Source: Scenedesmus sp. PABB004 (lineage: Eukaryota). Taken from it: a stretch of 64,000 nucleotides of DNA. A program made the translations under genes and the position numbers. The notes beneath the pieces were generated by a model, which searched no databases, had not been told where the DNA came from, and worked only from the letters and a program-made list of their open reading frames with translations. The number at the start of each line of letters is the position of its first letter. The stretch's first letter is position 1. Shown here piece by piece: positions 1 to 64,000 of this stretch. The DNA is taken from positions 620,001 through 684,000 of the forward strand of contig JABVCE010000017.1 of the NCBI GenBank assembly GCA_014905635.1. Direction: 5' to 3'.

Positions 1-39
1 GCGGGCAACAACGCCGCCCGCTGCCGCCCGGCGCCCTGA
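1..39 (+). CDS. Possible 3' end of an upstream gene (partial)
   Basis: Frame 1 reads AGNNAARCRPAP then TGA at 37-39, followed by TGTAA at 97-101. Too short to identify. Confidence 0.25.
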   Translation, partial: AGNNAARCRPAP

Positions 40-96
40 GCCCTGGCCGCGGGCCGCCGCCGCGTGCGCCGCGGCGCTGCCCGCTGCCAGCCGTGC

Positions 97-101
97 TGTA
101 A
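97..101 (+). terminator. Putative chlorophyte polyadenylation signal TGTAA
   Basis: TGTAA about 60 nt after the stop at 37-39; TGTAA is the established green-algal poly(A) signal. Confidence 0.4.
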
Positions 102-420
102 CACGGCCCAGCGGCCGCAGACCCCGGCCACAGCAGACCGCCGAGCGCGGAGCCAACCGCGGGTGCCCCTGCTCGCTCGCGCAGCCCCGCTCGGCGCGCG
201 CGCTCGGCGCCCGCGCTCGCGTGTCCACGGCACCCACGCCCGCGCTCTGCAGGTGAGCAGGCGGGGCGCGCCGGCGCTGCAGCAGCAGAGGCGCGGGGGC
301 CCTGCTGCCGGGCCCGCTCTCGCGCCCGCCCGCCCGCGCTGGGCGTCCCGCGCGCCCCTCCGCGCGCCCACGGCCCGGCCCCGCCCGCTGCGCGCGCAGC
401 AGCGCCACAGCGGCGGCTCC

Positions 421-2182
421 ATGAGCCAGAGCGGCGCGAGCGGCGCGAGCGGCGGCTCGGGCGCGCCGCCGCCCGGGGGCGTCGCCGCCGCCGCTGCGGC
501 GGACGGCGGGCCCGCGGGCTCGCACGACAGCGAGCAGCAGCAGGAGCAGCAGCACCACAGCGGCGGCACGCCCGCAGCGGTGGCGGCGGCCGCGCAGCTG
601 CTGCCGTCGCCGGCGCCGCCGCAGCAGCACCAGCAGCAGCACCAGCAGCACCAGCAGCAGCACCACCACCAGCAGCAGCAGCAGCAGTCGCCGCTGGCGC
701 CGCTGGCGCTGCCGGCGCCGGCGGCGCGGGCGCAGCCGCACGAACAGCGGCTGCGCCAGCAGCAGCAGCAGGCCGGGGCGCTCGCGCTGCTGGAGAGCCT
801 CCGCGCGCTGCTTCCCACCGCGCTGCGCGCGGCGGCGCAGCCGGGCGCCGCCGCCGCGCCCGCGGCCGCGCCCGCAGACGGCGCCAGCTCGCCGCCGCAG
901 CTTGCGCGCCTGCCGCCGCCGCACACCGACTCGTCCGGCTCTGCCGCGGCGGCGGCGGCGGCGGCGCGCGGCGGCGCGCGCGGCGCGCGCGGCGGCGGCG
1001 GGGGCGACGGTGGCGGCGGCGGTTGCATCGGCGGCGGCCCCGCGTCCGCCGGCGCGCGCTGCGCGGCGGGTCGGCTGCTCAACTCGCTGCTGGGCGCGGT
1101 GGAGGGGGAGCTGCTGCTGGCGGCCGACCTGCCCGCCGCCGCGCTCGTGGCGCGGCACCGCCAGCAGCTGCTGGCAGACCTGCTCGTGCTGCAGGGCGCC
1201 AGCGACCTGGCGCCGCACGCGCACGCGCACGCGCAGCAGCGCCCGGCCGCGGCGCCCGCGGCGGGCGGCGGCGCCTTCGGCGGCGCGGCGGCGGCGATGC
1301 TGGCGGCGCTGCAGCGGGGCCTGGCGGCGGCGCCCGGTGCGGCGGCGGCGGCGGCGGCGGCCGACCCCGCAACGCCGCAGAGCCGCGCCGCCGCCGGGTG
1401 GGGGCCGCGGGCGGCGGCGGCGGCGGCGCGCACCCGGGCCTGGTGCAGCTCGACGCGTTTGCCCGCGCGCTCGCGCAGCAGGTGCAGCAGGCGCAGCAGG
1501 CACGGCACGCGGGCGCGGGGCGGGGCCCGCCGCGCGGCGGCGTCGGCAGCGGCAGCGCGCCGCCGCCGGCGCAGGCGGGCAGCGAGCAGCGGCTCAGCGA
1601 GGACGCCGCCGCGCTGGCCGCGGCAGAGACGCTCGCGGCGGTGAGCGCGGCGGCGCACAAGCCGCGCGACGGGTTTGCGGCCAGCCTCGCGGTGCCGGCG
1701 GCGGCCGCGGAGCGCCTCGCGCAGGGCGGCGCGCCGCGCTCGGGCCGCGGCCCGCTCGGCGTGCAGCGGAGCGGGCTCAAGCTCGGCCGCGGCGGGGTGT
1801 ACGGCGGCTTTGGCTATGGCTTTGGCGGCGGCGACGACGCGCGCGGCGGCCCGCCCGAGCCGCCGCGGGCACGCTCGGCGCGCTAGGCAGCGCCGCGGCG
1901 CGGCGCGAGCGCGCGGTGCTGCAGGCCAAGCGCCGCGCGCGGCAGCTCGAGCGCCGCGCCGACGCGGCGGCCGCGGCCGCGGCGGAGGCGCGCGCGGAGC
2001 GCCGGCGCGCGCGCGGCGCCGACGCGGCGGCGAAGCAGCAGCAGCACCAGCTCCTGCTGCACGGCGGCTCGGGGCCGCCCGCGCCGGCGCACCAGGGGGC
2101 GCAGCAGGGGGTCGGGCTCGTTGACCGCGCGCTGTTTGCGCAGCTGCCCGCGTGGGTGCGGCGCCAGCTCGGCGAGGCGTAG
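421..2182 (+). CDS. Hypothetical Gln/Ala/Gly-rich protein with two apparent 1-nt frameshifts (~1396 and ~1850-1860)
   Basis: ATG at 421 (MSQSGASG...). Protein-like text with GC3-biased codons continues in three successive frames (...LLNSLLGAVEGELLLAADLP... / LVQLDAFARALAQQVQQ... / ...RRERAVLQAKRRARQLERR...LPAWVRRQLGEA-TAG at 2182). No recognisable domain. Confidence 0.5.
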
Positions 2183-2867
2183 CGCGAGGGCTGAAGGTCC
2201 AGAGGGTTCAGGCTTCAGGGGCCCTCGAAGGGTCGGGGAGCGCGCAGGGGTTTACACGCCGCTCGCTCATCGGCGGCGGTAATGCCACGCGCAGGCCCCC
2301 GCCCTCCCTTGCCCCCACTCCCAAGCGGCGTCATGGCGCGCACGCAAGCTCAGCCGCCCCGCAGCACCGCTGGCCCAACCTCGTGCAGTGCCGGCAGCAG
2401 GGCGGGGCCGTTAGCTAGGGCTGCTCCGGGCCAGAATCCAAGCGGGCCGCCAGCACACGCCGCGATCACAGCCGACCGACCGCCAGACAGGCTCGGCGGC
2501 AAGCCTGCGCGGAAGTGCAACGCCGGCCCGACACCGCGCCCGCCCGGCGCACGGCGACCAACGCAGCCGGCTCCCCCACGACGCCGGGGACCACACACAC
2601 GCGTCGCAGCGCGGCGTGCCACACAGCCAGGCCGGCCAGCAACGCTCAGAGGACAGCGCAGCGAGCTCGAGCAAACGCCGGGATGCCAAGTTTGAATTCG
2701 GTGCAATGTTTTAATTTAGTCTCTGTTCGGTTCGAGTGTTCCGCTGCCGACCGTGTGCGGGGCCGGGGCGGCAGAGCGCAGTGCGCGGCGCGCCGCCCCC
2801 CGCGGCCCCCCTCGAACCGACCCGCCGCCCCGCCGCCGTCCCCGCGCGCGCGCGCGCGTGCGCCGCC

Positions 2868-4714
2868 TCAGCACGCGCCGTTGGGGCAGCAGGGGTTGCC
2901 GCCCGTCACGCCCCGGAGCGCGCCGGCGGCGGTCCCATTGGCGGCGGCCCCGTTGGCGGTGGATCCGTTGGCGGCGGCCTTGGCGGCCCCGTTTGCGGGC
3001 GCGCCGCGGCGCGGGGGCCCCTCGAGCGTGATGCCGCCGTCGGCGGCGCCGCCGGGCGGCAGCACCGGCCCGCCGCGCATGATGCGGGCCGCCATCTCCT
3101 CGCCCACGTAGGCGTCGCCGTCGTGGAAGTGCTGCGGCGGCGGTTCAGCGGCGGACCGGCGGCGGTTTAGCGGCGGCGGCGGTCCAGCGGCCGCCCGCGA
3201 GCTACAACAACAACAGCCCGCGGGCTGCAACGCCTGCGCGGCCCGTGACCGCGCACGGGCCCACAAAAGGAAGAGCGCGCGTTCGTGCGCGCGCGCGGTG
3301 CGAGGGCCAATCACGACGCCTGCAACAATCAAACAAAACAAGACACAACAGAACAAGAACCAACAGAACAAGAACCAACACAGCGGCAGCCGCTCTCACC
3401 TCAAAGTTCTTGAGGAACATCGCGCCCAGCTTGGCCAGCGTCGCGTCAAACTCGGCCGCGTCGGCCCACTGCGCGCGCGGCTCGAGCGCGCCGGCGGGCA
3501 CGCCGGTGCACGCGGCCGGGACCTGCGCGCGCGCACGGAAGCGGCGCGGCGTGGCGCGGCGGGGAGGTCGGCGGCGCGCGGGCGGGGCGCGCACGCGCGC
3601 GCGCGTGTGCGCGGGGCGCTGCGCGGGGCGCTGCGCGGCGGCGGCGCCCCGCGCCTGGAGGTTGAAGATGGGTGTGGGGGCGTAGCTCGCGGCCTCGAGC
3701 TCGCCGCTGTGGATGGCGTCGATGATCGCGCGCGTGTGGGCGATGCTCAGGCGCCGCCCGACGCCGTACTTGCCACCCGTCCAGCCTGGTCGTGTGTGTG
3801 TGAGTGCGGGGGCGGGGCGTGTGCGGCGAGTGTGTGTGTGTGTGTGTGTGAGGGGAGAGCGGGAGACGAGGAGGGAGGGAGCGAAAGAAGAGTGAGCGTC
3901 CTGCGGTGGGAGCTCCCGCCCGCCCGAGGCGCGCGCGCGGCGCCAGGCCCTCGGACGAGGCGGCGGCCCTGCTGTGTGCTGCCCGCGCTGTGCGCGCTGT
4001 GCGCGCGGCGCACCAGTGTTGACGAGCCACGCGTGCGTGCCGTGGCGCTCCATCTTCTCCGCCAGCATCGCCGCGTACTGCGTGTTTGTTTGTGGGGTGT
4101 GGGACGGGGGCGGTGTGTGTGTGGGTATGTGTGTGGGAGAGAGGGGGGGGGGGCGCAGGTGCAATGCAAACGCTGCGCGCTGCGCTGCTGCGCCGCCGGT
4201 GCGCGTGCTGCCGGCGGACCTTCATGGGGTGCCACATCAGAAAGGCGCCTGCGGGGCGGGGGGGGGGGGGGGGTGAGCTGTGGACGCCTGCGGCAACGCC
4301 GCCGCCGCCGCCGGGCCGCCGCGGGCGCCCCGCGGCGCGGCGCGGCGCGCCCCGCAGGCGGCGCGCGCTCACCCCCGAAGCAGGCGCTGAAGGTGGCCTC
4401 CGGCTCGGTCACGCCGTCCTCGGTGCCTGGGGAGAGCAGAGGGCGGGGAGGGGGAGACAGGGTTTAAGGGTTGAGGGGCGGCGACGCGGGCGCGGCCGGC
4501 GCCGCTCGACGGAAGAAAAAACACGACACGACGACACGGCGCAGGCGACGTCGGTCGCGCTGAAAGCAACAAACTAACAAAGTGACAAAGTAACAAAGTG
4601 ACAAAGTAACAAAGCAACACACGCACCCGCGACCTTGGCGGTGTACCCGCTGATGAAGTGGTACATCGCCTGCTCCAGGCTCAGCTTGCTCACGGGCGGC
4701 AGCACGCTGGGTGG

Positions 4715-4783
<69 letters not shown>

Positions 4784-5817
4784 CGTGCGTGCGTGTGTGG
4801 GTGGGTGTGGGTGCGGGCGTGGCACGGCTCAGGGGGCGCAGCATTGGGGGCGGAAAAGAAAAGAAGCAGAGCCCGCGCGCGGCCGCCGGCCGCCCCCGCC
4901 GGCAGCCCCCGCCGGCAGCCCCGCCGCGCGGCGCTGGCCGCGCGCCGCACCCGAACGCGTCGCAGCAGAGCAGCACGACGTTGCGCGGGTGCCCGCCGAC
5001 GCAGGGCACGCGCGCGTTGGCGATGTGCTCGATGGGGTAGCACGCGCGCGTGTTCTCCGTCAGCGACCTGCGGGCGGGGTTTTGCGGGGTTTAGGGTTAA
5101 GGGTTGAAGGGTTTAGGTCGTCGTAGTCGACCTCGCGGCAGGCGGGGTCACAGCACCACGTTCTCCAAGCCCCCCTAAACCCCCTCCACCCTAAAAACCC
5201 AAGCACAAACCCCACAAAACCCCGCGCACGCTCACCCGTCGTCGTAGTCCACCTCGCGGCTGGCGGGGTCAAAGACCACGTTCTCCAGCACCGTGCCGAA
5301 GCGGATCGCGGCGTAGATGTCCGGCTCAGCCTCGGCGCGCAGCTTGATGGCCTGAAAGGGTGTGAGTGTGTGTGCGTGTGTGTGAGTGTTGAGTGTGCGT
5401 GCGTGTGCGTGCGTGTGCGTGCGTGTGTGTGCGTGTGTGTGTGTGGGGGGGGGGGGGGGGCGGAGTGCCGGGTGCGTTGCTTCTGTTTTGGATGGGCTGG
5501 GCTGGGCTGGGCTGGGCTGCTAGGCGCGGCGCGGCGCGGCGCGGCGCGGCGCGGCGCGGCGCGGCGCCCGTCCAGCACGCGCCCGGCCGGCCGGCCACCG
5601 CACCTTGGCGTAGCAGCCGCCCTCGATGCTGCGGCGCGGCGGCGGCGGCGACGGCGGCGGCGCGGCGGCGCGTGAGGCGCGTGAGGCGTGCGGCCCCCGC
5701 TGCAGCCGTCCTCCCCCGCCGTCCAACACACACCCACACCGCACACACACAACACACACCGCACACACACACACACACACCCACACCCACACCCACACCC
5801 ACACCCACACCCACACC

Positions 5818-5852
<35 letters not shown>

Positions 5853-8461
5853 CAAACACACACACCCAAGCCCCCCTCTGAGGCTCTCACTTGAACACAC
5901 CGTCGGGCCCCCAGCAGTGCTCGTCGTCGCCGATGAGGGGCCGCTTCGCGTCGGTCGACAGCGTCGTCTTGCCCGTGCCTTGGGTCGGCGCGGCGGCGGC
6001 GGCGCGGCGGCACGCGCGCGCGCGCGTGTGGGCGTCTGTGTTGTGTGTTGATGATGGCCCGCCCGCGCCCCCGCGCCCCGCCTCCCGGCCAAAGCCCGCC
6101 CCCCCCCCCCCCCCGCAAAACCCTGCCACGCGAAACCCCAAAACCCCAAATTTCTCTCCCCCTAAACCCTCACCCGAGAGGCCAAAGAAGAGCGTCACGT
6201 CGCCGCCGGGCCCCACGTTGCAGCCGCTGTGCAGGGAGAGGATGCCGCGGCGGGGCATGTAGTAGTGCATCAGGCTGAACACGCCCTTCTTCATCTCACT
6301 GGGGTTTGAATGAATGGGGGGCCAGGGTTTGAACGAATGGCGCGGCGGCGGCGGGGTTGAGGGTTTGGGGGATGGGGCGCCGCCGCGGGGCGGTGCGGGT
6401 TGAGCGCGCGCGCTGCCGTCCGTCGGGCGTGTCAACGCGCGCCGCGCCGCGCGCGCGCGCTGCCGCGGCGGACGCCGACGCGCGCCGTGCGCCGCGCGGC
6501 TGCCACTGACGTGCGCCGCGCGGCGCGGCGCGGCGCTCTGGCTGGCCTAAACCCTGGCCCTGGGCTTCAAAGCGCGCTCACCCCGCGTACTGGGTGCCCA
6601 GGATGACCATCTCGCGGTGGCGGAGGGAGATGTCGATGGAGGTGGAGCTGGTCATGTAGTTGTTGTACTGCGGGCGTTGAGGGCGTCGAGGGTTTAGGGG
6701 GGCGGGAGGGTTTAGGGGCGGGTGCGTGAGGGCGTGGGCGTGTGCGGGGGCAGGAGGTGAGGGGAGGAGGGCGAGCTCAGGGCGCGCGGCGGCGGGCGGC
6801 GGCCCGCCCCGCTGCCCCCTCCCAACCAACGAGCCGCCCTGTCGCCCCTCGCCCCACCGCCCAGCTGCCTAGGGTTTAGAGATCCTAGGTTAAACCCCGC
6901 GCGGTTGTGCGCGCCTTGTTGGCGGGGAAGGCGCCGCCGTTGTAGATCACGAAGTCGGGCTCCCCCCACGCCGACACCTGCGGGGGGGGGGGGGGTCGGC
7001 GGGTGAGCGACGCTCGGGCGCTCGAGCAGGTGCGCGGGCCAGCACCACAGCTAAACCCCGCGCCCGCCGAAGCCCCCCGCTTAACCCTGGCGTGCGCGCC
7101 TAGGCGGGGGTGGGCCGGATGAGCATGTTGCGCGTGAACAGCGGCGCGTGGCGCGCCTCAACACCCCGCCCCCAACCCTAAACCCCGCCCAGGCCCCCGC
7201 TAAACCCTGGCGCGCCTGGGCGGGGGTGGGCCGGATGAGCATGTTGCGCATGAACAGCGCGTGGTAGGCGCGGCTGGTGACGATTCGGATCTTCAGCCGG
7301 CACTGCGGGGTTTAGGTTAGTGGGGGCGGGGCGGGGTTCGTGGCTTGGGCAAGGGGGGGCTTGCGGCGTGAAGCTCGTCCCAGCCCCGCGTGGCCTGACA
7401 ACCCGGCCGCGCGCTGCTGCCCCCCTGAACCCTGAACCACCCGGCGCGCGCGCTCACGCTCTCGTCCCAGCCCGCGTAGCCGTCCACCACGTACACGCGG
7501 TCCACGGTGTTCAGGTAGTCAACCGCCGCCTCGCGGTTGGCCAGGAACGCCCTGCCGGGCGGTGCGTGGGTTGGCGGTGGGTGTTGATGTTGGCGGGAGT
7601 GCGTGCGTGCGTGAATGCGCGCGCGTGGGGCGTCGCTGCGCGGGCGCCAGCCAGCCCCAGCGGCGCGTCCAGAGGGCGCGGCGCGCGCAGCACGCGCAGC
7701 GCGCAGCCCTCCCGCCCAAACCCCGCCCCGCCGCCCGCCGCGCCCGAACCCGCCTGTCGTCCATCACAAAGTTGGGCGACCAGCGGCCCCACCACACGTC
7801 CTTCTCAAACTCGGTCTCCCTCACCACACGCTTGTCCTTGGGCGAGCGCCCCGTCTTCTTGCCGCTGCTGGTCGCGAGCGCGCCGCTGCTCACCACGTGC
7901 GTGCCGGGCTCGTAGCGCAGCGCCTGCGATGCGGGGCGGGGCGGGGGCGGGGCGGGGGCGTGCGGCGGCGGCGCTGACGTGAGCCCGCGTCGCCGCTGTC
8001 CGCGGGCGGCGCGCGCCGCCCGGCGGCGCGCTGCGCGGCAGCAGCGGGCGCGGCCGGTGCCGCCGGCGGGGTTTGGCCGGCACGCCGTTCCGGCGGGCCG
8101 CCGACAGAGTCGGGAGCCGCCGGGGTGGCGGGCGGGGCGTGCCGGGCGCGCGGGGCGCCGCGCAACGTGCGCGCGCATCCCGACAGCTGCGTGCCTCCAG
8201 ACGCCGCGCCGCACGCGGCGGCTCGTCAGCCCACGCGACAGCACGCACCTTCTCGTACAGCTCGGCCGGGGAGAGGTTGCGGTAGACGGCGCGGGGGGCG
8301 AGGCCGCTGTCCGCCGAGAAGGCCGAGCCAACCAGGAAGGCGGCATCGTGGCCCTCGCTGCGCACGTCCTCCTGCGGCACGATCAGAGCGACGCGATCAG
8401 CGCGCCCCAGGCGCGCCAGCGACCCCGGCAGCACCGGCAGCAGCACGCCCACCGGCAGCAT
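2868..8461 (-). CDS. PCK1: ATP-dependent phosphoenolpyruvate carboxykinase, multi-exon
   Basis: Spliced exons give canonical PEPCK(ATP) motifs: [62 protein letters not shown] (P-loop), [67 protein letters not shown]. Stop at 2868; start at 8461 inferred (MLP exon, in-frame 81-nt intron). Confidence 0.96.
4717..4775. repeat. (GT)n microsatellite in a PEPCK intron, reading (AC)n on the sense strand near the acceptor
   Basis: Directly visible dinucleotide run. Confidence 0.95.
5727..5865. repeat. (CA)n/(CACACC)n compound microsatellite in a PEPCK intron, GT-rich on the sense strand near the donor
   Basis: Directly visible. Confidence 0.9.
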
Positions 8462-8842
8462 CGCGACGTCTGCAGCCCTGGCGGCGCGGGGAGTGCTGGG
8501 GTGGCGTCGTGGCGTCGACCGCACCGACTGTGGCGCGAAAGGCCCGGGCGGCGTGCGACCTGGCAGCGGCAGCGCGACAGGGCGCGGTGCCGAACCGCCG
8601 GGCGTGCCGGTGAGCTGCCGAGTGCGGGTGCGGGTGCCTCGCCGCGCGGCGGTGCTGCCAGAGCGAGCGAGGTGCGCGGCGTCGCTGACGAGCTGGCGGT
8701 TGCATTGTGGCGAGCTCGCGCGGCGGCGCCGCGCCGTCCCGCGGCCCGCCAGCTGGCCGTCGCTTCAGCCGCGCTGCGCGCCAGCGCGGCGCGATGCCGC
8801 CGGGGCTGGCGCTGCGCGACTGAGCGCCGGACAGCAGCTCCA

Positions 8843-11171
8843 GGCCCGCTCAACTCACGCGATTGCAGCCGCCGCCGCCACAACCAGAGAGCAGCCAACG
8901 CACGCGGCTGCGCCAGGGCCCGGCCGCCGCCAAACAACGCGCCCGCTCCGCCTCACTCGGCACCCGGCGCGCGCGCCGCCGCCGCCGCGGCCAGCGCGCG
9001 GCAAACCGGCTTGTGCGCGCGCCACGCAGCCGCCTGGCAGGCGCGGCTGCAGAAGCGCGCGGGCGTCGCCGACTTGCCGCAGCCCCCGCACACAGTCCCC
9101 CGCCCGCTCACCGCCGCCAGCTCGCTGTGCGCGCCGGCCAGCGCCGCGCAGCGCGGGTTGTTGCAGCATGCGCGCAGCGGCAGCGCGGCGCACACCGCGG
9201 CGCACAGCTCCTCCGCCTGCGCGGCCAGCGCGGGCCAGCGCTCCAGGGCAGCAGAAGTGGGCGTGGCCGCGAGCGCGGCTGCGGCGGCCAAGCCGCCAAT
9301 GGCGAGCTGCGCGACCAGCGCCGCCGACGCCGCGTGCAGCTGCTCCTGCTGCGCCAGCAGGCGCTCCAGGCCCGCGCGCGAGGCGTCGACCGGCAGCGGC
9401 CCAAGCGCGCGCAGGCGCTCGCCCAGCAGCGTCGCCGCGTGGTGCAGGTCTTCCGCCACGGCGGTGGCTGCAGTCGCCTGTGGTACCGCCAGCATGGCGA
9501 GCTGCTGCAGCACCTCGCCAAGCACATCAGCGCCGGCGGCCGCGTGGGCGGCCGATTGCGCCGCCAACACCTGGCCCAGCAGCTGCGTCAGCACCGCCAC
9601 GCCGCGTGCCGCCAGCACCGCCCACAGCGCGGGCGGCTCGTACGCGAGCTGGCCACCGGCGGCTGCCACGGCTGCCGGCTGCACGTGCGCCACCGCGCCG
9701 CCAATGGTGCAGCCGGCGCGCACCACGGCCTTGCACCCGCTCGCCAGCGCCCGCAGCCGCTGCAGCGGGTCGGCCTCGGCCGCTGCGAGCGGTGCGGCCT
9801 CCGCCACGCACTTGAGCGCCGTGAGCAGGCAGGCAAACACCTCGCGCTGCAGCCGCAGGCCCGCGGCGCCGCCGGTGGTCACCATGGCCGGTGCGGGTGC
9901 CAGGCTGGGCCCGAGCCGCCTGATGGCGGCGCTCAGTCCCAGCGCTGCTCCCAAGGCGGTTTCTGGGCTATCACTGCCCGCCCAGCTCCTGGCCGAGCCC
10001 TCCAGCAGCCGGCACAGCGTGGAGGGGTCCTGCAGCGCAAACGCCGCCAGCGCCGCGTCCGCTGCGCGGCGGCAGAAGTGCCGGTGGCGGCGGCGGGGTG
10101 AGCGAGGGCAGGCAGGCATTCAGCGCGCCGCCTGGGCCACCAGGTGAGCCGCCGCCAGCACAGCACGCCACGCACCCTCCGCTCCGAAGCTCAGCAGCAG
10201 GACTTGGCCGCAGCCGATCAGGCAGCCCTTGGCATTGTGCCGCTGCTGGCCAGCCTGGAGCTCGTTCACGCCCTCTGTGCGCGCTGCCGCCGCCGCGCTG
10301 GAGCTGCCCGCCTCTGGCTCCAGCAGCGCGGCGATGGGCCGGGCGAGCGGCAGGAATGCGCGCACCACCGCCGCCGCCGCCGCCGACGCCGCCGCCTGGT
10401 CGTCCTGCGACCCACCCTCAAAGGCTCCGCGGAGGCGGTCCATGACGATGCCGGCAAACAACACGCCACCAACCAGCACGCAGCGCGTTGGGTGAAGCGT
10501 GGCCAGCTCCAGCGCCACCTCCACCGCCGTGGCAGCCAGCCCGGCGCGGCGTGGCAGCGGCAGGCTGGCGCCGGCGCCGGCGCTGTCGGCATCGGTGTCC
10601 CCAAGCAGCACGGCAGCTCCCATAAAGGTGTCCACGAGCAGGTCCTCGGTGGGCTCGCCCGGGGGCACTGCGCAGGCGTCCAGCGCCAGCGCGCGCAGCA
10701 GCGCGGCGTGCCGCGTCGGCACGATGGGCACGCTGCCGCCGCCCGAGCTGGTGCCACCGTCAGCAGCAGCCGGCCGGCGCTGCGCCTCGTGCCGGTGGGC
10801 CGCGCACAGCGCGAGCTCTGCCAGCAGCAGCTGCTGCACCGAGGGGTCTGACCACAGCGCCTGCTGTGCCGCTGCGCTCACACGGCCATGCTTCTGAACA
10901 GCACTCACGACACTCTGCGCGGTCCACCAGGCTGCTCTGCGCGCCTCGCCAAGAGCCTGCCCCACGGCGCGCGCTGTGGAGTCGTCGCCGTCCGCGCGCC
11001 AGGCGCCGGCGCGGCGCAGCACGGCGAGCGCCAGCCGTGCGACCGGCTGCGCCAGCGGCAGCAGCGGGCCCTCCAGCTGGCCGTCGGTGGGCCACGCAGC
11101 GCGCACAGCAAATGCCGCCGTCAGCAGCGCATCAGCTGCCAAGCACGATGCCGTCAGCTCAGCGCTGCTCC

Positions 11172-11206
<35 letters not shown>

Positions 11207-12007
11207 GCCTCCAGCTCCGCAGCGAGGGCGGTGCAGGCCGCGGCCAGCGGTGGCAGCATGTCTGTGGGCGCGTGGCAGGTCGACACGCAGTCAGTGAGGG
11301 GTGGGCAGAGCCGCGCGGACCGCAGGCGCCAGCTGCCGCCGGCCGCCGCTCACCCGCGCGCTCCACGTCGGCCGCCAGCTCCGCGAGGGGCGCACCAAGC
11401 ACAGCGCGCATGTCATCACTCCGGCTTAGCACGCAGCACAGGGCACACAGCGTGCTGGCAAAGCCCCTGGTGCCCGCCGCAGCCTGGCGCGTCGCCGGCG
11501 CTGCCAGCTGCTCCAGCGCGCGAGCGACGGCCTGCGCCAGCCGCGCCTGCACGCCGGGGGCGAGCAGCGCGCGCAGGTCTGCGCACGGCGAGCCACTGGC
11601 CTCAGAGGCCTCCGCCAGGCCGTCGAAATAGGCACGCAGCGGCTCCGCGGCGTCCGCCTCCGCCGCGAGCGCGCCGACGCTGCTCGCGCGCGCGCAGCGG
11701 CCCAGCCAGGCCACCAGGGCCGCCGTCTCGGGCCGCATACTGCCTGGGACTCAAGCGAGGCGCGCTGGAGGGGGCCGGTGAAGGCCGGCGGGGCTGGGCG
11801 GGGCCGCGGCGGCGGCGGGCGCTGCTGTCGCCGCTGCGCGCTGCCGCTCGGCGGGCGGGCCGCCACGACCGCTGTCAGGGCGGGCAGGGCACCCAAGGGC
11901 CGCGCCGGGGCTGTGGGGCCGGGGGCGGTGTGCGGGGTGGGGCGGCGGGCGGCGGCGAGGGCGCGGCGCGGTGCAGGCGCGCGGTTCAGGCGGCTGCCCC
12001 CACCGTC
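8843..12007 (-). repeat. Left arm of a ~3.2 kb inverted duplication (partner 21727-24895)
   Basis: The reverse complement aligns with 21727-24895 across upstream region, both introns, CDS and 3' UTR (e.g. ggttcaggcggctgcccccaccgtc at 11983-12007 versus gacggcgggggcggccgcctgaacc from 21727). Confidence 0.93.
8953..11738 (-). CDS. Ala/Leu-rich helical protein with C-terminal MYND-type zinc finger (copy A), 3 exons
   Basis: ATG 11738; GT-AG introns 11353-11262 and 10175-10062; C-terminal CCNNPRC...CGGCGK...[19 protein letters not shown] (MYND signature); stop 8953. Confidence 0.85.
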
Positions 12008-12010
12008 CAC

Positions 12011-13040
12011 TCACGCCGCGCCGCCCGGCGCCGCCGCGCCCGGGTGCGCGCCGAGCCACGCGCGCCGCCAGCGCTCGGCCGCCGCGAGCGCCGCGGTGAG
12101 GAGGTGGGGGTGCGCCGCCGCCGCGGCGACCACGCGCGCGTCGAGCTCGGCGTGCGCCGGCACCTTGGCCAGGGGCTTGAAATCCAGGTCCACCAGCGCG
12201 ACCTGCCAGCCAAACACCGCGCCGCTCGCGGGGTCGCGGTGCACGCCGCGCGCGCGCGGGCCGCCGGCGCCGCGCCCCAGGGCGGCCGCGCCCGCGCCCG
12301 GGGCCGCGCCGCGCGGCGCCAGCTGCTGCAGCGCGACCATGACGCCGCAGTCCTTGGCCGTCGCGGCGGTCAGGTAGCTCCGTAGCGCCGCCAGCTGCCG
12401 CGCCCGCCCCGCGGCCAGCAGCACGAGCGCGCCCGCCTCCGGCCCCTGCTGCTGCTGCTCGAGCTGCTGCTGCTGCTGCTGCCCCTGCTCCTGCTGTGCC
12501 TGCTGACCCTGCTGCCGCTCCTGCTGCTGCTGCGACTGCTGGTGCTGCTGCGCCTCGCTGCCGCCGCCGGCTTGCAGCGCGTCGGCGAGCAGCGCCTCGA
12601 GGCAGGGCGCGATCGCCTCCACGTCCCAGGCGTCCAGCCGCTGCAGCGCCAGCAGCGCGGGCAGCACGCCCGACGCATTCAGCGCCGCGCAGAGCACGCG
12701 GCACAGCAGCAGCTCCTTGGCCTCCGCCAGCGCCGGCTGGCCGCTGTGCTGCACCAGCTGCGGCGGCGGCGGCGGCGGCGCCCCGTCCGCCGGCTCTGCG
12801 AACCCTCGCAGCTGCTGCAGCAGCGCGGCTGCGGCCGCACGCCGCGCGGCCCACGTGGGGCTGGCCAGCAGTGCCTCGAGGTCGCTGCCGGCCGCGCCGC
12901 CGCCGCAGTCGGTGCGCAGCGCGCCGACCGTGCTCGCAGACGCGCCGCCAGTGGCGGCGGGCGCGCACGGCTGCGGCCGCAGCGCCTGCTGCTGCCCCAG
13001 CGGGTGCTGCTGCTGCTGCTGCTCCTGCTGCTGCTGCGGA

Positions 13041-13103
<63 letters not shown>

Positions 13104-14314
13104 GGCAGCAGCTGTGGGCTTGCCGCCGGCGCGTCGGGCTTGCCGCCAAAGACGTGGCGCCCGTCCACAAACACCTGCGCCACGGCGGCAGCGGGCGGGC
13201 CCGCCTGAGCGGGCCGCGCGCCCGCAGAGAGGCACGGGGCGGCGCCGCGCGCCGCGCCGCCGCGCCGCGCCCGCCGCATGCCGCGCGCCTTGAGATTGTT
13301 GCAGGGGCACTCCAGCAGCGCCGCGAGCGCCGCTTGCTGCCGCGCGAGCAGCGCGGCGGGCGGCTCGGCGCCACCGCCGGCCGCGGTGCCGCTGTCGCTG
13401 CAGCCGCCGTCCCGCGGCGTCATGAAGAAGTCCAGCGGACAGTAGCGTGACATGACGGGCGACTTGCCCTGCCGGCAGCGGGGCGGCCGCGCGCCGCGTC
13501 GGCGCGCCGCACGAGGCGCCGCCGCCGGCGCAGGCACGAGCAGCGCAGGCACGAGCAGCGGCGGCGCGAGCAGCGGCGGCGCGAGCAGCGGCGGCACCTG
13601 CAGGTGCTTGAGCAGCTGGTGCAGCGCGAAGCGCGGCACCCGGCGCTTGACCGACCCCGCCGCCACCGCCGCGCCGGGGGCGGGCAGCACGCCGCTCTTG
13701 GGCTTCACTTCAACGCACAGGCAGGGCCCGACGGCCTCGTAGCCCGGCGGCGGCGCGGCCGCTGCGGCGGCGGCGGCCTGCCGTCGACGCGCGCGGCGCG
13801 CGCGCGCGCGCGCGCGGGCGGCCGCGGCGCGCGCACCCGGCTGCAGCGACACGTCGGGCAGCAGCAGCGCCATCGCGCCGGGCTCGAGCCGGCGCCCCTG
13901 CTCCGCGAGCGCCGCGAGCAGCGCCGGCGGCGGCGGCACCGCCGCGCCCTCGCTCACCGCCAGCCGCGCGGCGCCGCCGAGCGCCGGCGCGAGCACGCGC
14001 CGCACAAAGGCAATCTCACGCTGCATGCCGTCTGCGCGCGGCGGCGCGACGCGGCGCGGCCGCGGGTGCGTGGGCCCGCCCGCCCGCCCGCCCGCCCGCC
14101 GCGGAGCCGCCGGCGCCGCCCCGCCGGCACCGCTGCTCACCCAGCGCCGGCCACTCTGGTATGACCGCCGACCACACCTCGCTCTCCAGCGCCGCGAGCG
14201 CCGCCACCCGGCGCGCCTGCTGCTCCGCGCCCTGGTCGGCGCCGCCGCCCTGCTGCCGCAGCGCCGCGGCGCCGCGCGCCTTGCGCAGGCGCAGCACCGT
14301 GCCGGCCTGCGCGG

Positions 14315-14366
<52 letters not shown>

Positions 14367-14612
14367 GGCGGCGGCGCGGCGTGAGCAGCACGGCCGGCGC
14401 GGGCAGCGCGGCGCCGCCTGGCCGCGGCCGCGGCGCGCGCGCACCAGCGCAGGGTCGGTGCCCGCGTAGGAGAGCACCAGGTTGGCGTTGCCCTCGCCCT
14501 TGGGCGCCCAGTCGGCCGGCCGCGAGGCCGCGACAGCGGCCGCTGCCGCCGCCGCGCCCGCCGGCCCGCCGCCCGCCGGCGACGCCGCGCCGCGCCCGGC
14601 CGCCGCGGCCAT
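12011..14612 (-). CDS. IPK1: Inositol-pentakisphosphate 2-kinase, multi-exon
   Basis: Family motifs W..KGEGNANLVLSY, VLRLRK, CVEVKPKSG, RFALHQLLK, SRYCPLDFF, NNLK-VFVDG, SYLTAATAKDCGVMV, LVDLDFKP; contains poly-Gln insertions. Confidence 0.92.
13005..13100 (-). repeat. (CAG)n poly-Gln tracts inside IPK1 coding sequence
   Basis: Long (CTG)n runs on the + strand, in frame with IPK1. Confidence 0.9.
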
Positions 14613-15193
14613 GCCCGCCCGGCGGCCGGCGCTCCTGGCGGGCCTCGCGGCGGCGGCGCGCTTTGCGGCGGGCGGCGCGAACGCGGCAGCGGCGACGTGC
14701 TCGGGCGCGCGCGCTGTGGGCGGCTGGGGCCGCCTCTAAGCGACGTCGCCGGCGCGGCGCATTCGGCGCGTGCGTCGGGTCAGCGCTGGGCGCGAGCCGG
14801 GAGCGGGCTTGTGCTGGCGCGGCGGCGGGGTCTCCGGAGCGCTGCGCCGCCGCTCCGCGCGACGCACGCCGCCGCCGCCGCGTGTTTGGTGGGTCTAGCC
14901 GAGCCGCCATGACGCACGCCCCCCTGCCCGGCGCAGCGCACGGCGCCTGCGCACGCACCCGCAGAGCAGCAGCAGACCGCCAGGCCGCCTCCGCGCGCAC
15001 CCGGGCCGCGGCTGGCGCCCCGGCCTTTCGCTGCGGCTGGCACGTCTGGAAACACATCGCCCGCGGCCCTCAGCGGCCGTGATGCGCGCCCGCTCGGGCG
15101 GGGGCGCCGCGAGCTGCCCGCGCGCCTAGCGCCGCAGCGCCAGGCGACCGCGTAGGGGCCGCGAGGGCTCGGTGACGCAGTCGGCGGATGACC

Positions 15194-18100
15194 ATGGTGC
15201 GTTGTAGCCGGCGCAGGGCGGCGCGCGGGGCCTGGGGCGGCGCCGGCGCGGCCATCTCTCCTGCGATGCGCGCTCCTGCGCCGCGGGAGGCCCGCGGCGG
15301 CGCCAGATCGGCCCCCCCCCCCGCGCCCGCAGGCGTCCCTGGTCACTGCGACCCTGCTGCCGACCTACTGGCTGCACGACGCCATCGCCCTGGGCGACCT
15401 GCAGGTGGGCGAGCAGCAGCAGGCGGCGGCGCCCCTGCCGCCGCCGCCGCCCACGGCCGCGCAGCGCGCGGCTGGCGCAGCCCCCGGCGGGCCCCCGCGC
15501 GTGCGCAAGCCCCTGGAGGCGCGGCGCGCCGTGCCGGGCGGTGGGTGGGCGGCGGCAGCGCGCGCAGCGGCGCCGAACGCAGCGGCACCCCGCCGCCGCC
15601 GCCGCCGCCGCCCGCAGCTGGCGCGCGTGCTGCTGCAGGACGTGCTCAACTTCTCGCCCGAAAAGCTCATCCAGATGCCCAACGGGACCTCGTACACGCC
15701 GCTGCACGTCGCGGTCGTGCAGCAGAACAAGGAGGCGGAGGAGCTGCTGCTCGAGCACGGTGCGCGGCGGCGCGGCGGGTGGCGCGCGCAGCGCGGCGGC
15801 GCGGTGGCAGGCGGGCAGCCGCGGCGGCGTGCACGGGAGCGGCGCGCGGGCGTGGGCAGCCGGCGTGCGGCGCGATGGGCGGCGTGCGGCGCGCGGCGCG
15901 GCCGCGGCGGCGGGTGCAGCAGCCAGCGCGTGGCCGGCACACACGCCCCCCGACCCTTTCCCTTTCCCTCTCCCGCAGGCGCCCGGCCGAGCCGCGTGCC
16001 GGACGACTTCCGGGCGGCGCACGCGCCCAAGGAGGGCGAGGCGCCCGCGCCGCGCAAGTGCCGGCTCGTGGAGGTGCGGCCGCGGCGGCGGGCACGGCCG
16101 CGCGTCGTGTCCGCTCCCCCCTCCCCTCCCACCCACCCACCCACCCACCCCTCCCCCCACTCCACGCAAAGGTCTGGGTCACGATCAAGGCGGACGTGGG
16201 CGGCGTGGCCGACCTCCACCTCGGCACGAGCTGGCTGCACGAGACCGTGCGGTGCGCAGCGGCGGCCGCGCCAGGGGGCGAGGCGCGCGGCAGCCGCCGC
16301 GGCGCCCGCCCCGCGCCGCGGGCGGGCAGCGCGCGCGCCGACGCGGCCGCGGCCGACACGCAGGCACCGCTGGGGCGACGACACCATGCGCGCGATCATC
16401 GGCGCCGGCGCGCCGCTCGACGCCGGTGACGCCAAGGGCAACACGGCGCTGCACTTTGCGCTGGAGATTGGCGACCTCGACGTGCGCGCACGCGCGCGGC
16501 CGCTGCCGCGCCGACGCCCCGCCGCGCCCCGCCGCGCGCGCGGCCGCGCCGCCGCGCCCGCCGCTGCCGCGCCGCGCCCCGCCGCGCGCGCGCGGCCGCG
16601 CCGCCGCTCCCGCCGCTGTGGCGCCCGCCCCGCCGCCGCGCGGCGCGCCGACGCCGCCGCGCGGGCGCCGACGCCGCCGCGCGGGCGCCGCACAGACGTG
16701 CCGGCTGCTGCTGGACCTGGGGGGCAACATGAACCTCTACAACAAGGTGAGAGAGACACTGCACGGCCCGCTGTTTGTTGGTTTCTACCTGCTTTTTACT
16801 TGCCTTGTGGCTCGCGCCGCCTCGCTCTCGCGCGTGCCCCGCGCGCCGCGCCGGCGCCGGCGCCGCCGGCGACGCCGCAGCGGGCGGGCCGTGCGTTGCG
16901 CGGCGCGGCGCGGCGGCGCGGCGCGGCGGCGCGGGCGCTCACGCGCGCACGCACCCCTTCCCCGCCCCGCGCCGCCGCGCCGCGCGCGCCAGGTGGGGTT
17001 CACCTCCTTCAGCACGGCCTGCATGTTTGCCGAGGCCGGCATCGCCAAGGCCATGCTGCAGCTCGGCGCCGACGTCAACGGCGGCACCGCCAAGCCCCTC
17101 TTCCTCGCCTGCAAGGGCGGCATGGGACGCTTCACCTACAGGCGGGTTGTGGGCCTAGGCGGCTGGGCGCTGGCACGGGCGCCGGCACTGGCACACGGAC
17201 GCTGGGCGCTGCCACTGCCGGCGGAGGCGGCAGGGCGGCCGGGGCTGGGCGTGCTGGGGGCTTGAGCTGAGCGGGGGCGGGGCGCGCCGCCGGGCCGCGC
17301 GCCGCCGCGCGCCGAGCCCGCGCGCGCGCCGGCGGGCCTGCAGGAACCCGAGCGCCTCGCCGGACGAGCTCCAGGCCGCGCGCGCCGCGTGGGGGGCGGA
17401 CAAGGAGCTGCGCGCGGTCTACGTGTGAGCGCGCCGCCGCCGCCGCCGCCGCCGCCGCGCGCGCGCGCCGCGCGCCCGCCCCCGCCGCCGCCGCGCGCCG
17501 CGCCCCACCCGGCCCCCACCCACGCGCGCCCGCGCGCGCCCCCGCGCTCCGCCGCGCCGCCGCCGCCGCGTGCCCCCGCCAGCGGCATCATCCGCCAGAT
17601 GCTGGCGCACGGCGCCGACCCGTCGGGGACCGACGCCGACGGCAACCACCCGCTGCTCGCCGCCGCGGAGGCGGGGTTCAGCGAGATCATACCAGACCTC
17701 GCCGCCGCAGACACGTACCGGTGCGGGGCGCGCGCGTCGGGGCCGCGCGCGTCGGGGCTTTCGTGTGCGTGTGCGTGCGTGCGTGCACGTGTTTTGGGGG
17801 GCAGCGGCGGCGCGGCGCGGCGGCGGGGGCCCCGGCGCGGGGGCCGAGCCGCCGCGCCCGCGCCCGCGCCGCGCCCGCGCGCAGGACGGCGCTCGCTGCC
17901 GTGTCGGCGACCGAGGAGCGCGCGCGCAACAACAGCGCGAGCAGCAAGGCCGACGCTGACGCCGCTGGCGACGCTGCCGCCGGCGGCGCGCCCGACGCCA
18001 AGGCGGGCGAGGCCACGGAGGAGGGCGGCGGCGCCGGCAAGTCCAAGGTTGCGCTCAAGGAGGCCGAGACGCGCACGCGCCGCGACGCCGCGGCGGCCGA

Positions 18101-19199
18101 GGCTGCACGCGCGGTGAAGCTCGACAGCCTGCTCAAGACCACCGCGCCGTCGATCAACCGGTCCGCGCCGCTGCTGCGGGCGTGGCGGGGCGGGGCGGGG
18201 CGGGTCTGGGCCGCCGCGCTGCGCCGGCGCGCAGGGCGAGCGCGCGCGAGCGCGTGCCGGCGGCCGCCGCCCACCGCCGGTCACCGCCCGTCCCCGCCCG
18301 CGCAGGGCGAACACGCGCGAGTGCGTGACGCCGCTGGCGCTCGCGGTCAGCTGGGGCGAGACGGGTGCGGTCGAGGCGCTCGTGCGCGCGGGCGCCGACC
18401 CAAACATCAGCGCCGGGCTGCCGCCGCGGCCGCCCATCTGCGTGAGCACCGCCGCGCCGCGCTCGCTGCCGCGCCGCGCTCGCTGCCGCGCCGCGCCGCT
18501 CGGCGGCCGCCCCACGCCCACACGCCCGCCCACGCCCCCCCTCCCCCCAGCTCGCGGCGGCGCTGGGCGCGCTGGACATGGTCACCAAGCTCATTGAGCT
18601 GGGCGCGCGCTGGCCCCACGGCCGCGCCGCCGTGGCGGAGGGCACCGACGTCGTGAGCCTGCTGTCGGAGAACTACAAGGGACCCAAGAAGCTGCAGGCG
18701 AGGGGGCGCGGGGCGCGGGGGCGCGCGCGGCACGCGGAGCGCGGCCGGCCGCGGGGCGCGCCCGCCGCGGGGCGCGCCCGCTGCGGGCGCGGCCGCTGGG
18801 CGGCGCCGCAGGGCGCTGCTGCCGCGCCCCCGACGCCGCGCGCCTGACCCCGTCGCCGCGCGCCGCCGCCGCGCCGTGCGCCGCGCGCCGCAGCCGTCGA
18901 TGATCGTCAAGCTGCTGCAGGGCGCGGAGAAGCGCGGCGCGTCGGGCCGGTCCAAGCTGCAGAGCGAGGCGGCGGTGGCGGCAGAGGCCGAGGCGGCCGC
19001 CGCGGCGCGCGAGCTGCTGGAGATGGAGGAGCGCGAGAAGGCGGCCCCCGGCGGCGGCGCCAAGGACGGCGGCGGCGGCGGGGCGAGCAAGAAGAGCAAG
19101 AAGAAAAAGAAGGCGGCCCAGGACAAGGTCGCCGTCGCGGCGGCGGCGCGCAGCAGCAGCAAGCGCGCGTGGGAGGTGGACAGCGCCGACCCCGACGAC

Positions 19200-19230
<31 letters not shown>

Positions 19231-21212
19231 TCGGCGACGGCGGCGGCGCGGGCGGCGGCGAGGCGCCGGCGGCCGGCGGCGGCGCCGCCGCGGCGGCGCC
19301 GGCGGCTGGCGCGGGCGCGGGCGCGGGCGCGGGCGGCGCGGCGACCGCTGCCGCCGCCGGCGCGTCGCCGGGTCTGTTTGTGTTTTGCGCGCCGCACCCG
19401 GCTGCGGCGAGCCGCGCCAGGCGCAGCAGCAAGGGCGCGGCCGACGCCGCCGAGGCGGAGCGCCGCGCAGTGTCGCAGGCGGCGGCCGAGGCGGCGGCCA
19501 AGTCTGCGGCCGCGGCGGAGGCCGACGCGGCGGCCGCCGCGGTGTACCACCGCCAGCAGGCCGCGGCCAAGGCGGCCGCCGACAAGGCGGCGGCGGAGCG
19601 GGCGGCGGCCGAGAAGGCGGCGGCGCAGAAGGCGGCGGCGGAGAAGGCCGCCGCCGCCAAGGCGGAGCGGGCGCGCAAGGCCGCCGAGGCCAAGGCGCGC
19701 GCCGAGGCGGCGGCGCGGGCCAAGGCGGAGGCCGAGGCCGCGGCCAAGGCCAAGGCCGACGCGGAGGCCGCCGCCGCGCGCGCCGAGGCCGAGGCGGCGG
19801 CGCGGGCCAAGGCCGAGGCCGAAGCCGCCAAGGCCAAGGCCAAGGCTGAGGCCGCGGCCAAGAAGGCCAAGGCTGAGGCCGACGCCGCCGCGCGCGCAGA
19901 GGCCGACGCCGCAAAGGCCAAGGCCGAGGCCAAGGCCGCCAAGGCGCGGGGCAGCGCCACGGCCGGCGCCGCAGCCGGCGGCGCGGCCGGCAGCGGCGGC
20001 CGCGGCGGCGCCGAGGCCGGCAGCAGCAGCAGCAGCAGCCGCGGCGGCCGCGGCGCCGCCGAGGGCAAGGCGGGCGCCGAGGGCAAGGCGGGCGCCGAGG
20101 GCAAGGCGGGCGCCAAGGCCGACGGCGGCGCGCGGCGGGAGGGCGGCGGCAGCACGGCGGAGAAGGCCGCCGCCGCCGCGAGCCGGGCCATCGGCGCCAT
20201 GCTCACCCGCCCCGCGGCGGGCAGCGGCAGCGGCAGCGCCGCCGCGGCCGCGCCAGCGGCCGGCGCCGGCGCGCGCGGCGCCGGCGCGCACGGCGGCGAC
20301 GCCGGCGCCCCCGCCGCCACGGTGCTGCGCGGCGACGACTGGTGGATGACCGAGAGCGGGCAGGACTACGACGACGAGGAGCTGCCCGGCTGGGACGGGG
20401 CGGAGGCCGACCCCGCGACGCAGCGGCATCTCGCGGCGGCCGCCGCGGCCGCGGCCGCCGCGGCGGTCGCCGGCATTGCGCCGGGCGCCGCCGCGCGCGA
20501 CGGCCGGCGCGCCTCGGCGGACGGCGGCGGCGGCACGCCCTCGGCCGCGCTCAACCCCTTTGCGGCTCCCTTCACCCCCCCTGTCGGCCTCGCCGGCAGC
20601 ACTGCGCCCCCCACCGCCACCACCTCCACGCACGCCCCCTCCACCGCCACCGCCGCCACTGCGCCCGGCGGCGCCGGCGCCGCCGCCCGCGGGGCGGCGG
20701 GCGCAGCGGCGCCGCGCTCCCCCACCGCCGCGCCCGCGGCGGGCCCGCCCACCTCCTCCTCCAGCGACCGCGCCGCGGCCAACCCCCTGGCGCAGATGCT
20801 CGCAGCAGCGGCGGCCGACGCCGCCGTCGCCACGGCAGGCGGCGCCGCGCACGACCGCGTGCAGCGCGCGCTGCCGCCGCACCTGCTGTGGGCGCGCGGC
20901 AGCGGCAGCGCGCCCGGCGGCCCGCCGCCCGGCGGCGGCGCCGGCGGCGTGACAAGCCCAACCTACAGCGGGCCGCCGCCGCACGCGTCGGGCCCGCCCT
21001 CGGGCGGTGCCAGCGACGACGTCGCGGCGGCCGCCGCGGCGGCCGCCGCGGCGGTCGCAGCACAGTACTTTGGCCAGCAGCAGCAGCAGCAGCAGCGGCA
21101 GCAGCAGCAAGGCGGCGGCGGCGGCGCGCAGCTCGGCGCGCCGCCGTCGATGCCGCCATTCCTGCTGCCGCAGCAGCCGCAGGAGCAGCCCTGGGCAGGC
21201 GGCTACTTCCCC

Positions 21213-21243
<31 letters not shown>

Positions 21244-21719
21244 TGCAGGGCGGGCAGCAGCAGCAGGCGCTGCCGCACCATCTTGCAATGATGATGCAGC
21301 GCTCCGGCTCGGGCTCGTCCGCGGGGCCGCAGCAGCTGCAGCATCCGCCGCACCCGCAGCAGCAGCCGGGACCCGCGCCGCCGCGCGCCAAGATGACGCC
21401 GCAGCAGGCCGCGGCCGCGGCGGCGGCGGCGGCGGTCGCGGCGCAGGAGGCGGCCGCCGCGGCGGCGGCCGCCGCGAGCGCCGCGGTGAGTGAGCAGGCG
21501 TACGAGGAGCTTCAAAAGCTCAAGGAGGCCCACGAGACGATGACGTGCTGCGTCGTGTGCATGGACGCGCCGCGCAGCGTGCTGCTGCTGCCCTGCAAGC
21601 ACCTCGCGCTCTGCGAGGACTGCAGCGCGGGCCTGCAGGCCGGCGGCGCGCAGCGCAACGAGTGCCCGGTGTGCCGCGTCCCGGTGGCGCAGCACATCGC
21701 GGGCGTGTTCATGACCTGA
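15194..21719 (+). CDS. Ankyrin-repeat, coiled-coil, C-terminal RING-HC (C3HC4) protein; probable E3 ubiquitin ligase, multi-exon
   Basis: Ankyrin repeats (YTPLHVAV, DAKGNTALHFAL, GADVNGG..PLFLAC, GADPSGTDADGNHPLLAAA, TPLALAV..GADPNI); A/K/E coiled coil ~19450-19950; terminal CVVCMDAPRSVLLLPCKHLALCEDC...CPVCR then TGA 21719. Start inferred (ATG|GTGCGT, next exon from 15333; an in-frame ATG at 15188 is also possible). Confidence 0.85.
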
Positions 21720-21726
21720 CAGCGGC

Positions 21727-22538
21727 GACGGCGGGGGCGGCCGCCTGAACCGCGCGCCTGCACCTCGCCGCGCCCTCGCTGCCGCCCGCCGCCCCACCCC
21801 GCACACCGCCCCCGGTCCCACAGCCCCGGTGCGGCCCTCGGGCGCCCTGCCCGCCCTGCCAGCGGTCGCGGCGGCCCAGCCCGCCGAGCGGCAGCGCGCA
21901 GCGGCGACAGCAGCGCCCGCCGCCACGGCCCCGCCCGGCCCCGCCAGCCTCACCCGCCCTCTCCAGCGCCACCAGCTTGCGTCCCAGGCAGCATGCGGCC
22001 CGAGACGGCGGCCCTGGCGGCCTGGCTGGGCCGCTGCGCTCGCGCGAGCAGCGTCGACGCGCTCGCGGTGGAGGGCGCCGGCACGGTGCCGCTGCGCGCC
22101 TATTTCGCCGGCCTGGTTGAAGCGCCTGGGGTCAGTGGCTCTCCCTGCGCCGACCTGCGCGCGCTGCTGGCCGCCGGCGTGCAGGCGCGGCTGGCGCAGG
22201 CCACGCGCTGGAGCTCTTCGCTCACGCGCTGGAGCTCCTGGCGGCGCCGGCGACCCGCCCGGCTGCGTCGGGCAGCGTGGGCTTTGCCAGCACACTGTCT
22301 GCCCTGTGCGAGGTGATGGGCCTGTCGTTCGTGGGTCGTGAGGCTCTGGGCGCGCCACTCGCGGACCTGGCGGCCGAGGTGGAGCGCGCGGGTGAGCGGC
22401 GGCCGGCGGCGGCTGGCCCCTGCGGTCCGCGCGGCTCTGCCCACCCCTCACTGACTGCGTGCCGGCCTGCCACGCGCCCGCAGGCATGCTGCCACCGCTG
22501 GCCGCAGCCTGCACCGCCCTCGCTGCGGAGCTGGAGGC

Positions 22539-22576
<38 letters not shown>

Positions 22577-24895
22577 GGAGCAGCGCTGAGCTGATGGCAT
22601 CGTGCATGGCAGCATTTGCGCTGCTGACGGCGGCAGTCGCCGTGCACACTGCGTGGCCGGCCGCCGGCCAGCTGGAGGGCCCGCTGCTGCCGCTGGCGCA
22701 GCCGGTCGCGCGGCTGGCGCTTGCTGTGCTGCGCCGCGCCGGCGCCTGGCGCGCGGACGGCGACTCCACTGCGGGCATTGTGGAGCGGGCTCTTCTCCAG
22801 GCGCGCACAGCAGCCTGGTGGACAGCCCAGAGCTTTGCGCTGGCCGAGAAGCATGGCCATGCGACCGAGGAGGCGCAGCAGGCGCTGCTGTCAGACCCCG
22901 CGGTGCAGCAGCTGCTGCTGGCCAACCTCGCGCTGCGCGCGGCGCACCGGCACGAGGCGCAGCGTGGCCGGCCGGCCGCCGCTGACGGCCGCGTCGGCGC
23001 CGGCGGCGGCGGCGCACCCGTCGTGCCGACGCGGCACGCCGCGCTGCTGCAGGCGCTGGGACTGGACGCCTGCGCGGTGCCCCCGGGCGAGCACAGCGAG
23101 GATCTGGTGATGTCCAGCATCTCTGCAGTTGCCCGCCTGTTAAAAATCTCGCCGCCGACCAGCTGCGGCGGTGCCTCCAGCGCCAGCACCTGCGCCGGCG
23201 CCAGCCTGCTGCTGCCACGCGGCGCAGGGCTCGTGGCCGCGGCGGCGGAGGTGGCGCTGGAGCTGGTGGCGCTGCAGTCAACGCCAGGCGCGCTGGCGGC
23301 TGGCGCTGTGTGCGCCGGCGCCGCCATGCGCTGCCTCGTGCGAGCTTCTGTGAGTGGGCCGCAGGACGACCAGGCGGCGGCGACGGCGGCGGCGGTGGTG
23401 CGCGCATTCCTGCCGCTCGCCCGGCCCGTCGCCGCCGCGCTGCTGGAGGCAGAGGCGGGCAGCTCGCCCCGGGCGGCAGCTGCAGCTGCGAGCACAGAGG
23501 GCATGGACGATCAGGAGGCTGCCCGGCAGCGGCACAATGCTGAGAACGGTCTGATTGGCTGTACCCAGGCCTTGCTGAGAATAGAAAGCAGCACACCAGA
23601 AGGTGCGTGGCGTGCTGTGCTGGCGGCGGCTCACCTGGTGGCCCAGGCGGCGCGCTGAACGCCTGCCTGCCCTCGCTCACCCCGCCGCCGCCACCGGCAC
23701 TTCTGCCGCCGCGCAGCGGAGGCGGCGCTGGCGGCGTTTGCGCGGCAGGACCCGTCCACCCTGTGCCGGCTGCTGGAGGCGTCAGCCAGGATCTGGGCGA
23801 GCAGGGAGCTGCCGCACGTTGCCCTGAGCGCAGCGCTGGCACTGAGCGGGACCATCAGCCGGCTCGGGCCCAGCCTGGCAGCCGCGCCGGCGCTGACGAC
23901 GACGGGCGGCGGCGCGGGCCTGCGGCTGCAGCGCGAGGTGTCTTCCTGCCTGCTCACGGCGCTTAAGTGCGCGGCGGTCGGCGCCCCGCTCGCAGCAGCT
24001 GAGGCCAACCCGCTTCAGGAGCTGTGGGAGCTGGCCAGCGGGTGCATGGACGTGGTGCGTGCCGGCTGCGCCATCGGCGACGCCGTGGCGCGTGCGCAGC
24101 CGGCAGCCGTAGTGGAAGGCGGCGGCCAGCTCGCGTACGAGCCGCCCGCGCTGTGGGCGGTGCTGGCGGCACGCGGCGTGGCGGTGCTGGCGCGGGTGTT
24201 GGGCGAGGCGCTGGCGGCGCAATCGGTGGCCGCTGCGGCCGTGCTCGCCGGCGCTGGTGCGCTTGGCGAGCCGACGCCGCTGGTGACTGCTGCCGCCGTG
24301 GTCAAGGACCTGAGCGACGCGGCGGCGCTGCTGGGCACTCGCCTGCGCGCGCTTGGGCCGCTGCCGGCGGACGCCTCGCGCGCGGGGCTGGGGCACCTGC
24401 TGGCGCAGCAGGAGCAGCTGTGCACGGCGGTGGCGGAGCTGGCCGCGCAGCTGGACGGTGGCCTGGCCGACAACGCAGCCGCGCTCGCCACGGTGCAGGA
24501 GCGTGGCCCGCCGCTGGCTGCGCAGGCGGAGGGGCTGTGCGCCGCGGTGTGCGCCGCGCTGCCGCTGCGCGCGTGCTGCAACAACCCGCGCTGCGCGGCG
24601 CTGGCAGGCGCGCACGGCGAGCTGGCGGCGGTGCGCGGCCGGGCGACTGTGTGCGGGGGCTGCGGCAAGTCGGCGACGCCCGCGCGCTTTTGCAGCCGCG
24701 CCTGCCAGGCGGCCGCGTGGCGCGCGCACAAGCCGGTGTGCCGCGCGCTGGCCGCGGCGGCGGCGCGCGCGCCAGGCGTCGAGCGAGGCGGAGTGAGCGG
24801 GTCGTTTGGCGGCCGGGTCCCCGGGTGCAGCTGCGTGCGTTGACTGCTCTCTGGTTGTGGCGGCGGCGGCTGCAATCGTGTGAGTTGAGCGGGCC
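21727..24895 (+). repeat. Right arm of the ~3.2 kb inverted duplication (partner 8843-12007)
   Basis: See left arm; homology ends at gtgagttgagcgggcc (24895), about 20 nt after a TGCAA at 24871. Confidence 0.93.
21993..24843 (+). pseudogene. Helical-MYND protein copy B; 14-nt frameshifting insertion in exon 1 (possible pseudogene or N-truncated gene)
   Basis: Paralogue of 8953-11738 with introns 22392-22483 and 23603-23716. Extra acgcgctggagctc at 22203-22216 (copy of 22224-22237) shifts the frame. Exons 2-3 are intact with the MYND domain; the copy-A stop is CGA here, extending the C-terminus to 24843. Confidence 0.65.
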
Positions 24896-25403
24896 GCGGC
24901 TGGCCGCCGCGCGCCAACCTGCGTGCCACGCCGCCCGGGGCCCCTGCGCGCAGCGCGAGCTGTGCCGTCGCCGCCGCAGCGCGCCCGGCAACAACAGCCT
25001 CAGCTCACGACCGAGTCGCGGCGACAGGGCGCCCCCACCTCCCCGCCGCGGCGGCCGCTCGCGGCGGCCGAGCGCTGGTGGCGCGCGCGGCTCGGCTTGC
25101 ACCCGGCGCGGCGGCGGCCGAGCGCACGGCCGCGGCGCCGACGCCTGCCCGCGGCGCGTTGGTCGGCGCGGGGCGCTGGGCGCGCCCCCGGCGGTCGCGC
25201 CGGGCCCGGGAGGTCTCGCGGGGCGCCGGGGCCCCGCTGCGGCAGGACCGCGGGCCGCGCGCCGCACTGCCCCTCGCCGCCCCACAATTCGCCGCTCGAG
25301 GTCCCAGGGTCGTCCAATTTGCGTCGCGGCGCCTCGTCCTCGCCGGCGGCCACCACTCCGCGCCCGCGGCGGCCGCAGCAGCAGCAGCAGCAGCGCCCGC
25401 GCC

Positions 25404-26644
25404 ATGCTGGCGTCGCAGAGCCGCCTGGCGGGCGGCCGGGCGGCGAGCCGGCGGCCGGCCTTCGCGGCGCCGCGCGGCCGCGTGCCGCCCACCATCGTAG
25501 CCAAGGCCAAGCTCGCGCCGCTCGTGGACGCCATCAAGGCCGACCAGCTGCGCAGCGACCTGCCCGAGGTGCGGGCCCGGCGCCAATGGCGGGGGCGCGG
25601 CGGCCGCCCGGCGCGGCAGGGCGGCCGGGGCGCACGAATCGCGGAGCTGTGGCTGCGGTGCTCGCCCCCGCTCGGCGGCGGCGCCGCGCCGGTGCCCCCG
25701 GGCGCGGGGGACGGGCGGAGCGGAGGCGGAGCGTGAGGGAGCCGCCGGAGCGGCGGCGGCGAGCCCCGGCGCGGCGCGGCGCCTGCGAGCGCCGCTGCTC
25801 GGCGGCCGCCGCTGCCGCCGGCACCGCCGGTCCTGGCCCCGGCGGCGGCTTCAGCAGCAGCACACCCCGGCCACCCACACAGCCGGCTCGTGCGGCCGGC
25901 GACGGCAGCGCCCGGCCGGAGCCGCGCCCACGCGCCGCGCCCACGCGCCGCGCTGCCCGCCGCGCAGGTCCACATTGGCGACACCGTGCGCCTCGGCCTG
26001 CTGGTCAGCGAGGGCAAGGGCAAGACGCGCACGCAGGTGACAGCGCTCGCTCCCCCTCTCGCTCCCTCCCCCGCTCGCTCCCTCGCCCTCGCCCCCCTCG
26101 CATATGCGCACGCGCTCACGCGCCCGCCCGCCCGCCCGCCCTTGAACCCCGCCGCCCGCCCGCCGCCCTTGAACCCCGCAGCGCCTCGAGGGCGTGGTCA
26201 TCGCGCAGCGCGGCAGCGGCAGCAACACCACCGTCACCGTGCGCCGCGTGTTCCAGGGCGTGGGCGTGGAGATGAACGTCCACCTCCACTCCCCCGTGCT
26301 CGGCGGCCTCGAAGTGCTGCGCCGCGCCAAGGTGCGCGCGTGCGCCCCGAGCTCGCAGCGCGGCCGGGCGGCGGCCGCGGCGGCGGCGGCGGCGGGCGCT
26401 GCCGGCTGCGGCCGCCGCCCAGCGGCACGGGCGCCACTGCGGCCGCGGCGCCCGCGCGAGCCGCGCGGCGCCCCTGAGCCCTTGGACCGCCGCCGCCGGC
26501 GCTGCGCAGGTGCGGCGGTCGAAGCTCTTCTACCTCCGCCAGCGCACCGGCAAGAACGCGCGGCTCAAGGAGCTGTTCGTGCGCAAGGCCAAGGCGCCCG
26601 AGGCCGCCGCCGCCGCCGCCGCCGCGCCCGCGCCCGCGGAGTGA
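25404..26644 (+). CDS. PRPL19: Plastid ribosomal protein L19 with transit peptide, 4 exons
   Basis: Ala/Arg/Ser-rich transit peptide MLASQSRLAGG..., then LPE|VHIGDTVRLGLLVSEGKGKTRTQ|RLEGVVIAQRGSGSNTTVTVRRVFQGVGVE...LHSP...RRAK|VRRSKLFYLR..GKNARLKE; TGA 26642-26644. Confidence 0.95.
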
Positions 26645-27059
26645 GCGGAGTGAGCTCGGGGCGGCGCGGCGCGGCGGGCGGGGGGCGTGCGGAGGGAGGG
26701 GCGCGGCTGAGGGCGGGGCTGGGCGTCGGGGCCGGGCTGGGCGCGGGTCGGGCGCGGGCGGCCGCCTGCTGCAGGATGTGACACAGGCGCACGCGCTCCG
26801 TCTGTCTGTTGCAGCTCGCTCGCGCGCTCCTTCCCGGCACAAAGCGGCCCCGCGAGCTCAGTGCGTGCCAACTGACCGACCGGCGCGGCGGCGCCGCGCC
26901 CAAGCTTACGCTGCCCCTCGTGCACGTGCGCCCTCAGCCTGCAGAGCGCGCCGGCCCCCGCGCGGCGCGGGCAGCACGGGCTGCCCTCGCAAGCGCGCGC
27001 GCCCGCGCCCCAGCGCCGCCGCCGCCGCCGCCGCCCTCGCCCCCCCCCCCCGCCGCCGG

Positions 27060-28312
27060 TCACTGCGCGGCGGGCCGCTGCGCGGTGACGTGGCCCCAGC
27101 GCTGCTCGCCGGCGCGCGCGCGCGCGAGCTTGGCGCGCCAGCGGCCGGCCACGTCGTCATACTCGGCCGCACTGAACGTGGCCTCAAACGCCGCCCGCCC
27201 GCCCTCGAGCCGAGCCAGCTCCGACTCCAGGCACTCGATCAGCTGCGCGCGCGGCGGCGGGGCGCGCGGCGCGGCGCGGCACGGCGGGGTGAGGCACGGC
27301 GCGCGCGGTGGGCGCGTTGGGCGGGGCGGCGGCGCGCGTCATGCGGGGCGGGTGTGGCGGCGCGGCGGCCGCGCCGCGCCGGCCGTCAACATCGGGCGTG
27401 GGGCGCCGCCGCACCTCGGGCGTCGCGTCGGTCGCCTGGACGTCGACAAAGCCCGCCGCGGCGAGGTGGGCCCTGTACTGACCCAGGGACAGCAGGCTGT
27501 ACCGCTTTTTCTGAAGGTAGGCCGCATACTCCGCGCTCAGCTGCTGCTGCGCCGGCGCCGCCTGCCCGCCCTGCTGCCCCGCCGCGCCCGCGCCCGCGCC
27601 CGCCGCCGAGGGCGCGCCGGCGCCGTCCGCCTGCTGCTGCGGCGGCGGCTCCGCCGGCGCCGCGGCGGCGCCGGCGCCCTGCTGCTGCAGCGGCGGCGGC
27701 GGCGCGACGCCGTCCGGCAGCACATAGTCGGTGATGAGCAGCCGGCCGCCGGGGCGCAGCCAGCGGAAGAGCCTGCGGCGGGGCGCGCGCCGGGGCAGCG
27801 CGGGCGCGCGTCGGGGCAGCCGCGCTGCGGCCGGGGCCTCGCCCGCCGCGCCCGCCCGCGCGCCGCCGCCGCGCCCGCGAGCCGCCGCCGCCGCCGCCGC
27901 CGCGCGCGCCGCGCCAGGGGGCCGGCGCCGCGCGCACGCACCGCGCGAACAGCTGCGCCTTGTCTTGGACGTGCAGCAGCACGTCGCGGCTCACGACGAC
28001 GTCGAACGAGGCCTCCGGGAAGTCGCGCGTGAGCACGTCGGCGATCTCAAACGTCACGTCGTGCGGCGCCTGGCCCTGCGCGGCCGCCGCCGCGCCGGCG
28101 TCCGGCGCGCCGTTCGCGCCGTGTGCGCCGTTTGCGCCGCCGCCGCCGCCGCTGCTGCTGCGCGCGGCCGCGGCCGCGGTCGCCGCGGTCGCGGCGCGCT
28201 CGATGGCGGCCAGGACCATGTTGACGCTGAGGTCGATGCCGTGAACGTGGCAGCCGTGCGCGTCGGACGCGAGGAACGCGGTGCCTGGCGGGGTGAGGCG
28301 CGGCGCGCGCGC

Positions 28313-28357
<45 letters not shown>

Positions 28358-30517
28358 AGGGGGGGGGGGGGGGCGCGGGGAGCGGCGGCGGCGGGCGCGG
28401 GGCGCGGCGGCGCGCGGCCGCGCACCGCCGATGCCGCAGCCGACGTCGAGCACGCGCTCGCCGCGCGAGAGGCCGAGCCGCGAGAGCAGCGCGCCGCCCG
28501 TGGCCGCGCCGCCGGGCGAGACGAAGCCGGGGCCGTAGACCGCCTCGTAGATCGCGATGCCGCGGTCGGTGTACTGCCGCGAGTCGAGGAAGGTGCGCGT
28601 GAGCGGCGGCCGCGGCGACGCCGTCTCGACCTGCGGGTTTAGGCGGCGGCGGCGGCGCGGGCGGCGTGGGCGGCGCGGGCGCGGGCGCGCGCGGCGGGCG
28701 CCCGGCGCGCGCTGCTCTGCCGCCGACGACAAGCAAAAGCGCGGGGGCGCGCCTTTTGGAACTTCCAGCAGATCTGGTTCTGGTTGCGCTTCACCGCGAC
28801 GTACGTGTCGACGCACTTGCAGGACACGAGCTCCAGGTGCGCCGCGCCGCCGTCCCCGCCGGCGCCGCCGTCCCCGCCGGCACTGCCCGGCGGCGGCCGC
28901 GCCTCGGCGCCGTCAAACATGGCAAAGTAGTCGCGCGGGTTGCTGCGCGGCGCAGCGCGGGCCGGCGGGGGGCGGGGTTGTTATGTGATGTTAAAAAATA
29001 ACGCGGCACGTCGGGCGGGGCTCGTGGCGGCGCCGCCACCGCGCCGCCCGGCGAGCGGCGTGCACCTCTCCCCGCCGCCGGCGGCGCCGCCGCCGCCGCG
29101 CGCGCGCCGCACCGGTAGTGCGTGGGGTTGCCGGTGCGCGGGCGGTCGCCGCTCGGGCGGAAGCAGCTCTCGCGGAAGAACAGCACGCCGCCGGGCGCGA
29201 GCTGCGCGCGGCGCACAGCGGTCGGCGCCGCGGCGGCACGCACGCGGCGCGCACCCACGCACGCACGCACGCACGCACGCACGCAGCGCAGCCCTCCACC
29301 CCGCGCGGCCAGCACCGCCGCGGCACGCACCCGCCCACCCGCCGCCCGCCCGCCCCGCCCGGCCCGCGCACCCATGATATGATCTTGGCCGCGAGCGCGC
29401 AGACCTCGGCGTCGCTGAGGTACATGAGCAGCCAGTTGCTGAACACGACGTCGTAGCTGCCAGGTGGCTGCGGGGGCCGCGGCGGGTCGCAGACGGCGGT
29501 GCGCGGGCGGGCGGGTGGGTGGGTGGGTGGGTGGGTGTGCATGGGTGTGCATGGGTGCGCGGGGCGGCCGCCGCCTGCCGCGTCCGCCGGCTGCCGGGCG
29601 CAGCGACGGCGGCCCGCGCGCACACAATGCGCACACACCACACACACGACAGCCATATGCGCGCCTGCCCGCACCCGCTCGAGCTCCGTCACGTCTGCGA
29701 CGAGAAAGTCAACGTTGCCGAGGGCCTCGTGCAGGCGGCGGTTCTCGGCGATGCTCGTGGCCATGAAATCGCACGCCGTCACGCGCGCGGCTGTTGAATA
29801 GTGGGGGGGGGGGGTCGCGCGATTGTTTTTTGCGCGCGCGTGCGTGCGTGCGGCGGGTGGGACTCGAGCGGGAGCGGCGGCAGGGGCCGGGCGGCGGCAG
29901 GGGCCGGCCTGGGGCGGCGCGCGGGGGCGGGGCCGCACCCGTCTTGGCGAGCTCGCCGGTGAAGCGTCCGATGCCGGCGCCGAGCTCGAGCACGCGCTTG
30001 CCCGCGACGCAGCCCAGCGTCGCCAGCACCTGCGCGGCGGCGAGGGAGTCAGCCCTCCGCAACGGCGGCGCCGCCGACAGGGCGCCGGCCGCCAGCGGGC
30101 CGCCGCGCGGCGGCGCCGGCTGCTGCTGCCGGCGGCCGGCGGCGCGGCAGCAGCAGCCGCTCCCTCCTGCTGCCGGCGCGGCGCGGTGCTGCTGCTGCTG
30201 CCAGCGCTGCGGCGGGGCGTGGCCGAAGCCCCCGGGCGCACGACCGGAACCCGCCCAGGCCCGGCCGCGCCGCGGGCGCGCGGGCAGACGCTGCCATCAC
30301 GGGCGCCCCGCTGCCGGCCGGCGGCTGCGCGGCCAGGCCCGCGCTCGCCGCGGTTCCTGCACCTCCGACAGCCGCCGAGGCCCCGGCGCACCTCGGGGCG
30401 CTCCAGCTGATCGATCTCGCTGGCCTTGGAGTCCAGCATCATCGCCTCCACCGTCGGCTGGCTCGAGTGCTCCAGCCAGTAGCTCTTCTGAGCCTCCCGC
30501 TCCTCCGCGCTCGCCAT
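27060..30517 (-). CDS. PEAMT: Phosphoethanolamine N-methyltransferase (two SAM-MT domains), multi-exon
   Basis: [137 protein letters not shown]; matches plant NMT/PEAMT architecture. Confidence 0.95.
28315..28354. repeat. (GT)n microsatellite in a PEAMT intron, reading (AC)n on the sense strand near the acceptor
   Basis: Directly visible. Confidence 0.9.
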
Positions 30518-31120
30518 GGTGGTGGGGCGCTGCAGCGACGCTGTAGAGAGGCGGCGCGCCGCGTCCGGCGCCGCTGCTGCCGCTGCCGCTGCCGCTGCTG
30601 CCGGTGCGGCGCTGTGCGTGTGCGCGGCGCGCGCGCGGCGGGGTGCTGCTGTGGTGTTCCGCAATGGCGCTGTCCTGCCGCCGGCCGGCCGGCGCCGCCG
30701 CTCGATTGTCGCGGCGGAACTGACGGCAACTGACGCGTCTCAACCGCTGCGCCCCACGCTGCGGCGCCCGCGGCATGCGCTGCGGCTCGCCCGCCCGGCC
30801 CAGATCCCCCTAGGCCACGCGCGCGTCACCGCCCCGCGCGCCGCCGCACACGCGCACGCGTACGGGGCAGCAGCGCCGGCGCCGCAGCAGCGCCGCCCGC
30901 ACGCCCGCGCTCCCCGGCGCGGCCCGCCCTCGAGCCCCTCGCGTGCCGTCGCCCAGCAGCCGAGCAGCAGGGGCTCCCCAGCTCCGGCGGCGGACAGGCA
31001 GCGGGGAGGCGCGCGCGCGCGGAGCAGCGGCGGCGGCGACGCTCCCGAGCCGCCTGCGGCCGCCCGCGCAGCCCAGCAGCGCCCAGCAGCCCAGGGCCGC
31101 CCCGGGGGGCGGGGGCCATC

Positions 31121-34100
31121 ATGATGCTGGGCGGTCTAAAGGCGCCGAAGCTGCCGTTCCGCGAGCTCGACGTGCTCGTGAAGGCCATCGGCGAGTGCCG
31201 CAGCAAGGCGGAGGAGGACCGCATCATCGCGGCCGAGGTCGACACGCTCAAGGCGCGCCTGGCGGACCCGCGGCTCGACAAGAGCCGGGGGCGGGAGTAC
31301 ATGGTGCGGGTCATCTACTGCGAGATGCTCGGCCACGACGCCAGCTTCGCGCTCATCCCCGCCCTGCAGCTGGCCTCCGACCCCAACCTGCTCACCAAGA
31401 AGGCGCGCAGCCGCGATCGCCGCCGCGTGCCGCCGCGGTGCACCGCGCCGCGCGCGCTGGCGCACGCCGCTGCAGCCGCCGCGGGGGCGGCGCCGCAGCG
31501 GGCGCGCGGGCGGCGGGCGGCCGCCACGACGGGCGGGCCTGCAGCGGCGCACGGGGCCGCGCCCGCCCGCTCAGCTGTGCCCCCAGGGGCCGCGGCCGCG
31601 CGGCCAACCGCCGCCAACCCCCGCGCCGCCGCGCTGCCGCGCCGCGCCGCCCCCGCAGGCGGCCTACCTGGCGCTGACGCAGCTGCTGGACTACAAGCAC
31701 GAGCTGGTGCGCGCCACGCGCGCGACACACGCACACGCCAGAGCGCGCGCACACGCCGCGCTCGGCGCGCACACCGCCGTGCCGACCGCACGCCGCCGTG
31801 CCGGCCGCCGGCCGCCCAATCACCTCACGCCCGCCCGCCCGCCGACGCGTCGCGCCCTCTCGAATGACAAACTAACAAGGTGCTGCTGCTGGTCAACACG
31901 CTGCTGGTGGACCTCAAGTCGGACAACTGGGTCGTCGTCGGCAGCGCGCTCGTCGCGGCGGCAAAGCTCATCGGCCCGGACCTCATCAACGCGGGTACGC
32001 TGCGTGCGCCGTGCGGGCAAGGGCGTGCTGTGCGCGCTGCGCGGGGAGGGCGGTCGCTCGCCTGGCCCGCACTGCCGCCCACGCGCCCATTTTGTGTGTG
32101 TTTTGGGTTTTTGGGGGGGGGGAGCAGGGTCCAGGGGTGGCCCCTGCTCGCCCTGCCTTGCCCCGCTTGCCCTGGAGCACGGCCGGGCCAAGCTGGTGAC
32201 ACCCCCGGACCCCCCCCCCCCCCCACACACTCATTCACTCACTCACTCACTCACTCACTCACTCACTCACTCACTCACTCACTCACTCACTCACACACCC
32301 ACACCCGCCCACGCCCCTCAACCCACCCGCCCACGCGCGCCCGCGCCCGCGCGACCGCGCAGTGCTGCCGCTCGTGGTGGAGCGCCTCGGCCACGGGCGC
32401 GAGGGCGTGCGCAAGAAGGCGGTCATGGCCCTGACTCACTTTGCCGCGATGGACCCGGCCCGCACCGGCCCGCTCGCGGGTGGGCGCGGGGGGGGGGGGG
32501 GGGGGGGGGGGACGCGCGCGGCGCGCGGCGCGGCGCGGCGCAGCTCGGCGCCCGCCCCCGCCCCTCTCCCCTCCCTCCGCTGCCCTCCGCGCATCGCCCC
32601 TCCCTCCCCGCCCCTCCCTGCCTCCCTGCCTCCCGCCCGCGCTCCCTCGGCCCGCCGCCCCCAACCCACACGCGCCACCTCGCCGCTGCCTCCTCCCCCC
32701 TCCCCCTCCCCACACACGCGCGCACACGCGCACCCCCCCCCCCCCCCCCCGCCCGCCGCCGCGCGCGGCCAGGCGTGGAGGTGGAGCGCCACTTCCGCGC
32801 CGCGCTGTGCGACAAGGAGCCCAGCGTCATGGCCGCCGCGCTCAACGGCCTCGCCGCGCTCGCGGCAACCAACCCGGCGCCCTTCAGGCGCGACGCGCCG
32901 CGCGCTGCAGCGCGCCACGCGGCGCGCGCCCGCGCGGCGCACCCCGCCCCCGCCTGCTCGCTCCTCCTTTTGCTGCGCCCGCCGGCCGCTGCGCTCGCGC
33001 GCCCCCTCCCCGCCCCTCCCCGCCTCCTCCCGCCGCGCCCCTCCCCTCCCTACAACCCTAAACCCTAAAACCACAACCCCTTCAAAACCCTAAACCCCCT
33101 CGGGACCCTAAACCCTGTGCCGCAGGGGCCTGGTGCCGAGCCTGGCGTCCATCCTGAAGCAGGTCGTCGAGCACCGCCTGCCCAAGGCCTACGACTACCA
33201 CCGCTTCCCCGCGCCCTTCATTCAGGCACGGGGCCTGGGGTTTGGGGTTTGCAGGGGGGGCTTGCAGGGGCTTCCCGGCGCCCTTCATTCAGGCACGGGC
33301 ACGGGGCCTGGGGTTTGGGGTTTGCAGGGGGGGTTTGCAGGGGCTTGCAGGGAGGGCTTGCAGGGGGGGCTTGCAGGGGGGGCTTGCAGGGGGGGTTTGC
33401 AGGGGTTTGCAGGGGCTTGCAGGGGCTTGCAGGGGGGCTTGCAGGGGGGGCTTGCAGGGGGGTGTGCAGGGGTCTGCAGGGGGGCTTGCAAGGGCTTGCA
33501 GGGGGGTGTGCAGGGGCTTGCAGGGGCTTGCAGGGGCTGGCAGGGGCTTGCAGGGGGGGTTTGCAGGGGGGGGTCTGCAGGGGGGCTTGCAGGGGCTGGC
33601 AGGGGGGTGTGCAGGGGTCTGCAGGGGCTTGCAGGGGCTTGCAGGGGGTTGTGCAGGGGCTTGCAGGGGTTTGCAGGGGTTCAGGGTTTGCAGGGGCTTG
33701 CAGGGGCTTGCGGGGGTCCCAACCCCCGGGTGCCGGGGCTCGCCACGGGGGCGTGGGTTTTCACACGGGCTCGCACGGCACCGCCGCCCGGCGCGCGCCG
33801 CCCTGACCGGCCCCCCGCGCTGCCTTGACCAACACCCCCCCCCCACCCACCCCACACCCACACACACCCACACACCAACACACGCCCCCCCCCCCGCCAG
33901 ATCAAGCTGCTCAAGCTGCTGCGCCTGCTCGGCGCGGGCGACAAGCCCGCGAGCGACGGCATGGCGGCCGTCGTCGGCGCGGCGCTGCGCCGCGCGGCCG
34001 CGGGCGGGTCGCACACAATCGGGCACGCGATCGTGTACGAGGCGGTCAGGTGCGCGTGGGTCCTAGATGGGTTTTAGGGTCAACCCTACTGCCAGAGGGT

Positions 34101-37100
34101 TTGGGGTGTGGGTTTTGGTCGCGACCGCCCTGCACGCGCCCGCGCCGCCCGCTTTGAATCGACATCAACGCCACTCAAAACCCTTTGACCAACCCTCAAG
34201 TTTAACAAATCTAACACCCCCTGCCCCCCCCCCTCCTAAACCCCGCCGCCCCGCCCGCCCCGCAGGACCATCACCGAGATGCACCCGCACCCCCAGCTGC
34301 TCGCGGCGGCGGCCGAGGCGGTGTCGGGCCTGCTGCGCGCGCCGAGCCACAACCTAAAGTACTGCGGCCTCACCGCCCTCGCCGCCATCACGCGGTGAGG
34401 GCTGCGGGGGCGCGGCGGGTCTCGACACGCGCGCGCGCGCGGTCAAAAAACGGGGCAGAGGAGGTTGGGGGCGGGGGTGGACTCAAGGGGGGACTCGGGG
34501 CGCGGCCGGGGCGCGTCCGCTGGGCGGTCGGGGCGCGCCCGCTGGGCGGGGGCGGCGCGCCTGCGCGCGCGAGCGCCGCCGCCGCCGCGCCGCCCCCTCC
34601 TCCCACCCACCCGCCCACCCACCAGCGCCCACCGCCGTCCCGCCCCGGGCGCTCTCCCGCCTTTGCTGCCGCGCAGCGTGAGCCCCGGCTACGCGGCGGC
34701 GCAGCAGGTGGCGGTGCTCGACTGCCTGGGCGACCCCGACGACAGCCTGAAGCTGCAGGCGCTGCAGCTGCTGGTGACGATGACGCGGCCCAACAACGTG
34801 CAGGCGCGTGTGTGGGTTTAGGGTTTAGGGTTAAGGGTTGGACCCGGTGACGATGACGCGGCCCAACAACGTGCAGGCGCGTGGGTGTGTGAGTGGGTGT
34901 GTGGGTGTGTTTGAGTGTGTGTGCGGTGTGGTGGGGGGGAGGGGGAGGGGAGGCGCGAGGCCGTGGCTGCTGCACGGGCGGCTGCGTGGGGGCGGCTGCG
35001 CGAGAGGGTCCAGGGGTTGCCACCTGCTTGCCCTGCCTTGCCCCCTGCCCTGCAGCACGGCCGGCCCAAGCAGCTGGGAACCCCTGGACCCTGCCCCCCC
35101 CCCCCCCCCGCACACACACGCACACACACGGCTGCGCGGGGGCGCCGGGCGCGCGAGGCGCGGGCGCGCGCCCCTCCTCGCTCCCCCTCCCAACCCTTGC
35201 ACCCTCGGCCCCTGAACCCGGAACACCTGCTTGGCCCCGGCCGACGAGCAGCGCATGGCCCGCATCTCTTGATGCAGGCCCCGGCCGACGAGCAGCGCTT
35301 GGCTCGCAGCTCTTGATTGATGCAGGCCAAGCGCTGCTCGTCGGCCGGGCCAAGCTGGTGACACCCCCGGACCCCCCCCCACACACACACACTCACTCAC
35401 TCACTCACTCACTCACTCACCCGCCCACTCACTCACCCACTCACTCTCACGCGCAGGTGGTCGTGGAGCGGCTGATGGACTTTCTGCGCTCCAGCGCGTG
35501 CGGCGGCGACGACACGCTGCGCCGGCACATCGCGGGCCAGGTGCGGGGCCCGCGCCGCGGAGCGCGGCGCGGCGCAGGGCCGCCCCCTGCCGCTCCTCGC
35601 CCTCTGCTCACCCACGCACCCACACGCACCCACACGCACCCACACGCACCCACACGCACCCACACGCGCGCGCGCCGTGCCTCCCGCCCTTAAAACCCTC
35701 AACTCTAAACCCTCAACCCCTCCTCCGCCCCCCAGGTCGCTGAGCTGGCTGAGAAGTACGCGCCAGACACGGCCTGGTTTGTGGGCGTCATGGCCGAGGT
35801 ACGGGGGTTTAGGCGGGGTTTAGGCGGCCTGGCTGCTCAGGGCTTAGGGCTTAGGGGCTGGAGGGGCTAGGGGGGGGGGGGGCTGCGCGCGCGCGGGTGG
35901 GCCGGGGACAGGCGCGGAGCCCGTCGCGCGCGCACGCACGCACGCGCGCACACGCACGCGGACCGCCGCGCGCCGCGCCGCAGGTGTTTGAGGCGGGCGG
36001 CGACGCGCTGCCGCCGGCGCTCGCCCACAACCTGTGCCGCCTCATCGCGGAGGCCGACGGCGAGCTGCACGCCGCCGCGGTGGCCCGCTTCCTCGCCGTC
36101 CTCGACCGCGGCACCGCGGCACCCGCGCACCCGCCCGGCGGCGGCGGCGGCGGCGCGGGTGCGGCGCGCGCGCCGGCCCCGCGCGCCCGCCTCGCCCGCG
36201 GCCGAGCCGCCGCGCGGCCGGGCGCGGCGCCTCAAGACCCTAAACCCTGTGTGCCCCTGCGCCGCCCTAAACCCCAGGCGGGGGCCCGCTGCCCGAGGTG
36301 CTGCTGCGCGTCATCGCGTGGGTGCTGGGGGAGTACGGCACCCTCGCGCCGGGCCTGCCGCCCGCGGCGGTGCGCGGCGGCGCTGCAGCGCGCGGGGCCA
36401 ACAGCGCGCGGCGCGTTTGGGCCACAGAGAGCGTGACGAGGGGTCGGGGCGCCGGCCGGCCGGCCGGCGCCGGTCGCGTGGTTGGATTCTTGTTTCAAAC
36501 AAGCTTGACGAGCAGACCGCCCCTGCCCCTGCCCCTGCCCCCCCCCCCCCCCCCCTCTCCCATCCCTCTCCGCCGCCCCGCAGGTCATGGACAAGCTGTG
36601 CGCCGCGGTCGGCGCGGCCAAGGCCTCCCCCACCACGCGGGGCTACCTGCTCACGTCGCTCACCAAGCTCGCCGCCGCGTCGGGCGGCCGCCTGCCGCCC
36701 GAGGCGGACGAGCTCATGACCAAGGCTGGCGCGAGCGCAGCGGTGGAGCTGCAGCAGCGCGCCCACGAGGCGCGGGCGCTGCTCGGGTGCGCGCGCCGCG
36801 CGCGCGCACCCCTCGCGCCCGCCGCGCCCCGCCCCGCCGCGCCTGCCGCGCCCGCCGCGCCCGCCGCGCCGCGCCCACGCGTCACCCCCGCCGCCGCCGG
36901 CAGGCTGCCGCCGGCGCTGCGCGGCTCGCTGCTGCCGTTTGACGGGAGCTGCGAGGAGCTGGAGCCCCACGAGCTCGACGAGGCCCGCCACCTCACCTTT
37001 CTGGAGGGGTGCGCTGGGGCGGGAGAGGGGGGGGGGGCAGGGTTAAGCGCCGCGCCGCGCCGCGCCCCGCCGCATCGCGCTCTCTGGTCGTGGTACGTCG

Positions 37101-38096
37101 CGGTCGAAGCGGTTCGACCCGGTCGCAGCACGACGAGGGAGCGCGACGCGGCGGCGCGGGGCGCGGCTCCCAGCCGCGCCCCACGCCGCGGCCGCAGCGA
37201 GGGGGGGGGGGGCTGACAGCCCCGCGCTGCGCCCGCACCCACGCCCCGCCTGCACCCACGCCGCCCGCGCCACACCCGCGCCGCGCCCGCACCCGCGCCG
37301 CGCCCCAGCTTTGTGGCGCAGGCGCTCGCCGACGGCGCCGCGCCGTACGCGCCGCCGCCGGAGCTGGCCGGCGGGCACGGCGACGACGACCTGGAGGGCC
37401 TGGGCCTGCCGCGGTCGGGCAGCCCGCCGGCGGCGCGCGGCCACGCGCTTCGCTTCGACGCGTACGAACCTGCCGCCGCGCCCGCCGCGGCGGGCGGCGC
37501 CGCGGCGCCCGGCGCCGGCGGCGGCGGCGGCGGGTTTGGCGGCGGCGGCGCCGCGCCGGCGCCCGCGGCGGCCGCGGCGGCCGCGGCGGGCGGCGGCTTC
37601 CAGCAGCAGGCGCCGCCGCAGCTGCAGCCGCAGCAGCAGGCGCAGCCGCAGCTGCCGCAGCTCAAGGGCGCAAACCGGGGCCGCTGGGGCCCCGCCGAGT
37701 TCGGCAGCGGCGGCGGCGGCGGCGGCAGCAGCAGCAGCTCCGCGGCGGCAGCGGCGCCCGCCGCGGCGCCGCCCGCCGCGGCGCCGCCCCGGCCCGGCAC
37801 CGGCGGCGCCGGCGGCGGCAAGGGGCAGGGGCTGTCTCCGGAGAAGAGCCGCCTTGCTGCATCGCTCTTCGGCACGGGCGACGCCTCGCCCAGCAGCGGC
37901 GGCGGCGGCGGCGGCCGGTTCGGCGTGCGCGGCGGCGGCGCCAGGGCGCCGCCGTCGCCGCCGCCGCCCGCGGCGCCGCTGGTGGACCTGCTCGGAGACG
38001 ACGTGGCGGCGGCGGGCCCCGCCGTGCCGTCGGGCGCGGGCGGCAGCGCCGGCGGCGCCAGCGGGCTGGACCTGCTGATGGATCTGGACGGGCCCC

Positions 38097-38127
<31 letters not shown>

Positions 38128-38443
38128 CCCGGCCCCGCCCGCCGCGGCGCCGCTGGACGACCTGCTGGGCGGCCTGGCGGCGCCCGCGCCCGCGGCGCCA
38201 GCAGCAGCGAGCGGCGGCGGCGGCGGGGGGCTGATGGACCTGGACGGCCTGCTGGGCGGCGGCGGCGGCGTGCCGGCCGCGGCCCCGCCGCCGCCGCTGC
38301 TGGGCGGCGCGCCGGGGCTGCAGGGCCTCACGGTCCCGGCGCCGGCGGCGGCGGCGCAGCCGCCGCCGCCGGGCGCCGCGCTGCGCGGCGGGCCGGCCAA
38401 GGGCAGCACCGTCACCGACCCCTTTGGGGACCTGCTCGGCTGA
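31121..38443 (+). CDS. AP4E1: AP-4 adaptor complex epsilon subunit, multi-exon
   Basis: [156 protein letters not shown], terminal [11 protein letters not shown]. Confidence 0.93.
32126..32213. mobile_element. 88-nt intronic element with imperfect 14-bp terminal inverted repeats (MITE-like), copy 1
   Basis: AGGGTCCAGGGGTG...CACCCCCGGACCCC; internal sequence homologous to 35005-35092. No target-site duplication seen. Confidence 0.5.
32225..32295. repeat. (TCAC)n microsatellite in an AP4E intron
   Basis: Directly visible; a similar tract lies at ~35390-35450. Confidence 0.9.
33233..33712 (+). repeat. G-rich minisatellite, unit ~TGCAGGGG(G)CT, in an AP4E intron
   Basis: About 480 nt of degenerate 10-12-nt units with G4-G7 tracts. 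Confidence 0.92.
35005..35092. mobile_element. 88-nt intronic element with perfect 14-bp terminal inverted repeats (MITE-like), copy 2
   Basis: AGGGTCCAGGGGTT (35005-35018) and AACCCCTGGACCCT (35079-35092); homologous to 32126-32213; a partial third copy lies at 35342-35380. Confidence 0.55.
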
Positions 38444-38598
38444 CACGCGCCGGGCAGCGGCGCACCGGTCGCGCGCGCGGCGCTGCGCGCGGGCCGAGAG
38501 GCTGCTCGGCTCCGGAGGCGGAGCTGCTGCGTGCGCGCGCGGCGGCCGCGGCGCCTGGCAACGTCTGCGGTTGACCCGGCCGGCGCCGCCGCAGCCGC

Positions 38599-38621
38599 TT
38601 ACAGCTGATGCCATGCTTACA
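38599..38621 (-). terminator. Two TGTAA poly(A) signals for the minus-strand secreted-protein gene
   Basis: TTACA on + at 38599-38603 and 38617-38621, 115-135 nt downstream of the stop at 38736. Confidence 0.6.
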
Positions 38622-38735
38622 GCCCCCCGGCCGCAGAGTTTCCCCCCGCCCCAGGCGTCCCGTTGTTTAGCGCCGCCCGCGGCAGGCAGCCGGCTGCGGC
38701 CTGCAGCCCCCGCTGCGCTGCCCCACACAACGCGC

Positions 38736-41586
38736 TCAGGGCGTGAGCGTGACGTCCGGCAGCTCGCCCTGGAACGCGCTCGCCCCGGAAAACGGCGCCA
38801 TGCGCACCTGCGGCGCGGCGGCGGGGCGGCGCGCAGCGCGTCCGCACGCGCTCGAGCGCGGCACAGCGCCCCCCCCCCCCCCCCCCCCCGCGCGGCTGGC
38901 GCAGCCGCTGCAGCGCCCCCCGCGCGCGCGAGCGCACCTTGTTGGCGCCGGCGCTCGCGTCTGGCACCGCCTCGACGGCGTTGCCGGCGGGGTCGACCAT
39001 GATCACGCCGTACTTGCCTGCGGGGCGGCGCGGGGTTGAGGACGGGGTTAGGGTTCAGGGCTTAGGGGCCAGGGCTCAGGGTTCAGGCCTCAAAGGGGCA
39101 CGGCCGAGGTCGAGGGCGACCCTCGCAGCGGTGGCAGGCCAGGCGGCGACAGCGCTCCCGCGCGGCCGCGGCCCGCGCCGCGCGCACCCGTCGCGACGAC
39201 CTGGCCCGTGAGCGCGCAGGAGAGCGAGGCGCTGGCCTTGAGGTCCTTCTTGTCGGGGGCGTAGCAGGGGCTGTAGGGGACGTCCCAGTCGTAGCTCACC
39301 TCGGGCCGCGTCACCGGCGGCTGCGGCGGGAAGTTGATGGGCTGCGCCGCTGCATGCGACAAACGGGGGAACGGAGCGTTAGTGGGGGTTGAAGGGGGGG
39401 GGGGCAGGCGCGGCACGGGCAGGCGCCGCGTGCTGCGAGCTGCTCCCGACCGCCCGCCCGCCGCCCCCAGCTGCCCCCGCCTGCCCGTCGCTCTGTGTGT
39501 GAGCACCACTGCACTCACGCGGCGCAAAGCAGGCCTTCATGGTGTACTTGATGTGGAACTTTGACTGCGGGGAGCCGGGGTCAGGGTTTAGGGTGTAGGG
39601 TTTAGGTTTTTCTGTCGGGATGTTACCGCCTGTTGGGCCAACAGGCACGAGGCGAGGCGAGGAGAGGAGAGCGCGCGCCGGCCGGGCCCGAGCGGCCCAC
39701 CGCGCCTGCGCCCCGCCCGCCCATGCCCGCGCCCCCGCCTGCGCCCCTCCACCGCGGCCGTGCCTGCTGGGGGTCGCCGCCGAGGAAGCCGAAGCCACGC
39801 TGGCTGCACTCGCCCTGGAAGGAGGAGAGGAACATCTGGGTCGTCTCGCTCAGCGGGTTGACGTACCTGCCAGGAGCAGTGTGTGTGCGTGGGTGGGTGG
39901 GTGCGGGTGTGGTGTGTGCGTGCGTGCCGGACGCCGGCGCCGTCCACACTAGCAGCGCCCCCCCCCCTCCCCGCGCCGCCGCCCGCGAGCCCCGCGCGCG
40001 CACTGCGACTGCAGCGTGACGATGCTCGGCGCGGGCGGCGCGACGCCCGGGTACAGGTAGGCGTTGGCGTACGCCGCGTTGCCGCACACCGTGACGCCCG
40101 GCTCCGCGGTGTCAGGCGTGTAGTACCTGCGCCGCGCGGTTTGGGGTTTTAGGGTTGAAGGCAGGGGGCTACAGCGCCGGCCGGCCTCGGCCGTGCGCGT
40201 GCGGTCCCCGCCCGCCCGCCCCGGGCCGCGCCGGCGCCCTCGCGCCCCGCCCAAAGCCCTTGGGCCCCCGACAAAGCGCCTCACGCCGCCCCCCAAGCCC
40301 CAAACCCCCGCCCTGCGCCGCCCGCCGCGCGCCGCGCGCGCCGCGCCTGAACACGATGGCCGCCACGGAGCCCCACTCCGGGCCGTAGGGGTTTGCCGCC
40401 TTGAGCACCAGCATCTGGCTGATGCGCCCGCCCAGGGGGAAGTAGTACTCCAGGATGGGCTGCATGTGTGGTTTTGTGGTTGTGTGAGTTTGTGCGTGAG
40501 TTGGTGTGTTTGCTTGTGTGTTTGTTGGTATGTGATTGTGTGCGTGTGTGAGCTTTTAGGGTGGGCTGGCTAGTGTTGGTGGGCGTGTTTTGGTCGTGGC
40601 TGGTGTGCTGGCATGTTTGGGCGGCCGGCCGCGCCAGGCCCCTGCCGCCCTCGCTGCCCCCCCCCCCCTTGTCAGCGCCTCGGCGCCGCCGGCGCACCGT
40701 GCCGTCGGCGTTGCGCGGGAAGGAGGTGCCGTTGACGTCGGTCATGTCCCACGTCGTCTGGTAGGTCTTCTCGGCATACATAAAGTCAGTGTACTGCCAG
40801 CAGAGTGAGTGAGTGATTGACGCGGAGTGAGGGTGAGTGATGACGCGAGCGAGCGATGGCGTGGGAGTGAGCGAGCGGGCGCGCGGGTGGCTGACCAGCT
40901 GGGCAGCCCTGGCGAGCGGCGCGCGCGCGCGCACCTGGCCGCCGCGGCTGCAGACGGAGCGCAGGCCGTAGCGCGGACCCTTGCCGTACTGCAGGGCGGG
41001 GAGGGAGGGTGGCGGGGGCGGGGCGGGCGGGCGGGGCGGGGCGGCGCGGCGGGTGTGGGTCGCAGCACACAGCGCGCGGCGCGCAGCGCGCGGCGGCGGC
41101 CGAGCGCGGGCCCCCTGCTCAACGCCGCTGCTGCGGTCGCGCGCGGCGTGCAGGCCGCGGACCACGGCCCTGGGAGGGGCCAGCAGCTGGCCCGGGCGGC
41201 GGGGGCGACCGCGCCGTGCGCGGCGCCGCCGCGGGCACCGCGCGCGCCTGCATGCCGGCGACGAAGCCGCTGCGCGTGTCGACGGTGCACGTCATCTGGG
41301 CGATGGGCACGGCGCAGTTGATGGCGCCCGTGCCCTTGTCGGGCGTTGACTCGGCTGCGCGGCGGCGGGCGGCAGCGGGCGTGGTCGGCGGCGGCGACGG
41401 CGGCGCCGCGCCGCGCTGCTGCCGTCGCCGCCGCGCCGAGGGGTTGGCCGTCCGTCTAGAGCGCCGGTGCGCTGCCCCGCGACCGCTGCGGGGCCGCGCT
41501 GGGCCCGGTCCCGAGCTCGCACTTGGCAGCTCCGCCCGCGCCAGCCCAAGCGCGAGGAGCGCGCACGCCAAAAGTATGAGTTTCAT
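38736..41586 (-). CDS. Secreted protein of unknown function (Cys/Tyr/Pro-containing), about 11 exons
   Basis: Signal peptide MKLILLACALLALGLARA; exons join in frame (ESTPDKGTGAINCAVPIAQMTC..., YTDFMYAEKTYQTTWDMTD..., PILEYYFPLGGRISQMLVLK..., SYDWDVPYSPCYAP..., ...ELPDVTLTP-TGA). No family recognised. Confidence 0.75.
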
Positions 41587-42247
41587 TGCTGCACTCTGAC
41601 GAGGGCCCCCGCGCTGCGATGCGAGGCGCCCAGCGCGGTCGCGAGCGAGGTAGAAGGCGGTGCGCGCGCCCCCGCGCGTGGCCGGCGGGCAGGGTGCGAC
41701 GAGCGAGCTTCTTTGGGTAGGTGGCGAGCTCGTAGCACTGCCGCGTGGCCGCTGGAGGCGCTGGCGGGCGGGCGGCGGCGCCGCCGAGCGCGGCGGGCCG
41801 GCGGCCGAGCGGGCGCCGCGCGGGGCACAGCAGCCCGCACGTGCCGACGCCCTTCGGCGGTGCGACCCCGCACTGCGCAGCCTCACACAGACGCTCACGA
41901 GCCCGCCGCGCGGCTGCAGAGGGAAACGCGGACTCGGCTGCGTCCGTCGGTTACCTCGCGCCTGCAGCCGCTCGTCGCGTGTGCGTCGCACAGTCAGCAC
42001 CATATCAGCCTTCCCGGCAGCTGGGCGAGGCGGCAGCACGCCTGCGCGCTGCCTCGCGGCGGCCAGCCCGGCCCGCATCAGCCCGCCCCCGGCGAGCGGC
42101 CAGCCGGGCGCGCGGAGCCTGGGTCGGTGCAGCCGTCCAGGTCCACTCTAGTCTCACCAGCGCGATGGCGCCGCGCGGCGCCTGCCAGCGCGCCGCGTGA
42201 GCCGGGAGCGGCGGCACGCCGGGAGCAGCACCGCCGCAGCCCGCGCC

Positions 42248-45200
42248 ATGCCCCGCCCGCGCCGCCTGGGCGGGCTGGCGGCGCTGGCGGCGGTGGTCCT
42301 AGTGGCGTGCGTGGCAGAACAAGCAGGTGGGCGCCGCGGGAGGCCGTCGCGCGTGCGCCTGGCGCGCCGGGGCGGGGCGTGAGCGCCAGCGGGGCGGCCG
42401 CCTGGGGGCTGGCAGCGGCGGCGGTGGCAGCAGCGGCGACGGCAGCAGCGGCGGCGGCGGCGGCGGCGCCAAGGCGCGCCCTGCTGTCGCTGACCGCCCG
42501 CGCGCCCGCCGCCCGGTGCGCTGCCCGCAGGCGGGGAGATGGCGGTGCCGGCCGCGGCGGCGGCCGAGGCGCAGCTGCCCCCGCTCGCGGGCCTCGACGC
42601 GGCCGGCGGCGCGGCGGCGCCGCGCCGCGCCGCGGCCGCGCCGGGCGGCCGCCGCGGCCTCGGCGCCGCCGGCGCCGGCGCCGCCGGCGCGCCCTGGGCG
42701 GCGGCGGCGGCGGGCCGCCGCGCGCGCGGCGGCGGCCGCGCGCTGCACGGCGCGCCGTGGGCGTCGGGCGGCCCCACGCCCGTGCTGGTCGTCGACCGCA
42801 GCAACAAGAGCGTGACCGCGAGCACGCGCTTCACCACGCTCGACCCCAACATCACCGAGGGCCGCTACGCCCTGAGCTTTGACCCCGACTACCTGCTTGA
42901 GACTGTCACGATCAGCGCGATGGCCTCGTACCCCAACAAGGAGCTCGAAAACCCTGAGGGCTGGCGCTTCAAGACCAAGGCCAACAGCAGCCTGGTGTTC
43001 ATTTACCCCGGCAACGAGACCGCGAGCGTGGTCACGCTCGCAAACACGGCGAGCGCGTCGTCGAAGCTCGCGCCCGCGACCGCGCTCGCGAGCACCTTTG
43101 CCGACCAGAAGAGCACCATCGAGAGCGTCGTGGACGCGCAGGCGCGCGGGGTCTAGGGCGCGCGCGCCGCCGCCCTGCCCCGCGCCGCTGGGGTTTGGCG
43201 CGGGGCGGGCGGGCGCGCGGTCGTGCGACGCCCTCACGCTGCGCCGCCCACGCGCCGCACCGCTCCGCAGGCGGAGGGCCGCCCCGGGCTGCAGTACGGC
43301 GCGATCGTGGCGGTGGCTGACAACAAGATCATCAGCACGCAGGCGCGTGAGGGGCAGGGGGGGGGGCGTGCTGTGCGCGCTGTGGGCGCTGTGTGTGCGC
43401 GCGCAGCGCAGCGCCGCGCCGCCGCCGCCGCCGCGGCGCCGCGTCGTTTTGAGTCAAAGCCTGCCTAAAACGTATCAAATGCGATCCCCCGCCCCTTTTG
43501 CAGGAGGAAAACTACGACTATGCCGCCGTCGCCATGAGCACGCGCGCGCGCGCCGAGGCGGGGCAGGGCCAGACCGTGGCGCTGGTCAAGGCCGACGGCG
43601 CGACCAAGCAGGGCGGCATGCGGAGCGACGCGCGCGCCGAGGCGCGCTCCTCGCGCTGGTGCGGGGCGGCGGCTGCGCGCGCGCGCGCGCCGACGACGGG
43701 CCGCGCGGGCGGCGCGCCGCCGCCGCTCCCAACCGCGCCGCCGCGCCCAGGCCGCGCCCAAGCCGCGCCCAACCGCACCGCCGCCGCCGCCGCGCCCGCC
43801 TGGCACAACCCTAAACCCCCACAGGTACATGTCGCCCGGGCACGCGGTGAGCGGGATTTCAAACATCGGCAACGGCGGCCGGGCCTACCTCTACAGCCAG
43901 GGCCGCACGCGCGCCGACCTCGGCACCGCGACCGGCGGCGTGCTCACGGTCTCGTCCGGCACGGGCGACTTCCAGATGGGCTTTGCCGGCAAGGGCGGCG
44001 GGCCGTACGAAGACGGCGACTACACCGCGGCGACGAGCTACAACGATAACATGGTCGAGGCCGACGCCGGCAACGCGGCGGCGGGGTCGATCGCGCTCGC
44101 GCGCGCGGCCGAGGAGGACGCGGCCGCGGTCGGCAACCCCGGCGCCGCCGCGGCGGTCGGCGTCGGCAACGCGGTCGCGGGCAACATCAACGTCGTGTAC
44201 AGCGAGTCCGGCGGCGCGTGGATCGGGGACTACGACGACGAGTTTGACACCTACGGTGCGCCGCAGGGTTTAGGGTTTGGGGGCGTGCGGGCCCAGGGTT
44301 TAGGGGCGCGCGGGCGTGCGGGCGCGGGCGAGCGGTGGCCGCCGCGGGCGGGCGCGGGGGCGGCAGCCGGGCTCAGCTGAGCTGGGCTCAGCCAGGTGGG
44401 CGCCAGCCCGGCTCAGCTCTGCCAGCGGGGCAGGCGCCGCCAGCAGGCAGGCCCCGCCGCGCCGCGCTCACCCCCGCCGCCCTGGCTCCGCCGCGGCACC
44501 ACCACCACTGCAGAGAACGACGTCGCCGCGACGTCGCGCGGGCGCGGCACGTCCGAGGCCGGCCAGATCAACATCGCGATCGCGCCCAACGACGACAGCA
44601 GCGCGTCGGGCGAGCTGCGCGCGACGTCGTTCCAGGGCGACGCCGTGAGCGGCGCGTTCACGTACACCACGGCGCTGAGTGAGACGTTCCAAAACCTCAT
44701 CAGCGACGCGCGCACGGCCGAGGGCAACGCGGTGACCGGGAACGTCGGCGTCGCGACGGCGCAGGAGGTGGCGGAGATCAGCAACACCGTGACCGCGCAG
44801 AGCAGCACGGGCAGCGCGCTGAGCTACAGCGTGACCAACTCCAACACCGCGGAGCAGACGCAGGCGACGAGCTCGTCCGAGTCGACGACGACCGTCGGCC
44901 AGGCGGGCAGCCTCAGCGTCGGCAGCGCCGTCGGCGGCGTGCACGCCGACGGGCAGGGCTCCGCGTCGGCGACGACCATGGACGGCAACAGCCTCAGCGT
45001 GGGCACCGCGTTTGCGGGGGCCGCGTTCACGACGCGCGCGCTCTCCACGAGCGCGGCGGCGAGCGACGCGGGGCAGAGCGTGTCGTCCGGGTGGAGCGGC
45101 GCGCTCTCGGGGGACGCCGAGACCGACACCGCGTCCTCGTCCGCGACCGTCACCGGCAACGCCGCGTCGGTGGGCCAGGGATACGCGCTCGGCGTGCTGC

Positions 45201-46702
45201 AGGGCAAGTCGGCGGTCGCCTCCAGCGCGGGCAGCGAGTCGGGCTCGGCCGGCTCCCTCGGCATCGGCGTCTCCACGGGGCTCATCCAGGCGCAGGCCAA
45301 GGTCGCGTCATCGGCCGAGACCAAGGACGGCCGCGCGCAGGGCATCGCGGGCGCGCTCGCGCTCGCCGGCATCAGCGCGGTCGCGTCGGCCAAGTCGTCG
45401 GGCGCGAGCGAGACGGGCGACGCGACGTCGACCGCGCTCGCGGGCGCGGTTGGCGGCCTGCGCGCCGACGCGGCGGCCGACGCGACGTCGAGCACCAACT
45501 GCCTCGACTGCGTGAGCGACGCGCTCGCCAACTCGCTCGCGGTGGGCCTCGTCGCCGAGGCGAGCGCGCGCGCGGCGTCCGACAGCGAGAAGAACCCCGG
45601 CAACGCGCTCGCCAACGCGGTCGCGCTCGGCCTGCTCTCGCGCACGAGCAACGGCGGCAGCTCGCGCATCGCGGTCGGCCCCGGCCAGGCGATCAGCGGC
45701 GGCTTCGCGGTGTCGCTCCCGCTCGAGGAGCTGCGCAAGCGCTACCCCGACGCGGAGGAGGGCGAGGACGGCGGCGACGGCGGCGGCGACGGCGGGGACG
45801 GGGAGGGCGGCGGCGGCGGGGAGGGCGGCGGCGGCGACAAGGGCGGCGGCGACGGGGAGGAGGGCGGCGGGGACGCAGAGGACGGCGGCGGCGACAAGGG
45901 CGGCGGCGATGAGGGCAGCAGCGATGGCGACGGCGGCGCGGCCGACGCGCCCGCGGACGGCGCCGCCGGCGACGGCGCCGCCGGCGACGCGCCCGCCGCC
46001 AGCGTCGGCGCGGACGGCGTGGACACTGGTGGCGAGACCGCGGCGGCGGTCGCCGCCTCGGCGCAGAGCGACATCGCCAACACCGCGGTGGACACGGGCA
46101 CCACCGTGCCGGAGGAGCGCCCCGCGCTGACGGAGCGGCACAGCAACAACCGGCGAATGGCGGCGCCGGGCACAGCGGCCGGCGCGACGGCGGCCGAGGC
46201 CGCGCCGGCGGCCGCACCGGGGGCCGTGCCGGCGGCCGCGCCGGCGGCGGGCGGGCCGCAGCTGTACCAGCAGGTCGCCGCGATGCTCGGCGCCGGGGGC
46301 GCGCGCGGCGCGCAGGACGTGATCCGCAGCTCAGCGGCGGCGCTGGTGGACGCGGCGCGGGAGGACATCAAGGCTCGCATCGCCGCGACGCGCCGCACGG
46401 GCGGCGGCGCCTCCGGCATGCGCGCCGCGCACGCCGCGCCCGCCAGCGGCGCGGCGCAGGCGTCGCCGCGCCGCCTGGGCGTCGCCAGCACGGGCGCGCA
46501 GCAGGGCGCGCCCGCGGGCGCGGCGCCGCTGGGCGCCGCCGCGCCGGGTCAGGGCGTGGACGCGGCGCAGCCGCGCGCCTGGTACGCCGTCGACGGCGGC
46601 ACCTGGTCGCCCACCAGCGGCGAGCGCCCCAGCAGCGGCGTGCACGCAGCCAGCGTGCCCGGCGCCAGCACGGCCGCCGGCGCGGGCGGTCCCAGCAGCT
46701 GA
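42248..46702 (+). CDS. Secreted Ala/Ser/Thr/Gly-rich repeat protein, paralogue 1, with a long acidic/Ala-rich C-terminal tail
   Basis: Signal-like N-terminus MPRPRRLGGLAALAAVVLVACVAEQA; intron donors at 42327, 43142 (GC), 43343 (GC), 43659, 44256; shares YPNKE..NPEGWRFKTKAN, GRPGLQYGA, QGRTR.DLGTA.GGVL, ENDVAAT.RGRGT.EAGQINIA with 48103-51230. Confidence 0.8.
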
Positions 46703-48102
46703 CCGCCGCGCCCACGCGCAGCGCTGGCGACCGCATGGCCGCCCCCCTGGGCGCTGCCACCAGCGGCCGGCAATGCATGCACTTGAACTCGAAATGCATG
46801 CAGTGGCTGTGAGTGCCAGCACTCGCGACACTCGGGACTGCCGCACGCACGGCACGCAGCGGCGTCCCAGCCCACCCTCACTGGAAGCTCGGCGTGCGCG
46901 TGTGGCGGCCGCCGGCGGCGCGCCGCGCCCGCTGCGGCGGCTGCTGAAGCGCGCCGGCGTCGCCCGGGGATGCGCGCCGCCGCGCGCCCTGGCGCTGCCA
47001 GCCGCGCGCGCACAGTGCGCGCGCGCTGCGCAGCTGCGCATACGCGTGCCTGGCAGGGCCCTGCTGAACTATCGCTGGGCGGGGGGCGTTGCTGAGAACC
47101 ACTCTGCCCGGGGCAGTCATTTGTGCCAGAGACTCTGGAAGAACAAACCTGGGCGGCGGGTCGCACGCGAGGGGCTCTGGCAGCAGCGGCGAGCCGGCGG
47201 GGAGCGGGGCTTGCTGCCGGGTGCAGTCGATGCTGGTGCTGGCGAGTAACCGGCTCGTAGGGAGTCTCAAAGCTCATTCAATCTCTCGAGCAGCTCTCGG
47301 GCAGCTCCGCACGCCTGGCAGAGCCGGCGGTCGGTGGCAGCATGGGCCGGTCAGCCAGGCATGTGTGCGGAGGGCGCTGGCAGCGCCGCCCGCCCGATCG
47401 ACGCGGATTTGATTTATGCAAGCTTCATGAGCTGCTTGGGAGCTCGAGAGCGCTCGGCGCGCCTCGGAGCGCCGACGCGACGCGGGGCCAGCCCGCGGAG
47501 GGCGCCCGCCCGGCGCGCCCCTGTGCGCCCCCCGCGGGCCAACTGAGCGCTCCTCAGAGCTCTTAGACGCCACTGAATCGGCCTGGCGGCCCCGCAGATG
47601 CGGTGGTGGGGGGCCAAAACCTCGGCCAGTTATCGCGCGCGCGCTCAACTGCACGCACTCGTTCATAGGCATGCGCGCGCCCCCGCTGCCGCCACCCACT
47701 AGTGCTGGACGATTGCACCATCGGAGCGTAGCAGCAGGCGCCAGGGCGTCGCACACCCCCCGGCGTTTGCTTCCCGGTAACTGCGGTCAAGGCGCCGGCG
47801 TTAGGTGCGCGCGCAGGCCGCTGCGCAGCCTCCACCAGAGTCAGCGCAGCACGCGGAAGCGCTCAGGCTGGCGCGCAGGCGGCTTCTGGGCCGGGGGACG
47901 CCGCGCCGGCTCGGCGCAGTTGCGCCATGCCGGCCGCGGATACCGGCCCCCTGGCGCGCCGCAGCCCCGCGCGTTGCGCCCAGCTGCCAGAGCAGTCTCG
48001 CTTGCGTCTACCGCGCCGGCTCTCGTGGCCCCCACCTCACGCGCCCGCCCGCGCTCCGCCGCGCCGCGTTGCTGCCCCCCGCAGGCCGAGCGCGCCGCAA
48101 AC

Positions 48103-51100
48103 ATGAAGTCCGCCACGCTCCTCGTGGCGCTGGCGCTCTGCAGCGCCGTCTTTGGTGCGCGCGCGGGCTGCACGTCACCGCGGGGCGCGGGAAACGGGGG
48201 GTCCCGCCCGAGTCGGGGAGCGGGTCAGCGAGCCGGCCAGCGCGCGGGACAGCACCCCAGGCCCACTGACACGGTGGCTTCCGCGACCGGAGCCGGGCGG
48301 CTGGCTCCTGCCAGGCGCCCGGGCCCCGGCGGGCAGCGGCGGCGGCGCGCCAGCAGCGGCGGCCAGCCCCCGGCGCGGGGGCTCTCGGGGCCAGCTCAGC
48401 TCACGGACAGCCAGCGCGCCCTGCCTGGCTGTCAGCCAAGCCTGGGCGCGTCAGCCCAGCTCGCGCCGCGCGCCACCCGAGCCCCGGCGCGCCGCGCCCG
48501 GCCCCCGCCTGACCCCGCCGCCGCCCGCCCGCCCCGGCCCGCCGCCCCGCAGTCGCACAGGCGCGCCCGCGCCGCGAGCTGCAGCAGGCCCCCTGGGACC
48601 CCAACGCGCCGACGCCGGTGCTGACGGTGCTGCCGCTCAAGTCCAACGACACCATTTACGCCACCGGCGTCGTCGACAACCGCGTCCCCGTCGTCGCGCC
48701 CGACGGCACCATCACCTGGCTCGGCGAGAACCGCGTGACGGAGGAGGACGGCGCGGGCAACCCGATCAGCGTGTCCCAGTCCATCACCGCCAACTACCCC
48801 AACAAGGAGTTTGACAACCCCGAGGGCTGGCGCTTCAAGACCAAGGCCAACGCGAGCATGACGATCGTGTCCAAGGGCAACGTCGACCTCTTCAACGCCG
48901 CCACCGCCAACGGCAAGCTCGCGCCCGCGATCGCCAAGGCCGGCACCAACGCGATCGTCAACGGCGGCGGCTTTGCCGTCACCGACGCGCTCGCGTTTGG
49001 CCGCCCGGGCCTGCAGTACGGTGCGACCGTCGCCGTGGCCGACCAGTACATCGTGGACACCACCCAGGACGCAACCCCGACCGCGATCAGCACCCAGTCC
49101 GGCTTCGTGGACGATGGCATCCTCGCCGGCGTGGCGCGTGCGCGCGCGCAGGCCGGGCAGGGCGAGACCGTTGCGCTCGCGCGCAACGTGATGAACACCA
49201 ACGTCGGCGGCACCGTCTCCGACGTGCGCATGAACGCCAACTCCGCGAAGTGGTGAGCGGCGCGCGCTGCCTTGCCCTGCCTGCCTGCCTGCGCACGCGC
49301 GGCGCTGGCTGCGCGCGCGCGTGCGCACGCTGGTTGGGCGCCGCGCGCCGCCGCCTGCGCACGCTCACTCCTGCGCGCGCTCCCTCCCTCCCGCCCGCCA
49401 ACAGGTACATGGCGCCCGGCCACGCCATCGGTGGCGCCGCCAACATCCAGCGCACGGGCCGCCTCTACCAGTTCACCCAGGGCCGCACGCGCTCCGACCT
49501 CGGCACGGCGCAGGGCGGCGTGCTCAACTGGGGTGTCTCCAACGGTGTCACGCCCTGGGCCGCCAAGCTCGTGCCCAACAACATCTACTCCGAGATCGAT
49601 AACACCGTGAACAACGACGCCGGTAACGCCGCCGCCGGTTTCCTCAACATCCAGAAGAGCTACGGTGGCAAGGTCGCCATCCGCAACTTCCCCGGCGCGA
49701 CCGCGTCGACCGCCGTCGGCAACGCCGAGGCCGGTGGCGTGACCATCGCGTACTCCGAGGGCGGCAAGGCCCAGATCGGTGATTACGACCAGGAGAACGA
49801 CTCGCCCGGTGAGCGCCGCCGCGCCTTGGGTTTAGGGCGCCGCCGCGCCGCCTGCCTGCCTGCACGCGCGCGCGGCACTTGCATGCGTGGCCTGCCGGAC
49901 GCTCACCCGCCGCCGCCGCCGCGGCACCGCAGAGAACGACGTCGCCGCGACCACCCGCGGCCGCGGCACCGCCGAGGCCGGCCAGATCAACATCGCCCTC
50001 GCGCCCAACGATGATGCCGAGTCGCTCGGCGACGTCAAGGCCACCGCCAACCAGGGGTCCGCCGTCGCGGGCGCCTTCACGCTGACCAACGCCTACGGCA
50101 CGGCCGAGCAGGGCGTGGACGTCAACGCGCGCACGAGCGAGTACCAGGCCATTGCCGGCAACGTCGGCGTGTCCCAGGCCCAGGAGCGCAGCGTGCTCGC
50201 CAACTCGGCGACCGCCAAGACCACCACCGGCTCCGCCCTCGCGTACAACATTGCCAACGCCGCCGTGTCGGAGCAGAACTCGGCGACGACCTCGTCGGAC
50301 GCCACCACCACCACCGGCCAGGCCGCGGGTATCGCCGTGTCGACCTCCGTCGGCGGCGTGCACTCCGACTCCCAGGGCGCCGCCTCGGCGACCACCTCCA
50401 CCGGCAACGCGCTCTCCCTCGGCGTGGGCGTGTCCGGCTCCGCGTTCACCACCCGCGCGGTGTCCACCTCCGCCGCCGCCTCCAAGGAGGGCCAGGCCGT
50501 GTCCGCGTCGTGGTCGGGCGCCGCGTCGGGCGACGCCACCGCCGATACCGCCTCGTCGGCCGCCACCACCACCGGCAACGCCGCGTCCGCCGCCCAGGGC
50601 TACGGCCTCGGCGTGCTGCAGGGCAAGGCCACCGTCGCGTCGTCGTCGGGCACGGAGGCCGGCTCCGCCGGCTCCCTCGCCGTCGGCGTGTCCACGGGCG
50701 TCATCCAGGCGCAGTCCAAGGTCGCCTCGTCGGCCGAGACCAAGGACGGTCGCGCGCAGTCCCTGGCGGGCGCGCTCTCCGCCGCCGGCGTCAACTCCAT
50801 CGCCTCGGCCACCTCCAGCGGCGCGTCCGAGACCGGCGACGTGACCTCCAACGCCCAGGCCGGCGCCATCGGCGTGTTCCACGGCGAGGCCGCCGCGACC
50901 TCCAGCTCCGGCACCGGCTGCGTCGACTGCATCAGCGACTCCGTCGCCAACGCGGTCGCGACCGGCGTGGTCGCCGACGCGCTCGCGCGCTCCGCCGCCG
51001 ACAGCGACAAGAACCCCGGCAACGCGCTCGCCAACGCCATCGCCGTCGGCCTCATCTCGCGCACGAGCAACGGCGGCAGCTCGCGCATCGCCGTCGGCCC

Positions 51101-51230
51101 CGGCCAGGCGATCAGCGGCGGCTTCGCCGTGTCGGCGGGCAAGAAGGTCCAGGACACCATCAACGCGGCGATGGACCCCAAGGCCAAGGCCGCCTCCGTG
51201 GCCGCCCAGACCGCCGGCCAGAAGGCGTAA
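48103..51230 (+). CDS. Secreted Ala/Ser/Thr/Gly-rich repeat protein, paralogue 2
   Basis: Signal peptide MKSATLLVALALCSAVF, RRELQQ motif; introns 48155-48552, 49253-49404, 49809-49932; strong C-ending codon bias; TAA 51228-51230. Confidence 0.85.
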
Positions 51231-52103
51231 GCAGCTGCAGCTCCCCAACCCCAGCCTGATACGTACCACAGCCCCCATACGTAGCGGCGGCGCGCCCGCG
51301 GCGGCGCCGCGCCCCGCGGCGCCGCGCGGCGCCCGCCCCGCGCCGGCGCGCCTTGCCTGAGGCGCGCCGGTTTTTGGGGCGGGCCGGCCGCCGCGCGCGC
51401 CGCCGCAGCTGCGCCGAGTGCGTGCCACCCATGTGTGTATGATGTGTATTGGTCACTGCATGGGCGTTGGACGATGCGGCGCGGCTCACGACGGCTTATG
51501 GTGTGCGACCAACCCCGGCTTGCTGCTGCGCGGCCACGAAAACAAAAACTGATGGTGCATCCCCAGCACTAGGGCTATAGCGCATGCTGCCGAGCTAGTC
51601 GGCAGCGGGGCGGGCGTTGCGACACACGCCGCCCCCGGTGCGTGCGACCACCGTGTGCGGGCCCGCGGCGGGCGCTGGCGCCGCCGCCGCGCGGGCGCGC
51701 GCGTTGAGACATACGCGGCGCCGGCGGCGGCCGCCGCGCGGCCGCCGAGACCTCGGATCGCTTCCGCGTGTGCGTGGGCAGCCCGGCGCGGGCGGCGTTG
51801 AAAGACACGCACCCGCACCCTTAACTACCCTGCACGCCTCCTGCGCGCCGCGGTCCCGGCTTGCCCGCGCGCGCGTGCCAGCCTGCAGCAGCCAGCGGCG
51901 ACAGCCACCGTCGGCAGCCCGCCTCGCCAGCTGTCCAAGGTCGGGAGAGCCGCCGCCAGCGCTCGCGCCAGCCAGTCCCATCTTGGCCCGGCAGCGCCCG
52001 CCCGCGTGGCTGTAGCTGCCAGCGCTGGCAGCTAGCCCACCAGCGCAGAGCTGATCGGGGCCGGAGAGGCAGCACGGCCGCGCGTCGTTACAACGACCAG
52101 CCC

Positions 52104-52597
52104 TCACAGCGCGGCGCCAGCGGCGGCCGCCGCCGCGAGCTCGCGCAGCGCGGGCGCGAGCAGGCCGGGCAGGGCGTGCAGGTAGGTCACGCCCTGCTGC
52201 ACGTCCCGCGCGCGGCTGTGCGCGCCGAGCAGCCCCCGCGCGCCGCTGCTCACGCCCAGGCCCGCGCCCTCCAGCCCCACGCTCGTGTCCGTCAGCAGCA
52301 CGACCAGCGGCGCCGCGTCCGCGGCGGCGCCGCGCCCGCCGCACGCGTCGCCCGGCGGCCCCGGCGGCTCCGGCGCGCGCCGCTCGCGCGCCGCGGGCGC
52401 GGGGCTGGCGCCCAGCTGCAGCGCCGCCACGCACATGTGGCACGATGCAAGCGTGCGCGCCATCGCGCCCGGGTGCGGCAGCAGCGCCTCGTCGAGCACG
52501 CGGCGCAGCAGCTCGCGGCTGCTGCTGTGCGAGAGCCAGCGCGAGAGCGCCGTCAGCAGCGACAGCGCCGCCGGCAGCAGCAGCGGCGCGGCGACGC

Positions 52598-52628
<31 letters not shown>

Positions 52629-55258
52629 GCGCGCGCGCGCCGCCGCCGCGCCGGCGCCGCCGGCGCCGCCGGCGCCGGACGTCACCGAGAACGACGAGCC
52701 GCCGCCGGCGCCGCCGCCGCGCCCGGGGGCCCGCTCGCGCTCGCGCTGCCGCCGACGGGCGCCCCGCCCCCGGCGAGGCGCAGCTCCGCGCGCTGCCGCG
52801 CGCGCTCGGCGAGGCCGCGCACGGCGGCCGCGTACGCCGAGGCGGCCATGGCGGGCCCCTCGTGCGGGCCCTGCCGCGGCGACGTGAGCAGGTGGCCGAG
52901 CTGTGTGATGATGAGGTGCTCGAGCGCCAGCGGCCGCAGCGACAGCAGCTGCGGGTCGGTCACCACCGCCGGCGCCGGCGCGGCGCCGCCGCCGCACGGC
53001 TGCTGCTGCTGCTGCGGCAGGAGGCCCGGCGCGCCGGCCGCGGCGGCCGCCTCGGCCGCCGCGCGCTCCCACGGCGCGCCGACGTCCAGCTCGCCGAGCT
53101 CCCCCAGCGAGCCGTCCATGCTCAGGGAGCACGCGGGCGTGCCGCCGCGCGCGCCGGGGTCGGCCGACGGCTCGCGCGCCGCCGCCGCCGGCGCCGGCGC
53201 CGCCGCGGGCTGCCCCGCCGCCGCGGTGGCCTGCTGCTGCTCCAGCACCTCGGCCTCGCCGGCCGTCGCGGCGCTGCCGACGACCGCCTGCAGCACGAGG
53301 CTCGAGAGCGTCGCATAAAACGTGAAGTGCGCGCCGCCGCCCATCGCAGCGACCTGGCGCACGAGCGTGCTGCCGCCCGCCCGCGCCGCCGCCGCCGGCG
53401 CGCCGCCGCCGCTGCCGCCGCCGCCATCCCAGGGGCCGGCCGCCTCGGAGCCCTGCTGCGTCGCGCCGGAGCCCGCGCGCGAGAGGTGGCCGGCCGACGT
53501 GGCGGCGCGCGCGGCGGCCGACGGCTGCAGCCGCGCGGGCAGGCCGAGCATGTGACCGATTTCAGCGTCCAGCGCGCCGAGGACGCAGTGCCACGCGTTG
53601 AGGCGCAGCTGTTGCAGCAGCAGGCCGTGGATGGCCGCGGGGCCCGCAAACACCACGGGCGGCTCTGCGCAGACGGGGCAGGGCGCGCGCGCAGGTGCGG
53701 GCGCGCCGCTTGGCCGCCCGCCCACGCTGCGCGAGGGCCTCCCCCCGCGCCGCGCGCGCGCGCGCGTCGGCGCCCCGCCTCCCCCCCCGCCCCGCCGCCG
53801 TCCCGCCGCCCCGCCGCGCGCGCGCGGGGGCGCCGCACCCTCCGCGGCCTTGGCCATCACGCTGGGCGGCCCCTCCGCGCGGCGCGGCGGCACCTGCACG
53901 CGCAGGCCGCCCGAGGGGTCTTTGAGGATGCGCACCACGCCCACGGGGCCGCGCCCGATCGCCGCCGCGTCGTCGTCGGGGCCCTCAGGCGGCGCCGCCG
54001 CGAGGCGCAGGTTGGCGGCGTACGCGTACGCGCTGTCCGCCGGCTCCCGCGACACCTGCGCCCCGCACCGGTGCGGCGCGGCGGCGCGGCGCCGGCGGCG
54101 CGCATGGGCAGGAGCCGCGCCCGCGCCTGCGCACACCACACGGCGAGGCACGCGCGCAGGCACGCAGGCACGCCCACGCCGCCAGGCGCACTTGCAGCAG
54201 CCTGGCCGCACCTTCCAGTAGCGCTGCAGGGACGCCACCTGGCCGTAAAAGGCGTCCTCCTTGGCCCCAAGCGCCGCGAGCGCCGCGGCGCCCTCGCTCA
54301 GCGCCGCCGCGGCGGCCGCCGCCGACGCCGCGCGGCGCCGGAACCTGCGCGGCGCGCGGGCGGCGCGCGGGCGGCGCTCGGCGCTCAGCGCGCGCGCTGG
54401 CGGCGGCGCCGGCGTGCAGCCGCTGCCCCCCCCCCCCCCCCCCCCCACACACACACACCCACACCCACACCACACCCAGCCAACCGCACACGCACCGCGC
54501 GTTGGCTGCGATGGCCAGGTCGGCGAGGCGCTGCGGGCCGGTGACCTTCTCCACGCGGCCAACGGTGAGATACTTTCCCTCCGCCAGCGTCACGAGCGTG
54601 GCCTGCAGCCACTCCAGCTCGCCCTGCCGCCCGCGGGGCGAGAAGGCGCGCGCACGCGGCCGCGCGTCAAACAGCAAGGCGCGGGCGGCGGCTGCGGGCC
54701 GGGCGTCGCCGCGCGAGCGCGCGAGCCCCGCGCGCGCGCGCGGGCCCCGGCGCCGCCGCCGCGCCTTGGCCGCCGCAAACGCTTTGATCACTTCGTCCGG
54801 CCGCGGCTCCGCCTCCTCGTGCGGCGCGGCGGCGCCGTCGCCGTCGTCGGTCAGCTGCGCCGGCTGTGCATCGCCGTCGGCGGCGGCGCCGCCGGCGACG
54901 GCGGGGCCGGCGGCGGCGCGCGCCTGCGCACGCGCGGGGGCGAGCGCCGCGCGGGCGGGCGGCCGCGTGGGCGGCGGCACGGGCGCGGGCGCGGCGGCGC
55001 GCGCGCCGCTGCAACCGCCGCCGCTGCTGCCACGCGCCGGCCGCTGCCGCCCGCGGCGCGCGCCGCTCTGCACCGCGCCTGGTGGGCGGCAAAGGGGTCT
55101 TTCAGCTGCATGTGGACCCAGGGGTTGTCGTCCGCATGCTCCTCGTCCCCGCCCGGCCCGATGCTGCGCACGCGGGCGCGCGCCGGCGGCAGCACGAACG
55201 CGGCGCGCGGCGGGAGTGTCGTCGCTGGCTGCTGCGCCGCCGGGCCGCCGGCGGACAT
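52104..55258 (-). CDS. MED17: Mediator subunit 17, multi-exon, with an apparent 1-nt frameshift at ~52725
   Basis: The N-terminal part resembles plant MED17 as I recall it: LPP...VRSIGPGGDE, ELEWLQATLVTL..GKYLTV, LADLAIAANAR, EDAFYGQVASLQRYWKV (cf. EARFYGALIRLQRNWKV). TGTAA on the minus strand at 52088-52092 after the stop. Confidence 0.7.
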
Positions 55259-55649
55259 GGAGGGCGGGATCAGGAGGCCGGCCGGCGGGGCGCTGCCATG
55301 GGCCGCGGCCCCCGGCGGCGGCGGCGGATCGCCCTGCGCGCCGCTGCTCCTGGTGCCGCTGCTGGGGGCGGGGCTGGGGCGGGCGTGTGCAGGTTGCTCA
55401 GATCGCGACGGGCGGAGTGGGCGGAGTGGGCGGGGGCGCCGCCGCAAGGGGCCCGCCGCGGCGGCGCGGCGCTGTCGCTCGCTCGCTGCCGCGGTGCAGG
55501 GTCTGGGAGGCCTCGCGCGCGCCAGCCTGCCGGAGTGAGGACAGACGGCACACACACCCAGGCCTGCGAGCACGGGAGCGCGCCAGCCCGGGCCGCGCGC
55601 TGCGGCCCGCGAGCCGAGGCTGCGGGCGCGGGCGCTTCCGCCGGCACCG

Positions 55650-64000
<8,351 letters not shown>

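Follow-up and report, generated by a model that had tools for sequence, protein, structure and literature searches.

Near-identical introns between diverged exons in an inverted gene pair of Scenedesmus sp. PABB004: probable local gene conversion

We analyzed a 64,000-nucleotide stretch of Scenedesmus sp. PABB004 DNA (contig JABVCE010000017.1, positions 620,001 to 684,000), hereafter the window, which carries two inverted copies (A and B) of one gene. Non-coding DNA of this pair is less diverged than its coding DNA, silent sites included. An earlier note had taken the contrast between introns and exons as a sign of diversifying selection. We find that local copy-correction explains the pattern better than a proven arms race. 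A and B are probably old inverted duplicates of which parts have been homogenised by short-tract interlocus gene conversion, an explanation that we favour with modest confidence.

Results

Copies A and B form an inverted duplicate pair

A single BLASTN alignment of 3249 columns joins copy A to copy B in inverted orientation at 83.6% identity, and the two copies lie 9.7 kb apart (Table 1). With GT..AG introns at exactly the positions named in the earlier note, copy A reads as a clean 859-codon open reading frame without internal stops. The duplicate pair is real, but copy B has no intact open reading frame under the gene model of copy A because a 14-nt insertion shifts the frame of exon 1 (2645 nt, 16 stops). 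On either side of this insertion, the frame matches copy A. At the position of the copy A stop codon, copy B reads through and gains 19 extra codons.

Table 1. Positions of the two copies, their parts and the adjoining genes within the window.
Feature	Positions	Strand	Remarks
Copy A, whole duplicated unit	8843..12007	-	5' flank, 3 exons, 2 introns, 3' flank; BLASTN, inverted-repeat arms I1-I16
Copy A exon 1	11354..11738	-	ATG at 11738-11736
Copy A intron 1	11262..11353	-	92 nt, GT..AG, phase 1
Copy A exon 2	10176..11261	-	predicted helical body, invariant and hypervariable helices alternating
Copy A intron 2	10062..10175	-	114 nt, GT..AG, phase 1; end-to-end hairpin fold
Copy A exon 3	8953..10061	-	stop at 8953-8955
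Copy A MYND-like zinc finger	9001..9168	-	Cys/His ligands in order; Pfam zf-MYND 20.3 bits
Copy B, whole duplicated unit	21727..24895	+	BLASTN alignment to copy A
Copy B exon 1	21993..22391	+	14-nt frame-shifting insertion at ~22203-22216
Copy B intron 1	22392..22483	+	92 nt
Copy B exon 2	22484..23602	+	open frame
Copy B intron 2	23603..23716	+	114 nt; hairpin as in copy A
Copy B exon 3	23717..24843	+	stop at 24841-24843
Copy B MYND-like zinc finger	24574..24741	+	Pfam zf-MYND 20.4 bits
Inositol-pentakisphosphate 2-kinase ORF, upstream of copy A, co-oriented	12011..14779	-	Pfam Ins_P5_2-kin
C-terminal RING-finger protein ORF, upstream of copy B, co-oriented	18657..21719	+	Pfam zf-C3HC4_3

The pair belongs to a family of helical proteins with a MYND-like finger

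A and B form a family with six paralogues, all from Scenedesmus sp. PABB004, and each of the two encodes ~860 residues. The paralogues are 57-71% identical, and A and B are 74% identical to each other. Among 1.84 billion representative proteins, whole-length matches came from the family's own cluster only; of the 76 other hits, 75 matched just the C-terminal module. Judged by these searches, the family is specific to one Scenedesmus lineage and apparently undescribed. The host alga is very GC-rich and of Scenedesmus type.

AlphaFold2 predicted 12 helices for exon 2 (pLDDT 76.5, pTM 0.77) and 13 for exon 3 (pLDDT 68.7, pTM 0.69), neither with strands, and the helical body is modelled as an all-alpha, ARM/HEAT-like stack of antiparallel helices. 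Along exon 2, the ten long helices are near-invariant (entropy 0.27-0.50) or hypervariable (1.26-1.55) in strict alternation, and four of the five variable helices are predicted confidently, in blocks of pLDDT 81-94. Across the family, variability follows the period of a helix (index 1.56 vs 0.98 +/- 0.08 after shuffling, reached in 0 of 500 shuffles, z 6.9) and decreases with hydropathy (rho -0.24). The proposed architecture of a variable helical solenoid with a conserved C-terminal MYND-like finger is borne out. The peptide pair and the invariant block quoted for it were as the earlier note described, and the quoted helix shows A-B differences spaced at i, i+4 and i+7. Of the proposed variable helix face, the periodicity of the variation is confirmed, and every other helix is hypervariable over its whole length. 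Packed amphipathic helices in general show helically periodic variation, so the periodicity is expected of any such helix and does not prove diversifying selection. The variable residues may lie on one exposed face of the predicted solenoid.

Compared with ARM/HEAT structures, the exon 2 model reached VIA Z scores of 10.7-11.8 (rmsd 3.2-4.6, 194-226 residues aligned), the best match being APC-ARM (Z 11.8, rmsd 4.3, 223 residues); the tool sets its helical-repeat level at ~13 and warns that a Z under this value may reflect just a common helical arrangement. The adaptors APC-ARM (3nmz_B), plakophilin (1xm9_A), beta-catenin (2gl7_A) and importin-alpha (2c1t_A) are all-helical stacks like the predicted exon 2. 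Unlike these adaptors, both exon 2 translations lack a Pfam family at E <=0.1, including any ARM, HEAT or TPR profile, and Foldseek gave no match at E <=0.001 for the exon 2 model (E all >0.01, TM 0.15-0.29). A Pfam search of exons 2 and 3 for signalling or effector domains (NB-ARC, TIR, kinase, F-box) returned none of these and the MYND-like finger only.

The finger presents eight Cys/His ligands in C4-C2HC order (C299, C304, C324, C327, C337, C341, H349 and C353 in P0002; the same set in copy B), and A and B differ here at ~3 residues, in line with the earlier note. Its first cysteine pair, C-x4-C followed by 19 residues, is longer than the MYND consensus. Pfam zf-MYND (PF01753) matched A with E 5.7e-4 and B with E 5.3e-4 over profile positions 12/13-39 of 39, and both bit scores (Table 1) are below the gathering cut-off of 22.7 bits. 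Paralogue P0009 carries PF01753 in its precomputed list. The last 87 residues, comprising a helix and the finger, are 62% identical to a MYND-type protein of Tetradesmus obliquus (UniRef100_A0A383VT77; BLASTP E 4e-26), which has the unusual first cysteine pair and the C-terminal position in common with A and B. The other ~770 residues have no detectable counterpart in this protein or outside the PABB004 family. Because of the sub-threshold Pfam score, the PF01753 entry of P0009 and the UniRef-named Tetradesmus module, we call the finger MYND-like; it is of the kind that Scenedesmaceae carry. Over the finger (residues 295-347), the AlphaFold2 model has a pLDDT of 28-50 and cannot be relied on. 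MYND fingers bind proline-rich peptide motifs, which suggests that the A/B family may have an adaptor function.

Introns and flanks are less diverged than exons

The copies differ at 5 of 92 nt in intron 1 and at 1 of 114 nt in intron 2, against 413 mismatches at 2523 exon positions (65/385, 188/1074 and 160/1064 by exon). The flanks differ at 21 of 265 (5') and 13 of 109 positions (3'). At four-fold silent sites of identical codons, A and B differ at 80 of 468 sites (17%), six times the intron value, and these sites are more diverged than the introns (6/206; Fisher p = 3e-8) and than all non-coding DNA together (40/580; Fisher p = 3e-7). None of 2306 exon-only windows of 114 nt had <=3 mismatches, and 181 of 2372 such windows of 92 nt had <=5. 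Circular shifts of the two-intron mask yielded an equally low divergence in 5 of 3168 cases, and the coding minus non-coding difference was reached in 77 of 3168 shifts. The near-identity of introns beside more diverged exons, as first noticed from the sequence, is thus confirmed as a contrast that exceeds chance.

The coding sequence is under purifying selection as a whole

Whole-gene omega between A and B was 0.69 (NG86), 0.66 (LWL85), 0.55 (YN00) and 0.44 (ML), with dS between 0.24 and 0.36 in the four methods. Taken as a whole, the coding sequence evolves under purifying selection. These values do not support the diversifying selection that had been derived from exons diverging more than introns; a dN/dS not above 1 with an exon dS as high as dN is the outcome that the earlier note had named as refuting it. 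With dN/dS below 1 and a high exon dS, the introns are not a neutral yardstick and look homogenised.

In the variable helices, omega was 0.78. For the hypervariable class, defined as the 101 columns with at least four states among the six other paralogues, the pairwise A-B test gave 1.34 (NG86), 1.35 (LWL85), 0.87 (YN00) and 0.91 (ML). By our own arithmetic, pN (0.356) and pS (0.288) are ~1 standard error apart in these columns; single-difference codons comprise 35 non-synonymous vs 5 synonymous changes. With omega at 0.87-1.35, the most variable columns change at a roughly neutral rate. Where the six other paralogues are invariant, A and B show an omega of 0.38 and a pN of 0.069. The MYND tail combines an omega of 0.17 with a pS of 0.14, which argues that the exons are truly old.

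Low-divergence tracts form a mosaic

A two-state HMM over 1048 putatively neutral sites resolved divergence classes of ~4% and ~20% and preferred short tracts (likelihood ratio against one class 29.9, uncalibrated). Low tracts at 22372-22578 and 23577-23736 cover the introns and adjoining exon sites, and five more are located within exons, with silent mismatches of 0/12, 0/20, 0/26, 0/19 and 0/7. All four non-coding parts are mostly in the low state, beyond chance placement by the circular shifts above. Counted from the HMM, the low tracts hold ~82% of non-coding sites vs ~24% of exonic four-fold sites. Among silent sites, 1 of 23 differs within 10 codons of an intron and 7 of 22 differ at a distance of 11-20 codons, which indicates that the tracts of low divergence extend over the splice sites, as expected of conversion. 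On its left, the intron 2 tract stops exactly at the splice donor, with a sharp edge at the exon 2/intron 2 junction. In the exons alone, silent mismatches cluster weakly (p = 0.12 in a sum-of-squares fragment test and p = 0.03 in a chi-square test over 30-codon windows), so it is mostly the non-coding parts that carry the mosaic. In its NCBI model, paralogue P0006 is translated through intron 2; this part can be aligned to the A/B intron translation only at low identity and with 8-9 gapped codons. Given this divergence, near-identical introns are specific to the A/B pair.

Discussion

Gene conversion and its alternatives

Under the explanation that we favour, an old inverted duplication would have given rise to A and B, whose silent-site divergence of ~0.2-0.35 is not recent. 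Short-tract conversion between them would then have homogenised parts of the unit, namely the two introns and a few dozen exon bases next to them, the 3' end, the greater part of the 5' flank and some of the conserved exon blocks, and would thereby make introns look younger than exons. In every second long helix, exposed positions would be free to vary at a roughly neutral rate. The weak clustering of silent mismatches within exons and the exact fit of the intron 2 tract to the splice donor speak against this explanation. As the low state of all four non-coding parts is hard to obtain by random tract placement, more than neutral conversion is needed; the added factor would be selection, constraint or a tendency of gene ends and introns to be hot spots of conversion. 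This non-random placement makes selection that shields exon differences from conversion somewhat more likely.

The variable helices might be a recognition face, with selection of the Teshima-Innan type removing those conversion tracts that overwrite copy-specific residues. Under such selection, introns and flanks, being neutral, would homogenise, and exons would remain diverged along with their linked silent sites. We regard this as possible but doubtful. Non-coding parts fall in low tracts more than shifted masks do (5/3168, 77/3168), and exons at omega <1 should diverge more slowly than introns, yet they diverge more. The strict alternation of near-invariant and hypervariable helices in exon 2, the confident prediction of four of the five variable helices, the NG86 and LWL85 estimates together with the 35 vs 5 codons in the hypervariable columns, and the young, multi-copy and lineage-specific nature of the family also point this way, and a precedent is described in the accessible part of a review (PMC3924837). 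However, no test gave an omega significantly >1 (0.87 and 0.91 by YN00 and ML in the hypervariable columns, 0.78 in the variable helices), the MYND block, invariant in amino acids, has diverged silently too with nothing to protect, copy B carries a frameshift, and the MYND-like finger is the sole signalling- or effector-type domain that Pfam found in exons 2 and 3. If A and B were instead recent (~3-5% divergence), their exons would have been overwritten piecemeal from diverged paralogues, through ectopic conversion or an intron-less cDNA. Divergence limited to exons and the sharp edge at the exon 2/intron 2 junction would fit such a history, as would the 25-residue windows that are closer to a third paralogue than to the partner copy (10 of 39 in B and 5 of 39 in A; in one, B matches P0008 at 24/25 and A at 19/25), and snake three-finger toxin genes provide a precedent in the accessible part of PMC2474615. 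Nevertheless, we consider it improbable: silent mismatches in exons are fairly even and form no large blocks, conserved blocks such as MYND carry ~15% silent differences, and the six paralogues, which are known as proteins only, offer no near-identical donor for the hypervariable helices (best third-party match 12-15/25).

Function of the non-coding parts themselves, with intron 2 as a structured RNA (splice-site hairpin or small-RNA precursor) and the flanks as dense regulatory DNA, is very unlikely in our view. Intron 2 does fold end to end into a hairpin more stable than its shuffles (A: -68.3 kcal/mol, z -3.30, 0/200 shuffles as stable; B: -69 kcal/mol, z -3.68, 1/200), and the 5' flank must also hold the 3' end of the upstream gene. 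But the hairpin stems largely from complementary GGC/GCC-type runs that are common in this genome, intron 1 is not unusually structured (z +1.2), neither intron has a match in Rfam, and the P0006 equivalent of intron 2 is much diverged and shorter. Low divergence also reaches into neighbouring exon silent sites, and intron 2, at 0.9%, would have to exceed the constraint of family-invariant non-synonymous sites (pN 0.069). We likewise see little chance that copy B is a decaying pseudogene whose relaxed constraint accounts for most of the excess amino acid divergence. The exon 1 frameshift, the loss of the copy A stop codon and the omega of 0.38 at columns invariant in the other paralogues would agree with decay. 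Departures from family-invariant residues, however, are not concentrated in B (22 columns in A, 14 in B; 36 vs 33 at near-invariant columns), the frames of exons 2 and 3 are open after the insertion, and the frameshift may be an assembly error.

Known parallels and wider meaning

Primate red/green opsin genes and colobine RNASE1 duplicates are, in the part of the review accessible to us (PMC3924837), cases in which ongoing interlocus conversion homogenises introns and UTRs while coding sequence stays diverged, and the divergence confined to coding sequence is credited there to Teshima & Innan 2008. Like A and B, these are neighbouring duplicates with introns and UTRs far more alike than their coding sequence. 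Unlike in A and B, conversion is proven there by orthologues from other species, and the divergence peak is marked by a small set of residues with known function; the divergence of A and B, compared in one strain, extends over most of the three exons including silent sites. The 'segment switch in exons' of snake three-finger toxin genes, as given in the accessible part of PMC2474615, likewise concerns a multigene family whose fold and introns are conserved and whose exon segments are alternately highly similar and very different. Those genes encode small secreted toxins in a documented arms-race context, whereas A and B combine an intracellular-looking helical repeat with a MYND-like finger, have an omega not >1 and vary over whole solenoid helices.

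Introns that are more alike than exons are easily mistaken for positive selection; here, they would chiefly reflect intron homogenisation. What retains interest is an apparently undescribed family with alternating invariant and hypervariable helices on a predicted solenoid and a shared MYND-type docking finger. It is conceivable, though we think it distinctly unlikely, that the family represents a repertoire of solenoid adaptors in which selection against homogenising tracts keeps the every-second-helix face different, while the invariant helices and the MYND-like finger dock a common partner. If true, this would be an alga-specific recognition repertoire encoded in the genome, used to select substrates or to fend off viruses or transposons. 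To our knowledge, innate recognition systems are poorly known in green algae. Selection on the variable face, if it holds, would make the family a rare green-algal candidate for such a variable repertoire. If there is no such selection, it would be an ordinary young family that evolves through duplication, local conversion between genes and the drift of its exposed residues.

Genes adjoining the duplicated units

Both gene units start directly after the stop codons of unrelated genes. The open reading frame upstream of copy A matches Ins_P5_2-kin at E 2.3e-40 over profile positions 43-374 of 375, and its stop codon (12011-12013) stands 3 nt ahead of the start of A/B homology. The one upstream of copy B carries its zf-C3HC4_3 match (E 1.4e-13) at residues 963-1011 of 1020, with the stop codon (21717-21719) 7 nt ahead of the homology start.

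An inverted gene pair from a family confined to one lineage

With a G+C content of 70-84% in each 2-kb bin, the window reads as nuclear green-alga DNA. A unit of 3.17 kb is present twice in inverted orientation, as copies A and B, at a spacing of 9.7 kb. The two form a single BLASTN alignment of 3249 columns at 83.6% identity, and tblastn with A as query matched only A and B across the window, without a third copy. Copy A is an uninterrupted three-exon gene of 859 codons with GT..AG introns placed as the earlier note had read them. B has the same exon/intron structure, but its frame is broken in exon 1, where a 14-nt insertion relative to A partly repeats the adjoining bases in tandem. The B frames before and after this insertion each match A; reading from ATG 21993 ends at a stop after about 107 codons, and in the downstream frame roughly 100 codons pass before the next in-frame ATG. 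The insertion may be genuine, in which case it truncates B or makes it a pseudogene, or it may be an indel of the assembly; three freshwater-metagenome DNA runs compared at 85% likeness contained no sequence covering it. At the other end, B reads past the position of A's stop and is 19 codons longer. The proteins are identical at 625 of 840 residues (74%). An 8-codon stretch has been lost in A, with neighbouring residues replaced; the loss removes a short Ser-Pro-Pro-Thr-Ser-Cys motif, which B keeps and of which four residues are invariant in six other paralogues. With a transposon in mind, the unit ends were read by eye in the A/B alignment, and no terminal inverted repeats were seen.

Features of the inverted pair and its neighbours (window positions)
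Feature	Copy A or its side	Copy B or its side
Repeat unit	8843-12007 (-)	21727-24895 (+)
Intron 1	11262-11353	22392-22483
Intron 2 (114 nt)	10062-10175	23603-23716
14-nt insertion, exon 1		about 22203-22216
8-codon loss in A	10590-10680	23130-23180
Low-mismatch tract (HMM)		21727-21937
Low-mismatch tract, intron 1 (HMM)		22372-22578
Low-mismatch tract, intron 2 (HMM)		23577-23736
Low-mismatch tract (HMM)		24838-24895
Exact metagenome contigs	9658-10090	
Upstream ORF	12011-14779 (-), IPK1	18657-21719 (+), RING-finger
Junction of ORF and unit	12008-12013	21717-21726
CAG/CTG-type repeats	12508-13051	
Ala/Lys/Glu-rich stretch		19450-19950

The C-terminus of both proteins carries eight Cys/His ligands in MYND order. 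Pfam zf-MYND matched its second half only, at 20.3 and 20.4 bits and thus just below the threshold of 22.7. A Tetradesmus obliquus protein listed in UniRef as MYND-type shares 62% identity with the last 87 residues. Pfam returned no family for the rest of the protein. The annotation of Scenedesmus sp. PABB004 includes six paralogues (57-71% identity), of which four share a single contig of 795,618 bp. A second homologue search with exon 2 recovered the same six proteins, A and B not among them, and a further search of that protein collection added no relatives. Being absent from it, the two copies may represent loci that were never annotated or may stem from a different strain. When 1.84 billion representative proteins were searched with a profile, 77 matched at E <=0.001. 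The body was covered by the family's own cluster only; 75 of the other 76 matches comprised the C-terminal module alone and one spanned positions 86-252 (E 1.2e-5). Metagenome contigs queried with A exon 3 gave two loci among 229 pattern matches, both limited to about 27-30 finger residues, and none of 10 pattern matches in viral contigs was related. The three freshwater runs contain 7-8% of the sampled words, and no RNA run was listed as containing the sequence. At 85% likeness the freshwater matches were a small number of contigs identical to A over 92-242 nt and otherwise short and of low complexity, with no paralogue-length pieces. The family was not found in the literature on Scenedesmus sp. 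PABB004 (titles and abstract starts) or on zf-MYND in green algae. The gene family is undescribed and confined to one lineage. One paralogue, P0010, is shorter by about 120 residues in the region of exon 3, and its finger region looks like a frameshifted form of the family sequence, so the family includes decayed or mis-modelled members.

Introns of the two copies are more alike than their exons

The earlier note had observed that the introns of A and B are far more alike than the exons, and our counts bear this out. Of 2306 exon-only windows of 114 nt, not one had three or fewer mismatches; at 92 nt, 181 of 2372 such windows had five or fewer. When a two-intron mask was slid around the unit, the observed rate was matched or undercut in 5 of 3168 shifts, and the difference between coding and non-coding sequence was reached in 77 of 3168. 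By window counts and shift tests alike, the contrast is not due to chance. Invariant blocks were likewise present as quoted, as was the finger with about three differences. The observation itself is confirmed and holds up statistically.

Divergence between copies A and B by region and by column class
Region or class	A/B mismatches	Codon pairs	A-B omega (NG86)
5' flank	21/265		
Exon 1	65/385		
Intron 1	5/92		
Exon 2	188/1074		
Intron 2	1/114		
Exon 3	160/1064		
3' flank	13/109		
Columns invariant in six paralogues		350	0.38
Two-state columns		252	0.64
Three-state columns		135	0.78
Columns with four or more states		101	1.33-1.34

Coding divergence is old and not in excess of silent divergence

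Exons outpacing introns had been taken as a sign of positive selection, on the understanding that dN/dS (omega) would exceed 1. The data do not support this inference: pairwise omega between A and B was 0.69 by NG86 (dN 0.164, dS 0.237), 0.66 by LWL85, 0.55 by YN00 and 0.44 by maximum likelihood (dS 0.364). At four-fold sites where the amino acid is unchanged, 80 of 468 differ (17%) vs 6 of 206 intron sites (Fisher p = 3e-8). Even the finger and tail, where constraint is strong (omega 0.17), show a synonymous difference proportion (pS) of 0.14. By their silent divergence the exons are old while the introns look young, so the introns are unusable as a neutral yardstick.

We then sorted columns by their variability in the six other paralogues, a grouping independent of A and B; requiring at least four of the six to be present at a column left 838 codon pairs. 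In the most variable class, of four or more states, omega was 1.34, 1.35, 0.87 and 0.91 by four methods, and the non-synonymous proportion (pN) was 0.356 vs a pS of 0.288, a gap of about one standard error. With helices classed by structure, omega was 0.78 for variable and 0.40 for conserved ones. The most variable positions evolve at about the neutral rate, which fits free drift and weak diversifying selection alike. That relaxed constraint on a dying copy B drives the amino-acid divergence is very improbable: at columns invariant in the other six paralogues there are 22 departures in A and 14 in B, which argues against B's decay as the main cause.

Short-tract gene conversion as the best reading

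Near introns, silent sites differed at 1 of 23 positions within 10 codons and at 7 of 22 at 11-20 codons. Silent sites beside introns are thus little diverged, and stretches of low divergence extend across splice sites. Fitted to 1048 putatively neutral sites from flanks, introns and four-fold positions, a two-state HMM favoured short tracts of two classes, with mismatch rates near 4% and near 20%, at a likelihood ratio of 29.9 over one class (grid search, uncalibrated). Five exonic low tracts, with silent mismatches of 0/12, 0/20, 0/26, 0/19 and 0/7, coincide with amino-acid-invariant blocks. In the paralogue P0006 the NCBI model reads through intron 2, and this stretch aligns to the A/B intron with 8-9 codons of gaps and little identity; judged from this protein model, intron near-identity would be specific to the A/B pair. 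The best reading is that A and B are an older duplication whose nearby inverted copies undergo short-tract interlocus gene conversion. Conversion tracts would cross splice sites and homogenise the introns together with adjoining exonic silent sites. In primate red/green opsins and colobine RNASE1, conversion is reported to homogenise introns and UTRs while coding differences persist (PMC3924837). A and B resemble these duplicates in having alike introns and diverged coding parts, and the phenomenon belongs to a kind already known, namely duplicates under gene conversion with diverged coding regions.

Conversion alone leaves the coding/non-coding split to be accounted for. About 82% of non-coding sites vs about 24% of exonic four-fold sites fall in low tracts (HMM), a split that the shift tests make unlikely for randomly placed tracts; clustering of silent mismatches was weak when exons were taken alone (p = 0.12 and 0.03). 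Because exons with omega below 1 are expected to gain mismatches more slowly than introns, purely neutral conversion does not predict escaping exons. The non-random placement of homogenised tracts lends some weight to selection deleting tracts that overwrite copy-specific residues, the Teshima-Innan form of the diversifying-receptor idea in the earlier note; we regard this as unlikely overall, though worth keeping in view. Diversifying selection receives no support from dN/dS and is only in part kept alive by tract placement. Alternatively, conversion may begin preferentially at gene ends and introns.

Overwriting of A/B exon segments from other paralogues, for which snake three-finger toxin genes with their segment-switch pattern offer a published analogue (PMC2474615), appears improbable. 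We give even less credence to constraint on the non-coding DNA of A and B itself. Intron 2 does form an end-to-end hairpin (-69 and -68.3 kcal/mol; z -3.7 and -3.3; 1/200 and 0/200 shuffles as stable), but intron 1 has no excess fold (z +1.2), Rfam (E <=0.1) gave three sub-threshold matches of which none lay in the A/B introns or genes, and the P0006 intron speaks against constraint across the family. In the hairpin the 5' end of intron 2 pairs with the 3' end, the stem consists largely of complementary GGC/GCC-type runs, and the single A/B difference lies in its apical part.

Conserved and variable helices alternate in the predicted fold

AlphaFold2, run with eight-sequence alignments, predicted exon 2 as all-helical with 12 helices (pLDDT 76.5, pTM 0.77) and exon 3 as all-helical (pLDDT 68.7), the finger being unreliable in the model. 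The closest structural neighbours were the armadillo/HEAT solenoids APC-ARM (Z 11.8, rmsd 4.3, 223 residues; according to the comparison tool, this level may mean just a common helical arrangement), then plakophilin, beta-catenin and importin-alpha. Foldseek against the PDB returned nothing at E <=0.001, and in the ESM Atlas every score was below 0.9, its HEAT/TPR-like fragments being leads only.

Variability across the family is helically periodic (index 1.56 vs 0.98 +/- 0.08; reached by 0 of 500 local shuffles), the periodicity of A-B differences alone was reached by 5 of 500 shuffles, and variability declines as hydropathy rises (rho -0.24). Both trends are expected of any packed helix. Mean column entropies of exon 2 helices 1-12 were 0.35, 1.40, 0.30, 1.32, (0.96), 0.27, (0.42), 1.43, 0.49, 1.26, 0.50 and 1.55, brackets marking two short helices of 8 and 9 residues. 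With these two omitted, the ten long helices alternate strictly between conserved and variable, as do only 2 of 252 five-and-five orderings; all twelve give 10 runs, as many as 62 of 924 orderings. The alternation continues, weaker, into exon 3. Where a solenoid has two helices per repeat, alternate helices lie along the same face, and the variable positions of the modelled solenoid are therefore likely to share one face. Since MYND fingers bind proline-rich motifs of partner proteins, A and B would most likely function as adaptors, with a common docking finger and a conserved core carrying a copy-specific helical surface. The alternation of invariant and hypervariable helices makes the family worth a family-wide codon analysis.

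The unit lies directly behind other genes

Homology between A and B begins 3 nt past the stop of the co-oriented ORF for inositol-pentakisphosphate 2-kinase (IPK1) at copy A and 7 nt past that of the co-oriented RING-finger ORF at copy B. Among the six paralogue models at NCBI, four run together with unrelated genes upstream and one with genes downstream. The family unit seems to have been placed repeatedly directly behind other genes; a mobile unit that prefers such targets, a 3' end or promoter in common, or transcripts spanning two genes may account for this. Two-gene transcripts have been reported from green algae (PMC7896298).

The kinase ORF contains long CAG/CTG-type (poly-Gln) repeats. 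They gathered a very high summed depth of 610-1614 from unrelated metagenome contigs and two of the sub-threshold Rfam matches, all of which are low-complexity artefacts. The RING-finger ORF contains a long, repetitive Ala/Lys/Glu-rich stretch (direct-repeat family D3, 84-nt register), followed by a poly-Gln region and the C-terminal RING.
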